Both the position numbers and the translations under genes were made by a program. From Cyanophora paradoxa CCMP329 (taxonomy: Eukaryota; Plantae; Glaucophyta): 64,000 nt of DNA. Positions 1 to 64,000 of the stretch are shown here, in pieces (the stretch's first letter is position 1; each line of letters opens with the position of its first letter). Below the pieces are notes generated by a model, which ran no database searches, was not told where the DNA came from, and saw only the letters and a program-made list of their open reading frames with translations. The stretch covers positions 372,001-436,000 of the forward strand of contig QPMI01000015.1 in the NCBI GenBank assembly GCA_004431415.1. Reading direction: 5' to 3'.

Positions 1-3000
1 TAGAAATACTAGAAACTATAGCTTGGTTTGGCTTGGCGGGAGCGGGGGAGGGGCCGGGGCGGGGCGGGCCTGGAAGTGGCCGAAGTCGAGGCGCGGCGTG
101 ACCTCCAGCTCCACCCGCCCCGACTGCACGTGCACCGGCACCTGCCCCCGGGGGGTGAGATGCCGAAGGAAGGAAGGAAGGGGGAGGAGAGGAGGGGGGG
201 TACCTCCATCTCGGCGTAGGGGGTCTTGACGAGGAGGACCGTCGCGAGACGGTCCATCGACGCCGTCGGCCGCAGCGTCAGCGTCACCCGCGCCGCGCGG
301 AACGCCTGCGGGCGAAATTGATCCTTGGGGGGGTGGAGTGGGGGGTACGGGCGCGCCTCGACGACGAGGCGGGAGGGCGTGACGTCGAGGTCAGGGAACG
401 GCTCCTTCAGCGTGATGTCCACCGGGTACTGGCGGAGAAGGGGGGGGGGTATCGAATCAATCTCACATTGTTGGGGAGAGGACGGAGTGCCGGGGGGGGG
501 GGAGTTGCAGGGGGGTACCTGGAGGTCGCCGACGTTGGAGAGCTCGAGCGAATCGTAGTACACGTTCCCGATGACTGCGGCGAAAGCCGTGAGGTGTACA
601 TCGAAGAAGAGAAGGAAGAGGCTCCGGAGAGGGGTGAGGGGTGGGGGTGGGGGCGGGGGCGGGCGGGGGGTACCGCAGGCGAGGAAGTCGGACTTGGACT
701 TGGAGAGGGTGAGGACGGCGTGGCGGCCCGTGCCCGTCACCTCCACCTTGAACCGGTCCACCTGCCCCCGCCCCCTCAGCTTCGATTCGTTTTCAACAGA
801 GTTAAGCTCGGTCCAAGGCTAGGCCATCGGGGGAGGAGGGGGCGCGCCTTGGTGCGGACGATGAGGCGGCCGACGAACTGGTCCTCGGAGGGGGGGTTGA
901 AGAGGACGGGCACGTCGAAGTGGCCCCCGGGGGGGATCTGCCGTGCCCCCCGCGGGAAGTCCTCCCCCTCCTGGGAGGCGAGGCGTGAGAGAGCGGCGGA
1001 AGAGCGCCGCGCCAAGCTGCCGCTGTCTCTAAATCTAACTCTGTCTCTTTGAGCGCTGCGCTGCGCTGTCCTAGACCCTTCGAAGCGCCGTCCCTCTCTG
1101 TCGAGCGCTATGAGGCATTCTCTGCCAAAAAGAGCGTTCTCCATCTCCATCTCTAACTCTGTGAGCGCCCGGCGGGCTGCTCTCTCTCTCTCTCTCCCAG
1201 ACCTTGAAGACGGGGGACTCCTCGAGGTGGATGGAGCGGATGGGGAGGTACGCCGTCCCCTCGTTCCGCAGCCGCACGCTCCCCACCGTCCACGCGTTCA
1301 TCTGCAGGCGGCGGCGGGACCGGTCACTGTCTGTCTGTCTCTCCCTCTGCGCCGCAGGAGAAGGAGAGAGCGGACCATGCAGCGGCCGAGCTCGTGGCGG
1401 AGGGCGGTGCCACACGCTAGGCGGTAGGCCCCGCCCCCGGCCAGCACCTGCGTCACATGGCGGCGGCGGCGGTTAACCACTGTGATCGGCCGCTTAAAGC
1501 TCAAAGCCAGCAAGCCGGCTTCTTCAAGTGTTGCAATTGGTTGTTTTTCAATTGTGATCGGCCGCTTAAAGCTTAAAGCCAGCCAGCCAGCTCGTTAGCC
1601 AGCTCGCTCGCTCGCACCTTGAAGCGGAGGGGGGCGGCGGTGAGGGGGTCGAAGAAGATGGGCTTGGCGGTGAGGCCCTCGCGGAGCGGGTGGAAGACGA
1701 AGTGGACGCGCACGGCGTCCCCCGTCTTCAGCTCCCCCTCCCGCGGGTCCACCGTCACCCCTGTGAAACGAGTAGAAGCGGTCGGTCAGAAACGGCGGCT
1801 CAGAAAAGGGTCAGAAAAGGCGGCTCAGAAAAGAAAAGGGTCGGAAACAAAAAAAAGGGCTCAGAAAAGGGTCGGAAGGGGCGGCGGCCGGGCTCCGAAG
1901 GGGTCAGTTAAGGCGGCTCGGAAGGACCAGTCAGAAAGGGCGGCTCAGAAGAGGGTCAGAAACAGAAGAGAAAGGGCGGCCGCCGGGCTCCGAAAGGGGT
2001 CAGGGAGGGTGGCTCCGAAGGCCAGGGCGGACCGGGGTTGTCGTTGCGGACGACGAAGCGGACGTCGAGGCCGCTCTCGTTGCGGAAGGTCCGCGACAGC
2101 GTCACGATCTCCCCTGCGCGAGACGTCTCAGCCCAGGAGGGCTTTGTCGAGGGGAGGGCGAGGGGAGGGCGGGGGCGGGGGCGGGCTATTTCAAGCTATT
2201 TTTGAGCGGCAAGGTAGCCGAAGGTAGCAGGCAGCTGCTAAGAGCATCCCGGGGGCCCTGACCTAGCAGCAACAACCGCAACCAGGCGAGATCCCAGCTT
2301 AGGAGAGCTTAGGTGCGGGGGTAGCGGGGGCGGGGGGCGGGGGCGGTGACCTAGGGGCAGCCAGCCGAAGTTGAGGGGCCCGGCGTCGTCGACGACGATG
2401 CGGACGTCCCGCGGCGCCAGCGAGAGGGGGATCCGGTACGGCTCCATTCCGGGGATCTGCGGGGGGCGGGGTCAGCCGGGCTGCTCTGAAGCTGCTACTG
2501 CTGCTGCGGTTGTGGGTTCCACCATTATTAAAGTGTTAGCTCCATGCTTGGAGAACTAGAAGTGTACGGCGGGGTCGGGTGGGGGAAAGCGAGCGCGGGG
2601 TGGCGCGCCTCGGCCTCGACGACGAGGGTGCCCTTGACGGGGCGCCCGACGCCCCACCCGAACCCGCCGGGGGCCGCTCCCACCCGCGCGGTCCGCAGCG
2701 TGACCGTCAGCGTGAGGTGCTGCGGCTCCTCGGGCCCCACGCGGCTCCGCGTGCCCCGCGGCGTCGCCTCCTCCCCGGCCCGCGGGCTCCGCGCCGCCGG
2801 GTCCTCCCCGGGGCCCCGCACCCGGGGCAGCAGCGCGCGCGCCGGCGAAACCATCACAAAGGGCGCGCCGTCCACGGGCCCGGCGGTGGGGACGCGGAGG
2901 GAGCGGCCCAGCGCCTCCTCGACCGTGAGCGCGCGGGCGCCGAAGGGCAGCGCGGCGTCGGCGGCTTGGGCGGCCTGCGCGGCGCCGGCGGCGAGGCGCG

Positions 3001-6000
3001 GGTCCAGCGCAGTGGCGGCCGCATCCCTCGCCTCCAGCGCCGCGTGCTGCCGCCCCGCGAGCGACGCCATCCGCTCGTCCGCCGCCGCCCCGGCCGCCTC
3101 CAGCCGCCGCGCCGCCGCCTCGGGCGCCCCCGCGGGGGCCGGGCGCACCTGCAGCGAAGTTTTGTTATTCTTAATAGAATTCATTGAAGGTTTAAGACCA
3201 GAACAGCTACGGATAACAGGGCGCACCTTCAGTGCGCTCTTCGTGGGGCCCTTCATGCTGGCGGAGCGGCTGAGGGCGAGCGGCGTGGCGCCGCCTGCAG
3301 GCGAGCCGCCGGCGGGGGGGCCGCCCTCCACCACCAGCTCCTCCGCGAGGGTCACCGTACGCGGCGGCGGCGGCGGCGCCGTTGGAGCCACGCCGGCGGC
3401 GAGGCCCTGGATCTTGACGGTGGTGGCGCGCCCCTGCTCCTCGAGCTTGCGCCGCCCCGCCGCGATCTCCCGCTGCACGAGCCGCTGCTGCGCCGCGAGC
3501 TCCGCCGCCGGCAGCGTCGTCGGCGTCTCCGGCCGCCCCGCGAAGAACGCCTGCCGCGGAGGGCGCTCAGAACAAAGGGGGCGCTATCCACGTCTAACGC
3601 CTGCGGCGAAACAGGCCTAGTCTAAAGCTGCTCGGAGCTGCCTGCGCACCTCGTGGAGCTGCTCGCCCTCGCGGGTGCGCCGCTTGCGCCGGCGCGCGTG
3701 CATCAGCCGCCGCGTCGCCTGCCGCGCCAGCCGCCACAGCGTCGGCCCGTCCCGCGCCGCCGGCGGCTCCTGCAGGCCCGCGCCTTAGACGGAGAAAGCA
3801 GGGCGGAGGCCGAGGGAACGGGAACGAGGAAGCCCTCCTATCGGATCGCCCTCGCACCTGGGCGAGGAGGACGAGGGCGGAGCGGAGGCGGGGGTAGTCC
3901 GGGAGGAGCAGGTACACGGAGGCAATCGCGCTGATCGTCCCCTCGTTGTACAGCGTCACGCTCCGCGTGTCTGCGCAGGCCCCTCACGATCAGCTTCTAT
4001 ATCGCATCCCAGGATAGCTGCACGCTTTGCTTCTAGTCGCCCATGTCCCAGCTCTAAATCCCAGCTATTCGCCTATGCTCCGGTTCTAAATCCAAAGTAA
4101 AATCCGGCTCAAACCCCAGTTCTTATGTTCCAGCTAATGTTCTTTGGGAGGGCGGAGGCGCGGGGCGCACAGGAGTGGCCGGCGGCGACCTCGCCGAAGT
4201 CGAGGTCGCCGCCGTGCAGGATGCGCATGACGCCCCCCGCGCCCCGCAGCGCCACCGCCCCGGAGTTGAAGTCGCTCTCCAGCTGCACCGCCCCTGCGCC
4301 CGCCCGCCCGACGCTCAGCTCGGCTCGGCTAGGCTAGGCTAGGCTCAGCCTCGGCATCTGGCTGTAGGCTCTGGCCCCGGACCTGCGACGGGGAGGGTGG
4401 AGTCGACGAGGATGCGGACGGGGAGGTCGACGGCCCCGCCCGGCTCGACCCGCGCCTCCGCCCGCTCCCCGAACTGCATCGAGGCCAGCAGCGCCCCCGC
4501 CGCCGCCCCCGCCGCCGACACCGAGCCCCGCCGCTCCCGCTGCGGGGTCTCCTGGGGGGTAGAGGAGGCGCGGAGGGCCTCGCCCCTGTACCCCAGCGCG
4601 GCGGACTCGGAGGGGAGGAGGAAGCGCCCCAGGGAGAAGCCCGGGGAGCTGCAGGAGGCTGTGAGGGAGAGGGGTACGGTGCCGGCGTTGGTGACGCGGA
4701 AGAGCTTGTGGAGGGGGGTGCGCAGGGGTACGACGCCGAAGTCGAGCTCGCCGGCGAGGGCGTCCCGGGGGGCCAGGAAGGCGGGGCGCACGTCGCCCGA
4801 GCCGCCCCGGCCCGAGACGGCGAGGCGGAGGGGGGTACCCTCCCAGAGGAGGGAGAGGGGGGCGAGCAGGAGCCGGTCGTCCCGCGGGGCGAAGCGGAGC
4901 AGCAGCTGCGCCGTCTGCCGCGGGGCGAGGAGGCCCGCCCTCGGCGTGACCTCCAGGGACCCCGGGAGCTGCCCTTCCGAATCAGGAGGAAAGGAGGGAA
5001 GAAAGGAAGGGGGGTGCGCGAAAGCGCGCCTTGTCGGGTATGTAGAAGTCGGCGGGGAAGGAGCCGGAGTTGACGAGGCGGAGGGATGCCAGCCGGGCCT
5101 CCCGCACGCTCACCGTCCCGAAGTCGAAGGCCAGGGCCCGGCCCTCCTTCTTCTTGGTCTTCTTGGAATCCCCACCGGACCCCGCCCCTGCAGGCACCTC
5201 TTCCTCCTCCTCCTCGTCCGGGGCGCGAGGGGCGAGGGGCAGGGGCCGGTTGTCCGGGCCAAGCAGCTCGAGCCTGCGGCGAGGACCGGAGCTAAGAAAC
5301 AGAGCAAAGCAGAGCGTAGCGAAATCAAAGAGCGGACTTGGGCTCGCCGCCGGAGCCGGCGAGGGTGAGGGCCTCGTAGCCCCCCGTGTGGTAGGCGCGG
5401 AGGGCGACGGAGACGGGCGGGGCGGCGCGGGGCGAGAAGGAGAGGAGGACCGAGGCCGAGGCCCCCGGCGCCAGGCTCCCCTCCCACGCGTCCACCTGTC
5501 CACGTCGCGATTAGATTTGATTTGATTTGATTAGATTTCATTTGATTAGATTAGATTCGATAAGAATTGATTCGGTTCGATTTGATTTGATTTGATTCGG
5601 TTCGATTTGATTTGATTGGATTGGATTCGGTTCGATTTGATTTGGTTTGATTTGATTCGGTTCAATTCGATTTGATTTAATTTGATTTGGTTTGGTTTGA
5701 TTCGGTTCGATTTGATTGGATTGGATTCGGTTCGATTTGATTTGATTTGATTCGGTTCAATTCGATTTGATTTGATTTGATTTGATTTGATTCGGTTCGA
5801 TTTGATTTGATTTGATTTGATTTGATTCGATTTGATTTGATTTGATTTGATTTGATTTGATTCGGTTCGAATCGATTTGATTTGATTTGATTTGATTCGG
5901 TTCGATTTGATTTGGTTTGATTTGATTCGGTTCGATTTGATTTGATTTGATTTGATTTGATTCGGTTCGATTTAATTTGATTCGATTTGATTTGATTTGG

Positions 6001-9000
6001 TTTGATTCGGTTCGTTTTAATTTGATTTGACTTGGTTTGATTTGATTTGATTTGATTTGATTTGATTTGATTTGATTTGATTTGATTTGATTTGAATTGA
6101 TCTGATTTGATTTGATTTGATTGGATTGGATTGGATTTTTAGATTAGATAAGATTGTGCCCCTGGCGACCACGCGGCCCTCGTGCACTTCCCAGCGCGGC
6201 GTTCCATCGGTACCCCTCGCACCTCGAAGCCGCGCTCCCAGAAGGGGGTCGTCCAGCGCTGCGCGGCCCGCCGCCGCCGCTCCTCCTCCCGCAGCCGCTG
6301 CTCCACCGCCAGGGCCTGCCCGCGGATGACACGTCAGGCGGGCCCGCCCCGCCTGGTACTTCTGCCTCGCCCGGCTCGCCTGGTACTTCTTGGAGGCGAA
6401 GTTGGAGGGGGTGGAGCCGGCGCCGGCGCCCGGGGTGGAGGGCGCCGCGAGGCTCCCCGCGAGTCCCAGCGCCCTCCGGCGCTTCGCGGGGGCAGGGCGG
6501 GGCGGGGCGAAAAGGTGAGGCAAAGGCTGCGCTGCGCGCCCCTCGCCCCTCTAGATCTCTGTACCCCCCCTCCCTCCCCTTACCTTGGCGAGGGCGAGGG
6601 CGAGGAGGTCCTCCTCGCCGCCGTCCCGCAGCGCCTCCAGCTCCTCCTGCTCCTCCTCCCGGAACTCTGCGAGGGGCGGGGGGGAGAGTGTTCTCTTCTC
6701 TTCTGTTTTGGATGGGGCGGGGCGGGCGGACCCTTGAAGTACTGGGACCAGTCCCCGCCGACGGGCTCGGGCCGCAGGTAGTAGTTCAGCGTCAGGTTGC
6801 CCCGGTTCCGCACCTGCGGATGATCGGATGAGCTAGAGCCAGCCGGCCGGCCCGGCCGGCCGGCCAGCCGGCCAGCGGGCCCCGGGGCGGGGCGGGACGG
6901 TTGGGGCGGACGGTGAGCTCGCGGGTGAAGTTGGCGCCGAGGCGGCAGCGGCCGAAGTCAAGGAGGCGCAGCGGCGTCCCCACCTCGAAGAGCACGTCGC
7001 CCCCGGAGCCTCTGCCCCCCGCCCCGCCGTCAGCCGCGCACGTCCCGCGGCGAGAACAGATCTAAGCAATCTAAGAATTGATCCGGGGCTAGCAGCACGC
7101 CCTGGGCGGGCGAGCACTGTGCGGGCGGGCGCGTGCGCGGGGCTTGGCGTGGCGGGGCGGGGCGGGGCGGGCGCACGCGACGGTGGAGGCGCGGGTCTCG
7201 AAGGCGTTGCGGAAGAGGAGCGTCGCCTTCGTGACCGCCCCGTACCTGCGGCGCGACGCGAGGCGGGGCGAGGCGAGGCTAGGCTCAGCAGGCGAGACAA
7301 GACACGAGATTGCTCGCGAGCCTCGTCACCCCGCGAGCCTAGCCTGGCGCGCGGGCCCGGGCCCAGCAGCGCGCCCCCTCCCGCCCTCCCGCCCCCCACC
7401 CGCCCCTCCCTGGGGGCGCACTCGCGGGGTACGAAGGTGAGGAAGAACTCCGTCGCCGCCGCCAGCGACCGCAGCGTCCCCTGCGCGCCCCCGAAGTCAG
7501 AGCCGCCCGTCCATCCCGCAAGACAAGGCGCCAAGTTCCTAGGCGCTGCGGGTGGGGCGCTGGGTCCGAGGCAGGGCGGAGCTGGGCGGGGCGGGGCGGG
7601 GCGGGCCTTGGCGGGGGTGATGGCGAGGACGCCCGGGTCGTAGGCCTCGTAGAGGCCCGCCACGTCCCGCCCCGGCCCCTCCTCCCCGGGCTCTTCCGAT
7701 GCTGCCGCCCCCTCCGCCAGCGGCGGCGCGCTGCCGAGAGAACGCTTAGAGCGAGAGGGGCTGGGGAGGAGGTGGAGGCGCACCTCTCGATCTCGGTGGC
7801 GGTGAGGCGCTTGGCGCCCCGCTCGCGCAGCTCCGTCGCCAGGCGGAACCAGCGCCGCCCCTGCCGCCACGCCCCGCGGTCGGGCGCCGGGCTAGGCGCG
7901 CTCCTCTCCTGCCAGGCGCCTTTCTATGGCCTCGGTGCCGGAATGGCCTCGGTGCCGGAACGGACGCCCTTCCCTACGTCCCACCTCTATCTCCTCCGCC
8001 TCGCACCTGGGGCCGGAGGGTGCCGGCGGCGGAGCGAGGGAGGCGGCGGACGAAGAGCATCTCGTAGGGGAGGTCCACGTCGCCCCTGTTCTCCACCACG
8101 AACACGTCCACCTGAAGAAGAAGCTTAGAAGGAGAATAAGAAGAAGGAGGGCGGGGCGGGGCGCGCCTGGGGCCGGCGGAGGCGGCAGACGCCGAAGTCG
8201 ACGTTCGGGAGGCTCGCGCTCGGCGCGAAGTCTGAGGACGGCGAAGGCGGCGTCAGGGCGGGGGCGAAGAAGGCTGAGGCTGAGGCTGAGGCTGGGAGGG
8301 CCGCACGGAGCTTGGGGGCGCCGACGGTCGCCCGCACCGCGATCGTGTACGTCCGCGCCTGCGCCGGGGCGCCGCGTTAGTTCGGAGGCGGGCGGGGGGG
8401 CGGGCGGGGGCGCCAAGGAGCTGGAGCGCGGGCCGGGGGCGTGCGTCGTCCGAAGACAGACTAAAACGGGCATCCCCCAAGAGAGCAGCAACCCAGGGAA
8501 GCGAAGGCAGGCGGGCGGGCGGGCCGGCGGGCTGGAGGGCGCGCGTCGTCCCGACCCGGCGCTCCGTCGGCCTATCTCCAGGACAAGACTCGCAAGCCCG
8601 CCCTAGCCAACGACCCCCCGCCCCAGTCTTCCCCAAGCGAGCAGCCAGCCAGGGAAGCCCAACCCCTGTCTCCCTCCCCTCATCCCCCCGGACCTTGGTG
8701 GTGGCGGTGTCCTCGCCGAGGGGCTTGACGACGACGCTCGCCGAGACGGGCGCGAGGGTCTTCGGGAAGACCAGCACGCGCAGCTTGCACGACGCGTTCG
8801 CCGGCACGCTGCGGGGGGCAGGGTCAGTCCCAGAAGCTCCCAGCAAAGCTTCCTAGCAAAGCTTAGATCTCTCTCTTATATCTCTTAGCTCTTAGGCTCC
8901 GGGCGGGCGGGGGGGCGGGGGGCGCACAAGAAGGCGTCCGCGGGGTCGACGGTGATGTTCGCCCCCGCCCGCGACGGGTTCACCACCTGCGAGTGGGGGC

Positions 9001-12000
9001 GGGCGGGGCCTCCCCCTCAGAATAGATGGGGGAAAGAAGGGAGGAAGGGGCGGGCCTCGGCGACGGCGGAGGCCTCGGCGGCGCCCAGGTTGTGCACGTC
9101 AATCTCCGCCACCGCCACGTCCTGCGAGCGAGGTCAGCAGGAAGCAGGCCGGGCCCCGCTCTTTCCTGTTTTCTATGGGCAGCCTCGGCTTTGGCTTCTA
9201 TGTCTTCCACGTCCGCTCAAGGGGGCTCTCCTATGACGCCTATCCATATATGTCGAACGGGGCGCAAAGCGGGCGGGGCGGGCGGGGCGGGCTCGCGCCT
9301 CGATGAGGATGCAGCCGAGGTCGGCGGAGGGGACGGGCACGTGCAGGTGCGGCATGCCGCCCGAGCCCTGATCGATCGGATCGGATCGGATCGGATCGGA
9401 TCGAGCGAACAGAACAGAACAGAGCAGGGCCGAAAGGAGCGCACGCCGACGACGAAGTGGAGGGGCTTGCCGGCGTGCCCGCGGGGCGCCCCCGTCGCCC
9501 GCCAGCGCACCGCGTACGCCGAGCGGTAGCGCTCCCCCGAGGGCGGCCGGAAGTGCACCCCGACCGTCAGCTGCGCGGCGCGGCGAGGCGGTGAGTGAGT
9601 GAGCCAGGTCTAAGACTGCGTGGAAGGCGGGGCGGGCGGGCGGGCGGGGGCGCTGCGCTGCGCGCGCTCGCCTTGCCCTTGGGGGCGACGGCGCCCCTGT
9701 CCGGCACCAGCACGAAGAGGTCCTCCCGCTGCCCTGCGCCGGGCCTCAGCGGGGCGAGGACCAGAGAGAAAGCGGCGCAGAGTGGGCGAGGAAAGAGAAG
9801 GAGGAAGTAGAATAGGCGTAGCGGACAAGATCTAGAGAGGAAGGAGGAAAAGGGTCGGAAGAGGGAGACAAGCCTAAGGTCCCAATCGCTCGCTCGCTCG
9901 CTCAGAAAGAGAGCGGCGCAGAAGGGTCGGAAGGGGGAAACGAGCGTAAGGTCCCACTCGCTCGCTCGCTCGCTCGCTCACCGGGGAGGTCGGACTCGAT
10001 CTCGAAGCGGCCCTCGACCAGCCCGTCGTTCTCCACGTCCAGCCGCGCGATCTGCGGGGGAGGGAGGGAGAGAGTCGGGGGCGCCCTCCCGGACGACGCG
10101 TAGTTGCGGGGGAAGGAAGTCGGGGGAGGCCGCGCGCCTTCTTGACGCCGATGCGGATGCAGCCGAAGTCGACGGCGGGGGCCGAGAGGCGCAGCGCCGC
10201 GCTCGCGCCCACCCCGGAGACCTGCGCGCCCGGCTCAGCGCTCAGCTGGGGCGGAGCCCCCGCACCCGCCTCCGCCCCTCCGCCCCCGCCGCTGCCCCCG
10301 CCTCTGCCCCAACTCTAGATGGATCTGCCCCCCGCCTCCGCCCCCGCCCCTGCCTCGCCCCCGCCCCCGTCCCTCTGCCTCGGCCCCGCACCTCGCAGAA
10401 CGCCTCGCCGAAGCCGTCGCCCGTGAGGAGCACCAGCCGCGCCGTGTACCGGTGCTGCGCCCCGCCCTTCAGGCCCCGGAAACGCGCTCCGGGGCCTCTA
10501 CTCTATCTTCTAATCGTCTGAAGGGGCCTCTACTCTTCTTGTTCTTTCGGCCCCGCCCCGCGCCCCCGATCGCGATGCAGCGACGCCCCGCGCACCTGCG
10601 CCAGCAGTGGCGCGCAGCGGAGCTCCACCTGCGGACGAGGGAAGGGGAGGGGGTAAGGGGCCAAGAAGGGCGGTGGGGGGCGGGCCGCGGCAAGCGGGGC
10701 GGGGCGCTGCGTGCCTTCGCCGACGCCTTGGGCTCGAGGCGGCCGGAGAGGGGGTGCACGGCGAAGCTGCTCGGGGGGACCTCCACCGCCGCCCCCGCCG
10801 CGTCCATCCTCACGCACTGCGCGAGCGGCTTCGGCCGGCAGGACGATGCAGACGGGCGGAAGGAGGGGGTACCTTGATCTCCTCGATGCGGAGAGCCCAA
10901 TCCATCGCCATGAAGCCTGAGGGGGGAGGAGGAGGTTGGAAGGGGTACGGTGGCGCCCGGGGGCCGGGTGCCGAAGGGGAGGAGGTACAGGTACGGGCGC
11001 ACCGGGGTTCATGATCTCGACGGGCATGCTCTAAGGAGGCGCGGGGGGGGCGCGGGGTCAGAGGCCGGAAATGGAAGATGCGCGAGGCGCGGGGGGGGGC
11101 AAGGGCGGGCCTTGGCGGCGGGGAGGGGTATGATGCCGAAGTCGACGGAGGGGGCGGCGAAGCGGAGCGGCGGCTGCACGGACCCCACGCACTGCGAACG
11201 AAGGGCCCCGTGAGAACGAGCAAGCAAGAAGGCGGGGCCCGCCCCCGGCGCCGGCGCCGGCGGGGCGCGCCTGCCATACGAAGGACTCGCGCGGCTCGGC
11301 GCCGGGCTCGTCCCGCGTCCACACGCTCAGCCGCGGCCTGAACTCGCCCTGAAAACAAATGAGCACACAGCGGGCAAGCGAACGAGCAAGGAAGGTAGAG
11401 TACCCCCGTGTCGGCCTGGAAGGAGAGGAGGAGGTGGAGGGTGCGGCCGGGGGCGAGGGAGGCCGGCAGCGCGAAGGGAGGCTCAAGCAGGTCCTCCGCC
11501 TGCGAGAGGGCGGGCGGGCGTGAGTGAGGGATGCGATCGAATCTGCCCGACGCGATCCAAACCACTCTGAAGTGATCGCTGGGCTCAGGTTCGAAGGCCC
11601 CCCCTCGGCGGTTCAAACTCTAGCTTATCCCATCTAGCCTACCCAAAAGTCCAAATCGTATCGTATTCAAGTTCTATCCGATCCGGGCGGGCGGGCTGCG
11701 GGGCACCTGCTCGTCGGGGTTGATGCCGGCCTGGAAGTCCGCCTCGTCCCAGTCCCCGTCCACCGCCCCGCCCTGGCCCCCCGGCCCCACCCCGTGAGTC
11801 GCGTCTGGGAGGGGTGGGCTGGGCGCCGACGGGCGGGCGCGGGCGCATGGCGTCTATGGGTTCGAAATGCGTTCGAAACCGAACGGAACTCAAAATCTAG
11901 GCGCTGGGCTTCGAGACGGGATGGGAGGGGGCCGGCGCACCTCGTCGCGGGCCTCGAGGCTCGCCTCGCGGGCGGCCGCCTCGCGGGCCGTGAGCGCGCG

Positions 12001-15000
12001 CCAGCGGAGGCACGCCCCGTCGCTCGACTCGATCCGCGCCACCTCGACCTCCAGCGAGCCGGCGTTCGTGATCGGGAAGAGCCGCTCGACGGCGGCGCCC
12101 CGCGTCGCGAGGCCAAAGTCCAGCGCGGCGTGCGGGTCGGCCCCGAGGTGCGCGCAGGCGCGCGAGGCGAGCTGGCGCGTGCCGGCCCAGCAGAGCGCCC
12201 GCACGGCGCTGCGCCCGCGGCCGTGCATGACGAGCAGCGGCTCCGCGAACTCGCCCTCCTCGCGCGGCTCGCAGTGGAGGCCGATGTCGAGGCGGCCGCG
12301 GGGCGGCAGCGTCGCCAGCGGCCGCTCGGCGGCGAGCCGGAAGGGCGGGCGCGCCGCGACCTCCAGGAGGCAGGGTACGTCCGCCTCGCTCGCGGCGCGC
12401 ACCTCGCCGGCCTTGCGGCCGCCCAGCGCCACCCGCCCGAAGTCCAAGTACGTGGGGGCCACGTGGACGCGCTCGGAGCCGACATGCGCCACGAGCGCCG
12501 CCTCGTAGGCGCAGGCGGCCGGGCCGGCGCCGCCGCCCTCCTGCGGCAGCACGTAGAGGCGGAGCCGCCGGTGGAAGGCGCCCTCGACCGCCCCGTGGAA
12601 GGTGAGGGGGACCCGGCGGGCCGCCCAGGGCGCCAGCGTCCCGTTCTCCTCCCCGGCCTCGAAGTCCCCTGCCGGCCGCGCAGTCAGATCAGAAGAGAGG
12701 AAGGAAGGAATTCGATCCGCGCGCATTGCGGGGCGCCGCGGTTTGCGATGGCGTCAGCGGCCGACGACGTCGAGGAGGGCGCCGCCTCGCCCAGGGCCGG
12801 CGCCCCGGCCTCTCCCTGACCCTCGCCCTCGCCCTCCGCGGCGGCGGCGGCGTACATGCGGAGGGACCAGCGGAGCGGGGCGCCGGAGCGGGACTGGAGG
12901 AGGAGGTGCTGGGGCGGGGCCCGCCGCCCCGGCTCGAGCAGGCGGAACGCGATGGGCTTCTCGTCGGGGAGGACGGAGAGGGGCAGGGCGTCGGCCCCCT
13001 GGATGGGCACCACGCCCTGGAGCACGTCGGCGCCGGCGACGACGACTGCGGCGAAACCGACGTGGAGGGAGGCCGGGTCGGCCCCGGGGGCGAACGAGAC
13101 GTCCACCGTGATGGAGCCCCGCGGGCCCAGCGTCCCGTCCAGCAGCCGCCGCTCCGCGAAGAAGGGGCGCGACAGGAGGATCTTGTACCCCTGCGACTCC
13201 GGCGTCGCGTTCTCTGCCGGGAGCGTGGGTACAGGGTTGTTGGGGATGAGCGGGGTGTACGGGCGAGCGGCGGCCGTGCGCACGGAGGGTGATCGAGCCG
13301 GTGGCGGGGGCGTCCGGCGCGGATCGGAAGAGGGTGAGGGCCGCCGGCCGGACGGAAATCGACTCCCCCCTGCGTGACGTCACGCGGTGCGCCGTCGTGC
13401 CCATCGAGGGCGCCGGCTTCTTCTGCGGCGGGCGTGACGGGGGGCGGGGGGGGAAAGGAAATGGAGGGGTAGGGGTACCCGGAGCTCGATCTTGGTGGGG
13501 GCGGCTGACTTGTCCGAGATGGCGGCGCGGAGGGCCGGGACGGAGAGCTCCTTGTACCCCTTGGGGAGGCCGCCCCCCTTGGGCCAGAAGTCGTCCGGGG
13601 GCGTGGGGGGTACGCAGAGGCCGAAGAGGAAGTAGGGCGGGTACTTGGTGGCGTAGGGGCGCGAGAGCTCGACCTGCAGCGGCACCCTGAAGAACTCGCC
13701 TGGAGAGCCCAAGCGGTGTTAGAAGATGTAAGCAACAGCTCTTAGAGAGCAAAGGCTTCATTATAAAGAGCTTGCCCGGCTGTATGGACTCGAACGTGAT
13801 CTCGAGGCTCATGACGACGCCAGAGCCCTGCCGCGGGGCCGCCAGCGCCCGCACCTGGCGCCGCGCCGCGTGCGTGAGTGAGCCACAGGGTTCCAGAAGA
13901 ACGCGCGGGGCCGGGCCGGGCCGGGCCGGGGGGGAGGGCCCCACCTTCTCCATGTCGCCCTGGGTGGCCCTTGTCCAGTCCTCCTCGGCCCCGCCCTCCC
14001 CCGGCGCCGGCACCGGCTTGATCGCCGGCGGAGCGGCGGCAGCGGCGGCGGCCCCCGCGCCCTTCTCCTCGCCGTTCCGCCACAGGATGTACCGGAACGG
14101 GCTCATCTTCGGGACTGCGGCGGGCGGCTCGGATCGGATGGGGGGTACGCGAACGGTGAAGCAGGGGGGTACGCACGGCGGGCGAGCTTGAACTCGACGG
14201 GGTACTTGGAGGGCGAGAGGAGGGGTATGGAGACCGTCGCGGGCTCGCCGAGGGAGCAGGGGGGGAAGAAGATCTCGCGGGGGGTGGGGAGGAAGAGCAT
14301 GGGGCCCACCCAGGACTCCAGCGGGACCTGCGAGGCGGGCCGGGCCTGTCTCGGAAGGGCGAAGCAAAGCGAGAGCGTGCGCGGTTGCACCTCTGTGGGT
14401 GCGCTATTGGGCGCCGAAACGGTCAGCGTGGACGACCACTCGCCGTTCCGCGCGGGCTGGGCGCGCGTATCCCCGTCAGGAAAGAGAAAGTACCTGGGGC
14501 ACCTAGGGGGGGTACCTGGAAGACAACGGGGATGCGGAGGGTGGCGCCGGGGGGTACGGTGGTGTGCGGGGCGACGCGGACGTGGGGCGAGGGGCACGCG
14601 CAGGAGACCGTCAGCGGGTTCGCCTGCGCGGCGCCCCCGGACCCTCAGGGGTGGGATGGGGGGGAAAGAAGCGAGGGGGGTACGCGCCTCGTCGAGGTTC
14701 TTGACCTCGAGCTCCTTCACCGCCTCGCTGCGGGCGGGCGGCCCTCAGACGCGGCGGGGCGCCCCCGGCCCTTCCTCTAGTGGGTCCTTGGCCCTTTGTT
14801 TCTGCCTCTGCCGGCCCTTCAACCGGCCCCGCCTCGACCCCCAGGGCACGCACTGGGCGGTCGAGGTCGGCCCGAAGTCCAGCCGCTCGTCCCGCACCTG
14901 CCGGGGGGTACGCCTGAGATGGGAAGGGGCGGTGGCCGGGGTACGGGAGGGGGACGGGCCTCGAGGGGCTGGCCGCCGACGCCGACGAGTGCGACCTCGA

Positions 15001-18000
15001 AGGCCTCCCCGGCGGCCCCGTAGAGCGTCAGCACCTCCTCGTGCCTGGATGGAGGCGCGCCTCAGCAGAGGCGCGTAAAGATAGATAGATAGGGGAGCGC
15101 GCCGGCCGGGGGCGCGGGGCTCGAAGGAGACGCGGAGCTGCTTGAGCTCGCCGGGGCGCAGGACGGAGACCAGCGGCGCCACATTGAAGGGCGGCCTGTG
15201 AGAGAATGAAGAGGCAAGCAAGAAGAAAGGAAGAAAGAACTAAGAGCTGCGCACTCGCCGAGGCCGGAGGCGGCGGCGGCGATGAAGGCCTCCGCGGGGC
15301 GCACGACGCGGCAGTTCACCGCCACCGACGCCACTGGCGGGCCGCTCAGAAGAAGGAGGGGGAGGAAGGCAGAGCCCGATTCGATTCTGTTTGGTAGATT
15401 CACTGTGCTTTAATGGCACAAGGCACAAGGCAGAGCCTAATTCGATTTTGCTAAATAGATACATTGTGCTTCTAATGCGCCGAGCAGAAGCGGGCGGACC
15501 GTTGCGGACGAAGAGGGCGTCGGTGCGGGAGTCGCCGACGGGGCAGAAGCCGAAGTCCACCCGGCTGCGGCCGCCCGCGTCAACGGGGCGGGCGGCGGGC
15601 GGCCTCTACCCCTTGGAGCGGGCGGACCTGGAGATGACGCGGAGGAGGGGCCCGTTGCAGGCGCGGAGGGCGACGCGCTGCACCGTGAAGCCCCGCAGCG
15701 TCCGCACACGCAGGTACCCCCGCACCTCCTGCGCGCCAGCGCCGCCGGCCCGTCAGACCGTCCCCACGCCTTCGCCCTCCCACCTCCCCGCCCTCCTCCT
15801 CCGCCCTTCTCCTACGATTAGACCTCTTCGCCCTCCCACCTCCCCCGCGCTACGCCCTACTCTACGCCCTCCCCCGCCCCTCACCCTCCTCGCCCCCTGC
15901 CCATCACCAGCGGACCTGGGAGGGGTCGGCGCCCTCGGCGTTGGGCTCGAAGCGGACGACGCAGCGGACCCCGCGCCCGCCCTCCACCGTCCCGTACGCC
16001 GGCACGCACCTGCGCGCCCCGGCCCCGAGGCGGCCGGAGTCGGAAGGGGGAACGAGCGGGGGCCCGGTCCGGAAAGGGGGAGTACGCACGAGAAGAAGGC
16101 GCCAGGCTCTACTTGTATCCGGAACGGGTGCGACGCCCCCTGCGCACCGCGCCTCAGACGGGCGCGGCTCGAACTCCTCGGGCTTGGGCTTGGCGGGCTA
16201 GTGTTAGAATCCTCGATCTCTTAAGAGCGATCATAAGCTCCATTCCCGGCCTGAAGCTAAGCTTCTCGGGCCCGGGCTCGGGCTGGGGAGCGGGGCGGGC
16301 CGGCCTGGGCGAGGGAGGTGACGGTGACGATAGAATGGGCTAACTATAATCTTGGCGGGCTTATGTCAGAATTCTTGGACTTCTAACTTGAGCTTAGACT
16401 GCTTATGATAAAGCATAAGCTCCGTTCTCGGCCTGGAGCTAAGCATCTCGAAGCCGGGCGCGCCTGGGCGAGGGAGGTGACGGTGATGGGCCGCTCGCGG
16501 GCGTGGGCGTCGAAGAGGAGCCGCCCCTCGCCCACCCCCTCCACGTACACGTCCCGCACTGCGAGGGGGAGGAGGAAAAGGGTGTGCGCGTGAGTTAGAT
16601 AGTTAGTTAGACTGGGCGTCTTCGAATCAAGCTGGAGCGTCTCGAGGGGCACGATAGGAGGCTTCTTAGGCTTTAGGGAGGGCGGAGGAGGCGAGGAGGA
16701 GGGCGTGCACGAGTTAGTTAGTTAGTTAGCTTGGGCGCCTTCGATTCGTTTCCAAGCTGGGGCGTCTCGGGGAGCGCGAAATTAGGCTTCTTGGGCTTTA
16801 TTCACCCCGCGGATGACCGGCCCGCCGCCCCTCGAGGCTGATCGGGCTTCCCCAGCTTAGGCTTAAGCATCTAAGGCACGAAAGCTTAAGCTGAAGCTTT
16901 AGGGTCCTTTAGATTTAAGCTTTTTAGGCGTGAGCGCGCCCTCGGGGAAGACGTCAGAGAGCGTCGTGAGGGTCGGGTCCTCCGGGTCCTCGGGGTACGC
17001 CGCCGGGTCCGCCGCCTCCGCCGGCCACAGGCTCGGCGCCCCCTCCGCCAGCGCCCGCGGCGCCCCGGCCCCGGCCCCCGCCTCCTCCCCGCCCTTCCCG
17101 GCGGCCCTCCGCCCGGGCCCCGGCCCGGCGCCCGGCCCCGCCGGCAGCGCCGTCGGCGGCCGCAGGCCCTTCAGCAGCGCCTGCCGCCGCGCCGCGTACC
17201 CCTGCGGAGAAGAGCGTCACGGTACGCGGGGGCGTGAACTCGAGAGCGGCGGGGGGGGGGGTACACGCGCCGAGAGGATCTGCGGAGGTAGGCGGAGGAT
17301 GGTGGCGTCGTCGGGGCGGGGGTACCAGCGCGACCAGAAGCCCGAGAGTTCCTCCGCGAGGAGGCCGTCGGGGGTGGCGGGAGCGGCGGCCGCCGGCACC
17401 CGCGCCGTGAGGCCGCTGACGGCGGGGAAGAACAGCGCCACGCGGCGCCGGTTCGCCACCGTCGGCCGCAGCTGCGCGTGCAGCACCCGAAGGACCTGGG
17501 GAGGGGTGAGGGGGAGGAAGAGGGGGGTACGCGGATACATGCCTGGCAGACGAGGAAGCGCGAGTAGGAGAGAGGCGCCTCGAGGACGCTGTTCAGAAGG
17601 CCGTCGACCGCCTCCCGTACCCCGGGCTCCAGCCCCGGGCCCCACTCCATCGCGTACCCCAGCGCCGCCAGCGCCCACACGCGCTGCCACGCGTCCCGCG
17701 CCGCCTTCTCCGCGGCCCTGTACCCCCATCTCACGGTCAGCCGGCCGGTCTCGGCGGGGGGGCGGGGACAGGGCGCACTGCGGGGGCGGGCCGGGGGCCT
17801 TCAGGTCGGGGAAGCAGTCCTGCAGGAGCGCCCGCACGGCACCAAAGGCCCCGCGCTCGAGCGCCGCCATCGCGCCGGCCCCGGCCAGCGCCCCGCCCTC
17901 GCCCTCGCCACCCCGCAGCAGCCGGCCCAGAGCCACCGCCGCCAGCGCCCGGTTCCGCGGCTCCTGCGGCGGGGCGGGGCGGGGCGGGCCGGCTGGCCTC

Positions 18001-18441
18001 GGAGCGGCGTGGGCGGGGACAGAAGGGCGCGCGCGCACCTCGTCGGCGAATGCGACGTCGTGGAGCGCGTGCGCCAGCTCGAGGCGCTCGCGGGCCCCGG
18101 GGAGGGAGCGCTGCACCGCGCCGCCCGCCTGCACCACGCCCTGCAGCGCCACGAACCGCACCGCAGGCTCCTCCCGCCCCAGCGCGCGCACCACCGCCCG
18201 CCACGCATCCGCGAGCTCCCCTCGCCGGTGCCGCTGCCGCGCGGCGTTAGCGGGAGCGAGTGCGGGAGGTTCGAGCGCGCCGCGGATCGGAGAGCACCGA
18301 CGGCATTACGATGACCGACACGGCCGCCTGCAGCTCGCCGAGCTCGCTGTCCTCCGGCTCGAACGGCCGTTCCGCGTACGCAGCGCCGCCGGGGCCCTCC
18401 CCGCTCGGCCACGCCGGGTCCTCGTCCTCCCACAGCGACAT
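1..18441 (-). CDS. Giant multi-exon protein with an N-terminal ARM/HEAT-like region and many tandem ASH (ASPM-SPD-2-Hydin)/Ig-like domains; HYDIN/CFAP47/CFAP65-like ciliary protein; 3' end beyond the window
   Basis: Likely start MSLWEDEDP at 18441. Exons repeatedly carry the ASH-domain opening (L/V)DFG..N.G: VDFGFCPVGDSRTDALFVRN (~15560), LDFGRVALGG (~12440), LDFGLATRG..FPITNAG (~12120), VDFGCIRIG (~10170), LDFGRCRLGANFTREL (~6960), FDFGTVSV..LVNSG (~5120), LDFGVVPL..VTNAG (~4740), LNFGWLPLG (~2370). Dozens of GT/GC-AG introns. Exact orthology not established. Confidence 0.7.
1784..2020. repeat. Degenerate intronic tandem repeat (units like GGCGGCTCAGAAAAGGGTCAGAAA)
   Basis: About 7 imperfect copies of ggc(gg)ctc(a/c)gaa..gggtc(a/g)ga visible directly in an intron of the ASH gene. 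Confidence 0.75.
5510..6150. repeat. Intronic pentanucleotide microsatellite (TTTGA)n with recurrent TTCGG-TTCGA variants
   Basis: About 640 bp of GATTT/GATTC/GGTTC pentamers seen directly. Confidence 0.97.
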
Positions 18442-18715
18442 CGTGCTCGGGAGCTAGCTACGGCCTCATCGCTGTTCTAACTGCTTCCTCCTCTCCAACT
18501 TCGAGGCGCCGCGCATACCGCATGCGCGGCCGGCGGCGAGCCGCACGAACTACGTCGTTCGAATTGCTTAGGCGTCGCTGGTGTTTCTAAGCATTGCTTA
18601 CTTCACTTCTGCATCCTAGCGCCCACGCGGGAGCGCCGGGGAGACCGGCTAGGCGAGTTTAAGTCGGCCGGTCCGGGTACAGCGCGAAGGTGGTTGAAGA
18701 CGAGGGCGCCCGAAG

Positions 18716-19352
18716 ATGGGCTTCTCGCTGTCTGATCTCATCATCAGCGGGTGCGCGATTCGAGCATGCTCGTTCGTGCCGATGGCTGAGGCGCGGCGCT
18801 CGAACGCAGGACTCTCTTCTTGAACGCGGCGGCGGTGATTAACTTCAAAATGTGCGTTGTGCGAGCTCGTAGCTAGAGTGCTCGGAGAAGCTCCGTGCGG
18901 GCCGCTGCTGGTGGGCCAGCCGAGCAGAACTCCCGTGGCGCTCCCGGCGGCCGCGCGGCGCTGAGCTAGGCATTCAAATCGCACCGCTAGAGCCACGACT
19001 CGCCGCGCTTCGCCCACGCCATCTGCCCCCGTGCTCGGCTGAGCCGCCGCGCCGCAGAAACCGACCAGACCCGGCACAGCAGCTCACGACGAAGGAGAAG
19101 ATAGCAGAGTTTATGCACAACCTCCGCTACTGTGAGCCGCCCCATGCCGCCCGTTCCGCCCGCTCCTCCGCGCTGGGTTCGAGCGCCCTTCCTTACGCCC
19201 TCGCCCGACCGCAGTCCGGATATTCATCGCTCTCTTCAACGTGTTCCTCGTCCTTCTCATGATAGTGTGAGTGCTGACCCTCGCCCTTCCTGCCCGCCCG
19301 CCCCTCCCCCCTCCCCTTACGGGCGAACCGCTGCAGGTTCTTCGGCGCATAG
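18716..19352 (+). CDS. SMIM7: Small integral membrane protein 7 homolog (5 exons, about 72 aa)
   Basis: Spliced exons 18716-18750, 18810-18851, 19058-19131, 19216-19267, 19337-19352 (all GT-AG) give MGFSLSDLIISGTLFLNAAAVINFKINRPDPAQQLTTKEKIAEFMHNLRYFRIFIALFNVFLVLLMIVFFGA*. This matches the SMIM7 motifs GTLLxNAGAVLNFK and LRYFRIFIALWN. Missed by the ORF track. Confidence 0.9.
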
Positions 19353-19584
19353 GCTTCGCTCGCGCAGGCGTAGGAAGGTAGCATTCTAGGCAGGCCCCAG
19401 TCTTATTTAAAGCGGTACCACGCTCAGTCTGCCCTCTCGTACCCGGGGCGCGCGCGCCGCGGCGGGGCGGCAGCCACCGAGAGGGCCGCGCCGTACCCTC
19501 GAGAGCTCGGGGACGTGTCCAGCAACCCATCATAAATGAACTAAGCGAAGAGCATAAATCTGAAATACTAATATGGGTCCAAGG

Positions 19585-20782
19585 CTATATCTTGCCGGCG
19601 AGGAGGCTGCGGGTGACGAGCCGCCCGTACTCCCTGAAGGCGTTCCAGACGCTCACGAGGTCCTGGGTGGAGAAGAAGGAGTCGGCGAGGGCGAAGGGCA
19701 GCGTCGAGGGGATGACGCCGGCCCCGTGCTCGAGCATCCACGTGCCCTCCTTCATGCGGATCGCCGTCGCCTCCCACCGGTGGTGGTGCACCTCCCCGCC
19801 CTGCGCCGGCCCGGCCCCCGCGCGCTCGACTCCGAGGCTAAGCGGGGCGGGGCCCGGCCTTACCGGCCCGTACTTCTTGAGGGCCGTCGTCCCCTCGTGC
19901 CAGTGCGCCTGCCGGCGTCCGGCCCCGGGCCCGGCTCAGCGCGCCGGGCCGGCGGGGCGCAGCGGCCTGGGGAGAAGCGCACGAATTCGCCGGAGAGCGG
20001 CCAGTCGATGATGTGGGCCCCTGCGCCCAAGCCGCGTCAGGCAGACTCTGAGGCTCTGAGAGGGCCGCGCCGAACAAGCTTTAGGCGCACAGTATCTCCC
20101 CGAGTGGCCGGTCGTGCCCACCGCCGTGCCGAAGAAGAGCACGTACTCGGTGAGCGACGCGTGGAGCAGCTTCACGCCCCTGCGCGCCGGTCATGATCAC
20201 CCGCGCCGGCGGGAGGCGCCGCGCTGCGCATGCGCTAGTCGCACCCCTGCGGCGCGCGGCGGCGTGAGCGGGCGGGCACGCGCGCCGGCGAGCAGCAGCG
20301 CACCATGAATCCGCCCGCGTTCAAGAACATCCAGTCCTGCGGGCGGGCGGGCCGGGCGCTCGCGCCGTCAGGGAGCGAGCGGCCAGCCGCGGCCGGCGGG
20401 AGACGTCGACGCTGAGCGGAGGCGGAGGCGGCGCGGCGCACCGAGTCGTTGTGGATGAGACCAGGATACTTCTCGGAGAGCTCTGCGGCCGCGCCCGGCC
20501 GCGAAAGGCCGGAGTCAGCTCCCGGCGCGCCCGGCCGCGCGCGGCGCGGAGGTTCCGCCCGTCGGCGGCGGCGCAGCGACGGCTCGGGCGGGCTGACGCA
20601 CTCGCGGTGATGTACTCCATCTGCCTGTCGAGGGACCACCAGCCCGCCGCGGTCGCTTCCTTCGCCAGCTGCGCCAGGTACTCCTTGTCGAAGGTCGGGT
20701 TCCTCGATTTCCGATCCAGCGCGCTTAGAGCGACCGCCACCACCACCGCGACCAGCGCCAGGACTGCAGCGCGCCGCCCCAT
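19585..20782 (-). CDS. ERG2: C-8 sterol isomerase / sigma-1 receptor family protein
   Basis: N-terminal TM segment, then [36 protein letters not shown] and [27 protein letters not shown], hallmark ERG2/SIGMAR1 motifs. Multi-exon. Confidence 0.93.
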
Positions 20783-21317
20783 TTTCTAACTGCCAAGGCA
20801 CTGCGGAGACGGGGGTCCGAATCCGGGTGGGCCCGCTTCAGTTCTCTTGCGAGCTTCTGCGATTTTCGACGCCCAGCGAGCGTCGGCGACTTTCGGAGTG
20901 ATTAGCAACAGGATAGGAGCTCTTAGAAGCCCCCAGCGAGCAGACCGGGGCGCGTAGGTACGGCGCCAATCAAGCCGCGTAATGGGCGCCGGCACGGCCG
21001 GCGGCGCCGCCGCCGCGTTCGCGAGCCCTCCAGCATCGAGTAGCCTCGTACCGGTGCTCAGGATACGACCGGAAGGCCCCGCTCCTGCGCACCCGTTCGA
21101 CCGCGGCTTGGGTCAAACCGCGACGTCCGCCTCCCCTCCGTCCGGCCAAAGGAGAAGAGCTTTCTATGGCAAACAACTCCGATCGCAACGCGCGAGGGCG
21201 CCCGCGCAGCTCGAGCCGCCCGCCGGAGCGGTCTGCGCCCTGGAGCCAGGCTCAACCGGCACCATCCTCGCTCAGGTCGCGCTCTCCGCGGCGCTGTGGG
21301 CATTCACGGCACCGCGC

Positions 21318-24248
21318 ATGTCCTTCCTTCGCTACGCGTCCGGCCCCGGCCTCGCCCGCGCCCTCCTGTCGCCCTCGTCGACTTCGGCCCCTGCAAAGTG
21401 CGTACGTTTCGCGCGGGCGCCCATGCCCGCCGCCGCGCTGCGCCTCGCCCGTGCGACAGAGCACGAATCGAATTCATCGACCCCGGCCGACCTTCCGCCG
21501 CGCAGGAAGAAGCCCGCCGCGGCGCCGACGGCCAAGGTGCGGATTCCGGAGCGCGGCCCGTGGATCATCCCGCCGCGCACGCCGCTCAAGGGCAGCGTCC
21601 TCCTGGCGAGCCGCCCCGTCCCGCCCCGCCCGCCCGCGCGCGCCCCGCTCAGCCCGCGCGCTCTGACTCGGCGCGCAGCTGCACTTCTGGACGTCGGGGT
21701 GCGTGAATTGCAGACACGTCGTCCCCGCGGTGCGCCGCATGGAGCGGAACCCGACCCCGGGCGTCCGGCTCGTCTCCGTCCACTCCGCCAAGTTCGACCA
21801 CGAGAAGGCAGCCGCCCCGCTAGCGCTCGCAGAAACACTGAAACTTGGAAAGGCTGAAACTGGCCGCAGGACGACGAGAGCGTGCGGGCGGCGGTGCAGC
21901 GCCTCGGCATCTTCAACCACCCCGTCCTCAACGGTGCCCCCCCCCGCCGCTTCGTCGCCGCCGCGCCCGGCCGACCGGCCGACTCGGCCGACCCTCGCGC
22001 CGCCCCGCAGATAAGACGCTCTCGATCTGGAAGAAGGTGGGGGCGCAGGGCTGGCCCTGCTTCGCGGTGGTCGCCCCCGACGGCAGCGTCGCCGGCGTCT
22101 TCGAGGGGAGCGACTGCGTCCAGCAGGCCGAGCGCCTGGCCGTCTCGCTCGCCGGCGGCGACTACGCGGCCGCCTCGGCGCAGCAGGTCCGCCGCACGCG
22201 GCCCGAGGCGGCCGTCCCGGGCTCCGCCCCGCTCGCCTCGCCCGGCGGCCTGGCGGTGGACCTGGAGACGGGCCGCGTCTTCGTGTCGGACAGCGGCTGG
22301 AACCGCATCCTGGTGCTGGACGCGGCGGGGCGGGTGCGGCAGTGCATCGGCTCCGTGTCAGGCGTCTCGGGCTTCGAGGACAGCGAGGGCGACCCCGGGG
22401 CCGCCCGCTTCCGGGGGCCCCAGGGCCTCGCCTGGGACCCCGAGGGACGCACCCTCTACGTCTGCGACGCCGACAACGACGCGGCGCGCCCCTCCCACCC
22501 GAAACAACGCCGTACCCGGCTCACTTTCTGGCAGGTTCGGGCGGTGCGGTTCGACCGGATGCAGGGCGTGCGGGTGACGACGCTGCCGGGGTTCCGGCAG
22601 CCCTCGGAGGGCGTCCCGACCGAGGCGGAGGCGGCGCACCGGCCGACGCCCTGGGCCGTCGCGTGCGCCGGCGGCGTCGTCTTCGTGGCCTGCGCCGGGG
22701 CCCACCAGATCCGCTTCGCCGAGGTTGCCGACCTCGACGCCGGCCGCGGCGGCTTCGCGCCCCTCTCCGGCCGCGGCGACGAGGCCCACCGCGACGTACC
22801 CCGCCTCGGCTGGCTCCGCCCCGGGGCCAGCCCCGTACCCCTGCCCGAGCTGCTGGCGGCCGGCTGGGCGCAGCCGTCGGGACTCTCGGCGCTGCCCTCG
22901 GCGAGCGGGGGCGCCACCCTCTACGTCGCCGACTCCGAATCCTCCTCCATCCGCTCCCTCGCCCTCTCCCCCTCCGGCGCCTCCCTCTGGACCCTCGCCG
23001 GCGGCGACCCCGCCGTCCCCGCCAACCTCTTCGCATTCGTGCGCGTACCCCCAACTTCCGTTTCTGCCCAAACTAACTTGCTCTTTTCCCAGGGCGACGA
23101 GGACGGGCGGGCCTCGGCCCTCGCCGATCTCTTCGGCATCGGTCCCCGCCTGCAGGCGCGCGCCCCCCCCCTTCGTTCCTGAACCTGTACCCTCCCTGAC
23201 GCCCCGCAGCACCCGATGGGCGTCTGCGCGGTGCCGGACGATCGGGCGTGGGGGCCCCTCGCCGGGCGCGTGGTCGTGTGCGACACGTACAACAACAAGG
23301 CGCGCGCGCCGCTGCTCCTTTCCGTCCTATAGATCCCCGCCCTCTAATCCTTCGGTAGATCCGGCTGGTGAATCCGAGGACGCGGGAGGTGCGGACGCTG
23401 GCGGGGACGGGGGAGGCCGGCCTGCGGGACGGTCTCGCGAAGCAGAGCCTCTTCCGCGAACCCGTCGCCGTGGCGCTGGGGCAGGGCGACGTGCCCACGC
23501 TGCTGGTCGTGGACCGCGGCAACGGCGCCCTCCGCAAGGTCGAGCGCCGCGCCGGCGACTGGTTCTGCTCCACAGTGCCCCTGCGGCGGGAGCCCCAGCG
23601 GCTGCAGCCCGTCCGCCTCCCCGCCGGCCGCCGCACCCGCATCCGCCTCCAGGTCTTGCCCGCTCCGGGGTACAAGTTCGCCGACGAGGTGCGCCGGGTC
23701 CGCCCCGCCCTGCCGCACCCGCCGCCCGCCGCCCCCGACGCGCGCGGCCCGCCAGTGGGGCTTCTACTCGATCCACTGGGAGCTGGGCGGTGCGGCGGGG
23801 TACGGCATGCTCGAGGACGAGTACGGGGGCGCGACCGTCGAGGTCGAGGTGCCCGCCGAGTGCGCCCTGGTGCGTGGCAGCCCTACCCCTCCCTGCGCTC
23901 CGAGGTTCGCATCGGATCTCCCTTCTCAAAGAAGCACAGGAGCGCATGAACAAGGCGGCCCAATCGCCTCCGCCCTCGCCCGCCCCGACGCCGGTGCCGA
24001 CGCCGGCGCCGGCGCCGGTCCCCGCCGCACCGGCCCCGCCGCCGCCGCCTCCGCCGCCGCCTCCGCCTCCGCGGCCGCGCCGGCGGCCGTGACGCCGGCC
24101 CCGTCGGCGTCTCCGGCGGAGGAGGCGCCGCGGGGCAAGAAGGGGAAGAAGGGCAAGAAAGCGGCCAAGGCGGGCAAGAAGGCCGGCGGCAAGAAGGGCT
24201 CCAAGGGCTTCAACGCGTCCTCCCCGACCCCGGCGCCCACCCCGCGGC

Positions 24249-24288
<40 letters not shown>

Positions 24289-24899
24289 GCCCGCCCCGAC
24301 GCCGCCCCCGCCATCGCCTCCGCCCCCGTCCGTCCAGGCCGCGCCCGAGCCCGCACCGCAGCCTGCTCCAGCGCCGACGGCCGTGGCGGTCGCGGAGCCT
24401 TCGACGCCGTCGCCGACGCCGGCGTTGACGCCCGCGCCGGCCCCGGCCGAGCCGGCGCCGGTCGCGGCCCCGGCGGTGGCGGCGCCGGCGGCGGCGGCGC
24501 TGGCGCGGGGGGCCCGCACTCGCCTCCGCCGAAGCCGCTGCGGCTGCGGCTGCAGTTCTCGCTCTTCCTCTGCGGCTTCGCCGAGACGGTCGACGGCACC
24601 GGCGAGGGCGGTGGCTGTACCCTCCTCGAGTTCGAGGCCGAGGCGCGTCCGCCGCGCCGCGCCGCCGTACCCCCTCCGCCGTCCTTGCTGACGCTGTACC
24701 CCCAGGCGCCCGTGGAGCTGATCGACGTCGACGACCACCTCGACTACGCGCTGGACGACCTGGTGCGCTGCGCGCCCTGGCCCCGTCCTCGAGCCCGCCG
24801 CTCGCTCCCGCCGCGCCGGCCGACCGACGCGGCGCCGCCCGCGCCCCCGCCGCCGCCGCACAGGTGGACGACATCGAAGTTGTGGCGCCCACGCCGTAG
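21318..24899 (+). CDS. NHLRC2: Thioredoxin-like + NHL beta-propeller + C-terminal domain protein (NHLRC2/SOQ1-like)
   Basis: LHFWTSGCVNC, VSVHSAKFDHEK, HPVLND..W, GWPCFAVVAPDG (Trx-like); NHL repeats VFVSDSGWNRI, ARFRGPQGL, WAQPSGL, LYVADSESSSIR, RLQHPMGV, VCDTYNNKI; C-terminal FSLFLC..GGGC. Apparent frameshifts in the low-complexity 24.0-24.5 kb exon. Confidence 0.85.
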
Positions 24900-25024
24900 C
24901 TGGCCCCAGGCTCCCCGCTGTGTTCGCTGCCGTTGCCCCGCCGTGCCATGCTGAGCTGAGATGTGCCTTGGTGTGCTGCCCTGTGCTGTGCTGTGCTGTG
25001 CTGTCAAACGATCGGCCGCCGCTA

Positions 25025-25806
25025 CTACATGTTTGCCTTCCTCTCCCAGCGCTCCCGGGCAGAGAAGCCCCACGCCAGCTTCTGCCGCGGCTTCTTCTTG
25101 CCCCCCCTCTCGCTCTCCTCCTGCGCGCCAGCGGGCACGCGTCAGCAGGTAACGCAAGCAGAAGGCGAAGCGCTAGCCTCAGCAGGGATCGCTCTAAATC
25201 CGGCACCTGCAGGCGGGCGGCGAGCTGGAGGCGCTCCTCCTCCTCGCGCCGCCGCTGCTCCTCCTGCGCGGCGGCCATCTCGTCGTTCAGCCGCTCCGCG
25301 AGCTGGAAGTCGCCCGCCTTGATGGCCGCGTCGATGCGCGCCTCGATCCCCGTCTGCGCCGCCCGAGTCATGATCAGCTCCAGGCCGCGCTGCACTGGGG
25401 CAGCGCCCGCGCGCCTTCTTCCTCCGCGACTCGAGAATGGCTGATAGCGCCGACATGGGCTCGATCGGGGGGAGGTCTTGCGCTCTCTGGCGTACTGTGG
25501 GAGAGCTGGCCGCCGGCGCCGGTTGCTTCGGGGGGCGCGACGGCTCGGCCGGGCCGTCGGCAGCGCGCTTGCCCTGCTTCTTCTCCGGGCGATTCGAGTC
25601 GGTAGCTGCGAGCGATCACGCATCAGGTGCGCGCTTAGAGGAACGTTGGCAGGCAGGAAGTGAGGCAAGGTTCGCCGCGCACGGCGCTTCTCAGGCTTCT
25701 CTTCGCGCCTGGCCGGCGGCGGTGCCGAGTCGCCCTCCTCGAGCTGCCTGCGCTGCTCACGTAGCTCCTCGAGCTTCCGCCGAAGCTCCTCGAGGCGCTC
25801 GGCCAT
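25025..25806 (-). CDS. FAM204A: FAM204A-like coiled-coil protein
   Basis: IDAAIKAGDFQLAERLNDEM and C-terminal KKKPRQKLAWGFSARERWERKANM*, matching the FAM204A tail (KLAWGFEAKKRWETKSNM). Confidence 0.8.
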
Positions 25807-25877
25807 TCGGCTTGAGCTTCGGCTTTGTACCCCTCACTTGCGACAGATCAAATTTCCAAGAACGAGGGCGTCCGGCA
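25807..25877. promoter_or_regulatory. Putative minimal bidirectional promoter between divergent FAM204A and MYND genes
   Basis: Only 71 bp between the two inferred divergent ATGs. Inferred from gene layout only. Confidence 0.45.
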
Positions 25878-27092
25878 ATGACGATGCGAAACGAGTCCGA
25901 GCTCACGGAGGAGGAGCTTTTTCGCGATGCGGATGGCCTCGCATACTGCCCCAAGCACCGCCGAAACGTCTGCCTCGAAGTGCGGGCCTCAAGCTTGCCG
26001 CGAGCTTGCGTCAAGCTTGACTGAAAGTCGCGCAGTGTATGCAGGAGCACCGTCCGCAGCACATGCTTGCCTACGTGAATCGGGCGCTGGCGCCTGCAAA
26101 GCGCGCTGGCCATTGTCAAGCCTTCGCGAGATCCCTGAAGGAGGAGGTGAAGCGGATGAATGAAATCGTTGCGAAGCACGATCTCGACGCAATGCCGTGG
26201 GGGACGGCGCGGGCGAACGAGCTCTTTGATGAAGCCTGCCCAGGCTCCGTCAAGATCGCGTCGACGTCGTCAGCAGCGTGTTCGGGTCCCTGCGGAAAGT
26301 GCGGGAAGCTGGGCGCAAAGAGCCGCTGCGCCCGATGCAAGCAGGTGCGAATTAGCTAGATCTAGATCTAGATCTAGATCTAGCTATAGCTCTAAATCTT
26401 CAAGCTTTAAGCCGCGCCGGCGCTCGCGCCGTACGTGCGCGCGGCTTCGCGTGCACGGCCGGGCCGGGCCGCGGCCGGCGCGCGCCCGCGCCGCGGCCGC
26501 CCCGGCCCGCCCGCGCCGGCCGCGCCCGCGCGCGGGCTTGATCATGACATTGCGTCAGGTTTTCTACTGCGAAGTCACCTGCCAGCGGGCAGATTGGAGC
26601 CGGCACAAGTCCCTCTGCAATGCAAACGGCCAGCTGCAGCCTCCAGTTGCCGCCGCGGCGGCCGCCAGCGCTAGCGAGCCGCCGCCTGCAGCTGCGCGGG
26701 AGCAGAAACCTCGGGCGACAGCGGCAGGGGGCGAGGCGCTGACATGGGAGGACGTGCGGCGGGGCGGGGGTGAGGCGGTGCCCGGCACGCTGGAGCTGCG
26801 GGCGCAGAGCCGCCCCTTCCCCCTGCGGCACGCGTTCCCGGCGACAGACGCGCAGCGGAAGGTGCACACCGTCTACTTCTACCTCGAAGGCACCCCGCCG
26901 CCCGCCCTGCTCCGCGTCCGCCCTGGCTCCCTTATCCGCTGGCGCAACCCCCGCTTCCACACGTGCGCTGCGCACGTGCACGCCGCACGCAGCTGCTCTG
27001 GCTGAGCTGCAGCGTGCGCGCGCAGCTTCACGGACGGGCAGACCGGCGCGCGGATCGAGGACGGCGACCTCCCTAATATCGAGTGGGATTAA
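25878..27092 (+). CDS. MYND zinc-finger protein (4 exons)
   Basis: CGKC..SRCARCKQ|VFYCEVTCQRADWSRHKSLC is a canonical zf-MYND split by an intron. There is also an N-terminal CPKH..CLEC motif and a C-terminal WRNPRFH|..DGQTGARIED domain; stop TAA at 27090-27092. Confidence 0.85.
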
Positions 27093-27254
27093 ATATTTGA
27101 TTTATCCTGTCTTCCCCTTCTAGATCTAGATCTAGATCTGAAGGATGCATTTGCAATTTAATTGCATATGCAAGCTTGAGCTTTCGAGACTTCCATTCGC
27201 CCTCTCCGAGCTGCTCACGCGCGATTCGAGCCGAGATACTGATATAAGCCGCTG

Positions 27255-28090
27255 GCCGCTGCCGCCGGCGCCGCACGCGGGGAGGGGGCCGGGAGATAGG
27301 GGAAGGGGGAGGGGGGGGCGGGGGGGAGCTGGCGGTGGCGCCGGCGCCGGCGGCGCTGCTGCTGGGCCCCGGCGAGCGCGGCGCCTTCACCCTCGCCTGC
27401 ACGCTCCGCCGCCAGCGCGCCTTCCGCTGCGCCCTCGTCGCCGCGCCCCCGAGCGCGCTTGGCGCCTCCGCGTCGCCGGCGAGGGCGCCGCCGTCGCCCT
27501 CGGGCCCCTCGCCCGCGCCCTCCTCGCCGCCCTCGCCCCGGACCCCGCCTCCGCCCCCGCCGCCGCGTCCGTCGCCGCCCGGCCCGGGCTCCCGCGCGGG
27601 GGCCCGAGCCGGCGGTGGCGGGCGCGGCTCTCGCGGCGGCAGCTGCGGGGGCGGCAGGGGCCCCTCGCCCTCCCCGTGCGCCTCGCCTCCAGCCCCGCCC
27701 CTCCGTCCCCTCCTCGGGCGCCGCCAGCCCCGCCCCGCCCCGCACCCCCAGCCGCCCTCCTGCGCCAGCGTCGAGATCCCCGCCCCGGCCCCGTCGAGGA
27801 GGCGGGCCCCAGCCCTCTACCCCTCCCCTCTGACACGCCCCCTGACACGCCTCCGGGGGTACAGGTGGTCGCGGACGTGCTGGAATCGCTGCTGGTGGCC
27901 CTCGCGGGGGTGGCCGGCCCCGCCGCCCCCGCCGCCCCGCCGGCGCCGCCGGCCCTCGCCCGCGCCCGCCGCCTGGCGGACGAGGCGCGGGAGAGGGCGC
28001 GGGCGGCCCTCCGGCCCGCCCTCCCCGCCCCCGGCGATCCCGCCGTCGACGCCGTCCTCTCCTACGGCCCCTCCGTCCGCCCCTTCCATG
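27255..28090 (+). pseudogene. Isolated GC-rich gene fragment retaining an intron (no start, truncated)
   Basis: Coding-like GC-rich block with a putative intron (~27801-27864) before VVADVLESLLVALAG..., abrupt AT-rich borders, and a diverged second copy at 37284-37780. Confidence 0.5.
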
Positions 28091-28520
28091 GCCCACGCTC
28101 GCCAGCAAGCGTGATAATTTCGAAGCGGTAGCTCGAATTTTTAAGAGCCTCGGGATCGCTGTGTGCGATGCGATGAAGCATGATTGCCGCTCTTTCAAGT
28201 GTAGCCTTTCCTTGCCACTGGATCGGATCGATCGCGAGCCGCTGAGCTGTTCATGAGCGGCAGCTGGTGGGGCCCCCAAAAAAAACAAATTGCTCGGATA
28301 GGTCCGGGATCCGGCCAGGCAGGGGGGTACGTTGGGGCACTACGTATACACCCCGCCGTACGCGTAGCCTTGCCGTGGATGTCGTCGACCGAATTGCTCG
28401 GGCGCGAGCGCTTCGCCGTCCTGTCGACATCGCGCGCGCTCGTCAGCTTCCGGATCCGCGGCCTCTCGCGATCGGGTGAGGAGGAGCAGAAGATCTAAAC
28501 CCTGGGCTGAGCTTCCTGAC

Positions 28521-31500
28521 TCAGTGGTCATGATCATGAGTTTCGAGGCGACGGAGCAGCTCGTCGCGAAGCTGCCGGACCGCGATCCCGCGTTCGAATT
28601 CGCGCCCTCGTTCAAGCGCTAGCGCGCCTCGCTCGCCTTTCGCGCCTTCGACCCCGCCGAGATCCCCGTGCGCGCGGAGGCTCGCCATCTTCTCGAAGCT
28701 CGAGCGGCTGACGGACAGCGTGACGGCCGACGTCTCCACCCTCCTCCTGCGCATGCACCAGCATGCAGGTATTTATTTAAGCGGCATACAAGTACAGGAA
28801 ACAGGTATTTGTAGGCAACGATTAACAGGATCCTGCAGACGAGTGCTGTATTTTTGCGACTATCAACTAAAACGAAAGCGAAAGCGAAAGCGAAAGTGCA
28901 GGAGCGCTAGTTTGGTCATGTACGTATACGTCACTAGCTATAGTGCTGCAAAGAACCGGACGTCGACATGCAAATGTGCATCGACTAATTTATTGAGTCT
29001 CGTGCTCAAAACTAAGAACAATGAGACTCTAGCGAACTACCAGGATCATCGGATTCATTGGTGCCCTTCTTTTTTGCGAGCGCTCAAGCTCGAGCCAAGA
29101 GCTGCTTATGCATTTAAATGAAAACCGCGAAAACAGCCGTTATGCCGAGGGCAATGCCGAGTAAATCCTGAGGACAAATCACTTCAGGCGAGCTTCCGAA
29201 GTTCGTTCCAAAACGTCATACGTATGAGAAGAGCTCACCGTAAAAGCGTGTACATGCGTTGAGGTTGCAGCGCTCGGCCAGTACGGCACATTAGTGGTTG
29301 ATCCCGTGGGGGTCCATGTGAAGGCCTGCTCGGAAACACACATCGCATGGAGCGGATAGGAAAACCGAAGTTGCAATTGACAGCCCACTGGGCCACGCAC
29401 ATTCGCAAAAACGACCGGAGCAAACGGGGCCTGACCGGGGGCAGCCTCGATACGAACGTTGTACTGCAAGGAAACATTGACATCAGAATCTGAAGGCGTG
29501 GTGGCAAATTGGTGCGCGGGATACAAACCGGCGTGTTTGTCGAGAAGAGCAAGTGGCGGCGCGCAATTTTGGGAGCCTCTGTGATACATGCATTAATATC
29601 AGCATGCCTATAGCTATTTGCGATGCTCTGAATTCAGCGGTCGGGTTTGCAATCGATTGCGGCGCGCGCACTGAATTTAAGAACGACATTCTGGCCAGTT
29701 CCCGTAACGCTCACATCCGTGGCTTGGATCTTGTTTCCAGCGTTGTCGGTGATATAGACCACGACCAGCTGGTTAGGCTGGTATACGTAACAGGAATTTA
29801 ATTTACAGGAGTTGGATCCAGATTGTTTTGTTACATATACAAGAAAAGCGGGACCTGGAGGATGCCGACGACTGGGATTGTGATCACTTCGGAAGAACCA
29901 CTCTGCAGATTTGAATACTGATCAGCTGCAGTTGACTGACGGCATGTGACATATATGGGTGACATTTTTCAAACTCACCTGAGGGGCGGAAGCGACGGGG
30001 GCGGAAAGGGTAAGTTTGTAAACGATAACACCATTGCTCTCCTGCCGAAATGTAAGGAAAATGGAAGCGAAAAATTGCGGAACACGATCTCGATCCCACC
30101 GTCTCCTTTACAAACTGTGAAACGTTGAACTGCAATATTCGAAGTCAATGCACTGATCATAATCGCGATCGGTGCCTTTGAGAGATATCTATACGAAAGA
30201 ACTCAGGTCGAATCACGCGTACCGATTTGCCGCCTATAACTACGGTCGCTGTGGAGCCCGAGGCGAAGATTTCCTGCAGAAGAGAGGATTCAATTTTGAT
30301 AAAGCGAAATGAATAAACGCGGTGATTCCGAACCAGCGGCGGTGCTACAGCGCTAGCTGCAGCTGGCGAAGGCGACGGCGTAGTCGCGGGGACTTGCGAC
30401 GACGGTGCCGAGGTCGGAGTGGGAGTCGCGGCGGCCGGGGGCACTTGGCTGCAACGAGCGTGCACGTGCACGTGCACGTGCGCACTCATAATCAATGTTT
30501 CTTGCAATTGATGTGACCGTGGGCAGGTGTTCAGCATCAACAGCAGTACCTCGAGGGGCTTGGGGTGGGCGAAGAAGCTACAACAGCAGCTGCAGGACTG
30601 GGCGACGGAATGGCCATGGCCATGGGCGACGGGCTGGCCGTGGGCGACGGGCTGGGAGAGGGGCTCGGAGTGGGTGGCACCGGAACGCAGTTCACTAACC
30701 ACGATCATGGCTCGTCAAATTCGAAAAAGAAAGAAGCTGAAGAGTGAAACAATACAGGGGGGATCTTTGCGATCGCGATCGCACCGACTCCCGTGGCGTT
30801 GAAGCCGGCTTCGTTGGCGCTTGTGTCGGACTGGAACATCAAAAAGATTTTCGCCGACGAGTCCGTCGTGGAGTACGTTGGGAGGGTGCTGCCATCGATG
30901 ACGCCGCCCGGCGACGGCCCTACGCCAGTGATCGCGGACAAGTTCTTGGCAGTGTTGTCGAAGACCTAAAAGAGTACATGCACATCTATATCAAAAGTAC
31001 GTATACTAAGAAAGGAAAGCGTTACTGATATGTTCGAATTCAATGTGGCGCGGCGGCGGCGCGCACGTGAGCATTATCGCACATGGGGTTGCAGTCATAT
31101 TCGACGGCGAGGTTTGCGAACGAAAGCGTCACGTTGCTATCGCTGGCGCAACCGGCCGGCACTTCAAAGATCCTGCGTGACCATCATGATCATCACGTAT
31201 ATATGCGGCGATTCGTATTGTGTATGATGGGAAACGCGCGGACCAAATGCCAAAATCCTGGGCCTGATAAGGCCCGAAGTTTACGGAGGCCGTAGTGTCG
31301 TACTTAGAAGTGGTAAATCTCTGGACGTCGGAGATAGCACCCGATGTCGACGGATCGAGAGGCGGTGCGGCCGTTGGCGTCGCTGGCAGGGAGCCCGAGT
31401 CAGAGCATGCACGCGCACACGATCTAACATGTGCGGCGTGGGCCGGGCGACTTACATCCGACCTTGGCGATGCTCCAGTAGCGGGTTGAGATACTCTGTG

Positions 31501-32161
31501 TGCCGAAGGCGTGCCACAAGAAAACAATCACGTTCTGCGATGACGAGGCCACTGTGGTTCCGGCGGTTTGGAAGCTGCTTCCGATGGCCATCAGAGCCGG
31601 CGGGGAGACTCCAATGTCCACAATCTGCAATATTGCGTACGCGTGCGCATTGTCATTCTTTGCATAAAGTATACGTAGATGCAATTCTTTTTAATGTGCC
31701 AGCGCACCTTGATGGAGGTTCCATTGAAGCCAACTGGAGTCGTAGAACTCACGACCTCTACCTGGACGACCTGATCCGCCGGGGCCGTGATGGTCCTGCG
31801 CTTCGGAAATGGCGTTAACGTTATCGATATCCTAACAGCACATCAATTCGATTTGGAATTCGATTACAGCACATGTTCAACGTATGCTGTAGCTATCTTT
31901 ATAGAGGAGGTATATGTATATCAACGCAAATATAAAGCTTGGTTAAAAACGCAGGACGCACCACGCATAGTTACCGTACAAGCTGGCACTGTATTCCAGT
32001 GTGATGTTTAGCCAAGCGGGCGTTGACGACGCAACGAGCGCTGCCGGCTGTGTGCTGTCTGCCGAGAGCTGACCGTTGACCACCGGAGCAAGGATGCATA
32101 CGGCCGCGGCCGCGTAGAGGAGAAGGGCCACGCAAGATTTAGATCTAGAGGCGCTCGGCAT
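28521..32161 (-). CDS. Secreted/membrane protein with CUB-like domains and a Pro/Ser/Thr-rich stalk
   Basis: Signal peptide MPSASRSKSCVALLLYAAAAVCILAPVVNG. Spliced exons GPYQAQDFGIW|IFEVPAGC..VTLSFANLAVEYDC and IFLMFQSDTSANEAGFNAT fit the CUB consensus. (SP/TP)n linker at 30.35-30.68 kb; hydrophobic segments near 29.15 and 28.8 kb. The 3' end is uncertain. Confidence 0.6.
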
Positions 32162-32672
32162 ATGCATGGTGAGCGGCGCGATACACAATGGCTGTGGCCA
32201 CGCGCTGTACATATGCATGTACATGCGCGTCGAATTCGAAGCCCGACGTCGACCGCCGGTCTATATCGATATCTGCGCACAGATCTAGAGTGCGTGTGGA
32301 ATCACTGTGCCACGGTGGATCGATATCTTCTCAAGTACCCCTGAGTCGCCCTGACCCGGCTGCAGCTGAATCCGGGCTGATCGTCGACTGTACCGCAGCC
32401 GCCGGCGCCGGCCGGTCGACGTCGACGTCTCCCTGCTAGCGCTCCGGATCCCGGAGCCTCCGGGCTGCCTGCAGGCTGCAGCCTGCAGCTGGCGCAGCGA
32501 CGGCACTCGCTGCTGAATCTCTGGATCACTGACACATGAGTGAGTCTGTGTCGACTCTGTGACTCTGTGAGTCGATCATCATGGCATGCGCATATGCATC
32601 ATGGCATGCGCATGCGCGGCCGCCGGGCGCAGCCTCGCAGGCCGCGCGCGCAGCTCAGCGGCTGTCACAGTA

Positions 32673-32895
32673 CTGTGGGAATGCCGCAGTGCTTATTTAG
32701 CCGATGTTTTATATTGCCGTAAATTGCCGAGAGGCCGAATTCGGCAATTTAGCATCACGGCAATTGCTTGGAGGGTAGGTATTTTTCTAGCCCGCCATAG
32801 ATCAGACTCTGGATTCGGCAATTTATCGCCACGGCAATTCCAGTTTTGGTCGAATTCGGCAATTTAACTACGCGGCAATTTAAGCATTCCTACAG
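32673..32895 (+). mobile_element. MITE copy 1 (Tc1/mariner-like ends, TA flanks)
   Basis: TA|CTGTGGGAATGC ... GCATTCCTACAG|TA (11/12 inverted match); subterminal AATTGCC/GGCAATT repeats. Confidence 0.75.
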
Positions 32896-32953
32896 TACTA
32901 GCCTAGTAGTGTGAGTCTGTGACTCTGTGTGACTGGTAATGTATCATAGTATA

Positions 32954-33182
32954 CTGTAGGACTCCCGGGATTGCTTAAATTGCCTTGCCGAATTCGACCA
33001 AAACCGGAATTGCCGTGGCGATAAACTGCCGAAACTCCGAATTTGTTCTACGGCGCCATACAGAATCGGCCGTTTTGCCCTACCGGTACCCCCCACAAAT
33101 TGCCGCGGTTCTAAATTGCCGAATTCGGCCTCACAGCAATTCACGGCAATTTAAAACATCGGCTAAAAAAGCATTCCTACAG
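32954..33182 (-). mobile_element. MITE copy 2, inverted relative to copy 1
   Basis: Begins TA|CTGTAGGA and ends GCATTCCTACAG. Its reverse complement aligns with copy 1 over most of the length (tttagccgatgtttta.attgccgt.aattgc.g.gaggccgaattcggcaatttag). Confidence 0.75.
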
Positions 33183-33488
33183 CCCAGTATATACGTAAAT
33201 TAAGTAACGTAATGCGGCCGCTGATCATGAGCTAGCGCTGTACTAGCCTGTACAGCCTGTACATGTATATAATACGATATATACTGCTTCCGGAGGCTGG
33301 ATCCGGATCCGGAGGCCGGCCGGGTGGATCGATCATCGATTCACCAAAAACAAGGATCGATCATGGATCATCGGATATCTTCTCGGGTACCGGACCTACC
33401 GTGTCACGGTCCGTGTGGGACGGTGTGGCACTAAATTACCGCGGCATAAATTACCGCGTTAGAAACTCCGGCCCGAGGGTGGCCAAAA

Positions 33489-33732
33489 CTTTGCTTCGAG
33501 TTTTTTGTCTGTATGCCCCCTGGGCAGCCCGGCCCCGCAGTGCTGGTACATGTCTAGAGACTTCGAATCCCGCGGCCGCCCGCTCCACATAATTCCGATC
33601 GATCATGTCCCACCTTGCCTGTATACGCCCCCGCAGTGCTGGAGTAGACTATAGCTAGAGGCTGTGGCCGGTAATTCACCAAAAAAATAGAGACTGTGGC
33701 CGGTAAATTGCGGCGGTAATTCACCAAAAAAA
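33489..33732 (+). mobile_element. 5'-truncated, rearranged non-LTR retroposon 3' ends with target-site duplication
   Basis: Contains the same terminus (..tatgccccctgggcagccc..cgcagtgctgg..agactgtggccggtaattcacc-An) as 34524-34961, flanked by the direct repeat AGGGTGGCCAAAA at 33476-33488 and 33733-33745. Confidence 0.65.
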
Positions 33733-34148
33733 AGGGTGGCCAAAATACCGCGGTATACGTACCAAATTAATTACCGCGTTTCAAAAAAACTTGAGGCTTG
33801 CAATTGTACATGTATGGGGCGGTACTTTTGGGGGGTACTGTATGAGGCGACTTGCCAGCAGAGAATTACTATACCGGGTAGCTAGTACTAGTAATGGGGC
33901 GACGTCGACTACCGTACCGTCGTCGGCGTAGTACTAGACTAGCCTAGTAGTACTAGTATCTTAGTAATAAAATTAGCTACCGTAGTACCGGTCTCCCGAG
34001 TCCCGCGGCCGGCCCGGCTGGTCCGATCCCGGACTCCCGGGTGCGCACTGCGCAGCCTCGAGCTCGAGCTCAGCGCAGGCCGCATGCGCAGTGCGCATTG
34101 CGCACTGCGCAGTGCCGCAGTACTAGTGCTGCAGTAGTGCATATGCAT

Positions 34149-34270
34149 GGCAGGCTTGTCTCATTCTGGCCCAGTGGGCGCCGGCAGGCTTGTCTCATTC
34201 TGCACATGTACAGCCGGGCGCCTGGCAGGCTTGTCTCATTCTGGGCGCCTCCCGCCCGGGCTTGTCTAGA
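34149..34270. repeat. Short tandem repeat GGCAGGCTTGTCTCATTCTG x3 plus a partial copy
   Basis: Copies at ~34149, ~34182, ~34224 and a partial at ~34259. Confidence 0.8.
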
Positions 34271-34523
34271 TCTAGATCTGCAAGCCGAATACAAGCCGGG
34301 AACTGTAGTATACAGGCTATGCCTTCATGCCGGCAGCCGGCGGCAGGTACGTATGCCGGCGATTTGGCGGCTAGCCATGCCGGCATGGTCATGTCATATA
34401 TAATGCCGACTTTTGCGGCTTAGTCTACTGTACATCATTCAGTACATGTAAGTCGGGAAATATTTAGTATACTGGATCTTTATATAGTACCAAAGTTTTT
34501 TGGCCCGACTACTAAAGTTTTAT

Positions 34524-34961
34524 GTGTCCTGTGTCCTCCTCGACCTCGTGCCGTAGCTCTGCCCTTTCGCATCGTCCTGCTTCGCCTCCGCCTCCACGTC
34601 GTCTTGTTGTTCCTCTTACTTGTCTGCTTCCTGTTATTTATCTTTCTCAATTTTGTCCTCCGCTTCTTAGTGATGTATACGTAATTCCTTCCGATATTGA
34701 TGGTCTCTCTAGCTCTGTCTCTTCTTCGTGTCAGTCATCCAGGACTCATCCTCTGTCCCTAGATCTGCTCGATTTTTCGTCTCTTCTCGATCTGTCTCGG
34801 GCTCTGTGTCTTTTCTTTTTTATTGTCGATTTTGGCTCTTTGTCTTATCTTTCTTCGTGCTCTTGTCTTAGTTATTTTGCTTTTTTGTCTTTATGCCCCC
34901 TGGGCAGCCCCCGCAGTGCTGGTGTCTAGAGACTGCGGCCGGTAATTCACCAAAAAAAAAA
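34524..34961 (+). mobile_element. Poly(A)-tailed LINE/SINE-type insertion (438 bp) with a 14-bp TSD
   Basis: TACTAAAGTTTTAT at 34510-34523 and 34962-34975 brackets a pyrimidine-rich insert ending ..ggtaattcacc-A10. Confidence 0.8.
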
Positions 34962-36104
34962 TACTAAAGTTTTATCGTATACTAAACCTGAGGTGCTGGC
35001 CATGGGGGGGTATACGTACGCAGCGCAGCTGTAGTTGCAGCGCGGGAGAAGCTAGCTATAGTGCGAGGGGGCCGCCGGGCTCCCAGACGCTCCAACAGAT
35101 CTAAACCCCCTAGCGCGCTACTAGGCCGCCCCCTTCTAAAGGCCGCTCATGATCAGCTTCTAAAGCGCTCCGCGCGGCCAACTCTTAATTATTTTCAGCC
35201 TACTAAACCGACCAAACCTGGGGATTACTAATTATTTTGGGGACTTGAATATTACCCGAATTACAGTATGGCATAATGCCCAATTTTGACTGACCGGCCG
35301 GACGGCCCGGACGGTGGCCCGTCGGTGGGCCGGACTCCGGGAGCCGCCGGACCCCTAGTGGTCCCCTACCGGTAGTAGGTCCGGTACCGTACGCGTGGCC
35401 GGCAGTGATGGCATTCTTTCTAGAAACATTTTTTAATTCTATTCCAGGAATAATTCCTAGAATGATTCCTGGAATGGTGCTTGGAACGCCGGCGCCGTTC
35501 TTTCAGGAATTGTTCCGAATAAGGGGGGGTACTTGTTCGTGCGCGGGATTTTTCGCCAGAACGCAGCACACATGTACAGCGTCCAGCAGAGCGCGCCCGC
35601 ATCGCAAATCGATGTCTGGTGAGAACGAGGGCTCATGATCAGCTGGCCTGCCCGCAAGCTTTTAAGCGGCCTGCCCGACGACGTCGACGACGACGTCGCC
35701 GAGTCGACATGTCCGGATCCACGTACAGCTGCAGCTCGAGCTCTCTGCTGCACCTTACAATTAAGCTTCGAACGCATGAAAGTTCGGAACTTTGAAAAAA
35801 GGAAGTTTGGACTACCCGAGGAAAGATATACTACCCGAGTTTGGAGATCTAACGGGTACATATTACAAAATACGTATACGTACCGGTACCGGTACTGGTC
35901 GGTCCGATAGAGATCTAGACTTACCGACCCCCCCCCCCCCAGGCCCCCACCCCTTGCTAGCTGGGTATAGGTTTACTAGGTCTTCGACTCGCCCCCTCCC
36001 CCTGCTCGTCTCAGGATGTGCAAGGTGGGGTCTAATTATAAACTACAGACTCTGAAAGACAGCATCTGAAGGTAGCAGCTGAACGTTCGCTAGGCGTAGG
36101 GCTG

Positions 36105-36580
36105 GGCCGCCCGGCGGCAAGCCGCGCCGCCGCCCGCCGCGCCGCCGCCCCGTCCGGCGAGCCGCTCCGCCGCCCGCCGCATCCCTGCCCCGGCTGCGAG
36201 CCTCGGAGCCGCGCCGCCGCCCGCCGCACCTCCGCCCCGTCCCGTGAGCCGCGCCGCCGGCGCCGCCCGCCGCCTCTCCGCGCCGTCCCGCGAGCCGCGC
36301 CGCCGCCCGCCGCCTCTCCGCGCCGTCCCGCGAGCCGCGCCGCCGGCGCCGCCCGCCGCGCCTCGTCCCCTGTCGGCGAACCGCGCCGCCGCCCGCCGCG
36401 CCTCCGCCCCCGCCGGCGATCGCGAGCCCGCGGCCGCGCCGCCGCTCGCCGCATTTCCGCGCCGTCCCGCGAGCCGCGCCACCGCCCGCCGCGCCTCCGG
36501 TTCCGCCGGCGAGCCGCGAAGCCGCCCGCCGCGCCTCCGCCTGTTGCCCGCGGCCGCGCCCCGCCCTGGCGAGCCGCCCA
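36105..36580. repeat. GC-rich minisatellite (about 35-45 bp unit, CGAGCCGCGCCGCCGCCCGCCGC..)
   Basis: About 10 imperfect copies seen directly. Confidence 0.75.
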
Positions 36581-37102
36581 CAGCAAATGCCTGCTGAGAC
36601 TCATCGATATCTACGACTGTACCAGCTGCAGCAGCTGCCCGCTGCGCGCCTCCGCCCCATCCGATGATCAAGCGAGCCGCGCAGCCGCCCCGCGCTGTCC
36701 TGCGTCCGGCGAGCTGCCAGCGGGCCGCCTCGCAGCACCTCCTGGCCATATGCACGCGCACCGACTGCAAGGCATCCGTCATGACCGCCCATCGCCCGGC
36801 GCTGCGGCCGCGGCATCGATTGCGCGGCGCGCGGCGCGGCCATGTCATGCATGTGCGCGGCGGCCATGTCACGCACGAGCTGCGCTGCGACGGTCGCGGC
36901 CGGTTCGGGCAGTACTAGTTGCGGCGGGTTCGACGGGCCGTTGCGGCGGCCGCGGCGCGGGTTCGACGGCTATCTAGCTAGGAGCTAGCTGCGCGGCGAC
37001 AGTGAGCCGACCTATCTAGCTATAGCTAGGAGCTAGCGGCGCTGGCGGGCTGGGGTACTTCAAAAACATTTCGACGACGAGAAAAAGACCGACTTGCAAA
37101 CT

Positions 37103-37178
37103 GGCCGGCTTGGACAAAAGGACAGACAATCCGACGGGTAGCAAGGGGGGTTTGAGCAGCTGACCCCCCCTTGCAATT
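37103..37178 (+). repeat. Dispersed repeat copy A with terminal stem-loop
   Basis: ggccggcttggaca..gacagacaatccgacgggtagcaa-G6..agctga-C7-ttgcaat; shared with 44027-44124. Confidence 0.7.
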
Positions 37179-37283
37179 ACTGCATGCAGGGCATAAGCTG
37201 GGTAATTCAATGATTTAAAATCGATCGGGCAGCTGCGGGCGAGCGCAGCGCCGGCTCTAGATCTCGCGGCGGCATGCGCAGCG

Positions 37284-37780
37284 CTAGCTGCGAGGGCGGC
37301 AGGGGCCCCTCGCCCTCGAGCTCCGGATCCCCGACGATTCCCCGTGCACCTCGCCTCCAGCCCCACCCCCTCCGCCCCCTCCTCCGGTGCCGCCAGCCCC
37401 GCCCCGCCCCGCACCCCCCAGCCGCCCTCCCGCTCCGGCGCCGAGACCCCCGCCCCCACCCCCGTCGAGAAAGCGAGACCCCGGCCCCTCTACCCCTCCC
37501 TCTTCCCCCCCCTGACACGCCCCCGGGGGGTACAGGTGGTGGCGGACGTGCTGGAGTCGCTTCTGGTGGCCCTCGAGCTCGCGGGGGTGGCGGGCCCCGC
37601 CGCCCCCGCCGCCCCCGCCGCCCCGCCGGCACTCCGAGGCTCGCCCGGGCCCGCCGCCTGGCGGACGAGGCGCGGGAGAGGGTGCAGGGCCGGGGGCCCT
37701 GCGGCCCGCCCTACCCGCCCCCGGCGACGTCGACCCCGCCACAGACGCCGTCCTCGCCTACGGCCCCTCCGTCCACCCCT
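37284..37780 (+). pseudogene. Degenerate second copy of the 27.6-28.1 kb gene fragment
   Basis: Collinear similarity (ggcaggggcccctcgccctc..cctgacacgcc..gggggtacaggtggt.gcggacgtgctgga..) with indels that break the frame. Confidence 0.65.
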
Positions 37781-38245
37781 TTAATTTTCATCTAGATTTC
37801 TTGCCTCATCCATCCTCCTTTGTTCTGACGCCGGCTCGCTCGAGCGCAGGTCGCCGGTGTGAGCGTGGCGGGCCTGCTGGCGGCGGTGGAGCCGGCCTGC
37901 GGGGACCCCGCGGCGCCCCTCTTCCGCGCCCCGCCGTCCTTCCCCCGCAGGGAGGACGGGGCCCCAGCGGCCGGCGCGCCCCTCGTCCCCGCCCCGCCCC
38001 GGCCCGGCCCCGGGCGCCCCCGCCGCCTCCGCCTTCCGGCCTTTGAGGCCCACCCTCCCCAGCAAGCGCGGGAAGCAATACTAATATACAAACTCGCGAT
38101 CGCAAATGCCTATATATGTTACCAATTGCGAGTGCACAATTGCAAGTGCTAGCTCGAAACAGCTTAATTATAAATATTAATCGGAATCGTATCCGTCGTC
38201 GTAGCCGTATAAATCGGAATCGTAGTCGTCCTCGTAGTCTTAGTC

Positions 38246-41200
38246 TTAGTCGTCCTCGTCCTCGTCCTCGGAATCGTACTCGGAATCGTACTCGTCCTCT
38301 GAATCGTAGTCGTAGCTATAGTCGTCCTCGTAGTCGTCGTATCCGTATCCGTAGTCGTACCGACCCTGCCTCCGCCGGCCCCCGTACGGCTGATAGTCCG
38401 TCGTCACCCGGTTCTGAAGGACGCCGTGCAGCAGCGCCCCGATTCTCTCCTGTCCCGCTGTAGCCTTGTCCACGTCTGGGAAGCTTGCCCGCCCGCGCAT
38501 CTGGTGCCTGCGCATGCCGCCCACGCACTTCAATCTTGATCTAGATCTGAAATTTCTATTTAAATGAAAGAGGACTCGGGAGAGATAACAAGCTTTTAAG
38601 GCGCCAGTGTGCATGCGTGCGTACGCAAGCCAGAGGTACAGTTGGATGGCCGATATTTTCTCTGCAAGCGGCTCGCAAAATTTAAAAAAAGTAGTTTAAC
38701 ACGTGCGCGTGGTAAATTAAAAAACGGCAGAACGCACCCTCTACGGTCTCGATGTCCTCTTGGCTGTGGGACCCGCCGGCGTTCTGCGCCAGATAAATAC
38801 TCTCCATGTGGAGCTCGGATGGAAGGCGAATGTGTTGAATTCCACTCCCCAGATCCAACGCCACTCGCTCCTGCATACACATTACATTTAATTTCGTTTT
38901 CACAATTGCAGTTTGATCGATCAGAATTCGAATTTGGCTTGCGCTTCGCGCACGAGTAAGCGCTGACTTGCTGTCACTTTGCGGTCGTGGAGCCGCGCCG
39001 GCGACGTGCAGAGCGTGTAGCGGTCGCGCAGGCTCAGCTGGGGTCCCGCCCGTTTGGAGTCGCGATCCACGATCCATGCGACTCGCTGCGATCTTGAATT
39101 ATTTATGGCGCCGGCATGCGCAGGGACATTGTTGCGCAGGCATATATATACGTTGCAATACGTTGCAATACGAAGCCGGGGTCGAGTACGAGCGAGCTAG
39201 ATAGCTTTATTTCCGGGACAGCTTTTATTATAACGCGCGCACGAGCATGTCCTTAATGTCCCGAAGAAAGTAGAGGTTTTCCATGCAATCAGTGTCGCCG
39301 TCGTCGACGACGTCCGCAAACGCCTTCTGCGAAGCCACGAGATTGCATAGTCATATTAGGAATGGGCCACGAGATTGCATATGCATATTATATTATCGGC
39401 GTTCGAATTCCGAAGTTCCATGGCCATTAATATTTGCCGAGAATCAAACTTGAAAGATGCGCTCGAACCAAAATGGAATACAGAGAGGTGCCGGGTTCCA
39501 TCGCGTCCGCAAACATTTGCACGCGGTCGAAGGAGGGGAAGAGACCCGCCGCCTGTCATGCGCGTGATCGTTAATCCCAATATTAATCACAAAAAGCGAT
39601 TCGCATGGTGCATAACAACTTGGAGTGAATCTTAGTCTGAATTTCGGCACCTTCACGTTCGGAGTGGGCGCCTGGAGCTTGTCTCGCACGCTGTCGAGAT
39701 CGTACGGGTCCAGCGCCGACACGAACCCCGCGCTGAAGCGGCCGCCAAAGCGGCCCGCGCGCCCCGCGATCTGCTTCACCTCCAGCGCCGTGAGGGGGCG
39801 CGTCTCTTTGCCGTCGAACTTCTCCACCTCCGAGAACACGACGCGCCCAATTTTCCTGCATGTGCGTGAGATAAGAATAAGTAAATTTATAGAAGGTGGA
39901 GAAGCGGACAGATTGAGGCCCATGCCGATCGCGTCGGTGGCGACGAGAATGGCGCGGATCCCGCAGCCGGAATCTGAGTGCCGGTTGAACAGCTTCGCCT
40001 GCTCCACGCGCTGCGAATTCGAGTTGACGTTGGAAATGTTTCAGATAGTCGATGTTCTTGCAATTGATCGACATATATATGCATCAATGTCAATTTTCCG
40101 CGCACCGTTTCGGGTGGTAGACCTCCGTAGACAACGCAGCACTTGAAGCGGGTCGAAGACTCGATCTGCCGCTTGACGTTGTACACCTCCTTCCGCGAAA
40201 ACGCTGCCCCGCATCAAATCGTAATTTATAAGAAATTAAAAGCAGGGCAGAGAAGACAAGAAGTGCGCTCGGACCGACAACGCAGTCGCCAGGCCTGACG
40301 GAGCTCCAAGAAGAGACGGGCGTCGACTCGCAGCGAAGCTCGAGGTGTCGGCTGTAGTGGAGCACTTTAATCTTGTCGCCCTGCAGCGCGCACAGCCGAT
40401 GGATCAGATCCTCTGCGCAGGGGCTCCCGCAGACGTGCACGGCGGGGGCCAGAAGCCCCTGCAGGGCTCGCGTCCACGCGTCGCCGCGGGACGGGTCGCC
40501 GATCATCTGGATCTGGCAAACGAGAGTTCAGAACTTCAGCATCATAAATGCAGCAAATATGAATATTATTAATTCATTCAGCATACGCTAGGGCATGCGC
40601 ATGCGTACCTCATCGATGACGGCCAAATCGTACAGATTCTCCGTGCTCGCCATCTCGATGGTGCACGACACCTGCGCGTGCGCGCGTGAATGAAGATTCG
40701 CGCTTTATTATATAAGAATAATTAACCAGTCCCGCTATGTGGTTAATGTTACAGATGCAGAGATGCACTCACGTGGGAGCCGAGCTCGCTTTCGCCATCA
40801 AGGTCGCCGTTCTTTCGAGCCTCGGCGCGCGACGGCGCCATCTTCCAGCCCAAGCTCTCTTGGCCCCTGCGAGCGGAAAAGAATGCTCGAATCGATATTG
40901 AGTGAAGGATCACGCAAGCATCGAATTCATGATCATGCACGTGAGGAGGTCGCATTTGACACCGCGTTCATTGAGCGTCTCGTATATCTGCAAGCACGAT
41001 AAAATATTTTTACAAAGAGTTGCAATTGAGCGCGAGGATGCTGCAATTCGCGAGGGCTGGGAATACCTCGCGGGCGAGTAGGCGCAGCGGGGCGCAGTAG
41101 ATGCCGGTCGGGGCGGCGGCGAGGGCCTGCAGTGCCGCGTGCGTCTTCCCACTGTTCGTCTCCCTGTGGCAAAGCAAAGCGAAATCCGAAACTGGTCATT

Positions 41201-43924
41201 CATAATAAGCTCCACAAAGAATGAATCCAGAAAGCACCCTGAGTGAAAGGTGACGGTCCGTTTCATTGCGCGCGCTGCAGGATACCAAGTGTGTGGCTGT
41301 TCATACGCATAATATTAATATGAGAATTCAGTAGAAATTCAATAGAATTCAGCCCCCACCAGCACATGCGCACCTTGCGCAGGTCGGTCGCGTCCTCCTC
41401 CAGCATCCTCCGCCGGACCTCCTCCGCCCCCGCGGCCGCCCGCGCGGACTCTTCCTCGGCGACGAGGCGCGCGAACTCGGCGAAGACGGGGAGCAGCAGG
41501 CGGCAGGCCTCGCGGCGGCCCTTCGGGTTCACCGGGAGCTCCTTCAGGGCCCCCGCCAGCAGGCGCGGCGTCCCCTCAATCCGCTCGCTGTGTCCGGTTC
41601 AGAGCAATGAAAAACAGTTATCCGATCCATTGCAGTTATCCGAAAACAACGAACTTGGGAATATAGTGGCGCGCAAATTTGAGTTTGTTCTGAAAAAATA
41701 TGATGTCATCAGAATTCTTCGACTTTATCCACTGTCGCACAGCGATCAAGCAAGTACGCATACCTTGGCATATTCTGTGAAGTGTTCATGGAAAGATGTC
41801 GATGAGGCCTGCTCTACATCAATGCACTGTTTGAAGAAGCTGTAAAATCCCTCAGATGCCTGCGGATTCTCTCAAGTCAATCGGCAATCGATTGCTATTT
41901 CAGCCCGGCAATTTGATAATTCGAACCTCGGCAAATTGCATCTCGCCGATCCGCTTTTCCTCGAAGGCGAGCCTTTTTGCGGTGACTCCCCCGCGGCAGA
42001 GGAAGGCCGCCCAGTCCAGAGCGCCGTATACGTACGTCGGGCTTTCGCGCCGCCGCTTTGAATTCGAGTTTAAATTTCCAGCGTGCTCTCTGCAAATTTG
42101 CGATCAAGAATGACGTAATCAACAGAGCAAGACATTCATTTGCGCTGAGAGTTTCTTAAACTTAGATGAATGAAATCTGGACGGACGGATCCGGATCCGG
42201 AGGTACGCTTTCTGAAGCCGAAGGCGCCGGCGGGGTAGCGGGGGCTTGCGCTTGGAGTTTCCGAGTGCTTCCGCTGCGAGAAGTATAAATTACGATATTT
42301 ATAATCACCAGGATTCTGATGATCGTCTTTTATTCAATTAAATTAAATGAATCATGATCGGTTTGAGTTCCATCGTTCCGTTCGTTCGATTATAATTATA
42401 GATAATTATATTGCACCTCTTCTTGCGATCGGCGTTGATCTCCTCGCGAATCGTCTTCATGAGGTTGGGGTCGGGCTTGATGCGCTGCCTGACGGCGTTC
42501 TTGAACGCTTCCGTCTCGCTCGCTTTTCCGATGGGGAGCCCCGCCGCCTTGACAGCGATGCCGAGAAGCTTCCGCTTGTCGCGCGGCCAGACGTCGTTTA
42601 CTATCTCCAGATAGGCTTGGTCGTCGCTGGAGCTCTTCGCGATCGAGCGCAGTGCGGCGGCAACGCTGGACCGCAGGAGCAGGCTGTAGTCACCCTTGTC
42701 GCCGCCGTCGACGTGCGCCCGCCGGAGCGACTCGAACTGGCTGAGCTCGAGGTCGAGGCCGAGTTTGCGAAGCTCGACGTCTGCGACGGTGTTGTAGCGG
42801 AAGCAGAAGCTGCAGGCCCGGACGAGGAGGCCCCAGCGGGTGCGCAGCTCCCTCGCCCGCATCGCCCCGCAGCCGCCGCAGGGCCCTGGGAACGCCAGCT
42901 CCACCAGACGGCGTGGATTGTCGCGGCTGTTCACGCCCGCCTCCTCCGCCTCGTCCAGGACGGCATCTGGCAGCGCCAAGAACGCGCGCCGCCACAGCTC
43001 GTCGGTGGCCGCGAACTCCGTCGTCAGCATGAGGCGGAACCAGCTGTCGACGCGGGACAGGGAGACCAGAGACTGCGGGTCCTCCGCCACGCGGCTGAGG
43101 ATGTTCATGAGGGCCCGCGAAAACGAAGGCCAGGGGCCAGCATCGCAAGCACGCTGCAGCTGGCAGAAGGGGTTGGTCTTAGGCTGCCGAGAACTTGAGC
43201 CCGGGCCTGCCAGCGATGCCATAATCATGAGAACTATTCTCATAATAATCTGAGGGCTTTGATGAATTTCGAGCGCACCCCTTTTGGTCTGCTCTCGACC
43301 GGCGCACGGCTGGGCAGCAGCCTCGGATTTGTGCGTCGATCGCGAAGATCTAGAGCGCTCGCCCTCCGAATCCGAACATTCATTTCTCGAATTCGCTGAA
43401 GTCGCTCGCGATGCCTTCCGCTTCGAAGCGTGTGGGCCTGCAGCTGCGCGAAATCCAAGCACACTGTGACAAGGAGCTCTCGACGTCAGAGCCTGATCAT
43501 GATCATGATCATGAGAGCGCGCTGCGGGCGGAGGTCGATATCGATCAAGGAGCTATTGCAAGTCATGATCAGCAGGCATTAACTATTTATATACCGGCAT
43601 TGTCTCGGAGCTCGGCGCTCGGCGCTCGGCTCCGTTTCGACCCCGCTGTCAAATTCTGGGCGGTTTCGAATTCGTGCACGTGCGCCGGCGCCGCGACCTC
43701 GTGCCGCCCACTCTCGTGCCGCGGCCGTACGCGTGCTTGCGGCGGGAAACTCGAGCTCGAAGCCGGATGCGCATCTGCGCGCGACCTCGCGGTAAATTCG
43801 AATGACCGGTCACATTCGAATTCTCCCACGCCGCGCCTCCGCCGCGCGCGCACGCACCGGACTCGAGCTCGCTGTCGTCATTCTCGACCTCGGCGACACG
43901 CCGGGCGTGCGAACGCGTCTGCAT
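38246..43924 (-). CDS. SUV3: SUV3 (SUPV3L1)-family SF2 helicase with an apparent N-terminal F-box-like + CxxC..CxxC module and an acidic Tyr/Asp-rich tail
   Basis: Helicase part: DLRK|[46 protein letters not shown]|[72 protein letters not shown]. The F-box exon joins in frame through five GT-AG introns. SUV3 identity is high confidence; the fusion is moderate. Confidence 0.85.
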
Positions 43925-44026
43925 CTCGCCCTCCGCACTGCAGCGCCGCTTCGCTCGCGGGGCGGCTGTACCGGTACCCCTCTTCGGTTCTAATTATTTT
44001 CCCCCTCGATTCCCCGCCAAGTTCCC

Positions 44027-44124
44027 GGCCGGCTTGGACAGCGTGAACGTACATGAGTCTGCGTGACAGACAATCCGACGGGTAGCAATTAGGGGGGAAA
44101 AGAAGCTGACCCCCCCTTGCAATT
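44027..44124 (+). repeat. Dispersed repeat copy B with terminal stem-loop
   Basis: Same blocks as 37103-37178, with an internal insertion. Confidence 0.7.
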
Positions 44125-44163
44125 TTTTGGTGTTACCGGCCACAGTCTCGAGACGGGGGCATA
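44122..44163 (-). mobile_element. Short remnant of the retroposon 3' end
   Basis: Reverse complement reads tatgcccccgtctcgagactgtggccggtaacacc-A6, matching the family terminus. Confidence 0.55.
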
Positions 44164-44320
44164 TTTCATAGTATAGCGAACTCGGAAAGGTACTACGGTA
44201 CAGCAGAAGCAATAAACTAAGACAAGAGCGGCGAACTAGATCAAGCGATACTGTGATACGTGTCATTTTTCATCCGATGCTGAACTGGCGGCCGGGCCGG
44301 GCCCGGCCCTCATATGCATG

Positions 44321-47300
44321 TCAGGGGTCGGTGAAGAGGGCGGCCTCGGTGACGGCGGCGTCCCCCGCGAGGCCCCAGCCGGCCCCGTTCAGCGTCCGCG
44401 GCTCCCGCCGCTCCGCCTGCGCCGCGCGACGCGACGGCGTTAGAGCGAGCGGGGGCGGCTGCAGAAGTTTGGGGGGTGGGCCTAGGGGCCGGGGCGGCGC
44501 TATTGCAGCAGCGCCTCAAAGCGCCCAAGCGCTCTAGCATCGAAGCGCTCTGAAAGCAGGACTCGGAGACGCGAAATTAGATCTAGAGCCCCCGAAAAGC
44601 TTCCTTCGAGCGGGGCGCGCCATCGCGAGGAAGTGGTCCCAAGTCTCGTCCTCCAGCTCCGGCCGCTGGCCCCTGCCCCCGCCCAGCGTTCAATCTGAGC
44701 TTCAGGCTAGGGGCGCTGCGGCTGCAGCTGGCGGCGCAGCTCCGGGCCGGGCGGGGCGGGGCGGGGCGGGGCGGGGCGCGTGGGCGCACAGGGGGCGCTC
44801 GTGGTAGATGTGGAAGATCCCGTAGGGTGCCCTGTGCAATTGCAATCGCTGTAAAAATCCCGCGCAAGGGCGGCAGGCCGCTGAGGCTCGCGCGCGCCCG
44901 CGCCGGGGCGCACCGGAGGGGCACGTAGGAGAGGTTGTGGGCGATGCAGAGGGCCGTGAACCAGCTGTCCACGTGCCGGTACGTCGGCGACTCCGGGTTC
45001 CTGCGCCGAGGTCGCCGGGGTCGTCGGGCCCCGAATTAGAGGCCTGGGGGAGGCGGGGCCGGGGCGGGGCGGGGCGGGGCGTGGAGGGGCCTTGGAAGAA
45101 GGCTTAGGCGAGTGCGGGGCGCGGCGGGGCGGGACGGAGGCGCGGCGGGGCGGGACGGATGGCGGTGCGGGGCGGCGCACGCGCGGGCACGGTGCCAGTG
45201 GGTGCGGTGCATGATGTGCAGGTCCCCGGGGTCTGCGCGACGAGTTCGAAGCCCAAGGCCGCTCAGCGAAGGCGCAGGCGAATCGAATTCGAAGTCGAGG
45301 AGGAGGCGACTTTAAGCAGAGCTTGAGCCCAGCGGGTTAAACAAGCTCAAAAGCTTAAAAGCTTAAACGTTGTTGAGAGCTCAAACTTGGAACTCGGAGC
45401 TCGGGACGGGGCGGCGGCGCACTGTCGAGGAGGGAGTCTGTGAGGCGGGCGAGGGGCGTCCCCGCGAGGTCCGGGGCCCGTCGGCCGGCGGCGGCGGCGG
45501 CGGCGTCCTCGCCGTACGAGGCGGCGGCGAGGCGCGAGGGGATGACGAGCCCCGCCGCCCCGTGCGCCGCGAGCGAGGCGAGGGCCCGGCCGTAGGGCGC
45601 GAAGGGCGGCACGCGGGCCTGCACGTCGTACCGCCGCGCCTGGTAGAAGGCGCCCGGGCGCAACAGCCGCCTCGCCAGGATCGCGCCCAGCCCGTCGCAG
45701 AACAGCACGTCCTGCACACGTACCCCCGGATCGGACGCGGGGGAGCGGGGGCTTGCGAGGCATGGGAGGGGTACCTGATTCATGAAGAGGATGAACTCTC
45801 CGCGGGCGCGCCGCACCCCGACGTTCTGAAGAGGGGGGTAGGGCTCAGCGAAGAAAAGAAGGGCACGCGGGAGGGGTACGCGCGCGCCAGGGCGATGCGG
45901 TCGAACATGGGGATGCGCTCTGAGTTGGGGATGCGGCGGTGCGTCTCGGGGGGTACGAGGATGTGCCGGACGGGAACGGGCGGGGCCCCGCCGGGGGCGC
46001 CGCCCCAGGGGTACACGAGGGCGTGGGGGAGGGCGGGCCGGTCGGGGGGCGGATTCCACTCCACGAAGACGATCTCGGCGGAGAGGCGCCAGCGCGCCGC
46101 GAAAATCAGCAGCGTGCGCACCACCAGCTGCAGCCTGCGCGGAGCCGCGCATCAGGCGACGAGAACGGAGCGGCGGGGCGGGGGTACAGGGGCGGCAGGC
46201 ACCGGTCGGCGAGGCCGCCGCCGTAGTCGTCGTTGCGGGAGGCGAGGACGAAGGAGAGGTAGGGCGGGGGCACCGCCGGGTCCGGAGCCGAGGCCATGGG
46301 GGCCGCGAGCGGCGGTGCCTCCGGGTGGGCCCGCCCCGTGGGGAACTCCGGCGAGGTCGTGTCGGGCCCGCGGTCGCGCCGGGGTGGGGCGTCGGGCGGG
46401 GCGCCCGACGAGGGGACGGGCGGGCGGGCGAGCGGGGGGAAGGAGAGGGGGCCCGCAGGTGCGAGGAGGTGGGGAACGTGAGGGAGGAGGGCCGGGCGGG
46501 GGCCCGGGGCCTGGACCCGAGCGAGGAGCGGGGCGCGCAGGTGCGCCGAGTGGCGGCCGGGCTGCAGGGCCCGCGCTGGGGCCGGGCGGCCCGGAGGGGG
46601 CGGGCCGTAGCCGAGGGCGGCGGCGTCGCGGAGCCAGAGGCGGAAGGCGGGCCGGCGCCGGCGCCCCAGAGCCCTCGCCCTCCATGGCCTCGCCCAGGGC
46701 CCCCAGGGGGCCGGCCCGCCGCAGGCCCGGGGGCGGCCAGCGCGCGAGGAACGACGCCGCGCGGGAGAGGAGCGCGGCGAGGGGCGGCGAGGGGCGGGGC
46801 GGCGGGGGCGGCGGGGCGCGCGTCGACGCAGAGGCGGGCGTCGGGGGCCGCCTCCCAAAGGGCGCGGCGGAGGAGGAGGGCGCGGAGGGCGTCCGGGGCG
46901 GCGGGGTCGGACGCGAGGGCGGCGGCGGCGGGGGCGGGAAGAGGGCCCAGAGGAGGGGCCGGAGGACGGCGGAGGGGGCCGGGAAGGGCGAGAGGGGCTC
47001 CGGGGTCAGGGCGAGGGGCGGGCCGTCCTCGGGGGGGTACGGCGAGGAGGCGCGGAGGAGGCAGAGGGCGGGGGCGGGCCCGAGGAGGAGGGGCGGGACG
47101 CGCAGCGGCGGGCGGCGCGCGTAGCGGAGCTCGAGCGGGTCGTGGGCCGCGGGGTCGAACGAGGCCGGGGCTGGGCCGAGGTGGAACATGGGGCGCGCCT
47201 CGTGGGCGGCCGCCGGGGGTGGGCGGCGGGGCGGAGGCCACCGCTGAGGCGTTGCGGGAGAGGGCGGCGAGGGCGGCGGCGGCGGCGGCGCAGGGCGGGG

Positions 47301-49623
47301 CGGGCGGCCGGGGCGCAGAGGGCGCGGAGCGAGGGAAGCGCGCGGCGAGCGCCGCGGCTTCGGAGGGGCCCAGGCGCTGGCAGGGCGAGTCCGGGTCGGG
47401 GGAAGGAGGGGGCGGAAGGGTCCGCAGAGGCGGCGACGGCGGCGGGGAAGGAGGCAGGGTCCACGAGGAGGGTACGCCAGCCTGCGGGCGCGTCAGGCAG
47501 AGGGGAGCGCGCGGGGGGGTACAGGACCGCACCGTCGGAGCCGGAGCCGGAGCCCTCGCCCCCTTCCTCGCCTGGGCCGGCGAGGACGATGCGCCAGGGC
47601 GCCGGCTCGCCGGGCGGGGGCGGGGGGGGCGGGGCGGGGGGCGGGAAGTACGAGGCGGAGGGGGCGTGCCCGGTCCGCGTGAGGAGGCCGGAGACGTTGA
47701 CGTAGACGGGGAGGGCGGCGCCAGCGCCGGGGGGCGCCTCGCAGGCCGCCGCACGGTGCGGCTCGGCCACGCGCGCCGCGGCGCACTCGGCGGGGCCGAC
47801 GTACAGGCGGAGGGGCGTCCCCGCGGGGCCCAAGTTGGCGCCCCGCACCGTCACCGGCCCGCCCCCCGCCGGGATCGGATCGACGGACTCCACTGTCGGC
47901 GCTGCGGCGGGCGGGCGGGCGGGCGGGTGGGCGGCGGGCCACGGTCAAAGGGAAGGCGGGGCGGGCGCACGGGAGAAGGTGAAGGGGGCGGGGGCGCTCG
48001 TCAGGGCGCCCAGGGACACGGTGAGGGGCAGGCCGGCGCCGGCCCCGGGGGGCAGCCAGCACTCCAGCCAGTAGTCCGGGAACCGCACTAGCGGCCGCCG
48101 GCACCGCGCGCCGCCCACCTGCCGAGCGGGTGGTTTGTGAGGGGGCACGGGGTGGGAAGGGAGTACAGGCGGCCGGACCGTGACGCGGAGGCTGGCCTCG
48201 TCTTCGTCTACCCCTTCCCGCCCTTCCGGACCGAAGCCTGCTCCGAAAGTCGGGGGTACGGCGAACCTCTGGGGTGGAGGGGTACGGCCGCACCGGAGCC
48301 GACCACCAGGAGCGACCCGCCCTCCGTCGGCGTGTGCGAGACGGAAGCCACCCGCGGCTGGTCTGCGAAGGGTACGATCAGGGGCCGGAGTAGGGGAAAG
48401 GATCGGCAAAGGGTACCGGTCACGGCGGCGACGAGGAGCGATAGGGACGCGTTGATGGGCCGCTCCGTCGGATTGAAGAGCACCTGCCGGACCGTGAGAC
48501 GGGGGTACCGGAACGGGCGGGGCTGGGACGGGTACGAGGGCGGCCCGTCCGCCGTCGGCGTCGGCGCCGACGCGGCGGAAGGGTACGCTGCCGTTCGCTT
48601 GGCCGCTCGGGTCGGGCAGCGAGTGCGACGCTGCGCGGCGGTCGGCGCGGGCAGGGGGGAGAAGGCGCGGGGAAGGTACGCGTACAGAAGTACGGGAGGC
48701 CCTCGGCGAGCTCGAGGGGGGAGGAGACGGGGTACGCGACGCGCTCGAGGAGCTCGTCGGGTACGAGAAGCGCCGCGACGGCGCCGCCGTCCGCTGCGGC
48801 ATCCGTTGGGAGGGCGGAGGCCGAGGGCAAAGAGGCGGCGCCCCGACGGGGAAGGGGCACCGACGGAGAAGGAGTAGGCGGCGCGGCAGGGGCACGGCCC
48901 CGGGAAACGGACGGCGGCGCCGGAGAGGGGCGGGATCACCCACGAGCCGCCGACTGCGTTCGCTCGCGTGGGCGGCGGGCGCGGGCCCGGCGGCGCCCTC
49001 GGGGCCGGCCGGGCGCACCGGAGGAGTGGACGCGGGCGCCGACGGTGACGACGTTGTCGATGTGCGCGATGTTCCTCACGACGAGGTGCACGCGCCGGCC
49101 CTCGGGGCACCCCGCGCAGGGCGCCAGCCGGCGGTAGTTCTCCCCGCCCTCCGCCCGCTCCAGCGGCGGCGGCGCCTCGCCCGCGCCCGCGTCCGCGCCC
49201 CGCAGCAGCGCCGCGTACGATTCGTCGCTGTGCAGCGCCACCTCGACGTACGTCCTGCGCGGCGCGCGTGGGCGTGCGCGCGGGCGGCGGCCGGCGGGAC
49301 GCGCTAGCGCTAGCGCCGCGCGCGCGCCGCACTTGGAGAGAACGAGGTGGCTGATGGCACACGGGCAGGGCCCTGCGGGCGGGCGGCTCGAGTTTAGCTC
49401 GAGGGCCGCGCGAGGCGCCCCGCAATGCGCGCGCGCCTTCGCTGTGTATCACGACGAAGGAGCCCGAGGGGAGGATGATGTGCTCCGTCGGCTGGTAGCC
49501 CGTCGCTTCCCGCTCCGCGACCGGCGGCCCGCCGCGCGGGGCGCCCTGGGCCGCCGCCACGCACGAAGCGACGGCGAGCGCGAGCAGCAGGAGAGGCGGG
49601 CGCCGTCCCTCAGCGCTGCGCAT
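44321..49623 (-). CDS. Secretory-pathway protein: signal peptide, IPT/TIG repeats and a C-terminal GT-A (GT2-like) glycosyltransferase domain
   Basis: MRSAEGRRPPLLLLALAVASCVAAAQG. IPT-like segments VASVSHTPTEGGSLLVVG, GGPVTVRGANLG..CEAPPGAGAALPV. C-terminal YLSFVLASRNDDYGG, IVFVEWNPP, NVGVRRARGEFILFMNQ|DVLF, YQARRYDV, GDLHIMHR..W, NGAGWGL. Several apparent frameshifts in G/C runs. Confidence 0.7.
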
Positions 49624-50359
49624 GCGCCTCCAGCCGCTCGCGCGGCATGCTGTCATGCGCCGGGCTCGAGGCGCAAGCGGCTGGGCTGGGCTCGCTGACA
49701 TCGCCGATCCCTCCGCGAGCACAGCCCGATGCAGCGCGATCGCTCTCTAGAGCTTCGCTGCGCGGGCTAGCCCGGCCGCATGGTTCGCGCCGCCAGTTCA
49801 TTCTGGGGCGCCTCCCGCATCGCTGGCGACCTCATCTTTGCTGCCGCGCGTCGTGTACGCGCGCGCTGACTTTTTGCAGCTTGGGGGGCGAGCCGTGCGG
49901 GGGTACAGAGGTGCTGAGCGTTAAGCGAGCGGCAAGCTGGAGGCGTGTCTCCCACGCTGCTTCGGCAGCGGGCCAGCCCGCAGCTGCTGCTGCGGGTGTT
50001 GCGCCATCGAAAGCTCCGCGAAGAAGCAGGCCACGGCCGGCGCGGGCGACGGGGACGATGGAAGGCCGAAGCCGAGGCCGGCAAACGCCGCCGGTGCGCT
50101 CGGATGCGTGCGGGAGCGCGCCGCGCGGGGCCTAGCTACCGTGGGCGCTTGGCACGCCATCGGATCCCAGGAGGCCGAAATGCCCGCCGCACCGGCCGGG
50201 CCCGGCGCAGCTATGCAAAGCGCCCTCACATGTGTAGAACGCGCTTCGTATAGTCGGACGCGGCCCCGGCGCTCCCCGGGCCGCCAACTGACCCTGCGAC
50301 CCGACGCAGCGCGGGCGGGCGGCGAGGGAGCGGACGGTTCGAAGCGCGCGCGGTGCAGG

Positions 50360-53300
50360 ATGAGCATGGACGACTACGTGGCGACGCGGGGCGGCTCGCC
50401 GTGGGCCCCGGCGGGCCGGGGCGGGCCGCCGCTGCCGGGCGATGAGGAGGGCCCGCCCGAGGACCCGGAGAGGGTCGCCGAGCGCCACGCGCAAGTCTTC
50501 CGCCTCTTCCTGAAGATGCAGGGCATCTCCGAGGGCCGCGCCTCCCCGCCCGGCGCGGGCCCGGCGCCCCCCTCCGGCGCGGAGAAAGCGGCGGGGGCGC
50601 CGACCGCGCAGGGAGCGGCCGCCATGCTGCCGGTCGACGCCGCCGCTCGGAAAGCCGTCGCGGCGTCCATCGCGGCGGGTAGCGGCGCGGCGCTGCCGCC
50701 GTCTGCGCGGCCGGCGTGCGCGCCGATGACCTCCGGGAGGCGCGATGCGCTGGGGCCCCAGCCCCGCGTCGTCCGCGTCTTCGTCTCGTCGGCGGGCCTG
50801 GGACTGCAGGCCGAGCGCGAGGCGCTGCGCGCGGCCGCGCTGCCGCGCCTGCGGGCCCTCTGCGACGCCCGCGGCCTGTTCCTCCACTACGTCGAGCCGG
50901 GGCACGCCCGCTGGGGCCCCGACAGGGACGAGGCCTGCGCGGCCGGCGACGGCCTCCTCCTCTCCCTCCGGGAGGCCCAGCGCGCCTCGTACTTCCTCTT
51001 CCTCGCCAAGGACCGCTACGGTGAGAACGCCGTCGGGCCCCGCCCGGATTAGAACCCTCCGGCGACTCGGGCCGCGCAGGGTGGTCGGCGGAGGACGCGG
51101 GGGCGGGGGAGAGCTTCCGCCGGAACGCGGCGCGGGCGGCCGAGGAGCACTCGTGGGCCGCCGGCCTGCGGGACCGCTCGGCCCCCGAGCTCGAGGTCCG
51201 CGCCGCCGCCCTCCGGGACCCCCAGGCGAGCTTTTGTGTACCCGTACCTCCCCGTCGCTGTTCCTTCCGTTCTAAAAATAGACCGCAGGCGGCGCGGGGC
51301 CGGTCGGCGTTCTTCTTCGGGTCGGTTGAGGCGCTGCGTGACGCGGCGCGGGCGGAGGGGCGCGAGGCCGCCCGCCCCGCCCGCCTCCTCGAGGGCCTCA
51401 AGCGCGAGGTACCCCCCTTGGTTGTTAGGCGCCCGTACCCCCCGCCCACGCCCGATCCGACCCGGAAATCAGATCCGCGACGCGGGGCTGGACGTGCGGG
51501 AGTTCGGTACCCCCGCGGAGCTCGCCGCCGCCGCCTCCGACGCACTCGTGGCCGTGCGCCCGTACCCCCCTTTCCCTCACCACCTGCCCCTTCTGAGCTC
51601 GCCATCAGATGCTGGAGAGGGACTACCCCGAGGCGCGTGAGCCCACGTGGCTCGAATCCGAGGTGCCTTACCCCCCTCCCCCGTCTCCCCCCCCCCCTTA
51701 AACCGGTCCCGCAGCGGATGGAGCACGCGGCGTTCGCAGCTTCCCGCCGCCGCGTCTACGCGCAGGACCCGCAGGATTTCAAGTAGCCCCCCCTTCCCCC
51801 CCCCTCCCCCACCCCAACCCACCCCCACCCCGCCCCCTACCTTCAGACCCCCACCCCCAGCACCCTTTCGCCCCCCGGCCTCTTAGCGTCGGGGCGCAGG
51901 GCGCTCGGGAGGTACGTTTCGGGATCGGGACCTGAACCCTTCACCGTGTATGGCCCCGCCGGCTGCGGCAAGACAGGTGGGACCTCGACAAGCACCCACT
52001 CGCGTACCCCCCTTCCCGCAAGAGCTCACCGTACCCCCGCAGCGCTTATGGCTGCGTTCGCGGCGGAGTGGAGCAGGGAGCAGCCCGCGGACGTCGTCGT
52101 ACCCCACTTCGCCGCCTGCACGCAGGCGCGAACGCCTACCCCCCACATTCCCCCTACCCCCCTCTTCTCAGGCGCCTTCGTCCGCAGGCGACGTCTTCGT
52201 TCGCGAGCTTCGCGCGGCGGGTGGCGGAGGAGCTGCGGGGGGCGTGGCCGGCGGGGCCCGAGGTGGACGCCAACGGGCCGGAGGCAGAGGTCGCGCGGCA
52301 GCTGCGGGCGGCGCTGGCGCGAGCCGCGCACGAGTCGCCTGCTCGGCTCGTCCTCCTCCTCGACGCCGCCGACCAGCTCAAGTGCCTTACTATTCCGTCC
52401 ATCCCGTCGCCTTTCTTTCTGAAGGGGCGCTCAGGGGCGGGGGGGCGGCGAAGGGCCTGCAGTGGCTGCCGCCCTGCGGGCCGCGGCTGCGCGTGCTCCT
52501 CTCGTGCCCGCGGGGCGCCACCTTCGAGGCCGCACGCTCCCGCGCCGGGCCCTCCTTCAGTGCGTTCCATAGAACTTGACCCTGGGCACGGGATCTCGAT
52601 CTCCAGCCCTCCTCGCCCTCTTTCTGAGCCCCGGGGGGCAGCGCGGGAGCTGGGGACCCTCTCGGAGCGGCGGCGCCGCGCCGTCATCGCCACACTCCTC
52701 GCCGACCAGGGCCCGCCCCGCCCCTCCCCCCTCCACCCTTAATGCATCTGAGGGGCCGCGGGCAGGGCGGACGCTGAGCGAGGAGTGCATGGACCGCCTC
52801 GTGTGGGCACCCCCTGCCAAGAACCCCGTGCGCGCGTGCTGGGCTCATCAGATGCTCTAGAAGGTTCTCCGAGGCTCGCTGCTGACGCCTGCCCGCGCAG
52901 GCCTTCCTGGCGGCGCTGGTGGAGGAGGTGTGCGCGTACGGGCCCCCGGGGGCCGCCCTCGACGTCGACCTGGCGCCCCTCCTCGCCGCCGGCGACCCCC
53001 GCTCCCTCTACGTGCGCCGCTCGCCGCCCCGCCCCGCCGCCCCGTCCGCTCTTAGGGCCCGTCCGCCGTCTAGCCTGACGTCTAGCTGCTTCTTGACCTC
53101 GCCCGCTGCTCCTTAATCTCCACCTTCTTCTTCCGTCTCCATCTTCTTACGTCCCCGCCCCCCCTTCGCAGGGCCTGCTGCTGCGGGGGGCGGCGGCGCG
53201 GCAGGCGCCCTTCCCCCTCGCCGAGGCCGCCCTGGCCCTCGTCTGCTCCCGCAACGGCCTCGCCGAGGAGGAGCTCGCCGCCTTTTTGGGCGTGGGCGGC

Positions 53301-55184
53301 CCGGGGGGGCCCTCCCCGCGCGCCTTTGCGGTCGCCCTCTCGGACCTCGCGCCCCTCCTCGCCAACCGCGGTGCTTTAATTTCTCCCTCTCTTCATTCGA
53401 CCTTGGCTCGCTCTTCTTCTTCTGATCCGCGGAGCAGCGGGTCTCCTGACGTTTGCGCACCGGCCGGCGGCGGAGGCGGCGGCGCGCGAGTTCGGCCTGG
53501 GCGAGCCGCAGCGGGTCGCGCTGCAGGGCCGCCTCGGGTCCTTCTTCGCCTCGCGGCCGCCCTCGCAGCGGCGCGCCGACGAGGGGCCCTGGTGCCTCGC
53601 CTCGCTGCGGGCGGGGCCCTCGGCCGCCCTGGCCGACCTCCTCGGGGACCCCGACGTCCTTCGCCGCCTCGACGTCTACGACCTCTCGGCGCTCTGGTTC
53701 CTCTCCGAGCGCGCCCCCGAGGCCGGCACGCGCTACAAGGCCGCCCTGCCCCCCGGCTCCGGCTCGGCCCTCCTCTCCAAGGCCGCCGCCGTCGTCCGCG
53801 TGCGCCTCTGTTCCTATCTTCCCCTCTCGGCCTTCAACCTAAAGGGACCCCGGCAGGGTCTGAACCGGGTGACGGAGGCGATCGCGCTCTACGAGGACGC
53901 CCTCCGCGAGCAGGTTCGAACCCGCCGGGGCCCACTTTGCCGCCTCTCGCGAACTCTGTTCTCTCCTCTCCTCTCCTCTCCTCCCCTCTCCTCCCCTCCT
54001 CCCCTCTCCTCTCCTCCCCTCTCATCTGATCCGCCCTCCAGGGGCGGGAGGCGGGGGCCGGCCACCCGGAGACGGCGGCGACGCTGCAAGCGCTGGCCTC
54101 GCTGCAGGTCCCCCCCCCCCTCCCCCTCTCTTCTTAAACCTCGGTTCTGACCCGCCTTCACTCAGGAGCGGCGGGGGGACCTCTCGATGGCGCGCTCGCT
54201 GCTGGAGGAGGCCGCCCGCATGCGCGCCGCCGCCCTCGGGTCCGCCCCGTGCTTGGGGCCTCGGTGGGACTTAATGATTTAGAGCTGCGGATTATGCCGC
54301 CCCCGCGCCCCCGCCCGCGCAGGCCGGACCACGTGGAGGTGGCGGAGGCGGGCGCCGCCCTCGCCGCCCTCGCCCTCAAGCAGGGCGACCTCGCTCCCGC
54401 CGTGCCCCTCCTCGAGGCGGCCGCGCGCATCCGGCGGGCCGCCTGGGGGCCCGACGATCCCCGCCTCGCATCCACCCTCCAGGCGCCCCTTTCTTTTTAG
54501 GACTGCGTTGTTGTGCAGTGCAGTACTTATTCTTCTTCTTCCGCAGAGCCTGGCGCACGTGCAGTGCCTGCTGGGGCGCCACTCGGAGGCGCTGCCGCAC
54601 CTCGTGGAGGCCCTCGCGATCCTCCGGCGGGTCCCCGGCGGAGCGGCCGCGGAGGCCGCCGCCGCCTCGCACGCGCTCGGGCGGGCCCTCCTCGCGGCGC
54701 GGCAGCCGGCCGAGGCGCGCCCCTTCCTTGAGCAGGCGCTGGCGGCGCGGCGGGGCCTCCTCGGCAGCGCGCACGCCGACACGGCGGCCACGGCCGCCGC
54801 GCTCGCCGGGCCCTCCGCGCCCTGGGCGACCTGCCGGGGGCCGCTCTGCTCTTCGAGGAGGCGTGGCTCATGCGGCGCAAGGCGAGCGGCGCGGCGCACG
54901 CGGCGGCGGCGGCCGCCGCCGCCCGCGAGTTCGCCGAGGTCCTCAGCGAGCAGAAGGACCTGGAGGGCGCCCGGGCGGTCCTCGAGATCTCCCTCGAGGC
55001 GGCCGAGTCCGAGCTGGGCCAGGGCCACCCGGAGGCCAAGGCGGCGCGGGACGCACTCGCCGACATCTTGAGGGTCCAGCTGCAGGGCGTCCTGGGCGCC
55101 AACGCGCCCCCGGCCTGGCGCGCGGGGCCCCGCAGCGGCGCCCCCGCCCTCCTCCAGCTCCCCATCGACGCCGCCTCCCCTTAA
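50360..55184 (+). CDS. DUF4062 + NACHT/STAND NTPase + TPR protein (NPHP3/TTC41/TEP1-like)
   Basis: VRVFVSS..AEREAL..LPRLRALC..RWG..DRYG|W, SAPELEV; Walker A VYGPAGCGKT|AL; Walker B LVLLLDAADQL; LQWLP; C-terminal kinesin-light-chain-type TPRs (GPDDPRLA, GSAHADTA, GQGHPEA). Start uncertain. Confidence 0.8.
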
Positions 55185-55638
55185 CAATCTTTACGCAAGC
55201 CTACTTACCTCGTCCGACGGTCTAAAAATCGCGGATCGGATCTTTATAACAGTACACTTGACTAAAAAAATCCGCGTATCGGATCTGTCTCATCTTATCT
55301 ATACAATCTGTATCATAGTAGTGTTCATTCTGCATATCCTACTTCCAAGGCTTTCTCTCTTTTCCGTGACTAGAATTACGGTGTACGTATGTGAGTTCGA
55401 TATATTATCTATCTGTCATCCGGTCCGTATCTGAATTAGAGCTCGTCAGCTTCGGTAGTGGATATCGATACTGTTCGATTCCGCGCCCGACGCGTAATTA
55501 AACGATATGTATTCATGAATTCGAAACTTTCAAGTTCCCGTCCAAGCAAGCTGATCATGAAGCGATTTGGCAAATGCAGGTTACAGGGGCGGAAACGCTG
55601 CAAACCTCGAGCTAATCTAACTAGCACTACAGCTATAG

Positions 55639-57804
55639 CTAGTCCCAGGCAGAGCCAGCGCCGGAGCCGATGTCGGCGCCGGCGCCGCCCCCGAACAGCG
55701 CCTCGACACTCGCCGCCTGTAAAACATATGTAAGCAAAGATCTAGAAGTGCGAAGGAATGCAGCGGGATCGATTCGCACGCGCCTGGGGCCTGCGGGGCT
55801 TGACCTCGATCACGACGCCCTCGCCCTTGGCCCGCCCCTTCTTCGCCGCCGGCGCCGCCGCCCCCGCCTCGGCCCCCGCCTCCGCCTCCCCCTCCGCCGC
55901 GCGCTTCCCCTTCCCCTTTGGCTTGCCCGCAGCGGACCCGCCCGCCGCTCCTGCTTCTCCATCGGCCGCCGCCGCCGCCGCCGCCGCCTGCTTGCCCGCC
56001 TTCGCCGCGCCTCCCGCAGCTGCCGCCGCCGCTGGCGCCGGCTGCTGAGCCTTTTCCCGCGGGGGCTTCTGCTTCGTCTGCTTCCCGCCCGCCGCGCCCC
56101 CATCTTCGGCCGCCGCCGCCGACGCCGCCGCCGCCGCTGGTTGCTTCTTGCCGGGCTTGCCGCCGGCCGCTAGCGCTCCTCCGCCCTTTGCCGGTGCCGC
56201 CGGCGCCGCCGCCGCCGCTTGTTGCTTCTTGCCGGGCTTGCCGCTCGCCGCCGCCTGCTTCCCGCTGCTGCTGCTCGGCGGCCGCCCCTCCGCCTGCGCC
56301 TCTGCCGACGCCGCCGCCGCCGCCACCGCTGTCTTCTTTCCCTTCTGCTTCTTCGCCCCGCCGGCCTCTCCTTCTTCCTCTTCCTGCGCCTTCCGTTGAG
56401 GGGGCTTCACGCCCTGCCGCTTGGCTGGCCGCTCGTCCCCGCCGCCGCCGCCCGTCACCGCCGCCGCCGCGCCCTTTCGCTTCCGCTGCGCCGGCGCCTC
56501 CTCCGCCCCGCTGCCCTCCGCCCCGCTCGCCTCCTCGCCGCCGCTGCCCTCGCCGCCCGCCCGCAAAGGCGGCTTGGCCACCCCCACCGCGATCCTGCGC
56601 GTGTCTCAGCCGAGCGGCCCTCGCCTGAACCCCGGCGAACGAAGCGAGCGGGCGCACCGGTAGGCCAGGCGCTTCTGGACAAACTCCTTGTGCTCCTCCA
56701 TCGGCTTGCCGTCCAGGACCTTGACCGAGGGGCACAGGGCGCGGATGTGGTCCCTGTACCCCGGCTTCTCGCACACCGCGTTCCCCGCCAGGTTCAAGTT
56801 CTTGACGCTCTTCAGCGCGCCGAGGCCAGCGAGGTCCGTGAACTCTTTGATGACGTTGTGGCCCAGGTCCAGGACCTGGGGGGTACCGGGTTCAGAGAGC
56901 CTTGTGGGAGAGGGGGGTACGCGATGCGGACCTTGAGCTTCGTGTTGACCTCCAGCGTGCGGGGTATGCTCATGATCTTGTTGTAGCTCAGCTGCGTTCG
57001 GAGGGGGCGCGTTAGAGGGGGGTACAGCGAAAAAGGGGTGGCGAGGGGGTACCCGCAGCTCGGCGAGCTCGATGTTGTTCTTGAGGGAGGGGGGGATGTT
57101 GCGGATGTTGTTGTGCGATAGCGAGAGCTTCTTGAGCTGCCCCAGCCTGCTGATCCCCTCTATGGAGGAGAGCTTGTTCGAGGAGAGAACTGTCGGACTG
57201 TCAGCGGCGCGGGCCGGCACTGCGGGCAGGCGGTGGCGCACCGAGCGTGTTGAGCTTCTCCATCTTCTCGAGGCCGTTGATGACTCCGATCTGGTTGTCA
57301 TTGAGCACGAGCGCCTTGAGTTCTGTCAGGTTCACGATGCCGCCCATGCTCGTTATCTCGTTCTTGCTCGCGTTCAGCACTGCGCGCGGGGTGCGGGCCG
57401 GTTCGAGTTGCTCGGGGCTTGCGAGCGCGGAGCGGGGGAAGCAGAGGCGCCGCCGCGCGCACCGGAGAGCTTCTTGAGCTTCTCGAGGCCGCGCAGGCTG
57501 TCGAGCTTGTTGCCGGCGAGCGAAAGCCACGTCAGCTCGTCGTTGTAAGTGAAGCCCTGCGCAGCGTCTGAGCTCCGGCATGACCGCACGCGCGCGGGGC
57601 GCCTCCCCCGCTCGCGGCCGGGCGCGGGCGGACCTCGATTGCGGTGAGCTTGTTGTTGGAGAGATCCAGCTTGCGCAGGGAGGCGAAGTTCTCGAGATCG
57701 TCGATGGAATCGAACCCGTGGCCAGAGAGCACGAGCGACTTGACCTCGGAGACGTGCTGGCCGGGCGCTTGGCCCGACGCGATCGCCGCAGTGAGGCGGG
57801 GCAT
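55639..57804 (-). CDS. SDS22-like leucine-rich repeat protein with LRR cap and a Lys/Ala-rich C-terminal region ending WD*
   Basis: LRKLDLSNNKL, LSLAGNKL, LVLNDNQI, LSLSHNNI, LDLGHNVI, LNLAGNAVC..YR..LCPSVKVLDG; terminal exon ..GSGAGSAWD*. Confidence 0.85.
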
Positions 57805-58163
57805 CTCGCTGGGTGCGGCGATGCTAGGATTCGGGTGCTGCGCTTAGCTGCGGCCAATGTACGCTGCGGGCGCTGCCCCGCTGGAAGGTTCGAGCGACGG
57901 CGCCGCGAGGACCACGAAGAGCGGTGCTATCGGTCTTGCTTCTGGGATGCTAGCACGGGCTGTACAGCGCTCGCACGCAGACGCAGCAGGCGTGGAGCTT
58001 GCTGACTCGCTGAGTGTCCGGTACCCCGTTCGCCGAGCAAAGGTCGATTCAACGGACGCCTGCGCGGCAGCAACATCGCTCTTCCGACCGTCTATTCGCC
58101 CCGGAGCGCGCGTCTAAGCCGATCAACGAAGGAGCACCCTAGCGAGCGGAGACACGCGCAGCC

Positions 58164-59308
58164 ATGTTCACGGGCCTAGTCGAGGAGATGGGGAAAGTGA
58201 AGTCGTTGTACGAGAAGGACGGCGGCTGGATCTTGACGATCGAGGTGCGCGCATTCGGCCAGCGGCGCAGCCGGCGGCGAAGCGTGCGCCGTCGTCCCTC
58301 GCACGCGCGCTGAGGCGCTCTTTCGCGCAGTGCTCCGTCGTGCTCGAGGGCGTCAAGCTCGGCGACAGCATTGCGGTCAACGGCACCTGTCTGACCGTGA
58401 CGACATTCGTTCCGAAGAAGGAATTCACGGTGCGCGCGTGCCTTCGGGGCGGCTCTGGCGTCGCCGCCCGTTCGAGCGCCGCTGGAAGGTCGGAATGAGC
58501 CCGGAGACGATGCGGCGGACGTGCCTCGGGGACCTGAAGGTCGGCGACGCGGTGAACCTCGAGCGCTCCATGGCGGCCGACAGCAAGTTCGGCGGGCACT
58601 TCGTCCAGGCTCGCCTCCGCGCTTTCGCGCCCCGCGGCGGTCGCGCCTGACACGCGCGCCCTCGTCTCGCGCAGGGGCACGTGGACGGCACTGGCACGAT
58701 CGTCAACTTCCGCAAGGACGGCGACTCTCTGTGGGTCACCGTGCGCGTCAGCGACCACAGGCTTCTCAAGCTCATCGTACCCAAGGCATTCTTCCCCTCC
58801 CCCCGCTCCCCCCAGCCGCGCTGCCCCCTGATCGCCCGTCCCCCCCCCCCCCTCCGCCTTCAGGGGTACGTCGCGGTGGACGGCACGAGCCTCACGGTCT
58901 GCGAGGTCGGTCCGGACTTCTTCTCGTTCATGCTGGCGCGCCCGTACCCCCCCCCCTTCCGTCCCCGCCCCCCGCCCCCTCGAAAGCCTGATTCCCCCCC
59001 CCCTCCTCTCTTCAGGTGGCCTACACGCAGAAGAAGATCATCATACCCCTCAAGAAGGTCGGCCAGCGCGTGAACCTCGAGGCCGACGTCGTCGGTACGT
59101 CGTCCTTCGCCCCCCCCCCCCCCCCCAACGCCCGACCTGTACCCCTGACCCCCCCCCCCAAAAAAAAGGGAAGTACATCCAGCGGTCGCTGGACGCGCAG
59201 CAGCGGGCGGCGGGCGGCTCCGACGGGTTTTCCCTCCTCAAGACCGCGCTCGTCTCCCTCGCCGCCGCCGCCGCCTTCCACTATGCCGCCAGGCGCTACG
59301 GCCTGTAG
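58164..59308 (+). CDS. RIB5: Riboflavin synthase (alpha-chain type), 7 exons
   Basis: MFTGLVEEMG, GDSIAVNGTCLTV, VNLERS..FGGHFVQ|GHVDG, K|GYVAVDGTSLTV, VNLEADVVG|KY. Introns 58245-58330, 58430-58488, 58609-58674, 58786-58863, 58936-59015, 59095-59168. Confidence 0.96.
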
Positions 59309-59659
59309 CCCTGTACCCCCCCACGGCTCCACGGCCCCGCTAGGCTAGATCAGCATCGCCCCCACTTTCAATAGCCGCCACGCCCTAGCTATAGCTGCAG
59401 ATCAGGTCTTCTTCATGCTTTCGAATCCTACCAGCCGTAACGCGTCTCCTCCAGCCGCCCCGCCCGGCTCTGGATCTGCCGGCCGCGGCGCCCTGCCTAG
59501 ATCCCGGTGTCCTTTTGGCTCCTGCTGCCCCTTCTACCCTTCCACCGTCCTCGGTCCCGGTCGCTGAGTCGCGCTCGGCCCGCCAGGCCCCGGAAGACAA
59601 TAGACGGACATCCCCATCTTGAGCGCCCGGCCAGGACAGATCGAGAACCTACCCGGGAC

Positions 59660-59890
59660 CTGTTTCTCCTGCCCACTGCCCTAGCCTGCGTTCGAGCTAG
59701 CTCCCCCCACGCTGGGATCCGCTCGCCGAGGCCTAGGCGCGCTCGGCCGCCATGGAAGGCAGTTGAGGGACGTACACCCCGATCTACACATGTACAGATC
59801 CTACCCTGCACCTGACGCCAATTCTCCTGCCCACTGCTCTAGCCTGCGCTCGATCTAGCTAGCTCGCCACCCCCACGCCGGGATCTCGCC
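59660..59890. repeat. Degenerate direct repeat (about 55-60 bp x2)
   Basis: tctcctgcccactgc.ctagcctgcg.tcga..tagctc..c.cccacgc.gggatc at ~59665 and ~59823. Confidence 0.65.
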
Positions 59891-59899
59891 CTGCCCCTG

Positions 59900-60255
59900 C
59901 GCGAGGGCCCAGGCCCCGTGTCCAGCTCCTCCTGGGGGAGGCGGGGCAGGGCCGCGGGGCGCCCGCCCGGGAGCACCCGCGCGGCTGCGGCCAGGCCGGC
60001 GAGGACGCCCCGGACGCAGGGGCCGGCGGCCTCGGCCTGGGCGGCCTCGGTACCCCCCCGACCTCGAGGGAGGCGGGGAGGCCGCCGGGGCGGTCGCGGT
60101 CGGCGGCGAGGGCGGCGGAGGCCGCGAAGTCGCAGGCGTAGGCCGCGACCTCGAGGCCGCCGGGGCGGGCGGGGAGCGCGAGGGCGTCGTGCGCGAAGAG
60201 GCCGACGGAGGCGTACGCCGTGTACCGCGCGAGGCGGGGCGCCGCGCCGCGATAT
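59900..60255 (-). pseudogene. Orphan GC-rich exon-like fragment
   Basis: Coding-like RLARYTAYASVGLFAHDALAL..ASLE followed by a GT donor; no credible start or downstream exons. Confidence 0.35.
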
Positions 60256-60591
60256 AGTGCTGTGCCCCTCCCCAGCGCCCGTATACACACCGCTCCCTTG
60301 CTGAAGTAGGCTCAGCGGGCTCACGAGGACCTCCCCCTCGATCGCCGTCGTCGACGCCGGCGCCAGCGCCGGGAAAGCGAGTTGCGTGGCCTGCCGCCGG
60401 CTGAGGAAGGTAGAGGGCGGCAAGGCCTGGGGAGGCTGGGGAGGCGCACGGTTTGCCAGCGGCCCCACCGCGGGTGCTCGGCGGTGCTCCACGCGATGGG
60501 ACTTGGGGTTCGCGATCTCTCCGCTGTAGATCTCTCTCTCCCCGCGAATGATCAAAGCTTGGTGCGAAGTGTGCTAGGCGCGGGAGCCGCT

Positions 60592-60660
60592 GAGCGGGCG
60601 GCCTCGAAGGTGGCGCCCCGCGGGCACGAGAGGAGCACGCGCAGCCGCGGCCCGCAGGGC
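60592..60660 (-). repeat. Inverted 69-bp copy of an exon segment of the NACHT-TPR gene (52471-52539)
   Basis: Reverse complement matches at 68/69 positions by manual alignment. Confidence 0.9.
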
Positions 60661-60999
60661 CGCGAGACGTGTTACCTCAATATATTTTAAGACTTGGGGT
60701 TCGCATGCTTGCTCAAAATTAAATATTTTAACATTTGACGGGACTTGCACAAGCTAGAGCTATAGCTGCGAGCTACAGCTCACTCTGAAGCTGCTCCCTG
60801 AACTTCGGAACATGGGTTGCTTCCCATGGTCCGGCGCTGCCGTTGACGCTTAGCTATAGCTATAGGGCTCCGCAGACGGCATTAGCGATGTGGCATGCTG
60901 TAGCTATAGCGCTAGCTCTAGCGCCGTCCAATTCACTGCAGCGATAAAAGTAGCTGCTGGCTCGCGCCCACTGGCCGCGGCCGGCTGCGGCTTGAGCTC

Positions 61000-63900
61000 C
61001 TAGGCCTCCAGCATCCAACCCTCGCCCCCGCCCTGTTCGAACACACGCCGCAGCAGGTCGCCCGCCCGCGTGCTTGCGTCCGCCTGCGGCAGGTATGTGA
61101 ATATTGGTCCATCTTCAAAGTTTGGGTTAGAGAGGCGCGGCATTTGATGTACGCACGAGGGCTTCTCGACAATCGACGAGCATTGCACGTCCAAGGCGGC
61201 GGATGCAGATGGGATCAGTGGCCTTCGCAAATCAAATCGAAGACCATAAATATTATCCAAAGACAAGAGAGCCGAGCGTGCTTCCACCTGGGAGAGAACT
61301 GAATCGAGTGGAGCCCCATCCGGCATCCTCCAGAGCCGCACCGTCTCATCTTGGCTGCCCGATGCCAGCGTCCTGCCATCCTGGACACATGCCGCGCGAG
61401 CTTGAGCGACCGCACGACCACAATCTTTGTATAATTATATCATCTTAAATTTCAGGTACCGGAGCGAATGCCACGAAGAATACCAAGTCCGAGTGCCCCT
61501 TCAGAACGCGGAGCAGAGCTCCGTCCTCTACGTTCCACAGCCGTACTACACCGTCGTAGTGAGCGGATGCCACCGTCTTGCCGCTCTGCGCAATTGCAAG
61601 CTTTAACCCACAAATAAATTAAAGAGCAACTCCGAGCGCCATGCAAGTTAAGTCGGACCGCGATTATAATTAGACGCACCGGCGAGAACGCCAGTGAGCT
61701 GACGACGTTCGAATACGTGGCTTCTTTTAGCACGTGAAGCAGTGCACCGTCTGCCACGCTCCACAGCCGCACTGTCTGGTCCTCGCTGCCTGAAGCCAAT
61801 GTCTTCCCATCCTGTCCGCCCCTTGAGGGTCAGCTGGCTTGCGACGAGTTGGAATCTAGCTAGCTACTCAAACACACACATGTAGATACACACACACATC
61901 TTTTTAACTAGTACTTGCTTCGAAGACTAAGCCCCGCCCAAAAAACTTTCAAACGCACCGGTGAGAGCGCAACCGATGTTATGCCAGAAGCGTGGCCCTC
62001 GAAGACCCGCAGTAGCGCCCCATCCGCGACGCTCCAGAGTCGCGCGGTTCCATCCAAGCTGCCCGAAGCCAGGGTCTGTCCATCCTGTCCAACAAGCTCA
62101 CGTAAGCACATGCACCTCATTAAGCGATAGCTACGGCATCGCTAGGTATTTAGCGAGATTCAGATCCATGGCCAACGAGGCTCGCATCGACCGCCCGAAG
62201 ACTCCTATTCCCAACGGCCCAAAGGCTCGCGCACCGACGAGAATGACAGTGAGGGGACCTTGTGTACATGCGCTTTCAGGTCGAGTCTTAAAGTTCCATC
62301 CGCCACACTCCACAATTTCAAGGTCGTGTCCGTGCTGCTAGAGGCCAGTGTCTTGCCGTCCTGCTCGCTCGTGAGCATACGAATGCCGATTCGCGCTGAA
62401 GTCGCACACGGGCGCACCGGCGAGAAAGCCAACGATAATACCGTCCATCTATGCCCTTTAAGCACATGCGTCACGGTCCCTTCCGCCGTGCTCCATAATC
62501 GCACGATTGCACGCTCCTCGCCCCATGCAGCTGTTGCCATCGTCTTGCCGTCCTGCTCGTCATGGCCAGCAGTAAGTAGCAAATTACTTGCCCTCGCTTA
62601 CAACGGAAGCCACCCGAACCGGAGAGAGGGCCATTGTTGACACGCGATAAGCAGGGTCTCCGAGAACTTGTACTGTTGTACCGTCTGTCATGCTCCATAA
62701 ATGCACCTTGTCATTGCGGGCGCACGATGCCATTGTCCTTCCATCCTGCCGTTTGCGAGTCACTTGTGTAAGACACTTGCAATTGATCATGGCAGTTTAC
62801 TTTCATATTATATGCATCGATTCGATCAATGAAGAATATCAATAATTCGCACCGGCAGGAATGCCACTGAGTTGACGCCATTGGAATGCCCATCGGAAAC
62901 GCGACGAGTACGCAGATTCCCGCCCTCCAGATGTGTGCTCCACAACCGCACCGTCCTCATGTCACACGAAGCTAGTGCCTTGCCCTTCTGTCATAGCATC
63001 AAGCACTATAGATCAGATCGATGCATGATCATGATGCGAACTGTGCGAGTGCTCAAAGAACGCACAGGAGAGAATGCCACTGAAAGGACGTCGGACTTGT
63101 GTCCCCCAAAGACGCGGAGCGGCTCGCCATCCGCCACGCTCCACAGCCGCGCAGTCCTGTCGCTGCTGCCCGATGCCAGCATGTTGCCACCCTGCACGAT
63201 CGCGTTTTGCAGGCGTCTATCAGATATGGTTGAACGCTCGGTATCTATGCTGCTCGCACCGGCGAGAATGAAATTGAGCAGACTGACGCTGTATGCCCTT
63301 TGAAAACACGAAGCAGTGAGCCGTCTATGATGCTCCACATTCGCACTGTGTCGTCTCCGCGGCCGCATCCTGCCGCCAATGCCTTGCCGTCCTGGATGCC
63401 ACAAGCCCGCACCGGTGAACAAGAGGCAGCATGTCATGCTGACTGGGCTTACCGGCGAGAAAGCCGCAGACGTGGCACCCCCAGGCACTTGGAGTACGCG
63501 AAGCTCCACCCCGTCCGCCACACTCCGCAGTTGCAAAGTTTGATCTTGGACGCATGAGGCCAGGATTGTGCCGTCCTGAAAGAACCCCAACTGTCAGCAA
63601 CATGTCTATTCCCATGCACCCGGCAGCTTCGGCACCGGAGAGAAAGCCACCGAGCAGACAGAGTCCGTGAATCCCTCGAGAACGCGCAGCAGCGCCCCAT
63701 CTGCTACGTTCCATAGGCGCACGGTCTTGTCTTGACTGCCGGAAGCCAGAGTCGTGCTGTCCTACTTGCCCAAATAGGCATTCGTGAATGATCAGGCAAA
63801 TGATTGAATTAAAATGGAGCTCGAGACTGTTGAGGAAAGGCCAAATTTCTTCGCACCAACGAAAATGTAGTTGAAAATATGTGATCGGTGTGCCCCTCAA

Positions 63901-64000
63901 GCTTGAGAGTGCCAAGCAGTGACTCGTCCATGACACCCCACGTACACAGGCCCACGATTCTGTCTGCCCCACCCCACGCCAACTTCTTGCCGTCCTGTGT
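61000..64000 (-). CDS. WD40 repeat protein, 3' part: 13 single-repeat exons plus a short tail; 5' end beyond the window
   Basis: Each exon reads [42 protein letters not shown], bounded by AG|GAY GGN and CCG|GT (e.g. 62084-61959 and 63761-63636, both 126 nt). Stop position approximate. Confidence 0.9.

What the first reader, a model, noticed from the sequence alone, without database searches (positions are those of the whole stretch)
38246..43924. F-box-SUV3 helicase fusion: a candidate non-mitochondrial SCF-coupled SF2 helicase
Seen: the large exon (~43200-42417) encodes an F-box-like segment ([37 protein letters not shown]) followed by [16 protein letters not shown]. It splices in frame into the SUV3 body through five consecutive GT-AG introns with matching phases (exons 42273-42187, 42089-41927, 41859-41764, 41689-41655, then from 41587). 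The N-terminus is acidic/low-complexity with basic NLS-like patches (SKRSR, SKRKASR, SKRRRE), not a mitochondrial presequence. Known: SUV3 is the organellar degradosome helicase, and the F-box helicase I know of (FBH1) uses a UvrD/SF1 motor. Inference: an independently evolved ubiquitin-ligase adaptor with an RNA/DNA helicase, possibly for nucleic-acid surveillance or defence. It sits in a TE-rich, lower-GC island, as expected of a paralog rather than the housekeeping copy.
Basis: partly seen in the sequence, partly recalled or inferred. Interest (0 to 1): 0.82.

Follow-up and report, generated by a model that had tools for sequence, protein, structure and literature searches.

The report
F-box-like zinc module joined to SUV3
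In the alga Cyanophora paradoxa, an intact SUV3-type RNA/DNA helicase gene lies directly behind, and probably in one reading frame with, a conserved module that looks like an F-box followed by an XPA-type zinc finger; I found no description of this pairing, but no transcript evidence could be obtained.

Summary
The sequence features are real. On the minus strand a 21-exon, all GT-AG, frame-consistent chain runs from 43206 to the stop at 38246. Exons from 41296 down encode an intact SUV3 DExQ helicase.

The 262-residue upstream exon belongs to a small conserved family:
- a 65% identical Cyanophora paralogue;
- single-exon, syntenic, roughly 340-residue stand-alone genes in Trebouxia green algae.

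F-box status is only partly supported:
- Pfam is sub-threshold (E 0.19), and the LPxE motif is lost here though kept in relatives.
- Eight SKP1-bound F-box proteins fill the top 16 structural matches (Z 3.7-5.3).
- Language-model neighbours are F-box clusters.

New here: residues 106-201 resemble the Rad14/XPA zinc-finger DNA-binding domain.

The fusion is probable (about 0.55) but unproven:
- Exon 3 shows in-frame coding bias yet has no start codon of its own.
- The SUV3 core exon has none either.
- The public AUGUSTUS model already joins the two parts.
- Against it, exons 4-5 look intron-like, exon 2's frame is doubtful, and an ATG at 41761 could start a separate SUV3.

"TE-rich" was not confirmed. 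The scan noted the same arrangement on another contig (s1-517627); I could not test that.

The parts
43207..43924 (-). Putative 5' coding exons and introns. The best ab initio start is the ATG at 43924. The last 5' intron is 43278-43207 (72 nt, AT-rich, donor GTGCGC).
   Evidence: The ORF from 43924 has the best codon score of the three frames (+44.5). A small splice/codon dynamic programme prefers ATG 43924 (score 77 against 3 for ATG 43222). Ab initio only; no RNA and no homology.
42417..43206 (-). Exon E1: the conserved 262-residue N-module (F-box-like helices, C4 zinc finger with alpha/beta domain, helical tail ending ...REEIN).
   Evidence: It matches the public model P0001 at 100% and paralogue P0002 at 65%. 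A profile search finds 22 family members, including Trebouxia proteins. Codon score is +182 in frame. AlphaFold2 mean pLDDT is 79.8.
42977..43132 (-). F-box-like helical segment (module residues about 25-76). The LPxE start is replaced by S-F-x-R in this copy.
   Evidence: Pfam F-box-like E 0.19, 12 bits, profile positions 9-46 of 47. VIA-align matches to SKP1-bound F-box proteins: beta-TrCP1 Z 5.3, FBXO3 4.7, Cdc4 4.3, FBXO31 4.2, FBXW8 4.0, Fbs2 3.9, Fbw7 3.7, SLY1 3.4. ESM Atlas F-box clusters. Relatives keep LPEP/LPDG.
42602..42889 (-). C4 zinc finger (CxxC, 18 residues, CxxC; all four Cys invariant in the family) plus a small alpha/beta domain, Rad14/XPA-like (module residues about 106-201).
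   Evidence: C109, C112, C131 and C134 are invariant in 22 sequences. The Foldseek top hit is the Rad14 DNA-binding domain (E 0.2, prob 0.92, TM by target 0.48). VIA-align gives Rad14 Z 4.9 (91 aligned) and human XPA Z 4.5 and 4.3. ESM Atlas XPA_C clusters match. Weak Pfam ArfGap zinc-finger hits occur in 9 of 22 relatives.
42187..42273 (-). Candidate linker exon E2 (GC 0.67). Its frame and acceptor are uncertain; an alternative acceptor lies at 42250.
Evidence: GT-AG ends and consistent phase. The dynamic programme prefers acceptor 42250. There is no ATG in any frame (read).
41927..42089 (-). Candidate linker exon E3 (SKRRRE...MQFAE), the best supported of the four linker exons.
   Evidence: It was not used for training, and it scores +21.3 in the predicted frame against -1.5 and -1.3 in the others. 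Its ORF opens at 42103 and has no ATG before 41941, so it needs an upstream coding exon (read).
41655..41859 (-). Candidate exons E4 (41859-41764) and E5 (41689-41655) with the intron between them. Both are doubtful. An ATG at 41761 opens a 41-codon ORF in frame with E5.
   Evidence: GC is 0.44 and 0.40; codon scores are -9.7 and -1.7, within the range of introns. The ATG-41761 ORF is listed (41636..41761). Its first 17 residues are basic with no acidic residue.
41374..41587 (-). Exon E6: the helical region just before the SUV3 core (ends ...DATDLRK). It has no start codon of its own.
   Evidence: Codon score +77. In frame, a TGA lies just upstream of the acceptor and there is no ATG (read). 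It is part of public model P0001.
38246..41296 (-). Exons E7-E21: SUV3 helicase core and C-terminal domains. Elements are motif I GETNSGKT (E8, 41163-41067), the DEIQ box across E11/E12, motif [10 protein letters not shown] (E15, 39855-39651), Suv3_C_1 (E18), an LYLWL helix (E20), and an acidic Tyr/Asp/Glu tail before the stop at 38248-38246.
   Evidence: Pfam DEXQc_Suv3 on E8, E11 and E12, and Suv3_C_1 on E18. PDB SUPV3L1 and Suv3 match. tblastn with P0033 and P0034. Exon phases checked.

Best explanation
This is most likely one intron-rich Cyanophora paradoxa gene, from the ATG near 43924 to the stop at 38246, with about 25 exons.

Its product would be about 1,030 residues from E1 to the stop, and more once the unconfirmed 5' exons are counted. 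It would carry:
- an N-terminal module, made of an F-box-like helical domain followed by a C4 zinc finger and alpha/beta domain of the Rad14/XPA type;
- a basic, low-complexity linker;
- a complete, apparently active SUV3 DExQ helicase.

Shown here:
- The domains are present, and the module is a conserved family.
- The helicase motifs are intact.
- The splice chain is frame-consistent.

Inferred:
- The two parts are translated as one protein.
- The zinc-finger/XPA-like domain brings the helicase to structured or damaged nucleic acid.
- The F-box-like domain docks a partner. That partner would be SKP1 if the degenerate start still allows it, which would make the protein an SCF adaptor that is also a motor, in the manner of FBH1.
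For: - The 21-exon chain is GT-AG throughout and open.
- Exon 3, held out of training, has strong in-frame codon bias (+21.3 against -1.5 and -1.3). Its ORF has no ATG before its last five codons, and exon 2 has no ATG at all, so it must be fed from E1.
- The SUV3 core exon E6 has no start codon of its own.
- Similarity between the two Cyanophora paralogues, and between them and the Trebouxia proteins, ends at ...REEI, five residues before the predicted donor at 42417/42416. The family's usual C-terminal C2H2 part is missing.
- A multi-exon path scores 115-127, against 71 for a single 829-nt intron. Introns of this genome average 86 nt (PMC6704402).
- The public BRAKER/AUGUSTUS model P0001 already joins the module to SUV3.
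- Another first-stage note reports the same arrangement on another contig (s1-517627; not tested by me).
- Domain identities rest.
Against:
- No other protein among 1.8 billion representatives joins this module to SUV3. That single-sequence search also missed the Trebouxia relatives, so its reach is limited.
- In Trebouxia the module is a stand-alone gene with no SUV3 nearby.
- Exons 4 and 5 look like intron sequence, and exon 2 scores better in other frames.
- P0001 is demonstrably wrong downstream: it skips exon 7 and reads into introns.
- Genes in this genome are packed end to end, with overlapping UTRs (PMC6704402).
- F-box models are below threshold and the LPxE motif is lost.
- All structural Z scores are 5.3 or lower.
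Confidence: 0.55

Rival explanations
1. These are two adjacent genes. A stand-alone F-box-like/zinc-finger protein, as in Trebouxia, would end in or shortly after E1. It could end at the stop at 42340-42338, or after E2/E3 at the stop just past 41927. A separate, ordinary organellar SUV3 would be translated from an internal start such as ATG 41761.
For: - The module is a stand-alone, syntenic, single-exon gene in Trebouxia.
- The paralogue's public model P0002 ends shortly after ...REEI without a helicase.
- ATG 41761 opens an ORF in frame with exon 5. Its first 17 residues are basic and free of acidic residues, like a presequence.
- Exons 4 and 5 are intron-like.
- Genes are densely packed with overlapping UTRs (PMC6704402).
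Against: - The gap would be only about 140-400 nt.
- E3 shows in-frame coding bias but cannot start on its own.
- The stretch from ATG 41761 to exon 5 scores like intron sequence (I4, -0.44 per codon).
- The read-through tail after 42417 is 30% GC junk.
- The donor at 42417 fits this gene's donor pattern (score 4.1, within the training range).
Confidence: 0.28
2. The fusion is real, but the helical domain is only F-box-shaped and does not recruit SKP1. The module would then simply be a zinc-finger nucleic-acid- or protein-binding extension that targets or regulates the helicase, with no ubiquitin-ligase link.
For: - The LPxE start kept by relatives is S-F-x-R here.
- Pfam F-box-like reaches only 12 bits against a cut-off of 24.3.
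- A family profile finds no F-box chain in the PDB by sequence.
- Structural Z is 5.3 or lower, a range the tool warns is common for helical models.
Against: - Eight of the top 16 structural rows, out of 48,161 chains, are F-box proteins aligned over their F-box plus linker helices.
- The nearest language-model clusters are 67-90% Pfam F-box.
- Relatives keep a canonical LP(E/D) motif.
Confidence: 0.35
3. The locus is silent or decaying, and the long open chain has no present function.
For: - The public gene model is poor, which may reflect few RNA-seq hints.
- No transcript-derived protein with this module exists in the searched databases.
Against: - All 21 exons are open with canonical splice sites.
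- All helicase motifs are intact.
- The module is 65% identical to its paralogue, with conservation concentrated on family-invariant residues.
Confidence: 0.08

Closest known systems
SUV3 / SUPV3L1 (DExQ-box SF2 helicase of the mitochondrial degradosome)
   Same: - Motif I (G-x-TNSGKT), the DEIQ box and QIAGRAGR are present.
- The Suv3-specific Pfam domains DEXQc_Suv3 and Suv3_C_1 match.
- The PxxWYPxAR lead-in is present.
- Collinear tblastn matches to algal and fungal SUV3.
   Different: - It is preceded by about 400 or more residues that canonical SUV3 lacks: the F-box-like/zinc-finger module plus a basic linker.
- It ends in an acidic Tyr/Asp/Glu tail.
- No presequence is evident at the favoured start.
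FBH1 (F-box DNA helicase 1)
   Same: The concept is the same: an F-box placed N-terminal to a helicase motor in one polypeptide, so that an SCF ligase is carried by a translocase. This rests on established knowledge of FBH1; see also PMC7913671, listed.
   Different: - FBH1's motor is a UvrD-type SF1 helicase, while this one is an SF2 SUV3 helicase.
- FBH1 has a canonical F-box, while this one is degenerate.
- There is no sequence relationship, so any likeness would be convergent.
Uncharacterised F-box-like/C4 zinc-finger family of Trebouxia green algae (e.g. P0017, P0019, P0021) and P0004/P0005
   Same: The same module from the F-box-like helices through the invariant CxxC...CxxC to the ...EI(N) helix (profile E 1e-36 to 1e-62).
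   Different: - The Trebouxia proteins are about 340-residue single-exon stand-alone proteins.
- They keep LPEP and end in a C2H2 finger.
- No helicase is nearby.
XPA / Rad14 minimal DNA-binding domain
   Same: A C4 zinc finger followed by a small alpha/beta domain. It is the best Foldseek hit, with VIA-align Z 4.3-4.9 over 86-91 residues. ESM Atlas XPA_C clusters also match.
   Different: There is no Pfam XPA_N or XPA_C hit, and sequence identity is 14-18%. The scores are too low to claim homology.

Membership tests
SUV3 helicase family | Pfam DEXQc_Suv3 (PF22527) above the gathering score | tested here: met
   46.7 and 51.8 bits on single exons E8 and E12 (cut-off 27), and 21 bits on the 21-residue E11.
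SUV3 helicase family | Walker A (G-x-TNSGKT), DExQ box and motif VI (QxxGRAGR) intact | tested here: met
   GETNSGKT in E8, DE|IQ across E11/E12, and QIAGRAGR in E15, all read.
SUV3 helicase family | Suv3-specific C-terminal domains (Suv3_C_1, SUV3_C) | tested here: inconclusive
   Suv3_C_1 is met on E18 (26.8 bits, cut-off 22.5). SUV3_C is seen only as the LYLWL helix and a weak tblastn match (E 4.7), because single exons are too short for the model.
SUV3 helicase family | Mitochondrial or organellar targeting presequence | not testable with these tools
   The 5' end is unconfirmed and no targeting predictor is available. The alternative ATG at 41761 gives a basic N-terminus.
F-box proteins (SCF substrate receptors) | Pfam F-box (PF00646) or F-box-like (PF12937) above the gathering score | tested here: not met
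   F-box-like scores E 0.19, 12 bits against a cut-off of 24.3. Only 2 of 22 family members reach E 1 or better.
F-box proteins (SCF substrate receptors) | LPxE(I/L)L start of helix 1, which contacts SKP1 | tested here: not met
   The window copy reads S-F-S-R-A-L at these positions. Relatives have LPEP, LPDG or LPDP.
F-box proteins (SCF substrate receptors) | Three-helix F-box fold superposable on SKP1-bound F-boxes | tested here: inconclusive
   Eight F-box proteins sit in the top 16 of 48,161 chains and a ninth at rank 24, each aligned over its own F-box region. However Z is only 3.4-5.3. ESM Atlas TM is 0.48 to an F-box cluster.
F-box proteins (SCF substrate receptors) | Binds SKP1 | not testable with these tools
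   No complex prediction or experiment is available.
XPA/Rad14 DNA-binding domain | C4 zinc finger (CxxC, 17-19 residues, CxxC) followed by an alpha/beta subdomain | tested here: inconclusive
   The four Cys are invariant. Fold matches are Foldseek E 0.2, prob 0.92, and VIA-align Z 4.9, 4.5 and 4.3. There is no Pfam XPA hit.
FBH1-type F-box helicases | UvrD/SF1 helicase core behind the F-box | tested here: not met
   The motor is an SF2 DExQ SUV3 helicase.

The most novel reading that the evidence does not exclude
Cyanophora makes a SUV3 helicase that is itself an SCF ubiquitin-ligase adaptor. Its XPA-like zinc finger would read unusual DNA or RNA structures. This would be a second, independent invention of the 'F-box helicase' idea known from FBH1, built on an SF2 organellar-type motor and working outside the mitochondrion.
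Probability: 0.15. Interest if true: 0.75.

Novelty: new variant of a known kind. Interest (0 to 1): 0.5.

Why it matters
SUV3 is known as the helicase of the mitochondrial RNA degradosome, with debated nuclear roles. The only well-known F-box helicase, FBH1, uses an unrelated motor.

A SUV3 that carries an F-box-like domain and an XPA-like zinc finger would:
- show that motors and ubiquitin-ligase adaptors have been coupled more than once;
- give a concrete handle on non-organellar SUV3 functions in a deep-branching alga.

Independently of the fusion, the work defines an unannotated conserved module. It is F-box-like plus an XPA-like C4 finger, shared by glaucophytes and Trebouxia and resembling many fungal F-box proteins. 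It is worth a family description.

Tried and rejected
- Exact look-ups of P0001 and P0002 found no contig, so the paralogous locus could not be read.
- Single-sequence searches of the module against the PDB found nothing. A family profile against the PDB gave only chance coiled-coil rows.
- The first AlphaFold2 run, with 6 sequences, was too poor to use (pLDDT 55).
- A SUV3-side word search found no other Cyanophora SUV3 of 196-625 residues. That neither shows nor excludes a canonical copy.
- Two metagenome scans for the module were blank.
- P0009, listed in P0004's cluster, is a Microviridae ORF and irrelevant.
- A TE reading of the island was rejected for lack of any repeat or Pfam signal. 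tblastn and blastn of the gene against the whole window found no second copy.
- Exons were searched one by one by reference. The only joined sequence used is the public model P0001.


Full report
**Organism and setting**

The module exon matches two EukProt proteins named tig00000076_g2421.t1 and tig00000215_g18665.t1. The second carries the accession EP00741_Cyanophora_paradoxa. The window is therefore from the glaucophyte Cyanophora paradoxa.
- Its genome is 67.6% GC, with densely packed genes.
- Genes average 9.2 introns, with a mean intron length of 86 nt.
- The BRAKER/AUGUSTUS models need manual curation, by their authors' own statement (PMC6704402).
- The locus sits in a 0.54-0.60 GC stretch between flanks of 0.70-0.82.

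**The helicase**

Reading the minus strand, I laid out 21 exons from 43206 to 38246.
- A script followed the phase exon by exon, without building a joined sequence.
- Every intron is GT-AG, every split codon is sense, and there is no internal stop.
- Single exons hit Pfam DEXQc_Suv3 at 46.7 and 51.8 bits (cut-off 27) and Suv3_C_1 at 26.8 bits.
- The motif I exon matches human SUPV3L1 and yeast Suv3 structures.
- Algal SUV3 proteins P0033 and P0034 align collinearly from 41302 to about 38624, with E 1e-44 for the core.
- Motif I (GETNSGKT), DE|IQ and QIAGRAGR are intact.

**The upstream exon**

The 262 residues encoded by 43204-42419 have no significant Pfam or PDB sequence match. They are nevertheless not orphan.
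- Besides the window's own model P0001, there is a 65% identical paralogue, P0002.
- An exhaustive single-sequence search found three distant relatives.
- A profile search found 22 proteins, mostly about 337-366-residue hypothetical proteins of Trebouxia species.
- The alignment shows a shared module:
  - an F-box-like stretch, which in relatives starts with LPEP or LPDG;
  - an invariant Trp;
  - four invariant Cys (CxxC...CxxC);
  - a helix ending ...EI(N).
- In Trebouxia the gene is single-exon and syntenic between a TTL gene and an AP mu-subunit gene. It ends in a C2H2 finger and has no SUV3 nearby.

**Is it an F-box?**

- Sequence models say 'not significantly'. F-box-like scores E 0.19 for the window copy, and only 2 of 22 members reach E 1 or better.
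- The LPxE start is lost in the window copy.
- With the 22-sequence alignment, AlphaFold2 reached mean pLDDT 79.8.
- An all-against-representatives structural search put SKP1-bound F-box proteins at ranks 1, 4, 5, 8, 10, 13, 15, 16 and 24. They are beta-TrCP1, FBXO3, Cdc4, FBXO31, FBXW8, Fbs2, Fbw7 and SLY1, with Z 3.4-5.3. Each aligns over its own F-box and linker helices with model residues 13-106.
  - Each Z is weak.
  - By my own rough estimate rather than any tool count, F-box chains are a very small share of the 48,161 chains, so this concentration is unlikely to be chance.
- Language-model features give F-box clusters as nearest neighbours (score 0.97, 206 of 256 features shared).
- The ESM Atlas shape search also leads with an F-box cluster.

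I conclude that the fold is F-box-like, family membership is not shown, and SKP1 binding is open.

Model residues 106-201 contain the two Cys pairs.
- They give the Rad14/XPA DNA-binding domain as the best Foldseek hit (E 0.2, prob 0.92).
- VIA-align gives Z 4.9, 4.5 and 4.3 over 86-91 residues.
- XPA_C clusters appear in the ESM Atlas search.
- Weak ArfGap zinc-finger hits in 9 relatives fit a C4 treble-clef finger.

This is a resemblance, not demonstrated homology. It suggests that the domain binds nucleic acid.

**Is it one gene?**

For fusion:
- A codon log-odds score was trained on E1 and E6-E21 against the introns. It gives the held-out exon 3 +21.3 in the predicted frame, against -1.5 and -1.3 in the other frames.
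- Exon 3's ORF opens at 42103 and has no ATG until five codons before its donor. Exon 2 has no ATG in any frame. Intron 1's ATGs run straight into stops.
- Exon 6, the first strongly coding SUV3 exon, likewise has no ATG, and a stop lies just upstream.
- Similarity between the paralogues, and to the Trebouxia proteins, ends at ...REEI, five residues before the predicted donor. The family's C-terminal part is absent.
- P0001 itself joins the module to SUV3.
- A separate first-stage note reports the same arrangement on another contig. I could not check it.

Against fusion:
- Exons 4 and 5 are compositionally intron-like.
- Exon 2 prefers another frame. The dynamic programme picks acceptors 42250 and 42055, which lack this gene's invariant CAG.
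- P0001 is wrong further down.
- The module stands alone in green algae.
- An ATG at 41761 opens a basic, presequence-like ORF in frame with exon 5. That could start a separate SUV3 or an alternative product.
- No database protein elsewhere carries both parts, though search reach was limited.

I put the fusion at about 0.55 and two genes at about 0.28.

**The 5' end**

- A typical 72-nt AT-rich intron (43278-43207, donor GTGCGC) precedes E1 and removes the ATG at 43222.
- The ORF from ATG 43924 has the best codon score in its region, and a small dynamic programme prefers it.
- Localisation is undetermined.

**What is not supported**

- 'TE-rich': there is no repeat or second copy of the gene in the window.
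- There is no Pfam hit in the ten longest ORFs of the neighbouring low-GC island and no Rfam hit.
- The locus's low GC is explained by about 20 AT-rich introns.
- 'Defence or surveillance' and 'paralogue of a housekeeping copy' are untested.

**Literature**

Full-text searches for SUV3 with F-box and helicase, and for Cyanophora with SUV3, returned nothing describing such an architecture.

The only joined sequence used is the public model P0001.

**Verdict**

- The helicase is real and intact.
- The upstream module is real, conserved and previously unannotated. It combines an F-box-like fold with an XPA-like zinc finger.
- The fusion between them is probable but unproven.
- Interest is moderate. 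It would rise sharply with one spanning transcript and a SKP1 interaction.

Noticed in passing
window 27728-28085 and 37398-37781: A GC-rich direct repeat (77-84% identity, about 9.67 kb apart). Each copy lies just left of a low-GC island (28.1-36 kb and 38.1-44.3 kb). A tandem array with 40-46-nt steps fills 36076-36549.
   Followed up: partly
window 44065-44124 and 37121-37178: A 60-nt motif (87% identical, same orientation) brackets the whole SUV3 locus. The similarity extends patchily over about 110 nt. Its meaning is unknown; it could be a small dispersed repeat.
   Followed up: partly
window 28100-36000: A second low-GC (0.54) island with no Pfam-recognisable ORF among its ten longest and no Rfam hit. 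It contains an 85-nt inverted repeat at 32690-32774 / 33089-33173.
   Followed up: partly
window 41636-41761 (minus strand): An ATG overlapping the donor of reader exon 4 opens a 41-codon ORF in frame with exon 5. Its start is basic and free of acidic residues. It is a possible alternative start for a presequence-bearing SUV3 isoform.
   Followed up: partly
L002, L003, L005 (Trebouxia contigs), gene at 10001-11014/11101: The green-algal relatives of the module are single-exon genes in conserved synteny. A TTL gene and a divergent 142-residue ORF lie on one side, and AP mu-subunit and gamma-carbonic-anhydrase-like genes on the other.
   Followed up: partly
L008-L011: The 90% cluster of P0004 also lists 54-residue ORFs that sit in Microviridae genomes (Phage_F, REP_ORF2-G2P neighbours). 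This is a clustering artefact, unrelated to the finding.
   Followed up: yes
window 38249-38360 (minus strand): The SUV3 protein ends in a roughly 35-residue run of Tyr, Asp, Glu and Ser with no counterpart in the SUV3 proteins compared.
   Followed up: no
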